From NCBI GenBank assembly GCA_963735025.1, contig CAVTJG010000019.1, positions 28,596 to 92,595 on the forward strand: DNA of 64,000 nucleotides. Reading direction: 5' to 3'. Every line of letters starts with the position of its first letter. Position 1 is the first letter of the stretch. A program made the translations under genes and the position numbers. Of the stretch, positions 1 through 64,000 are shown piece after piece. Origin of the DNA: an uncultured beta proteobacterium (GTDB lineage Bacteria; Pseudomonadota; Gammaproteobacteria; Burkholderiales; SG8-39). Below the pieces are notes generated by a model. It saw only the letters and a list, made by a program, of their open reading frames with translations, was not told the DNA's origin and made no database searches.

Positions 1-1
1 A

Positions 2-409
2 AGCGTACTGTCAGGCGTGCCAGTCTCCGCACACCGAGACATCGAGTTTCTTGGTCTGGGAAGTCCGGACGATCTGCCTCGCCTATACCAGGAGGCCTCT
101 GTGATGGTATTACCGTCCATGTGGGAGGCCTCGGGTTACGTCATGTTCGAGGCGTGGCTGTCCGGCACACCTGTAGTTGTGACGGCTCACGGGGGCTTGC
201 CGGAATTCGTCGCCGAGGGCGTCGGCGTATTGTTCGACCCCCGCTCGACGGGCCAGGAGCCCAATAATGTTGAGGGTCTCGCGGAAGCGATTCTCGCGGG
301 CATCGCACTGTCGCAAGACCCGCGGACGCGTGCCCGCTGTCGCGAACACGCCGAGCGATATGCGTGGGAAGTGTGTGGAGCACAGTATGATCCCATCTAC
401 TCAGGCTGA
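2..409 (+). CDS. Glycosyltransferase family 4, C-terminal part (truncated by window start)
   Basis: Frame open from window edge; GT-B motif 'VLPSMWEASGYVMFEAWLSGTPVV..HGGLPE'. Confidence 0.85.
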   Translation, partial: SVLSGVPVSAHRDIEFLGLGSPDDLPRLYQEASVMVLPSMWEASGYVMFEAWLSGTPVVVTAHGGLPEFVAEGVGVLFDPRSTGQEPNNVEGLAEAILAGIALSQDPRTRARCREHAERYAWEVCGAQYDPIYSG

Positions 410-424
410 AACGATAACTTCGAC

Positions 425-1216
425 ATGCCGCTCCTCTGCAAAATCGTAGGCAAGAACAGGCGCAGTCTCCTGGTGCGCTTCCTGGCGCGCAAATGCAGCA
501 GGTTCATCGAGTGCTTCGAGAATGCGAGCAATTACGACTTCGACACCAACGGCGAGCGCTTCGTGCTAGAGACCCTCGCGACGACCCATCCCGGGTGCGT
601 GTTCGATGTCGGAGCCAATGTGGGCGAGTGGACGCTGATGGCGCACCGCTACTTTCCGTCCGCGTCCTTTCATTGCTTCGAGGTCGTTGCCGAGACGGCA
701 ATCGCTCTGCGCGAGAATACCGCCGCAGTCGACTCAATTACCGTTAATCCGTTCGGACTATCCAATCGCGCCGGCGCTGTGCGGTTAAAACGCTTCCCCG
801 AGCACAGTACTCTCGCTTCCCTCGTCGACGTTGTGCACGATTTCGCGTCCGTCGAGGACGTCGGAACGGTCCAGCTAGGTGATGACTATTGCAGGGAGCA
901 CATGATCGAGCGGATCGATTTCCTGAAGATCGATGTCGAGGCAGCAGAGTGGATGGTGCTGCAAGGGTTCGCCGAGATGCTCGCGGGCGCGCGCATCGAT
1001 GTCATACAGTTTGAGTATGGCACCGGAAGCATAGTCACCAAGTTTATGCTCAAGGACTACTATGACCTGCTTGGGACTCGCGGGTATGCGCTGGGCAAGA
1101 TTTATCCGAACTACGTCGAATTTCGCGACTATCACGCGCGGCACGAGGACTTCATGGGCCCCAATTTTCTAGCTGTGCACAGGCGCCGCAACGACCTCAT
1201 ACGGTTGCTGGGCTAA
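425..1216 (+). CDS. FkbM family methyltransferase
   Basis: 'VFDVGANVGEW' SAM motif and 'IDFLKIDVEAAE..VLQG', 'IQFEY'. Confidence 0.9.
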   Translation: MPLLCKIVGKNRRSLLVRFLARKCSRFIECFENASNYDFDTNGERFVLETLATTHPGCVFDVGANVGEWTLMAHRYFPSASFHCFEVVAETAIALRENTAAVDSITVNPFGLSNRAGAVRLKRFPEHSTLASLVDVVHDFASVEDVGTVQLGDDYCREHMIERIDFLKIDVEAAEWMVLQGFAEMLAGARIDVIQFEYGTGSIVTKFMLKDYYDLLGTRGYALGKIYPNYVEFRDYHARHEDFMGPNFLAVHRRRNDLIRLLG

Positions 1217-1234
1217 GGCGTTGAGAATCGCGAA

Positions 1235-2275
1235 TCACGCCTGCGTGCCGAGTACCCCCTCGTACAGCGCAGTGAGCGCAGCGCAATAATTGGACCACGA
1301 ATAGCGCTTGGCAAGCTCGACGTTGCGGGCTCCCATGTCGAGCATTCGCTCCGGCGCCGCCCAGATGTCGCGCACCGCCTCGATCAATTCGGTGATGTTG
1401 CCCGGGGTGACATGCCTTCCTTCGTACTCCAGCGGAAGGGTCGAAACGATCGCACACCCCGAGGCCATAGCCTCTGCGATAACAAGTCCGAACGTTTCAG
1501 CCCGCGAAGGAAATATGAACAGCTTTGCGCTTGCAAAGCACTCGTACAGTCGTGGTCCATTTTCGAACGGGATGAAATGAACGTTGCTCAATCCCGCAGA
1601 GCGCACTAGTTGCTCGTCGGGCCCCCAGCCCATAACCTTGACTCGTAGATCCGGAAGCGCCCGCGCGACGGCCATGACGTCCCGTATGCCCTTGCGGGCC
1701 TCTAGTTTGCCGACGAACAGAGCGTACTCGTCCTTTTGCGTCGCCGGCCCATAGTTCTCGAGGGCAATTCCCGGGTTTATCACCGTGCTGCGTGCCCTTG
1801 CCACTCCGATGGCCAATCCCGCCTCGCGCGAGAACTCGCTCAGGAACACGATCCGATCGAACGGCAGACGCAGCAGCATACGCTCCCAGCGCTGGAACAG
1901 AGATCCGAGGAGCGCACCCCTCATATCCACCCAGCTGCTGCCGAAGAAGCCGAGAACCGTGCACACGACCGGTTTGCCGATGCGCCGTGCCGCCAGAAAT
2001 GACGGGAGGCAGGCATGATAGGTGAACGTCTGGACCAGATCGACGCCCATGGAGGCATGCATGATCTCTCTGGCGCACAGATTCAGGCGATATGGGTGAA
2101 TCGGCAATCGGCGTATTCGAACCCCGTCCTCGGAGCAATCTGGCTGCCGGCCCGTGGACAAGACGGTCACGTCGACTCCGCTTCGCGCGAGATGGCGTGC
2201 TGTCTCCTGCACCACATACTCACCACCGCCGCGAAAGTCCGGCGGGTAGCGTTCATGGACAAGCAGCACCTTCAC
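1235..2275 (-). CDS. Glycosyltransferase family 4
   Basis: 'YPPDFRGGGE' N-terminus; 'LFVGKLEARKG'; 'FPSRAETFGLVIAEAMASG'. Confidence 0.9.
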   Translation of the reverse strand: MKVLLVHERYPPDFRGGGEYVVQETARHLARSGVDVTVLSTGRQPDCSEDGVRIRRLPIHPYRLNLCAREIMHASMGVDLVQTFTYHACLPSFLAARRIGKPVVCTVLGFFGSSWVDMRGALLGSLFQRWERMLLRLPFDRIVFLSEFSREAGLAIGVARARSTVINPGIALENYGPATQKDEYALFVGKLEARKGIRDVMAVARALPDLRVKVMGWGPDEQLVRSAGLSNVHFIPFENGPRLYECFASAKLFIFPSRAETFGLVIAEAMASGCAIVSTLPLEYEGRHVTPGNITELIEAVRDIWAAPERMLDMGARNVELAKRYSWSNYCAALTALYEGVLGTQA

Positions 2276-2322
2276 GCCGCTAGGACTGCACGCGGCCTGC
2301 GTGACGCGCGACTGCAGGTTGT

Positions 2323-3309
2323 TCAGTCCGCCGAACTGCCATTCGGGATTCCGAACAGATTCGGAATGGCGGACAACGGCAGAGCGGGCGTTCGATCAAG
2401 GTCCGCTTGGCACCTCTCGAGCACCTCGGCGACCGCCAATCCCATCGCAAGGCTTGGGTGAGAGCGCGAGGGCGCTTTGATCGCTCTGCAAAACTCCTTT
2501 AGCAGATTCGAGAGCGGCGTTCCTCCTGCGACGGGAATTACCTGTCGCGGCCCGCTGAGTGGACAGCGCATCATAAGCTTGTCCGTCGCCCGATCATCAT
2601 AGATCAGGGTGCCTTGCTCGAATGTGGCCTCGAAGACCCGCTGTTTGTGCCGCTGTATATTGCTTAGGGCGATATCTGAGACCCGTCCACGGGAGAAGTG
2701 AAGCGTAACCTCGAGAGACTCGCCCCGCCCATCCGGCAAGTGGTGTTCGCCCGTCCGCCGTGCCGAAACTTGGTCCGGCCTCTCGCGGAAGCAGTCCAAG
2801 CACATCGACACGTCGTGCGGGCCCCAGTCCCAGAGAACGCTTGCGTCGTGCCGCACGGGACCCCAGCCTCCGCCGGCGGAGCGCGTCCGCAAGAGAGGTC
2901 CGAGCGTTGCACCCATTCCACGCAGGCCCGCATACGCCGCGCTGTGAAGGTGTATATGGTCTACCATGAGGAGTACGCCTCGGGCACGCGCAGCTTCGGC
3001 GAGCGCCTTGCTCGCCGCGTACGATAGCGCCAGCGGCTTCTCTAACAGGAGCGGAATCCCCGCGTCGATTGCGACACTGGCCATCTGAGGGTGCAGCATG
3101 GGCGGCACGGCCAGGATCACTCCGTCCAGCGACTGGTCCGACGCAACTGTCCGCCAGTCTGTCGTCACCGCGCATCCCGCGGGGACAAGGTCGACGCTCT
3201 CCGGATTCGAACTTGCCAGGTGGACGAGCCGGCAGCCGTCCATCTCACCGAGTGTCGCGATGTAGCGCCTGCCCCAGCGGCCTGCGCCAATTAGCCCGAA
3301 TTGGATCAA
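2323..3309 (-). CDS. Gfo/Idh/MocA family oxidoreductase
   Basis: 'GLIGAGRWG' Rossmann motif, 'LLEKP', 'WDWGPHD'. Confidence 0.88.
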   Translation of the reverse strand: MIQFGLIGAGRWGRRYIATLGEMDGCRLVHLASSNPESVDLVPAGCAVTTDWRTVASDQSLDGVILAVPPMLHPQMASVAIDAGIPLLLEKPLALSYAASKALAEAARARGVLLMVDHIHLHSAAYAGLRGMGATLGPLLRTRSAGGGWGPVRHDASVLWDWGPHDVSMCLDCFRERPDQVSARRTGEHHLPDGRGESLEVTLHFSRGRVSDIALSNIQRHKQRVFEATFEQGTLIYDDRATDKLMMRCPLSGPRQVIPVAGGTPLSNLLKEFCRAIKAPSRSHPSLAMGLAVAEVLERCQADLDRTPALPLSAIPNLFGIPNGSSAD

Positions 3310-4568
3310 TCACTGCCCCTGACAAGCGTCAAGTCAGGGAGGGGCACAATGAACCGGCCATGGTTTCCGGCATAGCCATGATGCTTGCCGATAATTGATT
3401 CGGCGAAATTCCAAGCAAGCAGGAGCACATAATCTGGTTTGCGCTCATACAGAATATTAGGCGACAACACCGATAGGTGAATTCCGGGAGTGAACAGACC
3501 CTGCTTGATCGGGTTGTCGTCGACGATATAGTCGATAAGAGATCCATCCAGGCCATAGTGATACATCAACGTAGTGGCTTTCGCCGGTGCCCCATACGCG
3601 GCGATCGATCTCCCTTTTGCCTTAAGCCCGCGTAGCAACGCGACCAGTTCCTCTCCCCGGCGGTGAATCATCTCACCCCACAATACAAACGTCTCTGGGC
3701 GATCCAACCCAGCGGAGCGTTCAAGGTCAATCAATTTGTCGACCGTGCAGTCCTCGTTGTCCGGCACTGCCCCCGCGTAGCCGATCAGTACCCCGCCCTG
3801 GATCTCGGAGCGCTCCACGTGCGTGAGAGTCAGCCCAAGACTACCGAAGAACCTACGCAGAGGCCCGACATGGTGAAAATCGACATGTTCGTGGTAGATC
3901 GTATCGAAAAGCGTCTTGCCGTATACATCGAGCAGGTAGCCAACCTCGAACACGAAGTGACCGTCGGAATCCAAGACCGTACGGACGCCTTCCATTAACC
4001 CCCTAAGGTTATCGACGTGCGCACATACGTTGTAGGCGCATACGACCTTCGCCTTGCCATACCGCTTCCGAATGCGCTCCGCAAGTTCCACAGAGAAAAA
4101 CTCCGTGATCGTTTCTATATCGCTCTCTCGCGGAACAACGTTTGCGGCCGGGTCGACACCCAGCACACGCATGCCCGACGCTGCGAACATGCGCAGCAGG
4201 GTACCGTCATTCGAGCCGATCTCCACAACCAAGTCTCCGGACTTCAGTCCGAGCCTACTGACGATCTCGTCGCGCTGGGCGCGCAGGTGTTCGACCATGA
4301 CTGGCGAGGTGCCGGACACGTAAACGTAGTGCGAAAAAATACTCTTTGGGTCCACAATATCGAGCAATTGCAAGTGCCCGCAGTCGTGGCAGCGATATAC
4401 ATCCAGCGGGTAGACTTGCTGCGCCATGCCAGACTGCGCAGCGGACACCATGGCATTGGCCGGCGGTGTGGGCGTCAGCGATAGGACGATCGCCAACTCG
4501 CTCGATTCGCACAGCCTGCAGAGACGACGCTTGTGATGGTGTGGCAGTCTCGCGCCGTCAACTCGCAT
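3306..4568 (-). CDS. NDP-hexose C-methyltransferase (TylCIII/NovU-like, zinc-binding N-domain)
   Basis: CRLC...CHDC zinc motifs, 'EIGSNDG' SAM motif, 'FDTIYHEH', 'YGAPAKATT', 'LLAWNF'. Confidence 0.88.
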   Translation of the reverse strand: MRVDGARLPHHHKRRLCRLCESSELAIVLSLTPTPPANAMVSAAQSGMAQQVYPLDVYRCHDCGHLQLLDIVDPKSIFSHYVYVSGTSPVMVEHLRAQRDEIVSRLGLKSGDLVVEIGSNDGTLLRMFAASGMRVLGVDPAANVVPRESDIETITEFFSVELAERIRKRYGKAKVVCAYNVCAHVDNLRGLMEGVRTVLDSDGHFVFEVGYLLDVYGKTLFDTIYHEHVDFHHVGPLRRFFGSLGLTLTHVERSEIQGGVLIGYAGAVPDNEDCTVDKLIDLERSAGLDRPETFVLWGEMIHRRGEELVALLRGLKAKGRSIAAYGAPAKATTLMYHYGLDGSLIDYIVDDNPIKQGLFTPGIHLSVLSPNILYERKPDYVLLLAWNFAESIIGKHHGYAGNHGRFIVPLPDLTLVRGSD

Positions 4569-5010
4569 TTTCCCCGGAGCCGAGCAGTTTTACCCTGACG
4601 AGGTCGTCCTCGTACGAACCCTGGTCGCGAGCTTTGCCGGTTATGTTGATGAACACCGAATCGTCGAGAAACTCGACTGCGTGCTCAACCATCGGAGGCG
4701 TAAAAACCATTTGCCCCTCGCGAACAATCCGAAGCTGCGGTTCCGACGGGTCCCCTACCGGGCGATAGTAGTACTTCATTGCTCCCGTTATAACGTACAT
4801 GAAATGCGAGTCGCTTTTGTGATAGTGGTTCGCCCGTACGGACTTTGCCCTGGAGGAGATGACCTGCACACTCTGAATATGGCCATCGACCAACGTCTGT
4901 ATCTTGCCTCGCACATCTTCGAAGGGGGCAGGCAACGTGACAAATGGCGACGCGTCGGGCGGAGGTCGGTTGGTCACCGGCAATTCCCTTTCGATGGTCA
5001 GATGGCTCAC
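4558..5010 (-). CDS. Cupin-domain protein, probable NDP-sugar epimerase/isomerase
   Basis: 'FEDVRG', 'RANHYHK', 'PPMVEHA' cupin His motifs; in an operon with sugar genes. Confidence 0.75.
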   Translation of the reverse strand: MSHLTIERELPVTNRPPPDASPFVTLPAPFEDVRGKIQTLVDGHIQSVQVISSRAKSVRANHYHKSDSHFMYVITGAMKYYYRPVGDPSEPQLRIVREGQMVFTPPMVEHAVEFLDDSVFINITGKARDQGSYEDDLVRVKLLGSGENAS

Positions 5011-5093
5011 GCGGCACTAGGCCTGGGGAGCGTAAACCTCAATCTAGTTCGTATCACGTACAGTAATGCGCACTTATGAAATGCACATTGATG

Positions 5094-6035
5094 TTACACG
5101 AATCTCTTAAAATCATCGTCAAGTGCGATGCGTCGCAATTCATCCTCGAATGCGCGCGTTGGTCGCCAGCCGAGAGTCCGTAGTCGAGAATCGTCCAGGC
5201 TGTATCGAACGTCTTGACCCACGCGATTCGGAACCTGCACGAAAGCTTCGGTCTCCGCGCAGCCCAGAATGCGGGCGAGGATCCGAACCACCTCGACGTT
5301 CGGCAGTTCGGTGTCGCCACGTACGTTATACACCGCGTCCCTTTCCCCTTTGTCGATCACGGTCAGAATTGCCTGGACCGAATCCTCCACATGCAGCCAC
5401 GACCGGATGTAGCTGCCGTCACCATGCAAGAGCGCCGGTAATCCACGTCGCATGCGCCAGGCAGATTTTGGTATCAGCTTCTCCGGGTACTGGTTGGGAC
5501 CGTAGTTGTTCGTCATGCGAATAATGTTGAAGCGCAGTCCGTAGGTTCTCGCCCATCCGAGAAGAAGCATATCGGCTGCCGCCTTGGTCGAGGAGTAAGG
5601 GTTCGACGGTCGCAACGGAGATGATTCGCTGTGCTTGCCCTGAACGATGTCTCCGTATACCTCGTCCGTGCTGATCTGCACGAACAGCGGCGTTTCGAGC
5701 TGGCTCTTCGCGCGCACGAGTTCCAGGAGCCTCTGTATTCCGATGATGTTGGAATGGCAAAATTGTCGGCTATCGGCAATCGAATTGTCGACGTGAGACT
5801 CGGCTGCGAAATTCACCAGGCAATCGGATTGCGGGAGATGACCCAGGTCCGCAATATCTTCTTTGAGGTGGCGATAATTCGCGTGCGCTTTGAATTCCTC
5901 GTTCGCGAATCTGTCCGCCGCATAGTTGACGATGTCGACATTCGTTACGAAATGCCCTAGTTCGAGGCAACGCTTGACGAAATGTTTGCCGATGAATCCG
6001 AGCCCCCCGGTCACCAGAATCAGTTTGTTGGTCAT
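5094..6035 (-). CDS. rfbB: dTDP-glucose 4,6-dehydratase-like extended SDR
   Basis: 'VTGGLGFIG', 'NFAAESHVD', 'ISTDEVYG', 'YSSTKA', 'QYPEKLIP'. Confidence 0.85.
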   Translation of the reverse strand: MTNKLILVTGGLGFIGKHFVKRCLELGHFVTNVDIVNYAADRFANEEFKAHANYRHLKEDIADLGHLPQSDCLVNFAAESHVDNSIADSRQFCHSNIIGIQRLLELVRAKSQLETPLFVQISTDEVYGDIVQGKHSESSPLRPSNPYSSTKAAADMLLLGWARTYGLRFNIIRMTNNYGPNQYPEKLIPKSAWRMRRGLPALLHGDGSYIRSWLHVEDSVQAILTVIDKGERDAVYNVRGDTELPNVEVVRILARILGCAETEAFVQVPNRVGQDVRYSLDDSRLRTLGWRPTRAFEDELRRIALDDDFKRFV

Positions 6036-6398
6036 GGCGACCGCAAGCATACCGGCAACTTGCGAGCGCTCGCAAGGCTAGACCGGCACGGTGGCCGGAC
6101 AAATGTATCCTGGGCAAAGCGTCTCCTCGCGCAAAGCGGCCAGCCCGTGACGTATGACCGGTCGATTTCTCTTCGACGCCTGACAATCCTAACGCCTCCG
6201 CATGGCGTGCGGTGTCAGCTCTCACTCCCGAACGCGTCTGTTGAGAGCAGATAGTCCCATGCTCTGGCAATGGCACCTCGACAACCACAGGGCAATGCGT
6301 AAAAGCCGAATGTCTCACGGCGGTTCGGGCCTAATCTAGCCATGCGCGTGTCGAATGCGATAGCATTGTCCGTTTCTCAACGACGCAATCGAGATTAA

Positions 6399-7334
6399 TT
6401 GCTGGCACTCGTGGCATTCGTCGCGGCATTTGTCATGCGCAGAATCGGCGTGACGGCGCGCAGCGCAATTTTCAAACCCGCGTATTCGCGCAACGCCGAA
6501 TCGGCGAGTCATGGCGCCCAGGGCGATGAACTGCCAAGCCCGGAAGCTACTCAATCTCTCTCAAAGTCCCATTCCCAAGAACTTTGGAATGGGCCGGAGC
6601 GCGGATCAGATGTCTCGGCACTTCTTCTCGTATGGACGCTCTGCGCAATGCTGGTATCGGGATGCGTGGCGCCGCAGCCGTTTGGTCCTTCACCCGGTGG
6701 GGAACCCACGCGGCCGCCCACGGCTGAGTCCAGCGCGACGACGCCCTACCTCATCCAGCCGGGCGACGTACTGGAGGTCAAGTTCTACTACAACGATAAG
6801 CTGAGCGATCGAAGCCGGGTGCGCCCGGACGGAAAGATCACTCTCCAGCTAGTTGGCGACGTCCAGGCGGCCGGCCTGTCGCCCGAGCAATTGCGCAATG
6901 CTCTTCTGCAACTGTACGCGCCGCACCAGCGAACGCTCGAGATCGCCGTGATGGTCCGGGAATTCGCAGGACAAAAGATCTATGTCGGCGGCGAGGTCAA
7001 TTCACCCGGTGCAATCGACGCTTTCGGGAATCTGACCGCCATAAAGGCAATCATTGCGGCGGGTGGCCTCAAGAACTCGGCGGAAATCCGCACGGTTGTC
7101 GTGCTGCGCGAGTTGCCGGGCAAGGAACCGCTTTTTACGACCATCAATCTTGAAGAAAGCGCCAAAGATAGCGCGGGGGGCGGGTCGTTTCCATTGCGCC
7201 CCTTCGACGTCGTATTCGTACCCAAATCCTCAATTTCTCAGCTTGGGCAGTTTGTGGACCAATACTTTAATCAAATCATACCGATCACTTTCACCGTCGG
7301 TTTCAGCTGGTTCAAGGGGCTTACGAGCAGGTAG
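6399..7334 (+). CDS. Polysaccharide biosynthesis/export lipoprotein (Wza/OPX family); true start uncertain, possibly ATG 6610 with a 1-nt indel
   Basis: Lipobox LVSG-C; 'YLIQPGDVLEV', 'VRPDGKITL.LVGDV.AAG', SLBB-type C-domain. Confidence 0.85.
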   Translation: MLALVAFVAAFVMRRIGVTARSAIFKPAYSRNAESASHGAQGDELPSPEATQSLSKSHSQELWNGPERGSDVSALLLVWTLCAMLVSGCVAPQPFGPSPGGEPTRPPTAESSATTPYLIQPGDVLEVKFYYNDKLSDRSRVRPDGKITLQLVGDVQAAGLSPEQLRNALLQLYAPHQRTLEIAVMVREFAGQKIYVGGEVNSPGAIDAFGNLTAIKAIIAAGGLKNSAEIRTVVVLRELPGKEPLFTTINLEESAKDSAGGGSFPLRPFDVVFVPKSSISQLGQFVDQYFNQIIPITFTVGFSWFKGLTSR

Positions 7335-7436
7335 ATCTCGGAAATTTGATGGTCGCCCTTTGCACCAGTCGCGCCGCTTCCTTACGCCAGTTCGAGCATC
7401 TACCCCATGCTCAAGGGACGACTATCGGCATGGTAG

Positions 7437-9315
<1,879 letters not shown>

Positions 9316-9744
9316 ATGACATCAGGACCGACGATCAGCCGTTCCGTGTCGAGCTAGGCGATTGAAGCCATACATTTCATGGTTTCCGTCCCGGACGGGC
9401 GATCGGGTGCGCGACGATGGTGCTGCATGTACTCAATTGAGGTCAAGTAACCGTGACACAAGGAACGCTCAAATGTCCCACATGGGGGCGTTCTTGCTTC
9501 TCGGATGCGATCCACCTGAATTCATTTTGAAAAAGAGTGCGATCGATTGATGGTCTACTGGCAAAGCGAAGACGTACAAGATTCGGTGCTGCACGACACC
9601 ATTCGAGCGTTTGAACATGAAAAGTTAACGCATGTCCCGCGCGAAATACGCTCGCTCTCTTGGATGTTTCGCTACTATCGACGACTCGATTCCGACCAAG
9701 CGGGAACGGTCGGGCCTCCACAATCTGTACAAAGGCATCAAGCA

Positions 9745-10428
9745 ATGAAGGTCGTCATTCTTTGCGGCGGTAGAGGTACTCGCGCGTACCCATTTACCGA
9801 GCATCTACCCAAGCCCATGCTTCCCGTCAACGGACAACCGATCGTAATGCATCTCATGCGAATCTTCGCCAATCAGGGCTATAAGGATTTCATACTGTCC
9901 CTGGGTTATCGCGAAGAGGTCATTCGGGACTATTTCGACCGAAAAATGCTCGACTGGAACGTGGAGCTGGTCTCGACCGGCGTCGATACTGACACTGGTG
10001 GCCGCATCGCAAAGTGTGCCGACATGTTGGGAGACACTTTCATGGCGACGTACGCGGATGGGCTTTCGAATATCTCGATTAAAGGCCTCCACGAATTCCA
10101 TCATAGCCATAGTGGCCTGGCGACCGTCACCACGGTGCCGCTCGTTTCGCAGTATGGGCTCTTGGATGTCGCATGGGACGGTCGGGTGGAAGCCTTTCGT
10201 GAAAAGCCGACGCTCAAAGAGTACTGGATAAACGCAGGGTTCTTCGTGTTCGACCGAGCCGTTTTCGATCACTGGAAGGGCGAAAATCTGGAACGCGATG
10301 TGCTGCCAGGTCTTGCGGCTAAGGGCTTGATCTACGCGTACCGAAACGACGGGCTCTTCAAATCCATGGACACGTTCAAGGATCAAATTGACATGGAGGA
10401 ATTGGTGCAGAAGGGGAAGATTGCGTGA
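9745..10428 (+). CDS. Sugar-1-phosphate nucleotidyltransferase (glucose-1-phosphate cytidylyltransferase-like)
   Basis: 'MKVVILCGGRGTR..PKPM', 'DTGGRI', 'TYADG', 'INAGFFVF', 'MDT.KD'. Confidence 0.85.
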   Translation: MKVVILCGGRGTRAYPFTEHLPKPMLPVNGQPIVMHLMRIFANQGYKDFILSLGYREEVIRDYFDRKMLDWNVELVSTGVDTDTGGRIAKCADMLGDTFMATYADGLSNISIKGLHEFHHSHSGLATVTTVPLVSQYGLLDVAWDGRVEAFREKPTLKEYWINAGFFVFDRAVFDHWKGENLERDVLPGLAAKGLIYAYRNDGLFKSMDTFKDQIDMEELVQKGKIA

Positions 10429-10573
10429 AACCCACGGCAGGCTCCCGAAGTGCGCCAATTGCGAAGCGCAATTTAGCGGCCCATGGGCTTGAGCGTCGGG
10501 ATATCTTACCGTTGGGTGAATTGGTGCTCGAGTATTTCGCGCTAAAGTTCTAAATATCAGCGGGTTATTGCCC

Positions 10574-10589
10574 CGGCGTGGAATTTGCT
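10574..10589 (+). promoter_or_regulatory. Sigma54 (-24/-12) promoter upstream of PEP-CTERM gene
   Basis: CGGCGTGGAATTTGCT: GG-N10-GC with TTGC at -12. Confidence 0.6.
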
Positions 10590-10652
10590 TCGAAGCGTAA
10601 ATAGCACTCCGTGACGGCATACGCCGGTGCTGGGCGCTGTTACCAAGGGGGC

Positions 10653-11372
10653 ATGGAAATGGTCGAGTTCCGACGAATGGTGAAGCGCTTCATCATGCTT
10701 TCGTTGCTGATTTTTTGGACGAACGCGAACGCACTGGTCGTCCCCAATCCGGCACCGGCAGCTTTTGGTCCCGACATTCTGGGAAGCGGATATTTCAACC
10801 CGACCGGGCCCGGCATCATCTCGGTGCGAATCTCCGACACGGGATTCACACTTGGCCTGGGTGGTTCCGAATTTGGCATGTTCTTTCAGTCGGATTCCGG
10901 CACTCTGATTCCGATCTTCCTGCCTGGCACCCAGGATCCGGATCCAGCGGGCCCCAGTTCATCTCCGCCCACGGCTGCAATAGTTTTGGGTACCGGCGAG
11001 GTCTACGTCAACGGCACTTTGCAGAATACGTTTGCGCCGAGAACAGGGCCCGTAGGGTTCTATCTGGCACCGTCACCGACTCTCCAGACCGTTTTCGGGG
11101 TGAATCAGATCTTTTCCGATCCCTCCCTCAACCCCTTGGGCGAGGATATGGTCGGGACATTTCCCATCATCGGCGTTCCAGAAGCGTATCTCCTAGGCTT
11201 CGCCGTGATGGATCTAAATGACCCCACCTCTGTCGTTCCGCTAGGGTATTCCGCGGTGGTCAATCTTTCGGTGCCCGAGCCGGGCACACTGGCGCTCGCG
11301 TTCTTGGGGGTAGCGGGTGCGCTAATGCTACGTCGCCAGCGACGACTCATACCCGAATCTACTGCCTGCTGA
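10653..11372 (+). CDS. PEP-CTERM sorting-domain surface protein (start 10653 or 10677)
   Basis: Signal peptide 'KRFIMLSLLIFWTNANA'; C-terminal 'VPEPGTLALAFLGVAGALMLRRQRR'. Confidence 0.9.
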   Translation: MEMVEFRRMVKRFIMLSLLIFWTNANALVVPNPAPAAFGPDILGSGYFNPTGPGIISVRISDTGFTLGLGGSEFGMFFQSDSGTLIPIFLPGTQDPDPAGPSSSPPTAAIVLGTGEVYVNGTLQNTFAPRTGPVGFYLAPSPTLQTVFGVNQIFSDPSLNPLGEDMVGTFPIIGVPEAYLLGFAVMDLNDPTSVVPLGYSAVVNLSVPEPGTLALAFLGVAGALMLRRQRRLIPESTAC

Positions 11373-11454
11373 CCGTTCGAACGTTCCCCTTCCAGAGGAT
11401 CTAGCATGGTCATGGGCGGGCGGGCCGGCCGGCAATAAGCCAGCTCGGCTGCCC

Positions 11455-12861
11455 CTAGTAGGCGTTTTCGCCCTTGAGGACGGTCAGGATGGTTCGCATC
11501 AGGATCTTCAGGTCCATCCAAAGGGACCAATTGTCGATGTACTCGAGGTCCAGTCTGATCCGCTGCTCGATCTTTTCGAGCGTGTCTGTTTCGCCGCGAT
11601 AGCCATTGACTTGCGCCCAGCCGGTGATGCCCGGCTTCACCTTGTGGCGCCACATGTAGCGATTGACGAGATTCCGTTGCCGCTCGTTCATGGCCACGGG
11701 GTGTGGACGGGGACCGACTATGGACATGCGGCCCTGAATTACATTGATTAGTTGCGGAAGTTCATCAAGCGACGTTTTGCGCAGGAATGCGCCGACAGCC
11801 GTGACGCGCGGATCGTTCTTGGTCGCTTGTGAAAATTTGCTTTCGTCTTCCCTCACGCTCATTGTCCGAAACTTCCAGATCATAAACTCCCGTCCATCCA
11901 GCCCATATCTACGCTGACGGAAAATCGCAGGCCCCCTCGACGTCAGTCGCACTATGAGGGCAATCACAAGCATCGGTATCGCCATCACGCACAGCAAGCC
12001 AAGCGCAATGCACACGTCAGACAGACGTTTGACCGCCGCATTCATGCCATAGAACGGCGAACCAACCAGGTTAATAACCGGTAGATCGCCGACCGCCTCC
12101 CAATGGGCGCCCAGCAGGTCGAAGCTTGAAAAGTCCGGCACAAAGTACACGGAGGCGGTGGTGTCGCTGAGTCGGTTCATCAGCTCCTTGATGCGAGTGA
12201 CCGACTTCAATGGCAGTGCGATATAAACGATATCGATCTCACCCTGTCGAACCTTTGCTGCGAGGTCCGTGAAATTTCCGCAAATGTCCGCGACCACGGT
12301 CGAAGTGCGATCGTCAGCGGCGCGCCTGTCATCGAAGAACCCGACGATGCGAAGTCCCATCCACGCCGTATGACGGATATTGTGCTCTACGCGCCGGCCG
12401 AGCTCGGTGGCACCGGCGATCGCGACAGTGCGGAAATTCCGGCCTTGGATTCGCAAGGCACGCAAGGAAATTCGAATCACCATCCTCGTCGCGGCCAAAG
12501 ACGAGAAGCCGAGTCCGAACCAGACCAGCGGCAGCTGACGCGGTCCATCTTGGGCGAGATCTAGTGTGTGAATTATGAATACAACGCCGAGCAGGGTAGT
12601 GACCCAGCATAGGAAAAGACGCGCAAGTTCCGTGCGCAATGGCGAGATACGCCATGAGCGGTATAGGCGAAGATGATTCGAGGAGATCCAGAAAATGCTA
12701 GTCGCGAGTAGTGCAAGAATCGTCTCGGTCTTTGCCCACGAAATCCCAACGATCTCGCACGTCACCCACAGAGACGCCGACACCCAGGTCAGGTCGAGAA
12801 CTCGGCTGAACTCGACGAGCGCCGGCGCGTAGGGTTTGATGAGTCCATCCTCGGCAAACAC
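11455..12861 (-). CDS. wcaJ: Undecaprenyl-phosphate glucose phosphotransferase
   Basis: N-terminal TM helices; 'KFRTM', 'LRKTSLDELPQL', 'VGPRPH', 'VKPGITGWAQVNG.RG'. Confidence 0.92.
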   Translation of the reverse strand: MFAEDGLIKPYAPALVEFSRVLDLTWVSASLWVTCEIVGISWAKTETILALLATSIFWISSNHLRLYRSWRISPLRTELARLFLCWVTTLLGVVFIIHTLDLAQDGPRQLPLVWFGLGFSSLAATRMVIRISLRALRIQGRNFRTVAIAGATELGRRVEHNIRHTAWMGLRIVGFFDDRRAADDRTSTVVADICGNFTDLAAKVRQGEIDIVYIALPLKSVTRIKELMNRLSDTTASVYFVPDFSSFDLLGAHWEAVGDLPVINLVGSPFYGMNAAVKRLSDVCIALGLLCVMAIPMLVIALIVRLTSRGPAIFRQRRYGLDGREFMIWKFRTMSVREDESKFSQATKNDPRVTAVGAFLRKTSLDELPQLINVIQGRMSIVGPRPHPVAMNERQRNLVNRYMWRHKVKPGITGWAQVNGYRGETDTLEKIEQRIRLDLEYIDNWSLWMDLKILMRTILTVLKGENAY

Positions 12862-13389
12862 GTTTACCTCGGGCGATTTGCTACAAAAAAGTGCCGCTCA
12901 GCTTGATGGCCGACCCGGCGTTCGATTCGGAGCAGGAGGCGCGCCGAGCGTACGTATCGGCGATCATTCACGACACCCCTTTGGGCACGAAATGGCTTTG
13001 CCTTCTCCGTACAAAGTCTGCAGACATTCGACCATGGCGCGGTCGTATATCTTAGCTGTTGCTACCATTCGGGCTCGTTTTGCGAAGCTGGAGAACGGTA
13101 ATATTGGGCACTAGCGGGGGTCGATTTCTATCCGATTTCTAGACGATTTCGGATCGACGGCTGGCCTATTTCAGGGCCGACGTCTTAGCTCTGGTTGGCC
13201 AAAGCACCCGGGGGCGGGCGACAGAGCAAACCGTGTTGTGGTCGCTTTGCGATCGCGGCCAAACCTCGTTCCGCTGTACGACTCTCGCTTTTAATCGCCC
13301 GCCTTACATTGCGCGGCCATATGGGCAGTGACGGCTTCGATCTGCTGGAGCATCTTCAAGCCGCTCTGGCGGTGAAAAAGAGGCCTGCC

Positions 13390-13745
13390 GTGCATCACGC
13401 ACCTGGACCAGTTGCCGTTGATCGAGTGATGGAAATGGTGATGCTGAGATCGCACGTATTGCGGCGGGCTGGGGATCACGCCGAACAGAAATCCGAACGC
13501 GGACAGCGCGAAACAGGCCGCCGAGTCCTCACTTATGCATCAGCACGAAGTGACCGCAGGAGAAAAAGGCTCGTCACGAGCGTCACCGCGGCAGCTAGCC
13601 AGTAGTTCAACTCGGCACTCCGCGCGACGACAATCCACAGAACCGCCACCGGCAGCAGGGTCGTAAGAACCTGAATCGATCCCTTAAGGTTGTCCGGCGT
13701 GACATGGCCCTGGATGAACGCCCGCTTGACGCTCCTTATCGCAGC
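13390..13745 (-). pseudogene. Degraded fatty acid desaturase fragment
   Basis: Pieces in different frames: 'QVLTTLLPVAVLW...SLFLLR', 'FVLMHK*GLGGLFR' (decayed first His box), 'FGFLFGVIPSPPQYVRSQHHHFHHSINGNW' (second His box); frameshifts, stop and truncation. Confidence 0.75.
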
Positions 13746-13866
13746 AACTGTAGGCAATGCGCTGGGGCCTCCACGTCGCAAACCTGGAAAATTTCCGGGA
13801 AATCAAGTCGCATGCTGTCGCCCTGGGTTGGCCGGCTCGCACGGGCGCGTGCCGTCGGATTTCAAT

Positions 13867-13940
13867 TGGAGGCGGGGGTCGGAATCGAACCGGCGTCCAC
13901 GGCTTTGCAGGCCGCTGCATGACCACTCTGCCACCCCGCC
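13867..13940 (-). tRNA. tRNA-Cys (GCA)
   Basis: Reverse complement GGCGGGGTGGCAGAGTGGTCATGCAGCGGCCTGCAAAGCCGT...GGTTCGATTCC...CTCCA, 74 nt with CCA. Confidence 0.97.
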
Positions 13941-14000
13941 GCGAGGCGCCCTGCCACGGATCCGAAGTTTCCGCACCGACGGACAGGGCCCTGGAAAGCG

Positions 14001-14028
14001 AAAAAGGGAAAGCGCGCTGCGCTTTCCC
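14001..14028 (-). terminator. Intrinsic terminator-like hairpin between tRNA-Gly and tRNA-Cys
   Basis: 10-bp stem GGGAAAGCGC/GCGCTTTCCC followed by T5 on minus strand. Confidence 0.6.
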
Positions 14029-14078
14029 CTTCGGAGGCCCCGCGCGCATTACTCCGCGCAAGGCTTCCCGTACGAATC

Positions 14079-14154
14079 TGGAGCGGGAAACGAGTCTCGA
14101 ACTCGCGACCTCAACCTTGGCAAGGTTGCGCTCTACCAACTGAGCTATTCCCGC
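14079..14154 (-). tRNA. tRNA-Gly (GCC)
   Basis: GCGGGAATAGCTCAGTTGGTAGAGCGCAACCTTGCCAAGGTTG...GTTCGAG...CTCCA, 76 nt. Confidence 0.97.
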
Positions 14155-14168
14155 GCTGCGGTCGAGAG

Positions 14169-14199
14169 ATTATACCTGCCGTGGCGCGCGGCGTGTCAA
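14169..14199 (-). promoter_or_regulatory. Sigma70 promoter for tRNA-Gly/Cys
   Basis: Perfect TTGACA and TATAAT, 19-nt spacer. Confidence 0.65.
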
Positions 14200-14238
14200 C
14201 GCGGCCGCGGCCCCGTCTAATGTCCCATCAACGGACCG

Positions 14239-14811
14239 TTAGTGATCCCGAAACGCTCGCGGACTCGCCAGCTTGAGGTAATAGAACATCGACGCGAGGG
14301 TCAGGACGGCCGCCAGATAGATCAGCCAGCTCCCGACCTGGAACGGCCGGAACCAGGCTCCGATCGGCTCGAAGTAAAGTAGCATCGGGATTGCGACCAT
14401 CTGCGACACGGTCTTGATCTTCCCAAGGAAGTTCACCGCCACGCTCCTCGCCTCGCCCAGCTTTGCCATCCACTCGCGCAGCGCCGAGATCGCGATCTCA
14501 CGACCCACGATCACGGCGGCGACCAGGGCACTCACCCGATCGAGCTCCACCAGCATCATGAGCGCTGCCGCGACCATGAGTTTGTCCGCCACGGGATCCA
14601 GGAACGCACCAAACGCCGACTGCTGGTTCAGGCGCCGCGCCAGGTAGCCGTCGAGCCAGTCCGTGAGCGCCGCCGCGACGAACAGAATCGTGGCCGCCAG
14701 GTTGCGCTCCGGCATGGTCATCCAGTGCCCAGGGACGTAGTAGATGGCCATCAGCAGCGGGATCGCGATGATCCGCAGCCAGGTCAGGAAGTTCGGGACA
14801 TTCATGCGCAT
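14239..14811 (-). CDS. pgsA: CDP-diacylglycerol--glycerol-3-phosphate 3-phosphatidyltransferase
   Basis: 'TDWLDGYLAR...GAFLDPVADK'; uvrC-pgsA-tRNA-Gly-Cys synteny. Confidence 0.95.
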   Translation of the reverse strand: MRMNVPNFLTWLRIIAIPLLMAIYYVPGHWMTMPERNLAATILFVAAALTDWLDGYLARRLNQQSAFGAFLDPVADKLMVAAALMMLVELDRVSALVAAVIVGREIAISALREWMAKLGEARSVAVNFLGKIKTVSQMVAIPMLLYFEPIGAWFRPFQVGSWLIYLAAVLTLASMFYYLKLASPRAFRDH

Positions 14812-14834
14812 GCAGCAATTCTCGCCGGAAAACG

Positions 14835-16655
14835 TCAATGCAGGTCGCGATAGATGCGCTCGGCGAGGATCCGGCTGATGCCCTCCACCTGCGCGAGGTC
14901 CTCGATGCTCGCGGATGTGACGCCCCGCAGCCCGCCAAAACGCTCCAGCAGCTGCCGCCGTCGCTTTGCGCCCACACCGGGGATGCCCTCGAGCGTCGAC
15001 GTCACGCGCGCCTTGCCACGTCGGGCACGGTGGCCGGTGATCGCGAATCGATGCGCTTCGTCGCGAATCTGCTGAATGAGGTGCAGTCCCGGATGGTCGC
15101 TTGGCAGGCGCATCGTGCGCTCGCTGGCCGCGAGCACGAGCTCTTCCCTACCCGGCCGGCGCTCGGGACCCTTGGCCACGCCGATCAGGTAGACGTCCGA
15201 AAGCCCGAGCTCGGCGAGCACTTCCTTCGCGACACCGACCTGCCCCTTGCCGCCATCGATCAGCACGAGATCCGGAACGACGCCCTCCCCGCGCGTCACT
15301 CTTTCATAGCGTCGTTGCAGCGCGGAGCGCAGCGCGCCGTAATCGTCCCCTGGGGTGACGCCGGTGATGTTGTACCGTCGGTACTCCCCGTTTCGCATGC
15401 GCAGTTGATCGTAGATTACGCACGCCGCGACCGGCGCCTCGCCCATAGTGTGGCTCACGTCGAAGCATTCGATACGCTGCACCGCTGGCGAAAGCGCAAG
15501 CGCCTCGCGCATTGAGGCAAGCCGTGATTCCTGCGTGCCCCGCTCGCGAGTACGCTGTGCAAGCGCGAGCTCGGCGTTGCGCGCCGCCATTTCCAGCCAC
15601 GCGCGACGCTCGGTCTGCGGGCGCGTGACGATCTGCACCGGGCGCCCGGCATGCTGTGTCAGCAACGCAGCAAGCTCGTCGACGCCCGCGCCTGCTTCGA
15701 TCACGATCACCGACGGAGCAGGCGCTTGCAGATAGTGCTGTGCGAGAAATGCGCCCACCACGTCATCGGGACTATGCGCCTCCGCATGCTCCGGGAAGAA
15801 GCTCCGGTCTCCCAGGTACCGGCCATTTCTCACCATCACGAGGTTTACGCACGCGACATCGCTCTCCATCACGCAGGCGACAGCGTCGACGTCAGCTGCC
15901 TTGGCCGTGTCGACATACTGCGTCTGCTGAACGCCCGAGAGCGATTTGATCTGGTCGCGGTGTATCGCGGCCCGTTCGTACTCGCGCCGCTCCGAGGCTT
16001 CCTGCATGCGGTTTGCCAGCCCGGTGAGGACGTCGTCTTCGCGTCCTTCCATGAAGAGTGCGGCGTTTTTCACGTCCGCACTGTACTCGCCCGGGCCGAT
16101 CAAGCCCACGCACGGCGCCGAGCAGCGCCGAATCTGGTGCAGAAGGCAGGGGCGCGATCGATTCTGGAACACCGATTCCTCGCAGGTTCGCAGGCGAAAG
16201 ACCTTCTGCAGCAGCTGGATGCTCTCCCTGACCGCGGAGGCGCTGGGAAACGGTCCGTAGTAGGTGTTGTCGGGATCGAGCGCGCCGCGATGAAATCCCA
16301 GGCGCGGGTACTGGCCGCCGCCGATCATCAGATACGGATAGGACTTGTCGTCACGGAAGAGGATGTTGTAGCGCGGCGCGAGCGATTTGATCAGATTGTT
16401 CTCGAGCAGGAGGGCCTCCCCTTCCGAACTCGTCACCGTCACCTCCACGCCGGCCACTTGCGAAAGCATGATCTGGGTGCGCGGACCGTGATCCGATTTC
16501 TGGAAGTAGGATGCGACCCGCTTTCTGAGATCGCGCGCCTTGCCGACGTACAGGACGTTGTGCCCCGCGTCGAGCATGCGGTACACGCCCGGCTGATGAG
16601 GCAGCTCCGCGATCAGAGTCGCGCTGTCGAACACGCCAGTCTCTGAAGATGACAT
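14835..16655 (-). CDS. uvrC: Excinuclease ABC subunit C
   Basis: GIY-YIG 'PGVYRM..YVGKA', 'IECFDVSH', 'LIDGGKGQ', HhH 'GVGAKRR'. Confidence 0.96.
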   Translation of the reverse strand: MSSSETGVFDSATLIAELPHQPGVYRMLDAGHNVLYVGKARDLRKRVASYFQKSDHGPRTQIMLSQVAGVEVTVTSSEGEALLLENNLIKSLAPRYNILFRDDKSYPYLMIGGGQYPRLGFHRGALDPDNTYYGPFPSASAVRESIQLLQKVFRLRTCEESVFQNRSRPCLLHQIRRCSAPCVGLIGPGEYSADVKNAALFMEGREDDVLTGLANRMQEASERREYERAAIHRDQIKSLSGVQQTQYVDTAKAADVDAVACVMESDVACVNLVMVRNGRYLGDRSFFPEHAEAHSPDDVVGAFLAQHYLQAPAPSVIVIEAGAGVDELAALLTQHAGRPVQIVTRPQTERRAWLEMAARNAELALAQRTRERGTQESRLASMREALALSPAVQRIECFDVSHTMGEAPVAACVIYDQLRMRNGEYRRYNITGVTPGDDYGALRSALQRRYERVTRGEGVVPDLVLIDGGKGQVGVAKEVLAELGLSDVYLIGVAKGPERRPGREELVLAASERTMRLPSDHPGLHLIQQIRDEAHRFAITGHRARRGKARVTSTLEGIPGVGAKRRRQLLERFGGLRGVTSASIEDLAQVEGISRILAERIYRDLH

Positions 16656-16680
16656 ACGCAGCTGCGATATGCGGATCGCG

Positions 16681-17388
16681 CTAATCGCGGCGCGCCGCAG
16701 TGCCGAGAAAATCCGCAATGTCGCGCATGACCGCCCCGAACATGGCTTCGGTCAGGCGCTTCGTCTGCGTATTGTATCGGCTGCAGTGGTAGCTATCGAA
16801 CAGGCGCAGACCGCCCGGAAGGTCGTGGATCGCGTGATGGGAGAACGCATACGCACCGACCTTGAGCGCACGCGCCCGGAGCACCGCAGCATGCGCGATT
16901 CGCCCGAGCGCCAGGACTGCCCGCGGCGGGCGAAGCGCCATCTCGGCCGCAAGAAAGCGATTGCAGCTCGCGATCTCGGCGGGCATCGGCTTGTTCTGGG
17001 GTGGGAGACATTTCACCGCATTGGTGACCCGGCAACCGATCAGCAGGAGACCATCGTCCGGTTCGCTGGAGCCCGCATGGCTCGCGAAGCCGAAACGATG
17101 CAACGTCCGATATAGGAGGATGCCCGCATGGTCGCCGGTGAACGGCCGGCCCGTGCGGTTCGCGCCATGCATGCCTGGTGCAAGACCGACGACCAGCAAC
17201 TTCGCGTCCGCATCGCCGAACGGCGGCACGGGGCGCGCGTGGTAGGCAGGGCGCGCGTGCCGGATGCCTTCCAGAAATGTGGCGAGCCGCGCGCAGTCGC
17301 GGCAGCCCAGGTCGAACGCCTCCCGGGGCCATGCCTCGCGGGGCCCGTTTCCGGTAAAATTCAGCGCTTTGACTTCCGGCACAGGCAA
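16681..17388 (-). CDS. Uracil-DNA glycosylase family 5 (UdgB-like, Fe-S); start possibly ATG 17332 with 1-nt indel
   Basis: CxxC, 'GLAPGMHGANRTGRPFTGD', 'NAVKCLPP.NKP', 'SYHCSRYNT'. Confidence 0.88.
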   Translation of the reverse strand: MPVPEVKALNFTGNGPREAWPREAFDLGCRDCARLATFLEGIRHARPAYHARPVPPFGDADAKLLVVGLAPGMHGANRTGRPFTGDHAGILLYRTLHRFGFASHAGSSEPDDGLLLIGCRVTNAVKCLPPQNKPMPAEIASCNRFLAAEMALRPPRAVLALGRIAHAAVLRARALKVGAYAFSHHAIHDLPGGLRLFDSYHCSRYNTQTKRLTEAMFGAVMRDIADFLGTAARRD

Positions 17389-17396
17389 GTCCGCTC

Positions 17397-17963
17397 ATGG
17401 CAAAAGTACTGGCAACCGAGATTCGCGTAGGCAACCTGCTCGAGTGGGACAAGCGGGTATGGCGCGTGCTGAAATCCTATCACGTGCATGTCGGCGGTCG
17501 CGGCGGCGCGTTCATGCAGGTCGAGATGAAAGACATCGAGGCCGGCACCAAGACGAACGTCCGGTATCGGACCGACGAGAAGGTCGAGCGCGCCTACGTC
17601 GAGCCGCGGGAGATGCAGTACCTATACCAGGACGCCGACGCGTTCGTATTCATGGACAAGGAGACCTACGAGCAGCTCAACATCGGGGCGGAGCTGCTGG
17701 AGGGCCAGACGGGATTCCTGCTTCCCAACACCGACGTTCAGGTCAATTTCCACAACGAGCGTCCGATCGGCGTCCAGTTGCCGCCGAGCGTCGTGCTGAC
17801 CGTTGTCGAGACGGATCCGAACATCAGGAATTCGACGGCCACCACGTCCTTCAAGCCGGCCAGGCTGGAAACCGGTATTACGGTACAGGTGCCGCCCTTC
17901 ATCGAGACCGGCGAGAAAATCAAGGTCAATACCGACGAGGGCGTCTACATGGAGCGGGCTTAG
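17397..17963 (+). CDS. efp: Elongation factor P (atypical loop HVHVGGRGG)
   Basis: 'YLY.D...FMD.ETYEQL', 'KPARLETG..VQVPPFI..GE.IKVNT..G.Y.ERA'. Confidence 0.93.
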   Translation: MAKVLATEIRVGNLLEWDKRVWRVLKSYHVHVGGRGGAFMQVEMKDIEAGTKTNVRYRTDEKVERAYVEPREMQYLYQDADAFVFMDKETYEQLNIGAELLEGQTGFLLPNTDVQVNFHNERPIGVQLPPSVVLTVVETDPNIRNSTATTSFKPARLETGITVQVPPFIETGEKIKVNTDEGVYMERA

Positions 17964-17987
17964 GACGGCCGCGCGCTTATGGAGACC

Positions 17988-18014
17988 GTCATTCCCGCGA
18001 AAGCGGGAATCCAG
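17988..18014 (+). repeat. REP/dRS3-like palindromic repeat
   Basis: GTCATTCCCGCGAAAGCGGGAATCCAG between convergent efp and nagZ. Confidence 0.75.
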
Positions 18015-18036
18015 ACTGACCTGATCTGGCGCCCCC

Positions 18037-19065
18037 TCAGGCAAGCAGTCCCGAATCATTTGCGCTCGCAAGGGCCTGTATCGCCGTCGCATAACCGGCT
18101 TGCGCGTCCTTCGTCGGCGCACCCTGAAACCGCGCGATCCTTTCAGCCGCCACCGGCGCCGCGTTCAAGCCGGCGAGCAGTGCACTGGCGGCAGACCGGT
18201 TTCCGCACACCAGAACCATATCGCAGCCCGCGCCAAGCGCCGCCCTGCCACGCGCGACGATGTCGCCCGCGACGGTTGCGCCTTCCATTGACAGATCGTC
18301 GCTGAACACGAGCCCTTCGAAGCCGAGCTTTCCGCGCAGGATTCGACCGAGCCAGGCCTCGGAAAAGCCGGCCGCGCGCGCGTCGACCTTGGGGTAGATG
18401 ACGTGGGCCGGCATCACTCCCGCAAGTCCCGCAGCGATCAAAGCTGCGTAGGGAATCAGGTCGTTCGCCTCGATCTCCGCGAGGGGACGCTCGTCCACCG
18501 GCACCGCGACGTGTGAATCCGCGCGCACGTATCCGTGCCCCGGAAAATGTTTCGCGACCGCCCCCATTCCGAGCCGCCCCATGCCGCGCACCAGACTCGC
18601 GGCGAGGCGGGCGACGCCTTGCGGTGTATGGTGCAGGGCCCGGTCGCCGATGACGTTGCTCGAGCCGAAGTCGATATCGACCACCGGCGCGAAGCTCATG
18701 TCGACACCGTGATCACGCAGTTCCGATGCAAGGACAATACCGATCGCTCCGGCAAGATTTTCGGCGAGCCCTGCATCCCGATCGTATACGTCGCCGAGCG
18801 CACGCATCGGCGGAAGTCGGGTGAATCCTTCCTGAAAGCGCTGCACTCGCCCGCCTTCCTGATCGACGGCGATCAGCAGCGCGGGCGTTCGGAGGGCGTG
18901 TATGTCCGCCGTGAGCTGATCGAGCTGGGCGACTGACGAGAAGTTCTGCTTGAAAAGGATCACCCCGCCAACGGCCGGATGGGCGAGTACCTCGCGATCC
19001 GACGCGTCCAGGGTCAGTCCCGCAACGTCCAGCATCACCGGACCAAGCGGCATCTCAAGCGGCAT
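18037..19065 (-). CDS. nagZ: Beta-N-acetylhexosaminidase (GH3)
   Basis: 'VDQEGGRVQR', 'KHFPGHG...DSH', 'SDDLSM'. Confidence 0.95.
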   Translation of the reverse strand: MPLEMPLGPVMLDVAGLTLDASDREVLAHPAVGGVILFKQNFSSVAQLDQLTADIHALRTPALLIAVDQEGGRVQRFQEGFTRLPPMRALGDVYDRDAGLAENLAGAIGIVLASELRDHGVDMSFAPVVDIDFGSSNVIGDRALHHTPQGVARLAASLVRGMGRLGMGAVAKHFPGHGYVRADSHVAVPVDERPLAEIEANDLIPYAALIAAGLAGVMPAHVIYPKVDARAAGFSEAWLGRILRGKLGFEGLVFSDDLSMEGATVAGDIVARGRAALGAGCDMVLVCGNRSAASALLAGLNAAPVAAERIARFQGAPTKDAQAGYATAIQALASANDSGLLA

Positions 19066-19447
19066 CCAGTTCCCCTTCCAGAATGACGAACGCCGCGGCA
19101 ACTGCCCGCTCGTCGGTCAGGCTGACGTGCGCCTCATATATTCTTCGCGTTACGAGGAGATCGGCGAGCGCGTCGGAGAAACGCAGGCACGGCTTGCCGG
19201 AAGGCAGGTTTGCGACGCTGACATTCTGCCAGTTCACCGGGAAGTGGATCCCGGTCCCCATCGCCTTGGAGAAGGCTTCCTTCGCCGCGAACCGCTTGGC
19301 GAGGTAGGCCGCCGGCTTGCGATGCGCGGAGAATCGTTCCAGCTCGTGCGGCACCAGGATCTTGCGCGCAAAGCGCTCTCCGTGGCGTGCAAGCGCCTGT
19401 TCGATACGCGGAATCTCGACCAGATCCGTGCCGATGCCGATGATCAC
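19055..19447 (-). CDS. acpS: Holo-ACP synthase
   Basis: 'IGIGTDLV', 'FAAKEAFSKA.GTG', 'SGKP', 'VSLTDE'; GTG overlaps pdxJ stop. Confidence 0.95.
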   Translation of the reverse strand: MIIGIGTDLVEIPRIEQALARHGERFARKILVPHELERFSAHRKPAAYLAKRFAAKEAFSKAMGTGIHFPVNWQNVSVANLPSGKPCLRFSDALADLLVTRRIYEAHVSLTDERAVAAAFVILEGELDAA

Positions 19448-20214
19448 CGGTAATCTTCCCGCTCGGGCCGCCCCGCCGATTGCGTGATGAGCGTCTTCAT
19501 CTCGCGCACTGCTTCGCGCATTCCGACGAACACCGCGCGACTCACGATGGCGTGACCGATGTGGAGCTCCCGAACTCCCGGAAGCCTCGCCACCGGATCG
19601 ACGTTGAAGTAGTTGAGTGCGTGGCCTGCGTTGAATCGCATGCCGTGGGCGCGAATCGCCTTGCCGGCTTCGGCGAGCTTCGCGAGCTCCGTGACAACCG
19701 GCGGGCTCTCCGCATCGCGCCCCCGCGAATGGAACACGTGGGCGTAGGGACCGGTATGGACTTCGCAGACGGATGCGCCGGCCCGCTGCGCGGCCTCGAC
19801 CTGACGCAGGTCGGCGTCGATGAACACGCTCACGACGATTCCGGCGTCGCCCAGCCGCCGCACGGCGGTGGCGATCTTCGCTTCCTGGGCCACGATGTTC
19901 AGGCCACCTTCGGTCGTGATCTCGTGGCGTCCTTCCGGAACGAGCATCGCCATTTCCGGGCGCAGACGGCACGCAATGTCGACCATTTCGTCGATCGCCG
20001 CCATCTCGAGGTTGAGCTTGATGTGCGTGAGCTCGCGCAACCGCCGCACGTCCTCGTCCTGGATGTGCCGCCGGTCCTCGCGCAGGTGCACGGTGATCCC
20101 GTCCGCGCCTCCAAGGTGCGCCTCGACGGCGGCCCACACCGGATCCGGCTCATAGGTGCGTCGTGCCTGCCGCACCGTCGCGACGTGATCGATATTCACG
20201 CCGAGCTCGATCAT
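19444..20214 (-). CDS. pdxJ: Pyridoxine 5'-phosphate synthase
   Basis: 'LGVNIDHVAT', 'HLREDRRHI', 'TTEGGL', 'NAGH.L'. Confidence 0.96.
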   Translation of the reverse strand: MIELGVNIDHVATVRQARRTYEPDPVWAAVEAHLGGADGITVHLREDRRHIQDEDVRRLRELTHIKLNLEMAAIDEMVDIACRLRPEMAMLVPEGRHEITTEGGLNIVAQEAKIATAVRRLGDAGIVVSVFIDADLRQVEAAQRAGASVCEVHTGPYAHVFHSRGRDAESPPVVTELAKLAEAGKAIRAHGMRFNAGHALNYFNVDPVARLPGVRELHIGHAIVSRAVFVGMREAVREMKTLITQSAGRPEREDYR

Positions 20215-20218
20215 GGCA

Positions 20219-20953
20219 TCACAGCTCCTGCAATGCTTCGAACACGCGCCGGCTATGCAGCGGGCGCTGATCGAGTCGGTGATTGATGATCAGGCGCATC
20301 AGAATCTTGCCTTGTTGAAGGGTCTGCGGATCCCGATAATCCTCGCGTGCGATATCGAGCAGAGCCCGTCCGCTGAACAATGGTCCTTCCGCGACTTCCG
20401 GTGCCCCGTCCGGCTTGATGGGCACCGGGCCCCGCTCTGGCTCGTAGCGGTAGGTTCCCCCGGGCTCCACGCTGGCGCCCGAAATCGGCTCGCGATCGAG
20501 CGTCAGAGCGTAGCCCAGTTCCTTGAGCAGCCGCTTCTCGAAGTTGCGCAGCGCCGGCGCTGGTGGCGCACCTCTTGCCAATCCGTCGAGGGCATCCGCG
20601 TAGGCGTCGAACAGCGCATCGTGCGCGTCCTCGCGCGGCAGGAGACGCAGCAGAAGCTCGTTGAGGTAAAAGCCGCAGAAGAGCGCCTCCCCCCCGAGGA
20701 GGGGTTGCCCGCCGCGCCACTCGGCCTTCATCAGCGTGCGCACCTCGCCCTTGCCCGACCAGCCGACGAGGAGCGGTTGAAACGCAAGCAGTGCGCCGCG
20801 CAGTACCGATCGCGGCCGCCGTGCGCCCTTTGCAAGTAGCGCGACACGACCGTATCGGCGGCTGATGATTTCGACGAGCAGGCTCGTCTCCCGGAACGGA
20901 TAGCTGTGCAGAACGAACGCCTGCTCGCCTTCGACGCGCTGCCGTTCACGCAT
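20219..20953 (-). CDS. recO: DNA repair protein RecO
   Basis: '[15 protein letters not shown]', 'GFYLNELL'; rnc-era-recO-pdxJ order. Confidence 0.94.
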
Positions 20954-21854
20954 GTTCGTAGCCAAGCTGGCGCAGCTTGGCCTCGTCGTCGCTCCAGCCC
21001 TTTCGCACCTTCACCCACACTTCGAGATACACCTTGCCGCCGAACAGCTTCTCCATGTCCAGCCGCGCCGCGGTGGCGATCGCCTTGAGCTTTTCACCGG
21101 CGCGGCCGATCACGATTGCCTTGTGTCCTGCCTTCTCGACCACGATTGCCGCGTGGACGCGGCGCAGCTTCCCGTCCTGCTCGAACTTCTCGACCACGAC
21201 CGTGCTGCCATAGGGCACCTCGTCACCGACCAACCGGAAGAGCTTCTCACGCACCAGCTCCGCCGCAAGGAACTGCTCGTTACGATCGGTCAGCGCATCA
21301 GCCGCATAGATCGGAGGTTGCTCGGGTAACCGGTCGACCAGGACACGCACGAGTTCTGCCACGTTGCGCCCGGTGCGCGCACTCACGGGCACGATCGCCG
21401 CGAAATCATGCTCCTTGGCCGCCGCCTGCAGAAAGGGCACCATGCGCGCCTTCTCCGGCAGCTTGTCGGCCTTGTTCACCACGAGAATGGCTGGCACTGC
21501 GCCAGGGAGCAGGCCGAGCACCCGGCGGTCCTCCGCGTGGATGCGCCCCGCCTCGATCACGACCAGCACCAGGTCGACTCCTTCGAGCGTCCGGACGACC
21601 GTCCGGTTCAGCACGCGATTGAGCGCCCCGCCCTGACGGACCTGGAAGCCGGGTGTATCGACGAACACCGCTTGCGCAGCGCCGGTGGTCAGAATGCCGG
21701 AGATGCGGTGCCGCGTGGTCTGCGGTTTCGCCGAGGTGATGCTCACCTTCTGTCCGACCATCCGGTTGAACAGGGTCGACTTACCCACGTTCGGGCGACC
21801 GACGAGCGCGACCATCCCGCTCCGAAAAATCAGGGGCGCCTCAGCGGGCTTCAT
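20946..21854 (-). CDS. era: GTPase Era
   Basis: '[10 protein letters not shown]', 'QTTR', 'DTPG', 'NKAD', KH domain. Confidence 0.96.
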
Positions 21855-22519
21855 GGCTGAATCCTTGCAAACGCCTGGCGCGCGGCGTCCTGCTCGGCCG
21901 CCCGGCGGCTTGCCCCGGTGCCGACCGTGCGGACTTCGAGCTCACCGATCAGGCATTCCACCTCGAAGAGCTGATTGTGCCCGGCGCCGTGCGTCGCGAC
22001 GACTGCGTACTGCGGCAGCGCGTACTTGTGGCCTTGCAGCCATTCCTGGAGCCGCGTCTTGGAATCCTTGGAAACCGCCTTGGGGTCCAGCACGTCGAGC
22101 GCAGGCGCCAGGACGCGTACGATCATTTCCCGCGCCACGTCGAACCCGGCGTCGAGAAACACTCCGCCGAAAACCGCCTCGACCGCATCCGCGAGAACTG
22201 AAGCACGTCGGAAATCGCCGCTCTTGAGGGCGCCTTTGCCCAGACGGAGATGATCGCCGAGGCCGATCTCGAGCGCCACCCTGTGGAGCGACTCCTCGCG
22301 CACCAGGCTGGCGCGCATCCGCGTCAGACGCCCCTCCTCGAGGGTGGGAAATCGCGCGAAAAGCTCCGCGGCGACGACTGAATTCAAGATGCTGTCGCCG
22401 AGGAATTCAAGCCGTTCGTTGTGGGGCGTGCTGTGACTGCGATGGGTAAGCGCCTGCTCGAGCAAGCGGGGATTGGCAAACCGGTGGCCGAGCGTCCGCT
22501 CGAGTACCTCGCGCTTCAT
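21851..22519 (-). CDS. rnc: Ribonuclease III
   Basis: '[10 protein letters not shown]' signature, dsRBD 'KTRLQEWLQ'. Confidence 0.96.
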
Positions 22520-22541
22520 CCCGTGCCGCGCATACCCGTCG

Positions 22542-22922
22542 CTACTCTGCCCGCCCCTTGGTCCGCCCGGGCTGGCTGGAGCCGGCAAAATCGATCAACA
22601 GGCTGACGTTGTAGAAGAGCGGGACCCGCTTTTCGTAGGCAAACGAGATGACGAGGTCCCCACCGTCCTTTGTGATCTCCAGATCCTGCGGTCCCACGGC
22701 CGTGAAGTCGTCGATCGCCTGGTGCCGCTCGAACGACCTGCGCACATCGGCGACCGAACCGCCGCGCAACTCGCCGCTCTGGGTCATGGAAGCGATCGCC
22801 TTCTTGATCGCGAAATATTCGAGGTAGGCCGGGGTGACCCGCATGCCGATCAATGCGGCGAACACCACCAGGATCAGGATGATGAGAATCCCGATCCCAC
22901 TCATTCCACGTTGTCTTCGCAT
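22542..22922 (-). CDS. DUF4845-like membrane-anchored protein
   Basis: Pilin-like 'RQRGMS' plus TM helix, 'P.YLEY'; conserved lepB-X-rnc position. Confidence 0.8.
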
Positions 22923-22935
22923 GGGCATTCTCCCG

Positions 22936-23724
22936 CTACAAGAACGAGCCGATGCGTCGCGGCTCGCCGAAATTGAACCAGATGACGAAGGCTCTACCCA
23001 CGATGTTGGCATCGGGCACGAAGCCCCATACCCGGCTGTCACTGGAGTTGTCACGATTGTCCCCCATCATGAAATAGTGACCTGGGGGAACCGTACAGGC
23101 CATTCCTTCCGTATTGTAGGTGCAATTCTGCCGAAACGGGAATTGCTTCACGAAGGGGGGAACGGCCGGTGCGTCCTCCTCCAGCAGGATGTGATGCTCG
23201 CGCTGACCGAACGTCTCGATGAACTGCCGCGCGAAAGTCCGCCGGTCGAGGTACTGGTAGTCGCCATCGGGCTTGAGGGGGACCTCCTGCCCGTTGATCC
23301 AGAGGCGCTTGTCCTTGTAGACCACCTTGTCGCCGGGCAGCCCGACCACGCGCTTGATATAGTCGAGCGAAGGGTCTTCCGGGTAGCGGAACACCATGAC
23401 GTCGCCGCGCTTCGGATTGTTCACCTCCAGAATCTTGGTGTTCAGGATCGGCAGCCGCACGCCGTACGTGTACTTGTTGACCAAAATGAAATCGCCGACC
23501 AGCAGGGTGGGAATCATCGATCCGGAAGGGATCTTGAAGGGCTCGACCACGAACGACCGCAGCAGGAACACGACCAGGATCACGGGGAAAAAGCTCTTCG
23601 GATACTCGATCCACCACGGTTCTTTCGCGCCCGGCTGGCGCCGCTTCGCCAGATAGAGCCGGTCCAGAAGCACGAAAACACCGGTCACCACCAGGAGCGC
23701 GAACAGGATCGCGGCGAAATTCAT
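22936..23724 (-). CDS. lepB: Signal peptidase I
   Basis: 'IPSGSM.PTL', 'YIKRVVG.PGD', 'MGDNRDNS.DSR'. Confidence 0.96.
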   Translation of the reverse strand: MNFAAILFALLVVTGVFVLLDRLYLAKRRQPGAKEPWWIEYPKSFFPVILVVFLLRSFVVEPFKIPSGSMIPTLLVGDFILVNKYTYGVRLPILNTKILEVNNPKRGDVMVFRYPEDPSLDYIKRVVGLPGDKVVYKDKRLWINGQEVPLKPDGDYQYLDRRTFARQFIETFGQREHHILLEEDAPAVPPFVKQFPFRQNCTYNTEGMACTVPPGHYFMMGDNRDNSSDSRVWGFVPDANIVGRAFVIWFNFGEPRRIGSFL

Positions 23725-23728
23725 CGGT

Positions 23729-25522
23729 TCATTTCCCCTCGAGCTGCAAGATCGCGAGAAACGCCTCTTGCGGAATTTCGACCGTGCCGACCTGCTTCAT
23801 TCGCTTCTTGCCCGCCTTCTGTTTCTCGAGCAGCTTCTTCTTCCGCGTGATATCGCCGCCGTAGCACTTCGCAAGGACGTTCTTGCGCAGCGCCTTGACC
23901 GTCTCGCGCGCGATGATGTGCGAGCCGATCGCCGCCTGCACGGCCACGTCGAACATCTGCCGCGGGATGAGCGCACGCATCCGCGTGACGAGTTCGCGGC
24001 CACGCGATTGCGAGGTCGAGCGGTGGACCATGAGCGAGAGCGCGTCCACCCGTTCGCCGTTGATGAGAATGTCCAGCTTGACCATGTCGGCCGACCGGTA
24101 TTCCTTGAAATCGTAATCGAGCGACGCGTAGCCGCGCGTGGCCGACTTGAGCTTGTCGAAAAAATCCAGCACCACTTCGTTCAGCGGCATCTCGTACACG
24201 AGCATGACCTGGCGTCCATGGTATTGCATGTTCTGCTGCGTGCCCCGCTTCTGCGTACACAACGTGATCACGTTGCCCACGAATTCCTGCGGGACGAAGA
24301 TCGTCGCCGTGATGATCGGCTCGCGTATCTCGGCGATCCGCGACGGGTCGGGCATCTTGGCCGGATTCTCGATCTGCTCCAGCGCTCCGTCGCCGGTGAC
24401 GACCTCGTAGACAACCGTCGGCGCAGTGGTGACGATGTCCATGTCGTACTCGCGCTCGAGCCGTTCCTGGACGATGTCCATGTGCAGCAGCCCGAGAAAT
24501 CCGCACCGGAAACCGAATCCGAGCGCCTGCGACACCTCGGGCTCGTAGTGCAGCGAAGCGTCGTTGAGCCTGAGCTTCTGCAGCGCTTCGCGCAATGCCT
24601 CGTACTGATTCGACTCGACCGGATAGATGCCGGCGAACACCTGCGGCTTGATCTCCTTGAAGTCGGGCAGCGCCTGCGCCGCCGGTCGATCGGCCAGCGT
24701 GACAGTGTCGCCGACCCGGGCGGCCTGGAGCTCCTTGATGCCCGAGATCACGAATCCGACCTCGCCGGCCGATAACCGCTCCCGAACCTGCGATTTCGGT
24801 GTGAACACGCCCACCTGCTCGCACAGATAGGTCGCCCGTGAAGACATGAGCATCAGGCGGTCTTTGGGTGCGAGCGTTCCGTCCACCACGCGGACCAGCA
24901 TGATCACACCGACGTAGTTGTCGAACCATGAATCGATGATCAGCGCCTTGAACGGTGCATCCCGATCGCCCTTCGGCGGTGGCACACGGGTGATCACCGC
25001 CTCGAGCGCGTCCTGCACGCCTTCACCGGTCTTGGCACTCACGCGCACGGCGTCCTGGGCGGCGATTCCGATGACGTCCTCGATCTCCTGAATGGCGCGT
25101 TCGGGATTCGCAGAGGGCAGATCGAGCTTGTTCAGCACCGGCACCACCTCGACACCCTGCTCGATCGCGGCGTAGCAATTTGCGACGGTCTGGGCCTCCA
25201 CGCCCTGGCTGGCGTCCACGACCAGCAGCGCACCCTCGCAGGCCGCGAGCGACCGCGAGACCTCGTAGGAGAAATCGACGTGTCCAGGTGTGTCGATCAG
25301 GTTCAGGACGTACGCCTGACCGTCTCGCCCGACGTAGCGCAGCACGGCCGTCTGCGCCTTGATCGTGATGCCGCGCTCACGCTCCAGATCCATCGAATCG
25401 AGCACTTGCTCCGACATCTCCCGGTCGGAAAGCCCGCCACAGAGCTGGATAAAGCGGTCCGCAAGCGTGGACTTGCCGTGATCGATGTGGGCGATGATGG
25501 AGAAGTTTCGAATATGCTGCAT
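23729..25522 (-). CDS. lepA: Elongation factor 4
   Basis: '[20 protein letters not shown]', '[13 protein letters not shown]'. Confidence 0.97.
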
Positions 25523-25636
25523 CAGGCAGATTGCCGGACCTTTCGAGGCGGGCGTGCGGGAAACGATTATTAGGCTCCCGCAGTTGGGCTCACACTACTG
25601 GGCCCCCGCAAAAAGTGAAGATCCTGAAAAAGGTGC

Positions 25637-25661
25637 AAAAAAGGGTGCCGTCTGGCACCCC
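25637..25661 (-). terminator. Intrinsic terminator between the rpoE operon and lepA
   Basis: Stem AGGGTGCC/GGCACCCT followed by T-run on minus strand. Confidence 0.65.
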
Positions 25662-25686
25662 TCAAGCCTACCTAAGCGCCCGAATT

Positions 25687-25941
25687 CTAGCGGATTTCCG
25701 TGAGATAGGCACGCACTCGCTGCGGATCCAGGAAATGGCGGCAGAGCAACGTGTCACCGTGCGCGAGCACGGGAACCTGATCGCCGTATTTCGACGCGAT
25801 CGCGGGATCACCATCCACGTCGACGTAGCGCACGCCGACACCCCACTCGGTCGCCAGCGGCGCGAGCGCCTCTGCCATGTCGTCACAAAGGTGGCAGTGC
25901 TTCCGGCCAAAGAGCGTGAGTGTCGGGGCAGGATCACCCAC
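25687..25941 (-). CDS. Glutaredoxin-like protein (DUF836 type)
   Basis: 'CHLCDDM', 'YG..VPVL'. Confidence 0.85.
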   Translation of the reverse strand: MGDPAPTLTLFGRKHCHLCDDMAEALAPLATEWGVGVRYVDVDGDPAIASKYGDQVPVLAHGDTLLCRHFLDPQRVRAYLTEIR

Positions 25942-27379
25942 GCGGTTCGCCCTTGATGGTCGCGAATAGATTGATGCCGCCGCGCCGGATCTGGAGCGTC
26001 AGCGTCGCGCTCTTGTCGAGCTTCGCAAGAACCTTGTTGAACTGCTCGGCGCTGGTCAGGTCGGTCGTCACGCCCTTGGCCGTCAGCGAGACGATCACAT
26101 CGCCGGGCCGAATGTCGCCGCGTGGCTCGCCGCGCACCTCGTCGACCACGACCCCGCCATTCAGCGCGAGCTCGCGGCGCTTGTCCTGCGCCAGGTCGCT
26201 GACGACCAGGCCCAGCCGGTTCGCGGCGAGCACGGGCTTGTCTGGACCCGGCGGCGTCGCCACTCCCGCGACGCGATCGTCCGGAATCTCGCCGACCGAT
26301 ACCGTGACTTCGCGCGGCGACCCTTTGCGCCAGACCTGGATGCCCGCACGCGTCCCAGGCCGGGTCGCCGCGACGATGCGCGGCAGGTCCATCGAGCTCT
26401 CGACGTCCTTGCCGTTGAACTTGAGGATGATGTCCCCGGTCTCGACACCGGCCGCTTCGGCGGGCCCGCCCTTCTCGACTGCGTTCACGAGCGCACCGCG
26501 CGGCCGATCGAGGCCGAACGAATCGGAAAGCTCTCTGGTGACCTCCTGGATCACCACTCCGATTCGACCCCGGCTCACGCGCCCGTTGGTCCGCAGCTGG
26601 TTCTGGACGTCCATCGCCACGTCGATCGGGATGGCGAACGAAAGCCCCATGAAACCGCCGGTGCGGCTGTAGATCTGGGAATTGATTCCGACCACTTCGC
26701 CCTTGAGGTTGAAGAGCGGTCCACCCGAATTGCCGGGATTGATCGCCACGTCGGTCTGGAGAAACGGCACGAAATTTTCCTGCGGCAGCGAACGTCCCTT
26801 CGCGCTGACGATACCGGCCGTGACAGTGTTCTCGAATCCGAACGGCGACCCGATGGCCAGCACCCATTCACCGACCCGCAGACTGCTCGGGTCGCCCAGC
26901 GTGACCGCCTGCAGTCCGCTGGCTTCGATCTTGATCAGAGCGACGTCGGTGCGGCGATCCGCTCCGATCACCCGTGCCTTGAACTCGCGCTTGTCGTTCA
27001 GCTTGACGGTGATCTCGTCCGCCGAATCCACCACGTGGGAGTTCGTGAGGACGTAGCCATCCGGGCTGATAATGAATCCGGACCCGAGCGACTGGCTCTC
27101 GAAATCGCGCGGTCCCTGGGGCCCCTGGGGACCGGGCGGAATGAACCGGCGGAGAAAATCGTCGAAAGGATTGTTTTCGTCCAGCGGGGGCACTCCCGGC
27201 TGCCCGCGCTGCTGACTCTGTTTCGGTCGCGCCTGCGTGGTGCTGATGTTCACGACCGAGGCGCCGTGGCTGTCGACGATCTGCGTGAAGTCCGGCAGTC
27301 CCCGGCTCTGGGCCGATGCGTCAAACGTGAGTCCGGCAGCCAGGAGCAGGCCGACGGCGAAAATTGACTTGATCATCAT
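25934..27379 (-). CDS. mucD: DegP/MucD (HtrA) periplasmic serine protease
   Basis: Signal peptide, 'LTNSHV', 'INPGNSGGPL', two PDZ domains; follows rseB. Confidence 0.9.
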   Translation of the reverse strand: MMIKSIFAVGLLLAAGLTFDASAQSRGLPDFTQIVDSHGASVVNISTTQARPKQSQQRGQPGVPPLDENNPFDDFLRRFIPPGPQGPQGPRDFESQSLGSGFIISPDGYVLTNSHVVDSADEITVKLNDKREFKARVIGADRRTDVALIKIEASGLQAVTLGDPSSLRVGEWVLAIGSPFGFENTVTAGIVSAKGRSLPQENFVPFLQTDVAINPGNSGGPLFNLKGEVVGINSQIYSRTGGFMGLSFAIPIDVAMDVQNQLRTNGRVSRGRIGVVIQEVTRELSDSFGLDRPRGALVNAVEKGGPAEAAGVETGDIILKFNGKDVESSMDLPRIVAATRPGTRAGIQVWRKGSPREVTVSVGEIPDDRVAGVATPPGPDKPVLAANRLGLVVSDLAQDKRRELALNGGVVVDEVRGEPRGDIRPGDVIVSLTAKGVTTDLTSAEQFNKVLAKLDKSATLTLQIRRGGINLFATIKGEPRG

Positions 27380-27440
27380 GGTTCCTGGAGGGGTGCGTTG
27401 ATCGAGATTCTAGCCGGCTGCGCGACGCGCGCGTCGCCCA

Positions 27441-28421
27441 TCATTGCGCACGGCGCTCGACGGAGTTGGCAATGAGACGCACGCTCTCGGCGGGAACCTC
27501 CCCCACCGCGGTCACCAGGTGCTCGTCGACTTGACGGCTGTAGATGTTTACCGCCCCCTTGCGGGACGCGCCCAGCTGAGGGGAATGCAACTTCAGCGCG
27601 AGCGGCTCGATGAACACCGAGACCGCCGCGAGGCCGTCAGACACCACGATCTGGCCGACCGCGTGGCCGCCTCCCGCGTCGCGTCGGAGCGTGGTGACCC
27701 GGCTGAAGCCTGCCGGAAGGGTGTTGATCGCCCAGCCGAGCTCCGCCAGATCGACGGCAGATGCTTGATGATCTTCAATGTTCCATTCGCTTCCAGCGCT
27801 GGCGTAGCGCGCACGCAGAAGGTCTTTGTCGATCGGGCCACCGATCGTGAGCTGGGTGAACGAGAATCGTTCGACCATCTTTCCCCGCTCGTCGAATGCC
27901 TTGGCCGTCACGAGAAGCCCGCTCTCGATATCTGCGCACAGCTTGTGTCCGTAGCGCAGATTGTCCTTCGGCACGAGGATGATCGATTGACAGTCGCGGC
28001 CGGCGGTCCGCTCGACGCCGCCTTTGCGGATGTCATACTGGTCGGCGATGACGCTCACGTCTGCGTGGCGTAAGGGGAACGGCTTGGCGTTCATGCCTCG
28101 TTCCACCTTCACGGTCATCGTCGCCGGAAGATAGCATCTCAACTCATCGTTCACCCGAACGATCTCGCGCGGGGTTCCGTCGAGCGCCTCGAGCCGCTCG
28201 CGGATCCCGCTCGCATCGACGACTCGCGTGATCCGTGACGTCTCGACGTCTTCGTCATGCTGATAGACGAATGTGCCCCGGTAGCTCAAACGCTCGCTTG
28301 CCGAGTAGATGCGCCCCAGCCAATCGCTTGCGTCCCCCGAGCCCTCTGCAGCGGCGTCGGCAACGTAGAACAGGGATGTCGCAGTGAGTGCCGCGGCAAC
28401 GGCGAACGCCTTCATTCTCAA
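27441..28421 (-). CDS. rseB: Sigma-E negative regulator RseB/MucB
   Basis: 'SYRGTFVYQ', 'SDGLAAVSVFIEP', 'VGEVP'. Confidence 0.9.
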   Translation of the reverse strand: MRMKAFAVAAALTATSLFYVADAAAEGSGDASDWLGRIYSASERLSYRGTFVYQHDEDVETSRITRVVDASGIRERLEALDGTPREIVRVNDELRCYLPATMTVKVERGMNAKPFPLRHADVSVIADQYDIRKGGVERTAGRDCQSIILVPKDNLRYGHKLCADIESGLLVTAKAFDERGKMVERFSFTQLTIGGPIDKDLLRARYASAGSEWNIEDHQASAVDLAELGWAINTLPAGFSRVTTLRRDAGGGHAVGQIVVSDGLAAVSVFIEPLALKLHSPQLGASRKGAVNIYSRQVDEHLVTAVGEVPAESVRLIANSVERRAQ

Positions 28422-28924
28422 CGCGCCGGCGTGGATTCGGAAACGGTCCGGACGTAAGGCGCCACGCCCGACATCGCGGAGGACGGCGAGAATCTCTGAT
28501 GCGCCAGGAGGTAGTCGCCCACGTCCTGCGCAACCGGCACCACGGGTGCGGTGGCTACCGGCGCGACCACAGCGTTCCGGGCTTCGACGATTGGCGACGA
28601 CGTCAGCTGAGGCAGGCCTACCCAGGCAACGAATGCCACCGCCGCAATGCTCGCGGCAAGGGGCAGTGCGTACCGCAGCGGGCCGCGCAGCACGCCCGCC
28701 TTCGGCCGCGCGCGCGGCGCGATAACCGTGGGCTCCGCGGCCAGGCGGCTTGCGAACGATTCCGAAAGCGCTCCTCCGCCGGTGTCGCGCAGCGCGTCAC
28801 CGATGAGGTGGTACATCTCCCAGCTCTGGCGCAGCTCCCCGTCCTCCTTCAAGCGATCCAGGCAGCGCTCGCACTCCGCGCGGTCTCCCTGGTCGTCCAT
28901 CATCGCCGAGAGTTGTTCCTTCAT
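28418..28924 (-). CDS. rseA: Anti-sigma-E factor RseA/MucA
   Basis: 'LSAMMD', 'W..YHLIGDALR', 'EPT', TM helix, 'YLLAHQ'. Confidence 0.9.
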   Translation of the reverse strand: MKEQLSAMMDDQGDRAECERCLDRLKEDGELRQSWEMYHLIGDALRDTGGGALSESFASRLAAEPTVIAPRARPKAGVLRGPLRYALPLAASIAAVAFVAWVGLPQLTSSPIVEARNAVVAPVATAPVVPVAQDVGDYLLAHQRFSPSSAMSGVAPYVRTVSESTPAR

Positions 28925-28928
28925 CGCT

Positions 28929-29528
28929 TCACCACCTCTTGTCCTTGCGTGTTTCGATCAGCGGTCGCAGCCTGGCCGCAATCGCCTCGCGAGCGCGGAA
29001 GATACGCGACCTTACCGTCCCGATCGGGCAATTCATGATGCCTGCAATCTCCTCGTAGCTCAGCCCCTCGATCTCGCGGAGGGTGATTGCTGTGCGCAAT
29101 TCATCCGGCAACTCTTCCATCGTAGCGTTCACGGTCTCGGCAACCTCCTTGGACATCAGCACGCTTTCGGGCGTATTGATGTCGCGCAACTGATCGCCGT
29201 CCTCGAACGACTCCGCCTCCTCCGAATCGAACTCCGTGGTGGTGGGCGCCCGGCGCCCCATCGCCACGAGATAGTTCTTGGCCGTGTTGATGCCTATCCG
29301 GTACAGCCACGTGTAGAACGCGCTGTCACCGCGAAACGAAGGCAGCGCCCGGTACGCCTTGATGAACGATTCCTGGGCAACGTCTTCAACTTCCGCAGGG
29401 TCCCGGATAAATCGCGACAGCAGCCGCCACAGCTTGCGCTCGTACTTGGTGACAAGCAGCCCGAACGCCTGCTTGTCGCCGCGCTGCGCGCGCTCTACCA
29501 GCTGCTGGTCGATCTCGCGATCACCCAT
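28929..29528 (-). CDS. rpoE: RNA polymerase sigma factor RpoE
   Basis: 'FRGDSAFYTWLYRIGINTAKN', 'GTVRSRIFRARE'. Confidence 0.96.
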   Translation of the reverse strand: MGDREIDQQLVERAQRGDKQAFGLLVTKYERKLWRLLSRFIRDPAEVEDVAQESFIKAYRALPSFRGDSAFYTWLYRIGINTAKNYLVAMGRRAPTTTEFDSEEAESFEDGDQLRDINTPESVLMSKEVAETVNATMEELPDELRTAITLREIEGLSYEEIAGIMNCPIGTVRSRIFRAREAIAARLRPLIETRKDKRW

Positions 29529-29629
29529 CCGATCGCCTGCGTCGGGCAAACGCCTTACCGTTCAGGCGTTTAGTCCCGCTCTCTCCAGGCACGGCGGCAA
29601 TCGCCGACACCGCACACAACCTCGCTCGT

Positions 29630-29656
29630 AAAGACATGGCGCAATCCAATTAGTTC
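29630..29656 (-). promoter_or_regulatory. Putative sigmaE-dependent (autoregulatory) promoter of rpoE
   Basis: GAACTA-N16-TCTTT resembles the GAACTT-N16-TCTNA consensus. Confidence 0.55.
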
Positions 29657-29689
29657 AGTCCGACCAAGGGTCTTTCGGATCCATGTGGC

Positions 29690-30127
29690 TCAGATCACAC
29701 CTGTTCTTGCCCGGCCGCGTGGACGCGGCCGCCACCGCAACCAGACGCGCAGTTCCCGGCGCGCCGCATCTTCCATGGCATCGGGGAGCAATGCGAGCGG
29801 CAGCCGACTCCGCCCAGCCTCCTTCAGACCAATGACCATCAGCCAGGGGGCCACTACTGCGCCACTCACATGCGCAGCCACATGCCAATCGCCATCGCCG
29901 TCCCGCCAGACCGCACTGCCGTCCGGCCTGAGCATGAGTTCGCGCACCGCGCTGCGCCGCCACTGCAGCATTTCGCCCAGGAGTACGGTCATCGAAAGTG
30001 CCAGACCCAGCACACAGATCACTGCGGCAGCCACGGGCAGAGCGACGAACACTGCGACCGCGGCCAGTGCATGCAAGGCTCCCGCTAATGCGGCACCCAG
30101 GGGCGATGGTCTGATCAGCACGGGCAC
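29690..30127 (-). CDS. YgfX/CptA-family inner membrane protein
   Basis: 'RPS' + two TM helices, C-terminal 'LLPDA....RRELRVWLRW'. Confidence 0.75.
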   Translation of the reverse strand: MPVLIRPSPLGAALAGALHALAAVAVFVALPVAAAVICVLGLALSMTVLLGEMLQWRRSAVRELMLRPDGSAVWRDGDGDWHVAAHVSGAVVAPWLMVIGLKEAGRSRLPLALLPDAMEDAARRELRVWLRWRPRPRGRARTGVI

Positions 30128-30144
30128 GCAGTTCGCTCGGGCGG

Positions 30145-31383
30145 TCAGACCCGAACGAAAATCAGCGTCCCGTTCGTGCCACCGAAACCGAACGAATTGG
30201 AGAGCGCGGCACGAATGGACATCCGCCGCGCTTCCCGCGGCACGTAGTCCAGGTCACACGCATCATCCTGCTCGACCAGATTTGCGGTCGGTGGTGCCAC
30301 CTGCTCGTGAACGGCAAGTGCGGAAAACACCGCCTCCACCCCGCCCGCGGCGCCCAGCAGATGACCGGTCATGGATTTCGTGGAGCTCATCGCGAGGCGC
30401 CTGGCGTGATCACCGAAGCAGCGCTTCACCGCGACCGTCTCGGCGATGTCGCCGAGCTGCGTGGATGTGCCATGTGCGTTGATGTAGTCGATCTGATCCG
30501 GGTTGAGCCGCGCGTTCCTGAGCGCGTTTGCCATGCAGCGCGCGGCACCCTCGCCGTCCTCCGCGGGCTGGGTGATGTGGAATGCGTCGGCACTCATCCC
30601 GTACCCCGCGAGCTCCGCGTAGATTCGCGCGCCGCGCCGGCGCGCATGCTCGTATTCTTCGAGGACGACGCACCCGGCGCCTTCGCCCAGCACGAATCCG
30701 TCGCGTCCCTTGTCCCAGGGGCGACTGGCCGTCGCGGGATCGTCGTTGCGCGTGGACAGCGCGCGCGCCGCGCAGAAACCTCCCACGCCGAGCGGGGAGA
30801 TGGTCGACTCCGCACCTCCCGCGACCATCACGTCAGCGTCACCGTACTCGATCAACCGACCCGCGTCTCCGATCGTGTGAGCACTGGTCGTGCACGCCGT
30901 CACCATCGCGAGATTGGGGCCCTTGAGGCCCAGCATGATCGAAAGCTGTCCCGCGATCATGTTGATGATGGTGCCCGGAACAAAGAATGGCGAAATCTTC
31001 CGCGCGCCGCCGCTTCGATAGCCGTCGTGAGTTTCCTCGATCAACGGCAGGCCGCCGATTCCGGATCCGATGTTGGCGCCGGCGCGCTCCAGGTCGATCT
31101 TCGCGAGGTCGAGGCCGGAATCACGAACCGCCTGCATGCTCGCCGCGATGCCGTAGTGGATAAACTTGTCGAAGCGCCGCAGTTCCTTTGGCCCAAGGTA
31201 TGCGGTGGCGTCAAAGCCCTTCACCTCGCCTGCGATCTGGCTGGGAAACGCGGCCGCGTCGAATTGGGTAATGCGGGAGATCCCGGGCCTCCCGGCCAGA
31301 ATCTCCGCCCAAGCCGACTCGACCGTATTGCCGACCGGGCAGACAAGTCCGACGCCGGTGACGACTACGCGGCGTCGCGACAC
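30145..31383 (-). CDS. fabF: 3-oxoacyl-ACP synthase II
   Basis: 'TACTT', 'INAHGTST', '[12 protein letters not shown]', 'NSFGFGGTN'. Confidence 0.96.
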
Positions 31384-31470
31384 GATGTGGTGCCCAACAA
31401 AGTGGTACCCAAGAATGCGGTCCCCAGGGATGCCCCGTTGCAGCGGGGGCGCGAAAGAGGCAGGGGCCGG

Positions 31471-31713
31471 TCAGGCCTTCTTCGTGTGGGCGACGATGAA
31501 ATCGATCGCCTGCTGGACGGTGGTGATCTTCTCGGCCTCCTCGTCCGGAATCTCGGTCTCGAACTCCTCCTCGAGTGCCATCACGAGCTCCACGGTATCG
31601 AGGGAGTCCGCCCCCAGATCGTCCACGAACCGGGATTCGTTCTTTATTTCCGATTCGTTCACGCCGAGTTGCTCGGCGACGATCTTTCTGACTCGTTGAT
31701 CGACGTTTTCCAT
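31471..31713 (-). CDS. acpP: Acyl carrier protein
   Basis: '[20 protein letters not shown]'. Confidence 0.97.
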
Positions 31714-31965
31714 GCTGACTCCTTCCCCATTGTCCTGACTTGTACTTGCTTGCCCTGCGTGGGCCTATCCGAGCCGCGCAATTCTAGCAGAATCGACCCG
31801 TCGCTCCGTACCTACCGGAACATCACCTAACTGCGTATCCAGAAGCGCGGCGCACGCACGAGGGGATATACAAGGTGCCTGCCCCTTGTTCGTACTACCA
31901 GGGTTTTCCCTGCACGCTGATTTCACAAATCGAACGCCTCCGCCGGGTCATTTCTCGACGGCATG

Positions 31966-32706
31966 CTAGCCCATGTACATGCCGCCATTGACGTGGAGCG
32001 TGGCGCCGGTGATGTAGGCCGCTCCGGGCGAGGCCAGAAACACGACTGCAGCGGCGACATCCTCGGGCCGACCGAGGCGCCCGAGCGGAATCTGACCGAG
32101 CAGCGCGGCGCGGCTCGCCTCCGGCAAAGCCTGCGTCATGTCGGTATCGATGAAGCCGGGCGCGACACAGTTTACCGTGATGCCCCGGCTCCCGATCTCA
32201 CGGCCGAGCGAGCGAGTGAATCCGGCGATCCCCGCCTTTGCGGCCGAGTAATTGACCTGGCCAGCATTGCCGCTCGCGCCCACCACCGACGTGATATTGA
32301 TGATTCTGCCGGCGCGTGCCTTCATCATTCCGCGCAGGACGGCTCGCGACAGGCGGAACACGGACGTGAGATTCGCGTCCATGACCGCGTCCCACTCGTC
32401 ATCCTTCATACGAAGCAGAAGATTGTCGCGGGTGATGCCGGCGTTGTTGACCAGTATGGTCACTGCGCCGTACTCCTTCTCGACTTCCGTCAGCAGCCGG
32501 TTGACGGCCTCGGCATCCGTCACGTCCAGGACGGCCCCGCGCCCTCGCACTTTCGCCTCCGCAAATGCCTCGCCGACGCCTACCGCGCCCGCTTCCGTCG
32601 TACCCGTGCCGATGACCGTCGCCCCGGATGCGCCGAGCGCAAGGGCGATCGAGCGACCGATACCGCGCGTGGCGCCGGTGACGAGCGCGATCTGTCCATC
32701 CAGCAC
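31966..32706 (-). CDS. fabG: 3-oxoacyl-ACP reductase
   Basis: 'TGATRGIG', 'NNAGITRD', 'NYSAAK'. Confidence 0.95.
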   Translation of the reverse strand: MLDGQIALVTGATRGIGRSIALALGASGATVIGTGTTEAGAVGVGEAFAEAKVRGRGAVLDVTDAEAVNRLLTEVEKEYGAVTILVNNAGITRDNLLLRMKDDEWDAVMDANLTSVFRLSRAVLRGMMKARAGRIINITSVVGASGNAGQVNYSAAKAGIAGFTRSLGREIGSRGITVNCVAPGFIDTDMTQALPEASRAALLGQIPLGRLGRPEDVAAAVVFLASPGAAYITGATLHVNGGMYMG

Positions 32707-32707
32707 G

Positions 32708-33643
32708 TCAGCCTCCCTGCACATGTGCAATGGCTGCCTCGATGGCGTCCCGATCGTTGAGTGCAAGGCCTTCGACGCCCTCGACGCTCCGCTTGACAAG
32801 CGGGGCCAGGACTTTGCCGGGCCCGCACTCGGCGACGCACGTCACGCCGCTCGCCGCCATGGCGCGCATCGTCTCCACCCAGCGCACCGGATGGTTCGCC
32901 TGCCGCACCAGTGCATCGCGCACCTGATCCGGTTCGCCATAGCTCTTGACGTCCACGTTGTGCAGCACCGGAATTCTCGGCGAGCGAACGTCGACGGTGG
33001 CCAGCACTTCGCGGAGTCGCGCCGCGGCGGGCGCAAGCAGCGAAGAATGGAACGGGGCACTCACCGGAAGCATGATCGCGCGCTTCGCTCCGCGTGCTTT
33101 GGCGGCCGCAATTGCACGCTGCACGGCAGCCGCATGTCCGGCGATCACGACCTGGCTCGGCGCGTTGTAGTTCACTGGCTCCACGACCTGACCTTCGGAA
33201 GCCTCGGCGCACGCCGCCTGGACGGCTGCGTCCTCGAGGCCCAGGATCGCCGCCATCGCACCCTCGCCTTGCGGCACGGCATCCTGCATCGCCTGAGCGC
33301 GGATCCGTACGAGTGGCAGCGCTGCCGCAAACTCGAGGGCACCCGCGACGACCAGCGCCGTGTACTCTCCCAGGCTGTGTCCGGCAACCAGCGCGGGTTC
33401 CGGACCGCCCAGTGCGCGCCAGACGCGGTAGGCCGCAACCCCGGCGGTCAGCATCACCGGCTGGGTGTTCACCGTCCGGTTGAGCTCCTCCGCGGGCCCC
33501 TCCGCGATCAGCTTGCCGATGTCCTGCTTGAGCACATCGGATGCTGTCGCCAGCACCTCGCGCACTTCGGGCGACTCTCCGTAGCCCTGCAGCATGCCGA
33601 CGGACTGCGAGCCTTGCCCGGGGAACACCAACGCAAATCTCAT
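32708..33643 (-). CDS. fabD: Malonyl-CoA-ACP transacylase
   Basis: 'FPGQGSQ', 'GHSLGEY', 'VSAPFHS'. Confidence 0.96.
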   Translation of the reverse strand: MRFALVFPGQGSQSVGMLQGYGESPEVREVLATASDVLKQDIGKLIAEGPAEELNRTVNTQPVMLTAGVAAYRVWRALGGPEPALVAGHSLGEYTALVVAGALEFAAALPLVRIRAQAMQDAVPQGEGAMAAILGLEDAAVQAACAEASEGQVVEPVNYNAPSQVVIAGHAAAVQRAIAAAKARGAKRAIMLPVSAPFHSSLLAPAAARLREVLATVDVRSPRIPVLHNVDVKSYGEPDQVRDALVRQANHPVRWVETMRAMAASGVTCVAECGPGKVLAPLVKRSVEGVEGLALNDRDAIEAAIAHVQGG

Positions 33644-33674
33644 CGATTCGAGCTCCTCATCCCTGATCGTTACG

Positions 33675-34635
33675 CTACATCTCCACCAGCGCCGCGCCCC
33701 ACGTGAACCCGCCCCCGACCCCCTGGAGCATCACGCGGTGGCCGGCGCGGATGCGTCCATCGCGCACAGCGAGATCCAGCGCGAGCGGAACCGATGCCGC
33801 CGACGTGTTCGCATGCTGATCCACGGTCACGATGAGCCTTTCGCGCGGGATCTTCAGTCGTTTCGCCGTCGCCTCCAGGATGCGCACGTTGGCCTGGTGC
33901 GGAATCAGCCAGTCGACATCCTCCAGCGTCAGCCCGCAGCGGGACACCGTCTCCCGCGCGACTTCGTCGAGCACCCTCACTGCGAGCTTGAATACGGCCT
34001 GGCCGTCCATGCGAAGGAACGGCACGCCGATCACCGATCCCCCGCTCACGTTCCCTGGCGTGGAGAGGATTCCCGCCTGACTACCGTCCGCATGCAGGAC
34101 CGACCCGAGCACGCCCGGGCGCGAGTCCGCACGCAGCACGACCGCCCCCGCTCCATCGCCGAACAGAACGCAGGTGCTCCGATCGCTCCAATCGAGGATT
34201 CGCGAGAACACCTCGCTGCCGATGATCAGCGCTGTGCGCGCCTGCCCTGCCCGTATGAGACTGTCCGCGAGCGCGAGCGCATACACGAACCCACTGCAGA
34301 CGGCCTGGACATCGAACGCCGGGCATCCCTTCACGCCGAGCCGCGCCTGCACCAGGCACGCAGTGCTCGGAAAAACGAAATCCGGCGTGGACGTCGCAAC
34401 GATGATGAGGTCCAGATCCGCGGCCGACACGCCAGCCGCGGCAAGCGCGGCGTTGCTTGCCTCCACCGCGAGATCGCTGGAGGTCTGATCGGCGCTCGCG
34501 ATGTGCCGCTGCTTTATTCCGGTGCGCGAGACGATCCACTCGTCCGAGGTATCGACACGCCGCGCGAGATCGTCGTTGCTCACCGCGTTCGGTGGCAAGT
34601 AGCTTCCGGTGCCGACGATTCGCGGTGAAGATCAT
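33675..34635 (-). CDS. fabH: 3-oxoacyl-ACP synthase III; apparent 1-nt insertion near 34625
   Basis: 'AVCSGF', 'PHQAN.RI', 'NTSAAS'; ATG 34635 overlaps plsX stop, and 'IVGTGSYLP' is in frame only after removing one base. Confidence 0.92.
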
Positions 34636-35681
34636 GCTGCGGCCTCTGCCCCCTCTGCGTCCCCGCCGCCCGAAGGTTGCGTCGTCCCGACTATACGCGC
34701 GAGCACGTCGTGCCGGACCTCCTCCGCCGCCCGCTCCAGCGCGCGCTGAAATGCGTAGCTGTCCGCCGATCCGTGGCTCTTGACGACGATGCCGCGCAGA
34801 CCGAGCAACGTTGCCCCATTGTAGCGGCGATGATCGACGCGCCGCCTGAAGCGGTTGATCACCGGCAGCGCGATCAGCGCGCTCAACTTCGCGAAAACGC
34901 CGCGCGTGAACTCCTCGCGCAGGAAACTGCCGAGCATCTGCGCGAGACCCTCGGATGTCTTGAGTGCGACGTTCCCGACGAAACCGTCGCAAACGATCAC
35001 ATCCGCTTCGCCGCGGTAGATTCCGTCGCCTTCCACGTTCCCGACGAAGTTGAGCCCACTCGCGCGCAGTAGCTCAGCCGCCTGCTTGACGACGTCGTTT
35101 CCCTTGATCGCCTCCTCGCCGATATTGAGCAGGCCGACGGTCGGACGTTCCTTGTGCTCCACCGCCGCCACGAGCGACGCGCCCATCACCGCGAACTGAA
35201 GCAGATTCTCGGGGGTGCAGTCGACGTTTGCGCCGAGGTCGAGCATGTAAGTGCTGCCCTTCATCGTGGGCAGCACCGAAGCGATTGCAGGGCGGTCGAT
35301 TCCCGGCAAGGTCTTCAAAACGAACCGCGAGATCGCCATCAGCGCGCCGGTGTTGCCCGCGCTGACGCAGGCGTCCGCAGCGCCGCTCTTCACGAGATTC
35401 GCCGCGACGCGCATCGACGAGTCTTTCTTGTTGCGCAAGGCCTGCCGCAGCGGCTCGTCCATTGCGACCACCTCGGCGGCGTGCTGCACGGTGAGCCGGC
35501 CGCCGTGCGCGGATTTCCCGCGTTGCAGCTCGCGTTCGATGGGTGCCTGTTGACCCACGAGGATCAACCGGTCTTCAGAATGGGAATCGAGAAACGCCAG
35601 CGCCGCGGGCACGGTGACCGGCGGGCCGTGATCACCACCCATGCAGTCGATCGCCAGCGTGACGGGCTTGGTCACGGGCAA
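34632..35681 (-). CDS. plsX: Phosphate acyltransferase PlsX
   Basis: '[10 protein letters not shown]', 'SAGNTGALM', 'DLGANVD', 'KSHGS'. Confidence 0.96.
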
Positions 35682-35766
35682 GCGCCGGCGCGCTCCGAAG
35701 CGAGCACGACTCCTTCGGTTTCTCGCACGAGCAGGGGTGCGGAGCGTCCGCGTCGGCGGGCGCCGA

Positions 35767-35949
35767 CTACTCGTCGCTCTTCGCTTTGACGACTTTCTTC
35801 CCGCGGTAGAAACCGCTCGGACTCACATGGTGCCGAAGATGCACCTCGCCCGTGGACGGCTCGAGGGCGAGTGCCGGCTTGCCGAGGAAGTCATGCGACC
35901 GGCGCATGTCGCGTCGCGACGGAGATTTTTTGTTCTGCTGAACAGCCAT
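35767..35949 (-). CDS. rpmF: 50S ribosomal protein L32
   Basis: '[18 protein letters not shown]', '[14 protein letters not shown]'. Confidence 0.96.
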
Positions 35950-35990
35950 TAGTCGTGCTCCTCAAGAAGTGAACCAATTGCCGGGAGCGA

Positions 35991-36479
35991 TCAGTTCTTC
36001 GTCCGGCCTGATTGCAATACTGCGAGGGCAGCGAACGGCGACTCCCCCTTGCTGCCCGAATCGCTTGCGGCCACCGGACACTCATCGTGCGTCGGCACCA
36101 TGGGAAGGGCGAGGATCACCTCGTCTTCCACCAATTCATCCACCACCATCGCCCGGCTCGCCAGCACCCGGTCGATATCGTCGTCTGCTCCATCGATCTC
36201 GCGCTGCGACGCCACCAGCTCCAGCTCGGCGTGCGCCGTGACCTGCACCGCGACCGGTTCGAGGCACCGCTGGCAGGCAAGGTCGACCTGTCCGGCCACG
36301 TCTAAGTGCAAGCCCGGTTTCCCCTGGGTCGTTGCACCGCCCCGGATCGCGTACTCTATCCGAGCCAGACTGCAGCCCAGCTCCGCGAGCCTCGGCAGAT
36401 CTGCGAGTTCGAGCGTCCCTGCAAGCCTGCCGCCCACGCGGGCGAAGTCGAGCCCGTCGATGACGCCGCCTTGCAACAT
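35991..36479 (-). CDS. yceD: YceD/DUF177 family protein
   Basis: 'CQRCL', 'EDEVILALP', 'SPFAAL'; upstream of rpmF. Confidence 0.9.
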   Translation of the reverse strand: MLQGGVIDGLDFARVGGRLAGTLELADLPRLAELGCSLARIEYAIRGGATTQGKPGLHLDVAGQVDLACQRCLEPVAVQVTAHAELELVASQREIDGADDDIDRVLASRAMVVDELVEDEVILALPMVPTHDECPVAASDSGSKGESPFAALAVLQSGRTKN

Positions 36480-36488
36480 AGGGGCGGC

Positions 36489-36517
36489 ATGATATGATTT
36501 TCGCGTCACTCTGTCAA
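36489..36517 (-). promoter_or_regulatory. Sigma70 promoter of yceD-rpmF-plsX-fab operon
   Basis: TTGACA-N17-TATCAT. Confidence 0.7.
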
Positions 36518-36561
36518 AAAAAACATAGAGGTAGCGCGAGTTTACCGCACGCGCACCGGCC

Positions 36562-37158
36562 ATGAATCCGCCCCGCTCCGCGCGTCCCCTCGTGCTCGCT
36601 TCGACCTCGCTGTACCGGCGGAAGCTGCTGGAGCGGCTGCGCGTGCCGTTCGAGGTCGTCGCACCCGGCGTCGACGAGACTCCACTCCCGGGAGAATCCC
36701 CCGCCGCATTGACGCAACGCCTGGCGATCGCCAAATCTCAGGCCGTCGGCAAGCTGCGCCCCGAGGCACTCGTCATCGGGTCCGACCAGGTGGCGGCGCT
36801 CGACGGTGAAGCCCTCTCCAAGCCGGAGGTCCACGCGCGCGCTGTCGACCAGCTGCAGCGCATGCGCGGGCGGCGCGTCGAGTTTCTCACCGCGCTCGCG
36901 GTGCATTGCGAAGCAACCGCCAGGACGGTCACGCGGACCGTCCCGTATGTCGTCGAGTTCCGCAGCTTCAGCGATCGCCAGCTGGAGGACTACCTGCGCG
37001 CCGAGCAGCCCTACGATTGCGCGGGCAGCGCGAAGGCCGACGGGCTCGGCATCGTGCTGATCCGGCGCATGGAAGGCGATGACCCGAATGCGCTGATCGG
37101 CTTGCCGCTCATTGCGCTCGTCGAGCTCCTCGCGGAGCACGGGTACGAAGTGATCTAG
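36562..37158 (+). CDS. Maf-family nucleoside triphosphate pyrophosphatase (YceF-like)
   Basis: 'LASTS.YRR.LL', 'IGSDQV', 'CAGS.K', 'LIGLP'. Confidence 0.92.
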   Translation: MNPPRSARPLVLASTSLYRRKLLERLRVPFEVVAPGVDETPLPGESPAALTQRLAIAKSQAVGKLRPEALVIGSDQVAALDGEALSKPEVHARAVDQLQRMRGRRVEFLTALAVHCEATARTVTRTVPYVVEFRSFSDRQLEDYLRAEQPYDCAGSAKADGLGIVLIRRMEGDDPNALIGLPLIALVELLAEHGYEVI

Positions 37159-37160
37159 TT

Positions 37161-37868
37161 GTGCCGGGGACGCTCTATCTCATACCGAGCCCGCTGGGGC
37201 CCGCCGAAACAGGCGACATTCTGCCGGCTGGCGTGCAGGCGCGTGTCCGGACGCTGCGCTACTTCATTGCCGAGCACCCGCGCACCGCACGGGCGTTTCT
37301 CAAGCAGATCGATCTCGGCTGCCCAATCGCGGAGGCGCGCATCGCCACACTGGACGAGCACACACCCCCTGAGTCGCTCGCTGCGCTATTGCAGCCGCTC
37401 GCCGCCGAAGATGGCGGGTTGCTTTCGGACGCCGGTGCGCCTGCCGTCGCCGATCCCGGCGCGGCGCTGATTCGTCTGGCGCATGCAAGAGGATTGCGGG
37501 TCGCGCCTCTGGTGGGCCCCTCTTCGATACTGCTTGCCTTGATGGCATCCGGCCTGGAAGGCCAACGCTTCGCCTTTCACGGCTATCTGCCCGTCGAGAA
37601 AAGCCAGCTCTCGCGCGCAGTGCGGGAGCACGAATCCGAATCGCGCAGGCTGCGTCAGACGCAGATCTTCATCGAGACCCCTTACCGGAACGACCGCCTG
37701 ATGGCAGCGCTCATTCGCACCTGCGAACCGGGAACGCTCGTCTGCCGCGCCACGGACCTCACGCTCGCGACCGAGTCGGTGCGCACTTCAACAGTGGAGG
37801 AATGGCGTCGTCAGCCCGCGACCATCGGCAAGCGCCCGACCGTCTTCCTGCTGCTCGCGTCAGCGTAG
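37161..37868 (+). CDS. SAM-dependent methyltransferase (tetrapyrrole methylase/RsmI-like)
   Basis: 'LYLIPSPLG', 'SDAG.P.VADPG', 'GPSSILLAL', 'FIETPYRN'. Confidence 0.88.
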   Translation: MPGTLYLIPSPLGPAETGDILPAGVQARVRTLRYFIAEHPRTARAFLKQIDLGCPIAEARIATLDEHTPPESLAALLQPLAAEDGGLLSDAGAPAVADPGAALIRLAHARGLRVAPLVGPSSILLALMASGLEGQRFAFHGYLPVEKSQLSRAVREHESESRRLRQTQIFIETPYRNDRLMAALIRTCEPGTLVCRATDLTLATESVRTSTVEEWRRQPATIGKRPTVFLLLASA

Positions 37869-38924
37869 GCGCGGACCGCGCGCCTCCGTGGAAAAACCGA
37901 CGGCGTCGGCGAGGGCTGCGCCAAAGCGCCTGGCAATCCGCTCGGCGACGTTGTCCTTGCGCGTGTAGTCGACGATCTGCTCGGCCTTGATCACGTCGCG
38001 CGCGACGAAGTCGACGCTGCCGTATCCGTCGGTCAGTCCGAGCTCGATGCTCTTGTCGCCGGTCCAGAACAGGCCGGAGAAGATTTCCGGCGAGTCCTTG
38101 AGACGCTTGCCGCGCCCCTTCTTCACCACCGCAATGAATTGCTGGTGGATGTCGTTCAGCAGGCTCTGGGCATGCTTGACATCTTCGGGCCGCAATGGCG
38201 AGAACGGATCCAGGAACGCCTTGTTCTCGCCGGCGGTGAGCACGCGCCGCTCGACACCGAGCTTCTGCATCGTTTCGGTGAAACCGAACTGATCCATGAT
38301 CACTCCGATGGACCCCACGATGCTCGCCTTGTCCACGTAGATCTTGTCGGCGGCCGAAGCGACGTAGTAGCCGCCCGAGGCGCAGATGTCCTCGACGACC
38401 GCGTACATCGGGATCTCCGGATACTTGGCGCGCAGCCGACCGATCTCGTCGTAGATGATCCCGGCCTGCACCGGGCTGCCACCCGGACTGTTCACGCGCA
38501 GGATCACCCCTTTGGTGTTCTTGTCCTTGAACGCCCCTTGCAGTGCCGCGGTGACGTTATCCGCGCTGGCGTTGCCCTTCGCCTGGATGACGCCATTGAG
38601 GTCGACCAGCGCGCTGTGCTTGCTGCCGGTGAGCCCGTCGTCGCCGGGCCAGTCGAACAGCATGACGATCAGAAAGGTCAGGTACGCGAAACCGAGCACC
38701 TTGAAGAAGATCCCCCAGCGTCGCGCGCGTCGTTGTTCCTTCAGCGCCGCGAACGCCAGCTTCTCCAGCACGCCGCGCTCCCACTTTTGGCTCCCGTCGC
38801 CGGCCTCGGGGCCGGCGCGACCGCTGCCACTGCTGCTGTAGTAGTGGTTCACGTCGTCGCGTCCTCCGTCATATCCACCGTCATTTCCACCGTCATTTCC
38901 ACCGTCATTTCCACCGCTAGTCAC
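37860..38924 (-). CDS. S49 family peptidase (SppA-like)
   Basis: 'NSPGGS', 'ASGGYY', 'VGSIGV'. Confidence 0.92.
   Translation of the reverse strand: MTSGGNDGGNDGGNDGGYDGGRDDVNHYYSSSGSGRAGPEAGDGSQKWERGVLEKLAFAALKEQRRARRWGIFFKVLGFAYLTFLIVMLFDWPGDDGLTGSKHSALVDLNGVIQAKGNASADNVTAALQGAFKDKNTKGVILRVNSPGGSPVQAGIIYDEIGRLRAKYPEIPMYAVVEDICASGGYYVASAADKIYVDKASIVGSIGVIMDQFGFTETMQKLGVERRVLTAGENKAFLDPFSPLRPEDVKHAQSLLNDIHQQFIAVVKKGRGKRLKDSPEIFSGLFWTGDKSIELGLTDGYGSVDFVARDVIKAEQIVDYTRKDNVAERIARRFGAALADAVGFSTEARGPRLR
38863..38916. repeat. 12-bp tandem repeat (CCACCGTCATTT, about 4.5 copies) in the S49 5' end
   Basis: Three perfect copies, one degenerate copy and one partial copy; encodes GGND-type repeats. 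Confidence 0.9.
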
Positions 38925-38928
38925 CAGA

Positions 38929-39270
38929 TCATTCCTTCAAACGTACTTCGCCATCACGCTCTTCGATTGCGACCTTCTCGAGCCCACCGCGGCACGGTCC
39001 GCCGAGGCATGCACCGGTCGCCGGGCCGTACAGGGCGCCATGCGAGGAGCATATCAAAAGCGGGCTCTCCGAATCGAAGAACTTGCCCGGCTCCCAGTCC
39101 AATTCCACACCGACGTGCGAGCAGCGATTGATATAAGCATGGGCCACGCCTTCATGCCGGATCGCAAATGCCCCCGCCGTCTCCCCCATGTGCTCGACTT
39201 CGAACCGCACGCCGTCACCGCCTTCCACCAGGTCGGCGGACGCGCAGATCAGGCGTGTTCGTCCAGCCAT
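38929..39270 (-). CDS. Rieske [2Fe-2S] ferredoxin
   Basis: 'NRCSH' and 'CSSHGALY' Rieske motifs. Confidence 0.9.
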   Translation of the reverse strand: MAGRTRLICASADLVEGGDGVRFEVEHMGETAGAFAIRHEGVAHAYINRCSHVGVELDWEPGKFFDSESPLLICSSHGALYGPATGACLGGPCRGGLEKVAIEERDGEVRLKE

Positions 39271-39905
39271 GCGGCAAGCTCGGCGGTGGATCGGGCGAGC
39301 GTCAGCGGTCCGAGAGCCGCCAACTGCTCGGCGGGGTGGGCGCCATAGCCCACCGCGACCGCCGCGACGCCGGCATTTGCGGCCATTCCCAGATCGTGCG
39401 CCGTGTCGCCGATCATCAGCGTACGCGCACGGTCCGTTGCAAGCTCGTTCATCAATTCGATCAGCATGTCGGGCGCCGGCTTCGGCGCGCACTGATCCGC
39501 GCAGCGAGTGGCCTCGAAGATACCGTCCAGCCCGAGATGTTCGAGTCCGCGCGCGAGCCCCACCTTGCTCTTGCCGGTGGCGATCGCCAGCCGGAAACCG
39601 TCTGCATGAAGCCCTTCCAATAGCTCGCGCGTCCCCGCGAAGAGCGGCAGATCCGCATCCCGTGCCATGAAATGATGACGGTAGCGCTCGGCCATCCGAC
39701 CGTACTCGGATGCCGGCAACTGCGGAACAGCGTAGGCCAGTGCGTCGGCAAGACCCAGGCCAATCACGTGCCGCGCCCGTTCATCATCGGGGACGGCCAG
39801 GCCGAGATCGCGTGCAGCCTCCTGAATGCAAGTAGCGATCGCCCCCGCGGAATCGATCAGCGTCCCGTCCCAGTCGAAGACCAGCAGCTCAAAGCGTTTC
39901 GGCAT
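39249..39905 (-). CDS. HAD-IA family hydrolase (phosphoglycolate phosphatase-like)
   Basis: 'FDWDGTLIDS', 'ATGK', 'KPAP', 'MIGDT.HD'. Confidence 0.92.
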   Translation of the reverse strand: MPKRFELLVFDWDGTLIDSAGAIATCIQEAARDLGLAVPDDERARHVIGLGLADALAYAVPQLPASEYGRMAERYRHHFMARDADLPLFAGTRELLEGLHADGFRLAIATGKSKVGLARGLEHLGLDGIFEATRCADQCAPKPAPDMLIELMNELATDRARTLMIGDTAHDLGMAANAGVAAVAVGYGAHPAEQLAALGPLTLARSTAELAAWLDEHA

Positions 39906-40848
39906 GGGGCGCAAACGAACGAATCCGGTCGAGAATCTCCCGCAGCTCGGCGGGCAGACGCGCAACGAGCGCCAGCCGATCGCCGGTGCGGGGATGCGCA
40001 AATTCGAGCCGCTCGGCATGCAGGAACATCCGCCGCGTCCCCTGCTTTGCAAGGACCTTGTTCAGGTCGAAGTCGCCATATTTCTCGTCCCCGACGACCG
40101 GGAATCCCAGCTGCGCCAGCTGGACGCGGATCTGATGCGTTCGCCCGGTCTCGATCGTCGCCGCCAGGAGGCTGTAGTCCCCGACCCGCTCGATCAGCTC
40201 GAAACGGGTGCGCGATTCGCGGCCGCCCGGATCGACGCTTACCCGGCGCTCACCCGCGGCCGTCAGGTACTTGCGCAATGGCAACGTCACGTCCCGCGAT
40301 GCACGGGTCCATCGGCCCTTCACGAGGACGAGATAGCGCTTGTCCACCCCCCCCTCCCGCAGCGCGCGATGCATCGCGAGCAGCGCCGAGCGCTTCTTGG
40401 CGACCATGAGGAGCCCTGAGGTGTCCCGATCGAGGCGGTGCACGAGCTCGAGAAAGCGCGCGTCCGGGCGGGCGGCGCGCAGCTGCTCGATTACCCCTGA
40501 ACTGATGCCGCTCCCGCCGTGGACCGCGACGCCGGCTGGCTTATCGATGACGAGCAAAGCGTCGTCCTCGTGAACCACAGGAAACTCGACCGGCCGCGCC
40601 GTCGGTCGCGGGGCGCCGCCGCTCGCCATTCGCACCGGCGGGATCCGGATCTTGTCCCCCGTCTGAAGCCGGTACGTCACATCCACCCGGCGGCTGTTCA
40701 CACGGACTTCGCCCGATCGGACCAGGCGATAGACGTGGCTGCGAGGCACGCCTTTCAGCTCGCGCAAGAGGAAATTGTCCACGCGCTGGCCGGACCGGGC
40801 GTCGTCCAGGACCAGAATGTGCGCCCTTGCGTTGCCTAACTCCTTCAT
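39889..40848 (-). CDS. rluC: 23S rRNA pseudouridine synthase RluC
   Basis: S4 domain, 'VHRLDRDTSG', 'TGRTHQIRV'; divergent from rne. Confidence 0.93.
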   Translation of the reverse strand: MKELGNARAHILVLDDARSGQRVDNFLLRELKGVPRSHVYRLVRSGEVRVNSRRVDVTYRLQTGDKIRIPPVRMASGGAPRPTARPVEFPVVHEDDALLVIDKPAGVAVHGGSGISSGVIEQLRAARPDARFLELVHRLDRDTSGLLMVAKKRSALLAMHRALREGGVDKRYLVLVKGRWTRASRDVTLPLRKYLTAAGERRVSVDPGGRESRTRFELIERVGDYSLLAATIETGRTHQIRVQLAQLGFPVVGDEKYGDFDLNKVLAKQGTRRMFLHAERLEFAHPRTGDRLALVARLPAELREILDRIRSFAPHAETL

Positions 40849-41259
40849 TCTCCTTATACTCCGCCGGCTGCCTTCGGAATCCGGGACAGCGGTCGTGGGG
40901 TTCCTGTGGCGCGTCTCGGACGCGCTCCATCGAATTGTTTCAAGTTGCAGCGTTTCAAGTTGCAACTTCCCGCGCCGCCGGACGTTCCGACTCGAATGTT
41001 GCGAAGGAGGCCGGTGCTCCGCACACGGCGTTCTTCAACTGGTCGTTTCGCTCACCACAAGTAGCGATGTTAATTGGATTAGCGCGCTAGACACAGCGGC
41101 AGAACCCAAGGCCCCGGCGACATGACGCCAACGGGGCTTCGACGACAAACCAGACCTCCCTCCGTGATCAACTCCGGAATGACGGCGACCATGCAAACCT
41201 GAAGAGCCAAAACTTCAGCGGCGTTGGTTTGTCCTGCCTGGGCGCAGGAGAAGAACTAA

Positions 41260-44168
41260 ATGAAACGCATGCTGTTTAACGCAACACAGGCCGAGGAACT
41301 CCGTGTTGCGATCGTCGAAGGTCAGAAGCTCATTGATCTCGACATCGAATCGGCCAGCAAGGAACAACGCAAGGGAAACATCTACAAAGGAATCATCACC
41401 CGGGTCGAACCCAGTCTCGAAGCAGCATTTGTCGACTACGGCGCCGAGCGCCACGGGTTCCTGCCCTTCAAGGAAATCTCGCGCACCTATTTCAAGTCGT
41501 CCGTGGATCCGGGCCGCGCGCGGATCCAGGACGCGGTTGCCGACGGGACCGAGGTCCTCGTCCAGGTCGAGAAGGACGAGCGCGGCACCAAGGGCGCTGC
41601 GCTTACCACGTTCGTCAGCCTCGCCGGGCGCTATCTGGTTCTGATGCCGAACAACCCCCGCGGCGGGGGCGTTTCGCGCCGTATCGAGGGCGAGGATCGC
41701 AACGAGCTGCGCGAGGCGATGGACCAGCTCACCGTGCCGCAGGGCATGAGCATCATCGGACGCACCGCCGGAATCGGGCGGAGCGCCGAAGAGCTGGCCT
41801 GGGACCTCACCTACCTTCTCAAGCTTTGGGAAAAGGTCATCGAGGCCGCCGAGCCGCATCGCTGGCAGGAGGCCGAAGTCGAGGAAGCGACCCGTCGCGG
41901 CGCCACGCTGCGCCTCGGCGATCGCGCCAATCCCGCGCCGTTCCTCATCTACCAGGAGTCGAGTCTCGTCATCCGGGCGATCCGCGACTACTTCCAGCCG
42001 GACATCGGCGAGATCCTGATCGACACCGATTCGATCTACGAGCAGACGGTCGCCTTCATGGGCAACGTGATGCCCGACAACGTGCAGCGGGTGAAGCGTT
42101 ATCACGACGACGTCCCGCTCTTTTCGCGCTTCCAGATCGAACATCAGATCGAGACCGCATACTCGCGCCAGGTCCCCTTGCCCTCCGGCGGCGCCATCGT
42201 GATCGACCATACCGAGGCGCTCGTGTCGGTCGACGTGAACTCGGCCCGATCGACGAAAGGGGCGGACATCGAAGAAACCGCGCTGCGCACCAACGTGGAA
42301 GCCGCCGACGAGATCGCCCGTCAACTGCGGCTACGCGACCTCGGCGGCCTCATCGTGATCGATTTTATCGACATGGAGAGTCAGCGCAATCAGCGCGAAG
42401 TCGAGAATCGCCTGCGCGACGCGCTGCATCACGACCGCGCGCGCGTGCAGATGGGCAAGATCTCCCGGTTCGGGCTCATGGAGCTCTCGCGCCAGCGGCT
42501 CCGCCCGAGCCTGGGCGAAACGAGCCACCAGGCCTGCCCGCGCTGCAACGGCACCGGACACGTTCGCTCGATCGAATCCTCGGCGCTCCACATCCTGCGG
42601 ATCATGCAGGAGGAAGCGATGAAGGAGAACAGCGCCGCGGTGCACGTGCAGGTTCCCGTCGACGTGGCGACCTATCTGCTGAACGAAAAGCGCGACGAGA
42701 TTCACGCGCTCGAGACGCGGCTGAAGGTCAACATCGTGATGTTGCCGAACATCCACCTGGAGACGCCGAATTACCGCATCGAGCGCATGCGCCACGACGA
42801 CCTGAATCAGGAAGGCGTGCTGCCGCCGAGCTACAAGATGGTGGAAGCCCCCGCCGAAGAGGAGAAGAAGCTCCTCGCGCCGGACGCGAAACCCGCGCGC
42901 CCCGAAGCGGTCGTGAAAAGCATCACGCCGGAACAGCCGGCGCCGATGCCCGTGCCGCGGGCGCCCGCCCCTGTCGCGGCGCAAGCGCCCGCCGCCGTCG
43001 GCATCATCGATCGGATCTTTGCCTGGTTCCGGCAGCCCGCTGAAGCCCAGCCCGCTGCCGCGCGTCCGACTCGCCCCGCGCCGACTGAACCGCGCCGTGA
43101 GCATCGCGAGCGGCACGACCGGCATCAACGACGAGATCGTCAGGACGGACGCCCGCAAGGTGGTCGCTCGGGACAACGTGATCGAGGCGGCGAACGCGGA
43201 GAGCGTGGCGAGCGAAGCGAACGTGGCGGTCGCGACCGCTCGCAGGGCGACCAGCGCCGGCGCGAGCAGCGTGCCGACCAGGGCGACCGGGCGCCGCGTG
43301 AACCGCGCCGTGACGAACGCCAGCGGCGTCCGGAACAGGCCGACGCACAAGCGCAGGAGCCGCGCACTCAGCAACCAGCTCTCGCAACGCCGGCTGCCGC
43401 ACAGGAGGGCGCGCGCGCGGAAGGTGGTGAGCGTCGCGGCGGGCGCCGCCGTCGTCGCGGCCGTGGCGGCAGCGGCGATCGTGCCGAACGCGCCCAGCGG
43501 CAGAATGACGAGGGCCAACGCGAGGACGCGCCCGACGCTGCCGTAGCTGCCACGAGCGCCGACGTGTTGACGCACGCGGCGATTCAGGCAAGCGATGACA
43601 CGGCCCCTGCGCCGCGCCCCGAGAATTCCCCGTGCCCGCGACCGAGCGCAAGGAATTCGCCGCAGCAGAGCCATCGGAATCAGTCGTGCCGGATATGGCG
43701 CCTCAAGCGTCGCCTGCATACTCGACGCCAGTGGAGTCCGCACCGGTCATGTCGGCACCTGTCGAGTCGTCACCAGCGGTATCCGAGGTGATCGACGTCG
43801 CGCCGAGCGCGCCGGTGCACACCGCCGCTGCGGCCGAGCACGAGGAACCGGAGCGTGTCCCTCCCGCTCCGGTGACCGTTCCGCCCGCGGCAGCCGAGGA
43901 GCCACCGCGACCCACTCCGGTTGAAGTTGCGGCAGCCCCGTCTCGCCACGAGCCCGCCCCGATCGCCACGCCCAAGGCACCGCAACCCAGCGTGGACGAG
44001 GCATTGCGCGAAAGCGGTCTGGTACTGATCGAAACCAGTCCGGACAAGGCACAAGCGGTCGCGACGCCAGTGGAAGAAGTACCCATCGCACCGCGCGGGC
44101 CGCGCGAGCGCCGCGCGCCGCCGCCGGATATCGACCAACCCCTGCAGCAGGTCGAGACGCGGAAGTAA
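41260..44168 (+). CDS. rne: Ribonuclease E; apparent frameshift near 43620 in the disordered C-terminal region
   Basis: '[16 protein letters not shown]', 'DVNS', '[16 protein letters not shown]', CPRC; continuation in frame 43632..44168 ends 'SGLVLIET...PLQQVETRK'. Confidence 0.93.
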
Positions 44169-44195
44169 GTGTCAGGGTTGCCCTGGGGAGACCCG

Positions 44196-44301
44196 GTCCA
44201 TCCCCGCGCAAGCGGGGATCCACAAGGCCGCTGAACGCGATCAGCCTGGATTCCCGCTGGAGCCTGCCCTCGAGCGGGGTAATCGGGGGCGGGAGTGACG
44301 G
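44196..44301. repeat. Inverted pair of REP/dRS3-like palindromes (REPIN-like)
   Basis: GTCCATCCCCGCGCAAGCGGGGATCCA ... CTGGATTCCCGC[expanded loop]GCGGGAGTGACGG between convergent genes. Confidence 0.7.
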
Positions 44302-44304
44302 GCG

Positions 44305-44798
44305 CTAGGTGCGCCCGGCCTGCTCGTCCTGCAAAGACGCGAGCAGGCCTGTCGCCGCCTCCTCGATCAGATCCAGCACCAGCTCGAACCCTTCCGGTCC
44401 GCCGTAGTACGGATCGGGAACATCCAGCGTCTTCGCGCCCCGCGCGTACTTGAGCATCAAGTCGACCTTCGCACGCGCGACGGGCGGTGCCATCCGCGCA
44501 AGAATCTCGTGGTGATCGCGATCCATCCAAGGATCAGATCGAACGCGCCGAAATCGCCGGTGTCGATCCGCCGCGCGCGGATTCCCGAAAGATCGTAGCC
44601 GCGCGCACGCGCGAACGCCTGGGAACGCGTGTCCGGCGGCTCACCGACGTGATATGCGTGCGTGCCGGCCGAGTCCACCCGAATGGCGTGCGCGAGTCCC
44701 GCGTCGGCGACCATCTTCCGGAACACGCCTTCTGCAGTCGGCGAGCGGCAGATATTGCCGGTGCAAATGAAGAGCACGCTTCGCATCGCGCCGCTCAT
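44305..44798 (-). CDS. Low molecular weight protein-tyrosine phosphatase; apparent 1-nt deletion near 44528
   Basis: 'CTGNICRSP', 'DSAGT', then 'MDRDH...DVPDPYYGG' in the next frame. Confidence 0.88.
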
Positions 44799-46885
44799 CC
44801 CGCCGCACGCGGGCGGTCCGAATCGCCGGCCGCGCCGAACGCACGTCGCCGCAGCTCCGCAAGCCGGTCGCGCGCGTGCGCCGCCTCCTCGAATTCGAGG
44901 TTGCGCGCATGCGTGAGCATCTGCTTTTCGAGTCGCTTGATCTCCCGCCCGAGCTGTTTCTCGCTCATGGACTCGTAGCGCGCCTGCTCTTCCGCGGCTT
45001 TCAGACTCGCCCGTGAGTCCTCGACGTCGTACACGCCGTCGATGATGTCCTTGATGCGCTTCGAGACCCCTGCCGGAACGATGCCGTGCTCCGCGTTGTA
45101 GGCGGTCTGCTTCGCGCGCCGCCGCTCGGTCTCCTCGATCGCACGCCGCATGGAATCCGTGATCCGATCGGCGTAGAGGATCGCCTTGCCGTTGATGTGG
45201 CGTGCCGCGCGACCGATGGTCTGGATGAGCGAGCGGTCCGAGCGCAGAAAACCTTCCTTGTCCGCGTCCAGGATCGCCACCAGCGAAACCTCGGGGATGT
45301 CCAGCCCCTCGCGCAGGAGATTGATGCCGACCAGCACGTCGAACTCGCCGAGCCGCAAATCGCGGATGATTTCGACGCGCTCCACGGTCTCGATCTCCGA
45401 GTGCAGATAGCGGACCCGGACGCCGTGCTCGCCCAGATACTCGGTCAGATCCTCGGACATTTTCTTCGTGAGTGTCGTCACCAGCACACGTTCATCGTTT
45501 CCGGTGCGCAGGCTGATCTCCGAGAGCAGGTCGTCCACCTGCGTCGAGGCCGGCCGCACCTCGAGCACAGGGTCGACCAGGCCCGTTGGCCGCACGACCT
45601 GCTCGACCACCTGTCCGGACCGCGCGAGCGCGTAATCACCCGGCGTGGCCGAGACGAAGATCGTCTGGCGCATGACCTTCTCGAACTCCTCGAACTTCAG
45701 GGGCCGGTTGTCCAGGGCGGATGGCAGGCGGAAGCCGTAGTCCACCAGGTTCTCCTTGCGCGATCGGTCGCCACGATACATGCCGCCGAGCTGCGGAATG
45801 GTCACGTGGCTCTCGTCGATGATCATCAGCGCGTTGGCCGGAAGATAGTCGATCAGCGTCGGCGGCGGCTCGCCCGGCGCGCGGCCGGAAAGGTGGCGCG
45901 AGTAGTTCTCGATTCCCTTGCAGAAACCCATCTCTGCGAGCATCTCGAGATCGAAGCGCGTGCGCTGCTCGATGCGCTGTGCCTCGACCAGCTTGCTCTC
46001 CTTGACGAAGAAATCGATCCGGTCCCTGAGCTCCGTCTTGATCGCCTCGATTGCGCGCATGGTCGTGCTGCGCGGCGTCACATAGTGGCTCGAGGGGTAA
46101 ACGGTGAAGCGCGAAACTCGCTGGTGGGTGCGACCGGTGAGCGGATCGAAGAGCATGAGGCTGTCGACCTCGTCGTCGACGAGCGTGATGCGCAGGGCGG
46201 TCTCCGAGTGCTCAGCCGGAAAGACGTCGAGCACGTCGCCCCGCACGCGGAACGTCCCGCGCCGGAAATCGTATTCGGACCGCTCGTACTGCATCGCCAC
46301 CAGCCGCGCGATCGCGTCGCGCTGCGCGATGCGCTCACGTTCCCGCAGGTGCAGGATCATGCCGTGATAGTCGACCGGATCGCCGATTCCGTAGATGCAC
46401 GACACGGTCGCCACGATGATCGCGTCGTCGCGTTCCAACAGCGATTTCGTCGCCGACAGGCGCATCTGCTCGATGTGCTCGTTGATGCTCGAATCCTTTT
46501 CGATGTAGAGGTCGCGCGCGGGAACGTAGGCCTCGGGCTGGTAGTAGTCGTAGTACGAGACGAAGTACTCGATGGCGTTCTCGGGCAGGAACTCGCGCAT
46601 CTCCGCGTAGAGCTGCGCGGCGAGAGTCTTGTTCGGCGCCAGGATCAGCGCCGGCCGGCCGAGTCGCGCAATGACGTTGGCCATCGTGTAGGTCTTGCCC
46701 GACCCGGTCACGCCAAGCAGGGTCTGGTACGCCAGTCCGTCGGAGATCGCCTCGACCAGCTTCTCGATCGCTTCCGGCTGATCGCCGGCGGGCAGGAACG
46801 GCTGATGCAACCGGTATGGACTGTCCGGAAAGGTCAGGACGGCTTCCTGTGGAGGCGGTGCTTGAACGGTCGCCGGGCTGTTCAC
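44795..46885 (-). CDS. uvrB: Excinuclease ABC subunit B (start uncertain)
   Basis: 'LGVTGSGKT', '[16 protein letters not shown]', 'DESH', 'QTIGRAAR', UVR domain. Confidence 0.96.
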
Positions 46886-47061
46886 GATTCGGCCATGAGG
46901 GGCTGCGCGCGTTTGCGTCCAGCCATTGCGCGTCAAACCGAGGATTTTCCCACAATCGCGCTTCCCGGGGAGCGCCCACGCACTCGGCGCGCTGCTTTTC
47001 GCCGAAAAGGTAGAATTCGCTCCGTTTGCCGATCAATTTACCCGCCACCAGAACGCACTCA

Positions 47062-48267
47062 ATGACCGCTTCCCTCCTTGCTGGCGTCGAAATGGCGCCG
47101 CGTGACCCGATCCTCGGTATTACCGAGGCCTTCCACGCCGACACCAACCCGAACAAGATCAATCTCGGCGTAGGTGTCTATACCGACGACGCGGGAAAGG
47201 TGCCGCTGCTCGAGTGTGTGCGCCGTGCCGACCGGGCCATTCTCGAGAATCCGACGCCCTGGAGCTATCTGCCCATCGACGGCCTTGCCGCCTACGACAA
47301 GGCGGTGCAGCAACTGATCTTCGGTGCGGATTCGGCGGTCCTCGCGCAAGGTCGCGGCGTAACCGTCCAGGCGATCGGCGGCACGGGTGCGCTCAAGATC
47401 TGCGCGGATTTCCTGCGCCGCGTGAGTCCGGGTGCGCAGGTGCTGATCAGCAATCCGAGCTGGGAGAACCACCGGGCGCTCTTCGAAGGCGCCGGATTCT
47501 CGGTGAAAGAGTATCCCTACTACGACGCTGCAACCCACGGCCTGAACTTCCCTGGCATGGCTGCCGCCCTCGGCGAGGCGCCGGCAGGGACCATCGTCGT
47601 GCTGCATGTGTGTTGCCACAATCCCACCGGCGTGGACCTCGCCCCCGAGCACTGGGCGGAGGTGCTCCGGATCGTCAAGGCGCGGAACCTCATTCCCATC
47701 CTCGACAGCGCCTACCAGGGTTTTGCCGAAAGCATCGATGCCGACGGCGCAGTCGTGCGGCAGTTTGCCGAGGCTTGCAGCCCGGTCTTCGTCGCCAGCT
47801 CGTTCTCCAAGTCCTTCTCGCTGTACGGAGAGCGGGTGGGAGCGCTCAGCGTCGCAACGGCCTCGAGCGAAGAGTCGGCACGCGTCCTGAGCCAGCTGAA
47901 GCGCGTCGTGCGGGCGAACTACTCCAATCCACCCACCCATGGCGGAAAGGCCGTGGCGGCGATCCTGACGACGCCAGAGCTCCGCACGCTCTGGGACCGG
48001 GAACTCGGTGCCATGCGCGACCGTATCCGCACGATGCGCAAGGAGCTGGTCGAGCGGCTGCACGCCCGTATTCCAGGATCGGACTTCAGCTTCATGTTGC
48101 GCCAGCGCGGAATGTTTTCGTACTCCGGTCTCACGAAGGCGCAGGTGGTGCGACTGCGCGAGGAATTTTCGGTCTACGTGATCGAGACCGGTCGGATCTG
48201 CGTCGCCGCGCTCAACTCGCACAACGTCGACCGCGTTGCCGAAGCGATCGCCGCGGTCGTGCGTTGA
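47062..48267 (+). CDS. tyrB: Aromatic amino acid/aspartate aminotransferase (class I PLP)
   Basis: 'NLGVGVY', 'CHNPTG', 'D.AYQGF', 'SFSKSFSLYGERVG'. Confidence 0.9.
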   Translation: MTASLLAGVEMAPRDPILGITEAFHADTNPNKINLGVGVYTDDAGKVPLLECVRRADRAILENPTPWSYLPIDGLAAYDKAVQQLIFGADSAVLAQGRGVTVQAIGGTGALKICADFLRRVSPGAQVLISNPSWENHRALFEGAGFSVKEYPYYDAATHGLNFPGMAAALGEAPAGTIVVLHVCCHNPTGVDLAPEHWAEVLRIVKARNLIPILDSAYQGFAESIDADGAVVRQFAEACSPVFVASSFSKSFSLYGERVGALSVATASSEESARVLSQLKRVVRANYSNPPTHGGKAVAAILTTPELRTLWDRELGAMRDRIRTMRKELVERLHARIPGSDFSFMLRQRGMFSYSGLTKAQVVRLREEFSVYVIETGRICVAALNSHNVDRVAEAIAAVVR

Positions 48268-48375
48268 ACGCGCGCCGCCGCCTTTCCACGCCGCCGAGAT
48301 TTGCTCGATCGCGGCGCACATTTCGGCGCACGTGCGCTTGAAATTTAACGTGTACTCGCGCATGATTCGCCAGCC

Positions 48376-50334
48376 ATGGCCACCGCGCGCGTCACAAAAC
48401 TGAAACGGAACGACGAACCGAAGCGGATCGAGGGCAAGCCGTGGACTGCCGCCGACTCCATCGAGCTCTACGGCATCCGGAACTGGGGTGCGGGATACTT
48501 CGATCTGGCCGACGACGGCAACGTGACGGTGAACGTGCCGTTCGACGGCAAGCGCGTCGGGGTCAGCATTCTCGACATCATCGCCGGCATGCAGCAGCGC
48601 GGCTTGCAGATGCCGGTGCTCCTGCGCATCGAGAACATCCTCGACGCGCAGATCTCGCTCCTCAACGAAAGCTTCGGCAAGGCGATGCGCAGCCTCAACT
48701 ACAGGGGCACGTACCGGGGCGTCTTTCCGATCAAGGTGAACCAGCAATGTCAGGTCATCGAGGAGATCGCCCGGTTCGGTGCGCGCTACGGTCACGGCCT
48801 CGAGGCCGGTAGCAAAGCCGAGCTGCTGATCGCCCTCGCCAGCCTCGACGCCGGTTCCGGATACATCATCTGCAACGGCTACAAGGACGCCGAATTCGTC
48901 GACCTCGGCCTGCAGGCCCTCAAGCTCGGATTCAAGTGCATCTTCGTCATCGAGACGCCGGCCGAGCTGCCGATCATTCTCGAATCGAGCCGCACGCTGG
49001 GCATCCGGCCGATGCTCGGCGTGCGAGTCAAGCTTTCGTCCCGGGTCGGCGGGGCCTGGAACGAATCGAGCGGCGATCGCAGCATTTTCGGCCTGACCAC
49101 GTCGCAGCTCGTGGAGACCATCGATCTGCTGCGCCAGCACGAGATGCTGGACTGCCTGCAGCTCCTGCACTATCACCTCGGATCGCAGATTCCGAACATC
49201 CGGGACATCCGGGCCGGAGTGCTGGAGGCCTGCCGCTATTACGTCGACCTGGTGAAGGAAGGGGCGGCGCTCAGCTATCTCGATCTCGGCGGCGGACTTG
49301 CCGTGGATTACGACGGCTCCCAGACCAATCAGGATTACAGCAAGAATTACTCGCTGGACGAATATTGCCTCGACGTGGTGGAGGCGATCATGAGCGCGCT
49401 CGATCCGCAGGGCGTCCCGCATCCGGTGATCATCACCGAGTCGGGGCGTGCGACCGTTGCCTACTCGTCGGTGCTGCTCTTCAACATCCTGGACGTGACG
49501 CGGTTCGAGCCTGGCGAGTTACCCGCCCCCGACCCCGCCCATGAGCATGAACTGATCGGCAATCTGCGCGAATCGCTGAAGAGCATCAACCCGAAGAATC
49601 TTCAGGAGTGCTACAACGACGCGGTCTACTACCGGGAGGAGATCCGCGAGCTGTTCAAGCGCGGTCAGATCCGCCTGCGGGAGCTGTCGCTCGCTGAGGA
49701 CATCTTTCTCGAAATCGTCCGCGGGATCGTCGGCGAGCTCGAGCAGGCCAGGCGGGTGCCGGCCGGCCTGGCGGGCCTGGAACATTCCCTCTCGGACATC
49801 TACTACGGCAATTTCTCGGTCTTCCAGTCGCTGCCGGATGTCTGGGCCATCGAGCAGATCTTCCCGATCATGCCGGTCCACCGCCACAACGAGGCGCCGA
49901 CACGACAGGCGATCATCGCCGACATCACCTGCGACTCGGACGGCAAGATCGACCGCTTCATCGGCCGGCGCGGTGACGGCAAGACGCTCCCCGTTCATCC
50001 GCTGATCGAGGGCGAGCCCTACCACTTCGGGGTCTTCCTGGTCGGCGCCTACCAGGAGACGCTTGGCGACTTGCACAACCTGATGGGCGACACCAACGTG
50101 GTGAGCGTGCGAATCAATGAGGACGGCACGTTCGACGTCGTGCGGGAGATGAACGGCGACAGCATCGCCGACGTGCTCTCCTACGTCGAATACCAGCCCC
50201 AGCAGCTTCTGGAGCAGTTCCGCAAGATCGCCGAGCGGGGCGTTCGCGAGGGCCGGATCTCGCTCGCGGAGCGCCAGTCCATGCTCGAGGCATTTTCCGC
50301 CAGCCTCCGCGGCTACACTTACTACGAAGATTGA
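48376..50334 (+). CDS. speA: Biosynthetic arginine decarboxylase
   Basis: 'FPIKVNQ', 'EAGSKAEL', 'HLGSQI', 'DITCDSDG', 'GAYQETLGD.HNL'. Confidence 0.95.
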   Translation: MATARVTKLKRNDEPKRIEGKPWTAADSIELYGIRNWGAGYFDLADDGNVTVNVPFDGKRVGVSILDIIAGMQQRGLQMPVLLRIENILDAQISLLNESFGKAMRSLNYRGTYRGVFPIKVNQQCQVIEEIARFGARYGHGLEAGSKAELLIALASLDAGSGYIICNGYKDAEFVDLGLQALKLGFKCIFVIETPAELPIILESSRTLGIRPMLGVRVKLSSRVGGAWNESSGDRSIFGLTTSQLVETIDLLRQHEMLDCLQLLHYHLGSQIPNIRDIRAGVLEACRYYVDLVKEGAALSYLDLGGGLAVDYDGSQTNQDYSKNYSLDEYCLDVVEAIMSALDPQGVPHPVIITESGRATVAYSSVLLFNILDVTRFEPGELPAPDPAHEHELIGNLRESLKSINPKNLQECYNDAVYYREEIRELFKRGQIRLRELSLAEDIFLEIVRGIVGELEQARRVPAGLAGLEHSLSDIYYGNFSVFQSLPDVWAIEQIFPIMPVHRHNEAPTRQAIIADITCDSDGKIDRFIGRRGDGKTLPVHPLIEGEPYHFGVFLVGAYQETLGDLHNLMGDTNVVSVRINEDGTFDVVREMNGDSIADVLSYVEYQPQQLLEQFRKIAERGVREGRISLAERQSMLEAFSASLRGYTYYED

Positions 50335-50350
50335 CCCGGGCAGGCACTGC

Positions 50351-51544
50351 ATGGCGAAGGTCTTGATTGTCGGCGCAGGGGGTGTAGGTCAGGTCGTCAC
50401 CCACAAGTGCGCGCAGATCCCCGAAGTATTCACGGAGATCGTGCTCGCGAGCCGGACCGAGGAGAAGTGCCGGAAGATCGCGGCGCAGCTCAAGCGGCCC
50501 ATCCGGACCGCGCAGGTCGACGCGGACGACGTACCCAAGATGACGGCACTCCTCGAGCGAGAGAAGCCGCAGCTCGTCATCAACGTCGCCCTGCCCTATC
50601 AGGACCTCCCAATCATGGATGCCTGCCTCGCGGCGGGCGTGGACTACCTGGACACGGCGAACTACGAGCCACGCGATACGGCCAAGTTCGAATACCGCTG
50701 GCAATGGGACTACCACGACCGCTTTCGCGACCGCGGGATCATGGCGCTGCTCGGGAGCGGCTTCGATCCCGGCGCCACCAACGTCTTCACCGCCTGGCTG
50801 CAGAAGCACGAGTTCGACACCATCGAGATGCTCGACATCATCGATTGCAACGCCGGGGAGCATGGCCAGCCGTTCGCCACCAATTTCAATCCGGAGATCA
50901 ACATCCGCGAGGTGACGGCGCGCGGACGCTACTGGGAGGACGGCGCGTGGCACAGCACCGATCCGCTCTCGGTCAGCAAGATGTTCCCCTTTCCGGAAGG
51001 CATCGGTCCCAAGAAGATCTATCTCCTCTACCACGAGGAGCTCGAGTCGATCGTGAAGCACTTCCCGACCCTGCGCCATGCGCGGTTCTGGATGACCTTC
51101 TCCGACAATTACTTGAAGCATCTCGAAGTGCTCGGCAACGTCGGCATGACGAGTATCGAGCCCGTCATGTACGAAGGTCGCGAGATCGTTCCGCTGCAGT
51201 TCCTGAAGGCGCTCCTCCCCGATCCCTCGAGCCTCGGGCCGCTCACCAAGGGGCGCACCTGCATAGGTTGCCTCGTGCAAGGCAAGAAGGACGGCCGCGA
51301 CAAGGTCGCTTTCGTGTACAACATCTGCGATCACGAAGCGGCCTACCGCGAAGTCCAGTCGCAGGCGATCTCCTACACGACCGGCGTCCCCGCCATGATC
51401 GGCGCGAAGATGATGCTGACCGGCAAGTGGCGCGGCGCAGGCGTCTTCAACATGGAGCAGTTCGATCCGGATCCGTTCATGGAGGACATGAACCGCTACG
51501 GGCTGCCCTGGTCGGTCATGCAGGTCGACGCCCCGATGGAATGA
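50351..51544 (+). CDS. Carboxy(nor)spermidine dehydrogenase (saccharopine dehydrogenase family)
   Basis: 'GAGGVG', 'YLDTANYE', 'GFDPG', 'FATNFNPEINIRE', 'SYTTGVPA'; adjacent to nspC. Confidence 0.9.
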   Translation: MAKVLIVGAGGVGQVVTHKCAQIPEVFTEIVLASRTEEKCRKIAAQLKRPIRTAQVDADDVPKMTALLEREKPQLVINVALPYQDLPIMDACLAAGVDYLDTANYEPRDTAKFEYRWQWDYHDRFRDRGIMALLGSGFDPGATNVFTAWLQKHEFDTIEMLDIIDCNAGEHGQPFATNFNPEINIREVTARGRYWEDGAWHSTDPLSVSKMFPFPEGIGPKKIYLLYHEELESIVKHFPTLRHARFWMTFSDNYLKHLEVLGNVGMTSIEPVMYEGREIVPLQFLKALLPDPSSLGPLTKGRTCIGCLVQGKKDGRDKVAFVYNICDHEAAYREVQSQAISYTTGVPAMIGAKMMLTGKWRGAGVFNMEQFDPDPFMEDMNRYGLPWSVMQVDAPME

Positions 51545-51627
51545 GGGCGCTTCGCCCTCCCCGCGCGCACGATGACGACCGCGGGGGTGTCCTCCGCGCC
51601 GCGTCGCGCCCCTGACCGTTCACCCGC

Positions 51628-52788
51628 ATGGAGCGCTTTCACAAGCTCGACGCCCGCCGCGTCCCCTCCCCCTGCTTCGTCGTGGACGAGGTGGCGGTGG
51701 AGGACAACCTGCGCATTCTCGGACGCGTACAAGAGGCGAGCGGCGCGCGAATCTTGCTGGCGCTCAAGGCGTTCTCGATGTGGAGCCTGGCCCCGCTTGT
51801 CGCGCGCTACCTGCGCGGCACTTGCGCGAGCGGCCTGCACGAGGCGCGCCTCGGACGCGAGGAATTCGGCGGAGAAGTGCACACATTCTCGCCGGCGTTC
51901 ACCGAGTCCGATCTCGCCGAGATTCTGGAAATTTCGGATCACGTCGTGTTCAACTCGCCGTCGCAGTGGGATCGGTACGAGTCCAGGGCTCGCGAGGTGG
52001 CAGCCCGTCGTCCCGGATTGCGCTTCGGCTTGCGGGTGAATCCCGAGCATTCCGAAGGGGCCGTCCCGATCTACGATCCCTGCGCGCCCTACTCCCGCCT
52101 CGGCATGCCGCGCGCACGCTTTCCCGCCGACAGGCTGGACGGAATCAGCGGCCTGCACTTCCACACGCTGTGCGAGCAGAATTTCGGACCTCTCGCGCGG
52201 ACCGTGGCGGCCTTCGAAGCGAAGTTCGGCGAATTCATTCCGCGCATGGAGTGGATCAACTTCGGCGGGGGCCACCACATCACGCGCGCCGACTACGACG
52301 TCGACGGCCTGGTCCGGTTGTTGATCGATTTTCGCGAGCGCTACGGCGTCCAGCTCTACCTCGAGCCGGGCGAGGCGATCGCCATCAATACCGGCGTGCT
52401 GGTGGCCGAAGTGCTCGATCTGCCCTGGAACGGGATGCCGCTCGCGATTCTCGACACCTCCGCCACCTGCCACATGCCGGACACTCTCGAGATGCCCTAC
52501 CGGGCGCACATCCTCGGGTCCGGCAATGCAGGCGAATTTGCCCACACCTATCGACTCGGCGGCCAGACCTGCCTCGCGGGTGACATCATCGGCGACTATT
52601 CTTTCCGCGAACCGCTGCAGGTCGGCCAGCGCCTCGTCTTTGCCGATATGGCCCACTACACGATGGTGAAGACGACGACCTTCAACGGGATCGGCCTGCC
52701 GAGCATTGCGATCTGGAACTCGGACACCGACGCGATCCGCGTTGTGCGGGAATTCGGCTACGACGAATTCAAGCGGAGGCTGTCATGA
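51628..52788 (+). CDS. nspC: Carboxy(nor)spermidine decarboxylase
   Basis: 'LLALKAF', 'YDPC...SRLG', 'HFHTLCE', 'NFGGGHHIT', 'CLAGD', 'HYTMVKT.TFNG'. Confidence 0.93.
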   Translation: MERFHKLDARRVPSPCFVVDEVAVEDNLRILGRVQEASGARILLALKAFSMWSLAPLVARYLRGTCASGLHEARLGREEFGGEVHTFSPAFTESDLAEILEISDHVVFNSPSQWDRYESRAREVAARRPGLRFGLRVNPEHSEGAVPIYDPCAPYSRLGMPRARFPADRLDGISGLHFHTLCEQNFGPLARTVAAFEAKFGEFIPRMEWINFGGGHHITRADYDVDGLVRLLIDFRERYGVQLYLEPGEAIAINTGVLVAEVLDLPWNGMPLAILDTSATCHMPDTLEMPYRAHILGSGNAGEFAHTYRLGGQTCLAGDIIGDYSFREPLQVGQRLVFADMAHYTMVKTTTFNGIGLPSIAIWNSDTDAIRVVREFGYDEFKRRLS

Positions 52789-53672
52789 GCCATCTTCCCG
52801 ATTACGCGCCGACGGGCCCGCTCCGGTTTCTCGCATCCGAAGTGCCCGAGCTGGCACCCGAGCAGGCACGCTTTCACGTGCTGCCGGTTCCTTACGAGAA
52901 GACCGTGTCCTACGGTGGCGGCACCGCGAAGGGGCCCGACGCAATCCTCACCGCATCGGGTCAACTCGAGCGCTGGGACGGGCACAGTGACCCGGGCGGC
53001 GACGGCATCTACACCTGGCCGGCCATCGACTGCTCCGGCGCACCGGAGGCTGTCATTGCGAGCATCGCCGCGGCGGTCACGCGGATCCTACGACTCGGCA
53101 AGCTCCCCGTCGTGCTCGGCGGCGAGCACACGGTCACCTGGGGCGTCATCCGCGGATATCTCGACGCGGGTGTGCGTGACTTCGGCGTAGTCCAGATCGA
53201 CGCCCATGCCGACCTGCGAGACCGCTACGAGGGCGACCCGCTGAGCCATGCGTCGGTGATGCGTCGCGTCGTCGAGGCCGGTGTGCCGCTTTTTCAGCTC
53301 GGTAACCGCGCGTATTGCGAGGAGGAGCGCGACGCCCGCGCGATGCACGGCGTGCGCTTTCTCGACGCCGAGGCATTGGTCCCGCGTGGCATCGATTCCA
53401 TCGAGCTGCCTGCCGACTTCCCGCCCAACGTCTTCTTCACGGTCGACATCGACGGCATTGATCCGTCGGTGCTCCCGGCGACCGGCACACCCGTACCGGG
53501 TGGGCTCACCTGGTATCAGACGCTCGGGCTCTTCGAATCCGTCGCGCGCCAGAGGCGCATTATCGGATTCGACGTGATGGAGTTTGCGCCGATTCCGGGA
53601 TTTCACGCGTTCGATTTCGCCGCGGCCCTGCTTGCCTACAAGCTCATGGGCATCGTGCAGCGTACTTCCTAG
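52785..53672 (+). CDS. speB: Agmatinase
   Basis: Ureohydrolase motifs 'GGEH', 'DAHADLR', 'DIDGIDP', 'GTPVPGGL'. Confidence 0.9.
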   Translation: MSHLPDYAPTGPLRFLASEVPELAPEQARFHVLPVPYEKTVSYGGGTAKGPDAILTASGQLERWDGHSDPGGDGIYTWPAIDCSGAPEAVIASIAAAVTRILRLGKLPVVLGGEHTVTWGVIRGYLDAGVRDFGVVQIDAHADLRDRYEGDPLSHASVMRRVVEAGVPLFQLGNRAYCEEERDARAMHGVRFLDAEALVPRGIDSIELPADFPPNVFFTVDIDGIDPSVLPATGTPVPGGLTWYQTLGLFESVARQRRIIGFDVMEFAPIPGFHAFDFAAALLAYKLMGIVQRTS

Positions 53673-53677
53673 GAAAG

Positions 53678-53755
53678 GTCATCCCCGCGTAGGCGGGGAT
53701 CCAGCCGGCGCATAAACGTGCGTAACCTGGATTCCCGCATTCGCGGGAATGACGG
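53678..53755. repeat. Inverted pair of REP/dRS3-like palindromes (REPIN-like)
   Basis: GTCATCCCCGCGTAGGCGGGGATCCAG ... CTGGATTCCCGCATTCGCGGGAATGACGG between convergent speB and phoU. Confidence 0.78.
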
Positions 53756-53789
53756 GCGCTTCCGGTCCGCCTGAAGGCCACTCGGGAAC

Positions 53790-54521
53790 TCACGTGGCCT
53801 TCCCGGCATCCTCCCCGTTCTGCTGCTGGCGCGTCTCCAGGTGGCGGACGTCCTCGCCGCGGACCAGGTAAATGACGTATTCGGCGAGGTTGCGCGCATG
53901 ATCGCCGATCCGCTCCAGGGCCTTCACAAGCAGCACCGTGTTGATCGCATGCCCCACGTTGCGCGCATCCTCGAGAATGAAGGTGGACAGGCGGCGCAGG
54001 CTGGACTGGAATTCCATGTCCAGCTCGGCGTGCCGGCGTAGCAGCCCCTCGGCCACGTTGAGATCGAACGTGTCGTAGAGCGAGACCGCGTCCTGCAACA
54101 TGCCGATCGCGAGCTTGCCCATCGTCTGGACATCGCGCATCAGCTTGCGGCTCGGACGGCGCACCTCGTCGTCGTAGACGGCGACGGTGGTGTGCGCGAT
54201 GCGCACCGCCTCGTCGCCAATGCGTTCGAGATCGGTCACCGCCTTGGAGAAAGCCATCACGACGCGCAGATCGCGCGCGACCGGCCCGCGGCGGCCCACC
54301 ACCCACCAGACGTTGTCGTCGAGCTTGAGCTCGAGCGCGTCGACCTGCGTTTCGCGCGCGAGGACGCGCCTTGTCGCATCGAGGTCGCCTGTCTTGAGCG
54401 CATCGAGTGCCAGGCGACATTGATCCAGCACGAGCCCGCCCATTTCCAGAACGAGCAGATGCAGGCTGTTCAGCTCGCCGTCATACCGGCGGACAGTGTG
54501 CCCTTCCAGGATCTCGGACAA
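53790..54521 (-). CDS. phoU: Phosphate signaling complex protein PhoU (TTG start after AGGAG)
   Basis: 'P.ARDLR', 'TDLERIGD', 'ERIGDHARN.AE.VIYLV.G.DVRH'. Confidence 0.93.
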   Translation of the reverse strand: MSEILEGHTVRRYDGELNSLHLLVLEMGGLVLDQCRLALDALKTGDLDATRRVLARETQVDALELKLDDNVWWVVGRRGPVARDLRVVMAFSKAVTDLERIGDEAVRIAHTTVAVYDDEVRRPSRKLMRDVQTMGKLAIGMLQDAVSLYDTFDLNVAEGLLRRHAELDMEFQSSLRRLSTFILEDARNVGHAINTVLLVKALERIGDHARNLAEYVIYLVRGEDVRHLETRQQQNGEDAGKAT

Positions 54522-54575
54522 TCTACCGCACTCCTGTCGAGGGGGACTCCGAGACGCGCATCTCAAGTCGCGCGG

Positions 54576-55466
54576 CTAGCCGAAGCGCCCGGTGATGTAG
54601 TCCTCGGTCAACTGATGCCGCGGACGGGTGAAGATCTGCTTGGTCTCCCCTACCTCGATCAGATCGCCGAGGTGGAAGTACGCCGTACGCTGGGACACGC
54701 GCGCCGCCTGCTGCATCGAGTGGGTCACGATGCAGATGGAATAGTGCTGCCGCAGTTCGTCGATCAGCTCCTCGATTCTGGCGGTCGAGATCGGATCGAG
54801 GGCCGAGCAGGGCTCGTCCATCAATATGACTTCGGGCGCCACCGCGATCGAGCGGGCGATGCAGAGCCGTTGCTGCTGGCCGCCCGAAAGTCCCGTGCCC
54901 GGCTCCGCCAGCCGGTCCTTCACCTCGTCCCACAGCCCGGCACGCTTCAGGCTGGTATGCACGATCTCCTCGAGCTCCGCCTTGGTCTGCGCGAGCCCGT
55001 GGATGCGCGGGCCGAAGGCGACGTTCTCCCAGATCGACTTCGGAAACGGGTTCGGCTTCTGGAACACCATGCTCACCCGGGCACGCAGCGGCACCACGTC
55101 CACGCCGCGTCCGTTGATGTCGTCGTCGTCCATCATGATCTCGCCGGTCACGCGGCAGCCCGGAATCGTGTCGTTCATGCGGTTCAGACACCGCAGGAAG
55201 GTCGTCTTCCCGCAGCCCGACGGCCCGATCATCGCGAGCACCTCGTTCTGGCCCACGTCCACGTTGATATCCTTGATCGCCCGCTTCTCGGCGTAGTACA
55301 CGTTGATATCCGTACATCGCATGCGGGGCGACATGACGCGCGTCTCCCCCACAGTCCCGCGGTCCTCGCGCGCTACCTTCGCTGCGTGCGGAATGTGTAC
55401 CGCGTCCTTGACGTGCGTGTCGGCAAGTGCGGCCGCGTCGGCCATAGTTGTGCTCGAAGCTCTCAT
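54576..55466 (-). CDS. pstB: Phosphate ABC transporter ATP-binding protein
   Basis: 'GPSGCGKTT', 'LNRMND', 'FQKPNPFP', 'LSGGQQQR', 'YITGRFG'. Confidence 0.96.
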
Positions 55467-55502
55467 CTGGCTCTTCCTCGTAACAATCCAATACTCTCTC
55501 GG

Positions 55503-56822
55503 CTACCAGCGGCGCTCGAAGCGCCGGCGCAGCATCACTGCGATCGCGTTCATCACCATCAGGAACGCGAGGAGAACGATGATCGCCGCGGAGGTGCGCT
55601 CCACGAACGCCCGCTCCGGGCTGTCCGCCCACAGGTAGATCTGGACCGGGAGCGCAGTTGCCGGGTCGAAGATGCCCTGCGGAATGTCGGCGATGAAAGC
55701 CACCATCCCGATCATGAGCAGCGGCGCAGTCTCGCCGAGTGCCTGGGCCATTCCGATGATGGTGCCTGTCAGCATCCCCGGCAAAGCGAGCGGGACGACG
55801 TGGTACATCATCGACTGCATCGGCGATGCGCCGATGCCGAGCGCCCCTTCGCGGATGGAGGGCGGCACCGACTTCAGGGCGGCGCGGCTTGCGATGATGA
55901 TCGTCGGCAACGTCATGAGCGTGAGCACCAGGCCGCCGACCAGCGGCGCGGAGCGCGGCAGCCCGAAGAAATTGATGAACATCGCGAGCCCGAGCAGACC
56001 GAAGACGATCGACGGCACTGCGGCGAGGTTGTTGATGTTGACCTCGATGAGGTCGGTCCAGCGGTTGCGCGGCGCGAACTCCTCCAGGTAGACCGCCGCT
56101 GCCACACCCAGCGGGAACGAGAGCGTCAGCGTGACGAGCAGCGTATAAAACGATCCGACCGCGGCGCCCCAGATGCCGGCGAGCTCGGCATCGCGCGAAT
56201 CGCCGCGCGTGAAAAAATCGAAGTTGAAGCGCTGCTCCAGGCGCCCCTCGGCGGCGAGCTTGTCGATCCAGCGCAGCTGTTCGTCGCTCACCCGGCGCTC
56301 CACTGCCGTGCCGGACCGGTCGATGTGTCCCTTCATCAGCATGTCGACATCGTCGTCCGCCGAGACCCAGAGCGACACTGTCTTGCCGACGAGATCCGGG
56401 TTCGCGAGTATCTTGTCGCGCAAGTCGAATGCCGCGCCGTTGCTCACCAGACCGTACAGCGCGAGCCGATCGCGGCGGCCGGAGACGTCGGGAAACATCT
56501 TGCGCAAGTCCGCCCTGATCAGGGCGAGGTAGTCGGCCTTGCGCAGGACGTCGAGGGAACGCGTGCCCTGCGGATCGATCTCGGCCGCATCCAGCTTCAC
56601 GTCGAGACGGATCTGGGTCTGCCAGAATGCCGTGTAGCCGTTGGCGAAGATGCTCGCAAAAAGGACGACCAGGAATGCGAGCCCGAATCCGATCGCGAGC
56701 TTGCCGTAAAGTCGGAAGCGCCACTCGGCCGCCCGGCGCCGCTTCATGCCGGCCATCACGATCTCGTAGGTGCGCCGCGGCGGCGGGACGATTCCGGTCG
56801 CAGGCTGGGCGATGCTACTCAT
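55503..56822 (-). CDS. pstA: Phosphate ABC transporter permease PstA
   Basis: 'NLAAVPSIVFGLLG', 'ALGETAPL'. Confidence 0.95.
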   Translation of the reverse strand: MSSIAQPATGIVPPPRRTYEIVMAGMKRRRAAEWRFRLYGKLAIGFGLAFLVVLFASIFANGYTAFWQTQIRLDVKLDAAEIDPQGTRSLDVLRKADYLALIRADLRKMFPDVSGRRDRLALYGLVSNGAAFDLRDKILANPDLVGKTVSLWVSADDDVDMLMKGHIDRSGTAVERRVSDEQLRWIDKLAAEGRLEQRFNFDFFTRGDSRDAELAGIWGAAVGSFYTLLVTLTLSFPLGVAAAVYLEEFAPRNRWTDLIEVNINNLAAVPSIVFGLLGLAMFINFFGLPRSAPLVGGLVLTLMTLPTIIIASRAALKSVPPSIREGALGIGASPMQSMMYHVVPLALPGMLTGTIIGMAQALGETAPLLMIGMVAFIADIPQGIFDPATALPVQIYLWADSPERAFVERTSAAIIVLLAFLMVMNAIAVMLRRRFERRW

Positions 56823-58200
56823 ATTGTTCCCGGTACTTGCGGACGATGTAGAGCGCAATCACGTTCAGGGCAAGCGTCACCAGGAAGAGCACCAACCCCA
56901 GCGCAAAAGCCGCCAGCGTCTTCGGGCTGTCGAACTCCTGGTCGCCGATCAGGAGGGTGACGATCTGCACCGTCACCGTCGTGACCGCCTGAAAGGGATT
57001 GGCAGTGAGGTTCGCCGCGAGCCCGGCCGCCATGACGACGATCATGGTCTCGCCGATCGCCCGCGACACCGCAAGCAGGACGGCCCCAACGATGCCCGGC
57101 AGCGCCGCCGGAAAGATCACCTTGCGGATCGTCTCCGAATGCGTCGCGCCCATGCCGTATGCGCCGTCGCGCATCGCCTGCGGCACGGCGTTCATCACGT
57201 CGTCCGAGAGCGATGAGACGAAGGGAATGATCATGATTCCCATCACGAGACCCGCCGCGAGCGCGCTCTCCGATGCGATGTTGAGGCCGAACATGCCTCC
57301 GCTGTCGCGGATGAAGGGCGCGACGATCAAGGCGGCGAAGAAGCCGTAGACCACCGTCGGGATCCCCGCGAGAACCTCGAGGAGCGGCTTGGCAATCGCG
57401 CGCACCTGCCGCGTCGCGTACTCGGAAAGGTAGATCGCCGACATCAGGCCGACCGGCACCGCGACCGCCATCGCGATCAGCGTGATCATGAAAGTCCCGG
57501 CGAAGATCGGCACGGCGCCGAATGCGCCCGACGAACCGACCTGGTCCGCGCGCAGCGCGATCTGCGGACTCCAGTCGAGCCCGAAGAGGAACTCCGTGAT
57601 CGGTACCGCCCGGAAAAACCGGATCGACTCGAACAGCACCGACAGCACGATACCCACCGTGGTCAGGATGGCGATCGTCGAGCAGGCGATCAGCAGGCCG
57701 AGGATGATCCTCTCCACGGCATTGCGCGCCCGCTGCTTCGGCTTGATCCGGGTAAGCGTGAAGGCGGCGGCACCGATCGCGAGGCATAGGGCCACCACGA
57801 ACATCGCTGCATGGCTGATGGAGAGCAGGCTTCGATAGCGCTCGGCTGCAGCCTGGATCGCGGGGCTCGGATCGCTCGATACGATGTTGCCTAGTACGAG
57901 GTTCTTGATGTCGTTGACAACGAGATTGAGCCGATCGGGCCCGATATTGCGAATCTCATCCGGGAGGCCGGACACGATCACGTTGGTAATGATCGAGTGC
58001 TCCAGCGCCACCCAGACCGCGAGCAGCAGCAGCGCCGGCAACCCACACCAGATCGCGGTGTACAGCCCGTAGTAAGTCGGCAGGGAGTGAAGATTGCGCA
58101 GCCGACCCTGCGCTACGGTGAACGCCCGCTTGCGGCCGGCGTAGTACGCGGCCGAGCTCAAGGCCAGCAGCACTACTAGCAGGAGGCCGGACGCGTGCAT
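56815..58200 (-). CDS. pstC: Phosphate ABC transporter permease PstC
   Basis: 'LAGIPTVVYGFF', 'SRAIGETMIV'. Confidence 0.95.
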   Translation of the reverse strand: MHASGLLLVVLLALSSAAYYAGRKRAFTVAQGRLRNLHSLPTYYGLYTAIWCGLPALLLLAVWVALEHSIITNVIVSGLPDEIRNIGPDRLNLVVNDIKNLVLGNIVSSDPSPAIQAAAERYRSLLSISHAAMFVVALCLAIGAAAFTLTRIKPKQRARNAVERIILGLLIACSTIAILTTVGIVLSVLFESIRFFRAVPITEFLFGLDWSPQIALRADQVGSSGAFGAVPIFAGTFMITLIAMAVAVPVGLMSAIYLSEYATRQVRAIAKPLLEVLAGIPTVVYGFFAALIVAPFIRDSGGMFGLNIASESALAAGLVMGIMIIPFVSSLSDDVMNAVPQAMRDGAYGMGATHSETIRKVIFPAALPGIVGAVLLAVSRAIGETMIVVMAAGLAANLTANPFQAVTTVTVQIVTLLIGDQEFDSPKTLAAFALGLVLFLVTLALNVIALYIVRKYREQYE

Positions 58201-58243
58201 CGAGAATGCGTTTCGAGTGGTCGTTTCTTCGCGCGAGAAACGA

Positions 58244-58270
58244 ACGGCGGCCGGGTGAACCGGCCGCCGT
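58244..58270 (-). terminator. Strong hairpin between pstS and pstC
   Basis: 11-bp stem ACGGCGGCCGG/CCGGCCGCCGT; second hairpin at about 58222-58242. Confidence 0.6.
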
Positions 58271-58282
58271 CACGCTTCTCGT

Positions 58283-59332
58283 CTACTTGACCATCATTGG
58301 CGTCAGGTCCATCGCGGTCGCGGTGACCTGCTTGCGCTCCTCGGCCGGCATCGGGATCAGGCCGCGCTCGCTGAGGTAGCCTTCGTCGCCAATCGCCTTG
58401 GTGCCCGTGAATTCGACGATGTATTCCTTCAGACCCGGAATCACGTTGACGTGCGCCTTCTTCACGTAGAAGAACAGCGGGCGGGAGACGGGGTACTTGC
58501 CGCTCGCGATCGACTCGAACTCCGGCTTCACGCCTTCGATCGCGACGCCCTGCAGCTTGTCGCGGTTCTGGTCGAGGTAGCTATAGCCGAAGATGCCGAA
58601 CGCGTTGGGATTGGCCGCGAGCTTCTGCACGATCAGGTTATCGTTCTCGCCGGCCTCGATATACCCCCCGTCCTCACGGAGCGTCGCGCATACCGCCTTG
58701 TGCTTCTTGGCATCGCTCTTCTTGAGTGCCTTCACCACGGGAAACTCGTCGCAGCCCTCGTCCATCACCAGCTCGACGAATGCGTCGCGCGTGCCGGAGG
58801 TCGGCGGCGGACCGAGAACCTCGATCTTGACGCTGGGCAGGCTCGGATTGATCTGGTTCCAGGTCTTGTACGGATTGGCCACCAGCTTGTCGGGATTGCT
58901 CGGATCGGGCACTTCCTTTGCCAGCGCCTGCCAGATTTCCTTGCGGGTCAAGCTGACTGGCTTGGCCGCCTTTGAATTTGCGAGACTCAGACCGTCATAG
59001 CCGATCTTGATCTCGACCACTTCCTTGACGCCGTTCTTCGCGCACGTCTCGAGTTCGGAGGTCTTGATGGCACGCGAGGCATTCGTGATGTCGGGGTGCT
59101 GGACGCCGACGCCCTGGCAAAAGAGCTTGATGCCGCCGCCCGAGCCGGTCGACTCGATCTTCGGCGTCTTGTACTTCGTTGATTTTCCGAACTGCTCGGC
59201 CACGACCGTCGCGAAGGGGTACACGGTCGAGGAGCCGACGATGCTGATGTAGTCGCGCGAGGATTGCGCATGGACGGTGCCGACGAAGGCGGCCGCGAGC
59301 GCTCCTGCTGCTACAAGTGTCGCTTTGTTCAT
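58283..59332 (-). CDS. pstS: Phosphate ABC transporter substrate-binding protein
   Basis: Signal peptide; 'GSSTVYPF', 'STGSGGG.KLFC', 'PPPTSGTRD', 'YP.SRPLFFY'. Confidence 0.93.
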   Translation of the reverse strand: MNKATLVAAGALAAAFVGTVHAQSSRDYISIVGSSTVYPFATVVAEQFGKSTKYKTPKIESTGSGGGIKLFCQGVGVQHPDITNASRAIKTSELETCAKNGVKEVVEIKIGYDGLSLANSKAAKPVSLTRKEIWQALAKEVPDPSNPDKLVANPYKTWNQINPSLPSVKIEVLGPPPTSGTRDAFVELVMDEGCDEFPVVKALKKSDAKKHKAVCATLREDGGYIEAGENDNLIVQKLAANPNAFGIFGYSYLDQNRDKLQGVAIEGVKPEFESIASGKYPVSRPLFFYVKKAHVNVIPGLKEYIVEFTGTKAIGDEGYLSERGLIPMPAEERKQVTATAMDLTPMMVK

Positions 59333-59464
59333 TGGGTGCTCCTGTAGGTTGCAATCGTTGACTGTGCCCTGCACGTCCGGCTTCCGGAACGCTGGGCGGA
59401 TCCGGAATCGGCCCACGCTGGACGCATAACCCCGGTGCAACGCCGATGGAATGTACAGACGCAT

Positions 59465-59483
59465 TGCTACGGTTCCGTGACAG
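59465..59483 (-). promoter_or_regulatory. Pho box upstream of pstS
   Basis: CTGTCAC-GGAA-CCGTAGC, two heptads with 11-bp period resembling CTGTCAT repeats. Confidence 0.7.
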
Positions 59484-59670
59484 AACCATGACCCTCTCGT
59501 TGTGGCAGACGGGTCGCGTCGGGACGGCCACCGCGCGGATGGCGTACCGTGGGTCAAGACAACTCGGGGAATACAGGGCGCAGGGCGCGCTTGGAGTTTA
59601 ATGTTTTATTATTAATTACTTATGGTATTATGCTACCAAATCACTTTAAGTATTGCGTAGCGCGATTTCG

Positions 59671-60610
59671 TCAGTAGCCACGCGTCCGGTCGACCAATCC
59701 CAACAACGGCTCCCCCGAGGCCAGCCGCCGCAGATTCTCGGCAACAAACTCGGCCGCAGTCTGCGGATTGGTAAGCGCCGCGACGTGCGGCGTCACGGTC
59801 ACTCGTGCGTGGCTCCAGAAACCGTGCCCCGGAGGGAGCGGCTCGACGTTGAACACGTCGAGCACTGCGTGACGCAGGCGGCCGCTGTCGAGCGCCGATC
59901 AGCAGATCATCGTCGCGCACCAGTCCGCCGCGCGCCAGGTTGATCAGTACGGCGCCATCCGGAAGCCGCGCAAGAAAGGACGCGTCGATGATCCCGGCGG
60001 TTTGCGGCGTCAACGGAATGAGCACGACGAGAATCTCGCAACCTGCAAGAAACCCGGGCAGCGCACCATCCCCGGCAAACGACTCGACCCCCTCGACCTC
60101 CCTTGGCGTCCGGCTCCATCCGCGAACCCGGAATCCGAGCTGCATCAGCGTTCCGGCAACGGCCCGTCCGAGTTCTCCCATGCCCAGTATTCCCACCGTC
60201 CGCTGGTCGGTCGTCGGGCTGCGTAAGAGCTTCCAGCGCGATTCGCGCTGCTGCCGCGCGAGATCGTCCAGGCGCAGGTGCGCGTTGAGCACGTGCGCTG
60301 CGGCCGACTCGACCATTGCACGCGTCATCGATGGGTCAATCATCCGCGCGAGCGGCACATCGCGGGGCAGCGTCGGATCGACGGCGAGCGTCTCGACCCC
60401 CATCCAGATCGACTGGATCAGCTTGAGCCGCGTATACGGTGCGAGTGCCCCGGGTGGCGGCGCAGCGGTGAGCACCACGTCGACCTCCTCCGGAGGTATG
60501 GCGCCGGCCTCGAAGTAAAGCGCGTCTTCGGGCAAGGCTGCGCGCAGCGGCTTCGCCCAGCGCTCGGCGGACTCAGCAACCGAGATAAAAGCGACCCGAA
60601 ACCGGGTCAT
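59671..60610 (-). CDS. ghrA: Glyoxylate/hydroxypyruvate reductase A-like D-2-hydroxyacid dehydrogenase; apparent 1-nt insertion near 59900
   Basis: 'GILGMGELG', 'GWSR', 'PLTP.T', 'INLARG', then 'LDVF..EPLP...TPHVAA' in the other frame. Confidence 0.85.
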
Positions 60611-60632
60611 CGCGGCAAGACCCGATAGTCTT

Positions 60633-61425
60633 TCAAAACGAGTGCTCCGGTGCCGGAAACTGCTGCTGCTTCACTGCCTGGACGTAGGATTCGACTGCGG
60701 CGCGGATGCTCGGCGCGCCCTCCATGAAGTTGCGCACGAAGCGCGCCTTGCGGCCCGGGTAGATGTCGAGCATGTCCTGCAGCACCAGGACCTGGCCTGC
60801 GCAATCGACGCCGGCGCCGATGCCGATCGTGGGAATCTTCAGCGTTCGCGTCACCTCGGTGGCGAGCGCCGCTGGAATGGCTTCGAGCACGATCAGCGCC
60901 GCGCCCGCCTCCTCGACGGCCTTTGCGTCTTCGAGAACGTTTTGCGCCGCCCCTTCGGTTTTTCCCTGGACACGGTAACCGCCCAGCTGGTGCACCGACT
61001 GCGGTGTCAGGCCCACATGCCCGCACACCGGAATGCCGCGCTCGACCAGAAACCGAATCGTGTCGAGCATCATGCGACCGCCTTCGAGCTTGACCATCTG
61101 CGCGCCTGCCGACATCAAGGGGACGGCATTCCGGAACGCCTGCTCGGGCGACTCCTGATACGTGCCGAAAGGCATGTCCGCAATGATTAGCGCCTTGTTT
61201 CGAACCACGCGCAACACAGCCCGTGTGGTAGATCATCTCGTCGAGCGTCACCGGAAGCGTACTGTCGTGGCCCTGCATGACCATGCCCAGCGAGTCGCCG
61301 ACCAGCAGCATCTCCACGCCCGCCGCCTCACAAAGCGCAGCGAAGCTCGAATCGTAAGCGGTCAGCATGACGATCTTCTCGCCACGCGCCTGCATCTTCC
61401 TGAAGTCTTCGATCGACAATCGCAT
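60633..61425 (-). CDS. panB: 3-methyl-2-oxobutanoate hydroxymethyltransferase; apparent 1-nt insertion near 61199
   Basis: 'MLTAYD', 'LVGDSLGM', then 'ADMPFG.Y', 'VKLEGG', 'HVGLTPQSV', 'IGIGAG' in the next frame. Confidence 0.92.
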
Positions 61426-61608
61426 AGCTACTCGCTTTCCGGGAATTGGCGTGCTCCTGCCCTGCATCGCTCGAGATAAGCCGCTAAACCGGGCGGTGCG
61501 ACCCCACAATGGGCACCGTCGGCGATCCTTGCGTCGAGTGCGGATTTAAGCGAGATACGAGCACGTACGAGCACCCCTATGATAGCGGTCGTTGCGCACC
61601 GCAGCACG

Positions 61609-61638
61609 TTGACCCAGGGGGCCTCGGGGCCGTAAAAT
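61609..61638 (+). promoter_or_regulatory. Sigma70 promoter of tRNA-Asn
   Basis: TTGACC-N18-TAAAAT followed by GC-rich discriminator. Confidence 0.6.
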
Positions 61639-61649
61639 CCCGCTCCTGT

Positions 61650-61725
61650 TCCCCGATAGCTCAGTTGGTAGAGCGACGGACTGTTAATCCGCAGGTCGTA
61701 GGTTCGAGCCCTACTCGGGGAGCCA
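61650..61725 (+). tRNA. tRNA-Asn (GTT)
   Basis: TCCCCGATAGCTCAGTTGGTAGAGCGACGGACTGTTAATCCG...GGTTCGAGCCC...GAGCCA, 76 nt. Confidence 0.97.
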
Positions 61726-61740
61726 AATAATCAAAGGCTT

Positions 61741-61766
61741 ATAGCGGTATTATGCCGCTATTTTTT
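61741..61766 (+). terminator. Intrinsic terminator after tRNA-Asn
   Basis: ATAGCGGTA/TGCCGCTAT stem followed by T-run. Confidence 0.65.
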
Positions 61767-61819
61767 CTCGTGCGCGCGTTGTGTGCGTTTTGCTTCCACA
61801 CTCACGCGCCGTGTGCGCT

Positions 61820-62026
61820 TCAAGCCAACAAAGCGGGTGCATGCGGGCTTTTTTGCTTCTCGTCGGCCCCTGCCTCCCGTTCCCACCAGCCGCACGGGAA
61901 CGCGACCACGAGCCGGTGCCGCTCGCACCATAAGTGGACGCCGTCCGGCTGCCCGATTGAGTAGCGGCAGGTACGGCAGTCCCGCTCCTGAGCCTCGCGC
62001 CACGGGTTGAAGTAGGCTTCGGGCAT
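61820..62026 (-). CDS. Small Cys-rich hypothetical protein
   Basis: 68 aa: CxxC...C...C..WEREAGADE; protein-like composition. Confidence 0.55.
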   Translation of the reverse strand: MPEAYFNPWREAQERDCRTCRYSIGQPDGVHLWCERHRLVVAFPCGWWEREAGADEKQKSPHAPALLA

Positions 62027-62291
62027 GAAGCTAGGCTATGTCCGCCAGTGGCTCGCTGCGTGCGGTTCTGGATACGGCACGTCGTGAAGAACTCAAACCG
62101 CCCAGTTGCAGACCTTCGCACCCGCCAGCCAATTGGCCCGGAAGCGGCAGTCCACGCACGCACACCGACGTAGCGGGGACGGTGGAGGCACACGGCGGCA
62201 CCAGCGCGGCGAGGCGGTCTACAGCTATCGCTGACCGACTCCGCTGCCCGCTCGACGAAGAGTCGAGGCGGTGGCATCGCCCGCTGAGACG

Positions 62292-62402
62292 TGGGACCAT
62301 GAAGCGGTGCTCGAGGCGATGCAACTGCGACTGGATCGGCAGCCAGAGATGATGAGAGTGCGCCAACAAACGGTCGAGCACCCGTTCGGGACGATCAAGT
62401 CA
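62292..62402 (+). mobile_element. IS1182-family transposase remnant
   Basis: Translates to 'WDHEAVLEAMQLRLDRQPEMMRVRQQTVEHPFGTIKS', the typical R..TVEHPFGTIK C-terminal motif; no start and truncated. Confidence 0.8.
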
Positions 62403-62437
62403 CTCCGCCCTTGAGGTATCCGTGGAGGGTCAAGGCC

Positions 62438-63595
62438 ATGAGAGGTGCGCGCCTGCGGTTTATTTGGTTGTGTGTACTGCTCATCCTGCAGGGTTGTGCG
62501 AGCACGGGGCCCAACGGTCCGACGGGCGTGGTCGGAGGCAGCGCCGAACCTGACTACAAGTACCCGTGGGTCGTGGGGATTACTTCGTCGTGTCGCGGCG
62601 TCCTCATCCATCCGGAGTGGGTTTTGACCGCTGCGCACTGCATCCTGCCGGGCCCGGGGAACAAAACCGTATTTTATCGTCGCACGGATCCATACACGGG
62701 TACCGTTTACGAGGAATTCCGTGTTGATCCCGGCGGAGTGTTTGTACACCCGGAGCACAACGTCCCCAGCGTTGGGGACAATGACGTCGCGCTCATCAAA
62801 CTGGCGCAGCCGTTCAGCATCAGCCCATACATACAAACCGTGGGGCTGCCGTTGAGCCCGATTAAACCGGGCCTGGTCGGGACGGTCGCGTCGTTCAGTC
62901 ACACTATGATGCTCCCGCCGGACAAGGTCGCCGTCTTTCGCGCACCCATCCCGCCGCTCGGCTTCGGCCTGGCTTTTTTGATCGGCACCTCGGACGCGAC
63001 GGGCGCGTTGTGCCCTGGTGACAGCGGATCCGGGTTTGTGACGTACGAGAACGGTCGCGCCACGGTGCGGGGGATCCTCAGCGAAGCCTCGGGTGACTGC
63101 GTGACGCCCTCCGGCCACTTAGCGCGTTTCATAGACGTCTTTCTTTACCGGGATTGGATCCTCGAGACCATGCGTATGCCCGACTACTTCCTCGCCGGGA
63201 ACACACGCGTGCGCTGGAGTGGACGCGTGTCGCGCGGCGTGATGGGTATCGGCTGCCCCAATCGCTTCGGAACGATGTGGGGGCCGCTAAATGTGCTCGG
63301 CGTCGAGGAAGGCGCAAACTGCGAGGTCGGCCAGACCCAGACCGTCGTGTGCTCCCTAAGTGATGCACAAACCGGGTCGATAGGTACGGCGATCACCGGC
63401 TTTGCGATGAAGACCGAGTGCCCGCCTTTCGCCGCCTCGGTGGTGTCTTTGCCCTTTACGCCTACCTGGGCAAGCTATTTTGGCCCCGCGCCCGTCCACC
63501 CCGACCCTGTCGGTGTCTGCCGACGCGAGTTCACCTGCCGGGTCGGCCTGGCCAACGTCTACAATCCGGCAGACGACGGCGAGGCTACACGGTAG
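62438..63595 (+). CDS. Lipoprotein S1A (chymotrypsin-fold) serine protease with Cys-rich C-terminal domain
   Basis: Lipobox LQG-C; 'VVGG', 'WVLTAAHC', 'NDVALIKL', 'CPGDSGS'. Confidence 0.88.
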   Translation: MRGARLRFIWLCVLLILQGCASTGPNGPTGVVGGSAEPDYKYPWVVGITSSCRGVLIHPEWVLTAAHCILPGPGNKTVFYRRTDPYTGTVYEEFRVDPGGVFVHPEHNVPSVGDNDVALIKLAQPFSISPYIQTVGLPLSPIKPGLVGTVASFSHTMMLPPDKVAVFRAPIPPLGFGLAFLIGTSDATGALCPGDSGSGFVTYENGRATVRGILSEASGDCVTPSGHLARFIDVFLYRDWILETMRMPDYFLAGNTRVRWSGRVSRGVMGIGCPNRFGTMWGPLNVLGVEEGANCEVGQTQTVVCSLSDAQTGSIGTAITGFAMKTECPPFAASVVSLPFTPTWASYFGPAPVHPDPVGVCRREFTCRVGLANVYNPADDGEATR

Positions 63596-63743
63596 GGGTC
63601 TCTTTCATCAGTTTGCTATAGGGCAACTGTGAGCCTCTTCTTTTAATCCTCACCAAAGGTAGGCCCAAACATATGCCAGAAGCTGTGGATGCTCAGAACG
63701 AAACATAGGTCGATCTCGGACGGTCACCCCAGTCATCTTCGGT

Positions 63744-63770
63744 AAGAGCCCGCCGCGTGCGGGCTTTTTT
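63744..63770 (+). terminator. Intrinsic terminator
   Basis: AGCCCGC-CGCGT-GCGGGCT stem followed by T-run. Confidence 0.7.
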
Positions 63771-64000
63771 GTATCTGTGCTTCGGCGCGATCCGAACCCG
63801 GTGCCGCCGTGGGAGTGGAGGCGAAAGGCTCGGCAACAGCATCCGCGTCGGACAGCTTTACATTCTCACCGCTATTTCCCAGCGGCCGTCCGATCAACCC
63901 CTTGATTGCATTGCCGGGAAGATCGTAGGTGCATATCTTGCGTGCGCCTGTTGAACTCTAAGAAAGCCACCACGGAATAATAAATCCCCGAAAGAGGAAT

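Follow-up and report, generated by a model that had tools for sequence, protein, structure and literature searches.

A sole elongation factor P with an extended arginine-tipped loop belongs to a betaproteobacterial subtype found instead of the efp-earP pair

Elongation factor P (EF-P) helps ribosomes past proline runs. It sits on the ribosome, between the E and P sites, where the tip of its loop steadies the CCA end of peptidyl-tRNAPro, and the factor owes its reach either to a modification or to an extension of the loop (PMC11611912, PMC12856214, PMC13602936). Five EF-P types are named in the available text of three papers, which call the Betaproteobacteria EarP-type (PMC11388002, PMC12856214, PMC13602936), and reviews describe this group as using a rhamnosylated EF-P. 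The betaproteobacterial proteins of this type carry the rhamnosylated Arg32 on a 7-residue SGRN/GGRS loop and need EarP. EfpL (YeiP) of E. coli (PDB 8S8U) has a longer, 9-residue loop with an unmodified Arg tip; it is marked by a Pro that invariably stands three residues ahead of the Arg (PMC11611912), and it is always auxiliary, never having been found alone according to the available part of PMC11388002. The alphaproteobacterial Lys-type EF-Ps have a 7-residue PGKGG loop with a Lys tip and a Pro two residues upstream, and often occur with EpmA, which adjoins efp in Sinorhizobium.

An Arg loop of yet another kind is known from the second EF-P of Nitrosomonas communis Nm2 (EF-PNico; UniProt A0A0F7KHW6; WP_046850460.1), whose loop, HVGGRG-GA, functions without modification and is not rhamnosylated (PMC12931083). 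In E. coli this protein restored colony size to 71.4% of wild type, performed better than E. coli EF-P on TPPH and was poor on LPPP; its mass was unchanged in the presence of the Shewanella oneidensis EarP, the +146 Da shift being absent (PMC12931083). The EF-P of D. radiodurans also works unmodified in E. coli, and the authors state that native confirmation is still required and that genomic data cannot separate unmodified from unknown-modified proteins (PMC12931083). In its available text, that paper presents the N. communis EF-P as one example, with no subfamily, spread, locus or origin given. A table in PMC11611912 contains at least four proteins with the HVGGRGGA loop, three from Nitrosospira and the one from N. 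communis, and files them under EF-P and not EfpL; for the three Nitrosospira it gives a single EF-P, with EpmA, EarP and YmfI all absent, and for N. communis two EF-Ps and EarP. An EF-P with this loop has thus already been tested once at the bench, where it worked unmodified in E. coli, and the protein described below is to that extent not wholly new.

The window, by which we mean the whole stretch of 64,000 nucleotides analysed here, comes from an uncultured betaproteobacterium of the Burkholderiales and carries on its forward strand, at 17397-17963, an intact efp frame of 188 codons. A profile search gave the 188-residue product 228.7 bits with TIGR00038, above the curated cut-off of 185.8, which identifies it as an EF-P; it contains the three EF-P Pfam domains (KOW, OB and C-terminal OB), and its predicted model (mean pLDDT 88.6) matches solved EF-Ps with TM scores up to 0.87. 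The domain I loop region, H29-F39, reads HVHVGGRGGAF and lies at 17481-17513, H29 starting at 17481 and F39 ending at 17513, with the CGC codon of R35 at 17499-17501; the coordinates given in the first-pass annotation are right. In the model, the loop is a coil between strands 20-30 and 39-46. By alignment with the E. coli references (taken from NC_000913), its Gly-rich part, H31-A38, has 8 residues, compared with 7 in E. coli EF-P and 9 in E. coli EfpL, and R35 stands in place of E. coli Lys34; the extra residue and the lack of a PGKG motif were thereby both borne out. The loop has no Pro and is not of the PGKGP kind either.

This loop is not peculiar to one contig. All 121 proteins examined, made up of the query plus its 120 best homologues, have the motif, and among the best 80 of 463 confirmed GTDB relatives, whose loci we surveyed, positions 29-38 are invariant in all 80 while their codons vary synonymously, so that the motif is neither chance nor error. 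In the same 80 loci the Asp of the domain III GDT motif, which contacts the E-site codon (PMC11611912), is replaced by Ser or Ala; here N145-S146-T147 (17829-17837, forward strand) takes the place of E. coli G-D-T. That Asp is also absent from many other EF-Ps, and its loss is therefore not special to the VGGRGG subfamily, as we call the proteins with this loop.

The third-position GC content of efp (GC3 0.84) is like that of the neighbouring genes (0.74-0.84), and a recent transfer of the gene into the host genome was rejected on this ground. Among the 92 plasmid and 16 phage records with a hit, none reached 60% identity, giving no sign of a mobile-element origin. No match to a sigma-70-like promoter was found for efp. 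Six RNA runs contained just 4-12% of the sequence words; four runs yielded contigs of relatives, which are no evidence for transcription of efp itself.

The nearest hits outside the VGGRGG family are Lys-type EF-Ps of the phylum, at 53-57% identity. For the Sphingomonas EF-P the identity with the product is 44%; E. coli EF-P reaches 35%, EfpL 31% and the EarP-type proteins, which likewise have an Arg tip, 28-37%. Overall, the alphaproteobacterial PGKGG Lys-type EF-Ps are the closest in sequence (44-57%). With these it shares the flank GGA[FY]xQ[VL]EMK, confirming the Lys-type resemblance noticed in the first-pass annotation, and an S[FY]KPA segment; it differs from them in its Arg tip, in the missing Pro and in its longer loop. 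The Arg-type EF-Ps of Deinococcus/Thermus also have the GRGGA loop end, although their own loop has 7 residues, and a Thermus EF-P chain is about 38% identical to the window protein.

Trees were built with the loop columns removed, as a quick tree of 104 rows and a fuller maximum-likelihood (ML) search of 57 rows (47 dropped), with two EfpL rows and no named Deinococcus/Thermus members in the sampling. Both put the VGGRGG clade with alphaproteobacterial-type PGKG Lys EF-Ps. Its closest neighbour is the Lys-type EF-P of G042, itself a genome of the Burkholderiales (support 83.7/94), and the wider alpha-type grouping has moderate support (SH-aLRT 90.8, bootstrap 65). In the ML trees the VGGRGG EF-P lies outside the EarP clade (100/100) and outside the EfpL clade of two rows; the AU test, for which the free search ran longer than the constrained ones, rejects neither affinity, a joint clade with the EarP type being 35-41 log units worse (p 0.057-0.13) and one with the two EfpL rows 19-23 log units worse (p 0.13-0.21). 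A first AU test on the quick tree had given p 0.73, a consequence of a poor free search. Judging from these sequence relationships, the subfamily is likely to be independent of the EarP type and EfpL in origin and may well have arisen from an alphaproteobacterial-like PGKGG Lys-type EF-P. The G042 protein (G042:C1:1996617-1997168; L089, L215), whose Lys loop is of the PGKGG kind, the nearest outside relative of the subfamily and 57% identical to the window protein, is the only EF-P of a single-contig genome without EarP whose genus mates are EarP-type.

EfpL deserves separate consideration, since its extended loop, with an Arg tip that is left unmodified, is likely to reflect the same working principle, and the 8-residue window loop shares with it both the Arg tip and a length above 7. 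We nevertheless think it very improbable that the window protein represents an auxiliary factor of the EfpL kind, branching off divergently on the EfpL/EarP side and left as the sole copy after loss of a main efp. The extended Arg-tipped loop would fit such a factor, as would the AU result and the co-occurrence of VGGRGG proteins with an EarP-type efp in three genomes of our survey (G037, G077, G502) and in N. communis. Yet the protein scores far below both EfpL cut-offs (137.9 against 264.05 bits with TIGR02178; 153.1 against 216 with NF003392), the defining Pro is replaced by Val32 in all of the best 80 of 463 loci, the 31% identity to E. coli EfpL compares with 44% to the Sphingomonas EF-P, and the ML trees are 19-23 log units better without a joint clade with EfpL. 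Finally, whereas EfpL is always auxiliary, VGGRGG EF-Ps usually stand alone: efp is single-copy in the host assembly and in 15 of 15 genomes of one genus (g316).

The host assembly (G000; 96.9% complete, 23 contigs) contains a single EF-P homologue by protein search, by local tblastn and phmmer and with the EFP_N model. The EarP model gave no match in it, although the same model detects the enzyme in 20 of 41 relatives; 14 control genomes were likewise without EarP. The EpmA model gave three matches in the assembly, all below the cut-off, the best being LysRS and the other two lying within one 600-residue frame that looks AspRS-like by inspection. Searches for EpmB and deoxyhypusine synthase, positive in controls, found neither in the assembly. 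The absence of earP, epmA and epmB reported for the window thus extends to the entire assembly, as does that of a second efp, and all three marks of the EpmA/B Lys type, the Lys tip and both enzyme genes, are missing.

To see how widely this arrangement occurs, one has to leave the host. A VGGRGG efp is present in 17 of 41 relatives, in 24 of 131 genomes sampled across the families of the Burkholderiales (hits of at least 70% identity; 19 new carriers, with 16 loops read directly and three assigned by identity) and in 16 of 46 genomes of one further family (loops read for 6), which makes, when pooled, 52 carriers in 17 family codes. All 52 were searched for EarP and 49 had no hit; the three with EarP (G037, G077 and G502) each have an EarP-type efp as well. 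Conversely, EarP was found in 35 of the 36 searched genomes with an EarP-type efp, the exception being 78% complete. The genomes are kin, and these counts are therefore not a statistical test. All 15 genomes of g316, each a single contig, carry a VGGRGG efp alone and without EarP, and public databases list proteins identical to their EF-P under the names Nitrosospira or Nitrosovibrio. Outside the Burkholderiales the type was not found in a sample of 261 genomes of the phylum (14 from the order, and heavily weighted to one outside family), in which no other hit exceeded 57% identity and all 23 outside-order loci read had a Lys loop. The profile, motif and co-occurrence results together support the first-pass proposal that the VGGRGG EF-P is a distinct subtype occurring instead of the efp-earP pair. 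We found no description of the subfamily in the open-access literature, to which our search was confined.

These observations also bear on a simpler reading, namely that the window protein is an ordinary EarP substrate and the host assembly simply lacks earP, or lacks a second efp. An Arg tip in a betaproteobacterium and an assembly that is 96.9% complete would allow it, and EarP tolerates some loop variation (PMC12931083). It is hardly credible, and largely refuted, given that 49 of 52 carriers are EarP-free, among them the 15 of 15 single-contig genomes of one genus, and that the homologue is not rhamnosylated by the Shewanella EarP (PMC12931083).

Several other EF-P arrangements came to light in the same genomes. 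Two VGGRGG carriers have a second EF-P homologue (G074:C1:17072-17620 and G123:C44:25405-25950; L094, L093) with the loop YHAGGGQFGG, whose tip has no Lys or Arg, an altered domain III loop and a long tree branch. Another atypical type is the sole EF-P of two genomes of family f47 (G070:C7:20185-20736 and G120:C17:1044-1592; L091, L092), with an 8-residue loop KSGTGGGA lacking a basic tip; neither genome has an EarP hit. Three genomes that are 92-96% complete (G012, G022, G058) gave no hit for EF-P or for EarP, probably through assembly gaps. In one bin, a VGGRGG efp stands in its usual context on three contigs (L194, L195, L190), which is probably a strain duplication.

At the window locus, efp diverges from a uracil-DNA glycosylase gene (udg, 16681-17388, reverse strand; start codon uncertain) and, beyond it, from uvrC (14835-16655, reverse strand; named by its sequence), the upstream landmark of the efp slot. 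The udg product belongs to the UDG superfamily, and its best solved relative is entry 2d3y (E 6.6e-52, the runner-up standing at 1.9e-11), the Thermus family-5 UDG. Downstream, efp converges with nagZ (beta-N-acetylhexosaminidase; 18037-19068, reverse strand; 449.9 bits against a cut-off of 207), the end of a lepA-lepB-rnc-era-recO-pdxJ-acpS-nagZ block. Between the two lies a palindromic dispersed repeat, ATTCCC-N8-GGGAAT (17991-18010), which has 117 copies in the genome, compared with 0-1 for spacers of 6, 7, 9 or 10, and a further window copy at 53731-53750. It folds as a hairpin, could act here as a terminator between efp and nagZ, and resembles the dRS3/REP-type repeats of Neisseria. Elsewhere in the window, beyond tRNA-Gly and tRNA-Cys, lies a polysaccharide cluster (8404-14154) with a WcaJ-type sugar transferase (11455-12861), ORFs that by inspection resemble a sugar nucleotidyltransferase and a sugar dehydratase, and an ORF (10611-11372) ending, also by inspection, in a PEP-CTERM-like tail, the inspected ORFs having no NCBIfam hit at 1e-8.

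Among the best 80 of 463 relatives, flanks of sufficient length show uvrC upstream of efp and divergent in 68 of 69 loci, and nagZ downstream and convergent in 59 of 62. The udg gene adjoins the VGGRGG efp in 14 of these 80 and adjoins uvrC in 23 of 39 genomes without a VGGRGG efp; it is an incidental neighbour, not tied to efp. None of the 80 has earP at the locus. A linked modifier gene was rejected as well: apart from the flanking block, no cluster of downstream ORFs occurs in more than 5 of the best 80 loci, and hence no candidate modifier travels with the VGGRGG efp.

The first-pass annotation had gone further and suggested that the usual efp-earP pair, with earP placed between efp and uvrC, might have been replaced in situ. 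The uvrC-earP-efp order does exist in 7 genomes, where the pair fills the same slot in the same orientation as at the window; it is uncommon, however: just 8 of the 57 EarP-type loci have uvrC near earP-efp, and 0 of 8 do so in the window's own family. We also read the DNA upstream of uvrC in EarP-type genomes with the pair elsewhere, obtaining 39 regions longer than 3 kb. The nagZ block is retained in 27 of these, and efp is absent from all. Omitting G022 (no EF-P found; it also shows an empty slot) and G042 (Lys type), 26 of 37 keep the block around an empty slot. In the window's family the slot is empty in 7 of 7, and in one of its genomes (G008) udg sits 43 bases from nagZ. Since both types use the slot and many genomes show it empty, we take it to be an old efp position. 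In two genomes with both types (G037 and G077) the VGGRGG efp occupies the slot and the EarP-type efp lies at another locus, and in all three two-type genomes read, G502 included, the VGGRGG efp stands beside udg and apart from the EarP-type efp, with uvrC also seen in two. These arrangements, like the rarity of earP-efp near uvrC, lend no support to replacement in situ, which is one of several possible histories. In three genomes earP lies apart from the EarP-type efp (G037, with efp on C3 and earP on C13; G502, with efp at 1759615 of C1 and earP, not adjoining, at 1192560; and G147, L109), and two of the three also carry a VGGRGG efp.

The two types are mixed within families and even within one genus (g25), and the tree of the neighbouring block requires at least 11 changes of type, the ValS tree at least 8. 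The idea that the VGGRGG gene is inherited vertically and earP-efp is mobile agreed with the linked nagZ-rnc block (Spearman 0.66 with n 27, against 0.27 with n 30) and failed against the unlinked ValS (0.47, n 19, against 0.64, n 10); because the two tests disagree, we assign no direction to the change of type. An ancestor with both genes followed by reciprocal loss fits the data, and so does a repeated arrival of earP-efp with loss of the VGGRGG efp. Lineages of the Burkholderiales would probably keep one type or the other after carrying both, and loss of the VGGRGG efp would leave the empty uvrC-nagZ slot.

What the loop does in the cell can be approached through the N. communis protein. 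The forward primer used for its cloning encodes a first seven residues identical to those of the window efp, 50 of 58 residues of domain I are identical by eye, and the loop HVGGRGGA is the same; in loop and sequence kinship the window protein thus matches EF-PNico. The latter, however, accompanies an EarP-type efp and earP as a second copy, whereas the window EF-P is alone. On our analysis, the window gene probably encodes, as the sole EF-P of its host, a member of a widespread betaproteobacterial Arg-loop subfamily that likely works unmodified, one extra loop residue and the long Arg side chain perhaps standing in for a modification, as has been modelled for EfpL. A member of the same subfamily could instead have its Arg35 or a loop His natively modified by an unlinked enzyme and need this for LPPP-like stalls, which we consider unlikely. 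The LPPP motif of ValS is kept in 17 of the 19 carriers examined (G045 was unmatched by the pattern and G009 is truncated), and the unmodified homologue is poor on LPPP in E. coli; something must therefore cover LPPP, the candidates being the native ribosome, back-ups of the ABCF/YebC kind (the host assembly has four ABCF-linker matches and one YebC) or a modification. The strict invariance of H29-A38 could mark the recognition site of an enzyme, although tRNA contacts explain it equally well, and many EF-Ps have no assigned modification in the available text of PMC11388002. Against a modification, the unmodified homologue gives 71.4% rescue and exceeds E. coli EF-P on TPPH, while modification-dependent Arg EF-Ps work badly unmodified (PMC12931083), and the best 80 of 463 loci offer no co-located candidate gene. 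A fuller version, in which an old subfamily present in at least 17 Burkholderiales families, and the only EF-P of Nitrosospira and of numerous uncultured lineages, came to its extended Arg loop from an alphaproteobacterial-like Lys EF-P without EfpL being involved, passes LPPP in ValS by an undescribed native modification of the invariant loop and was displaced many times by earP-efp, not the other way round, seems to us quite doubtful.

The picture of the Betaproteobacteria as users of a rhamnosylated EF-P has to accommodate the 24 of 131 Burkholderiales genomes that carry this type, nearly always without EarP. An EF-P with an extended, likely unmodified Arg loop can be the only one of a cell, a situation in which EfpL was never found. 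Our analysis contributes figures for the exclusion of EarP, the pattern of empty slots, a likely ancestry among Lys-type EF-Ps and the cultured hosts with a sole copy, by which a single heterologous test becomes a subfamily. As cultured Nitrosospira carry the VGGRGG EF-P as their only one, its native state can be tested there, its native mass, essentiality and stall spectrum all being measurable. The repeated switches between types, even inside one genus, provide a natural test of how EF-P type bears on polyproline use.
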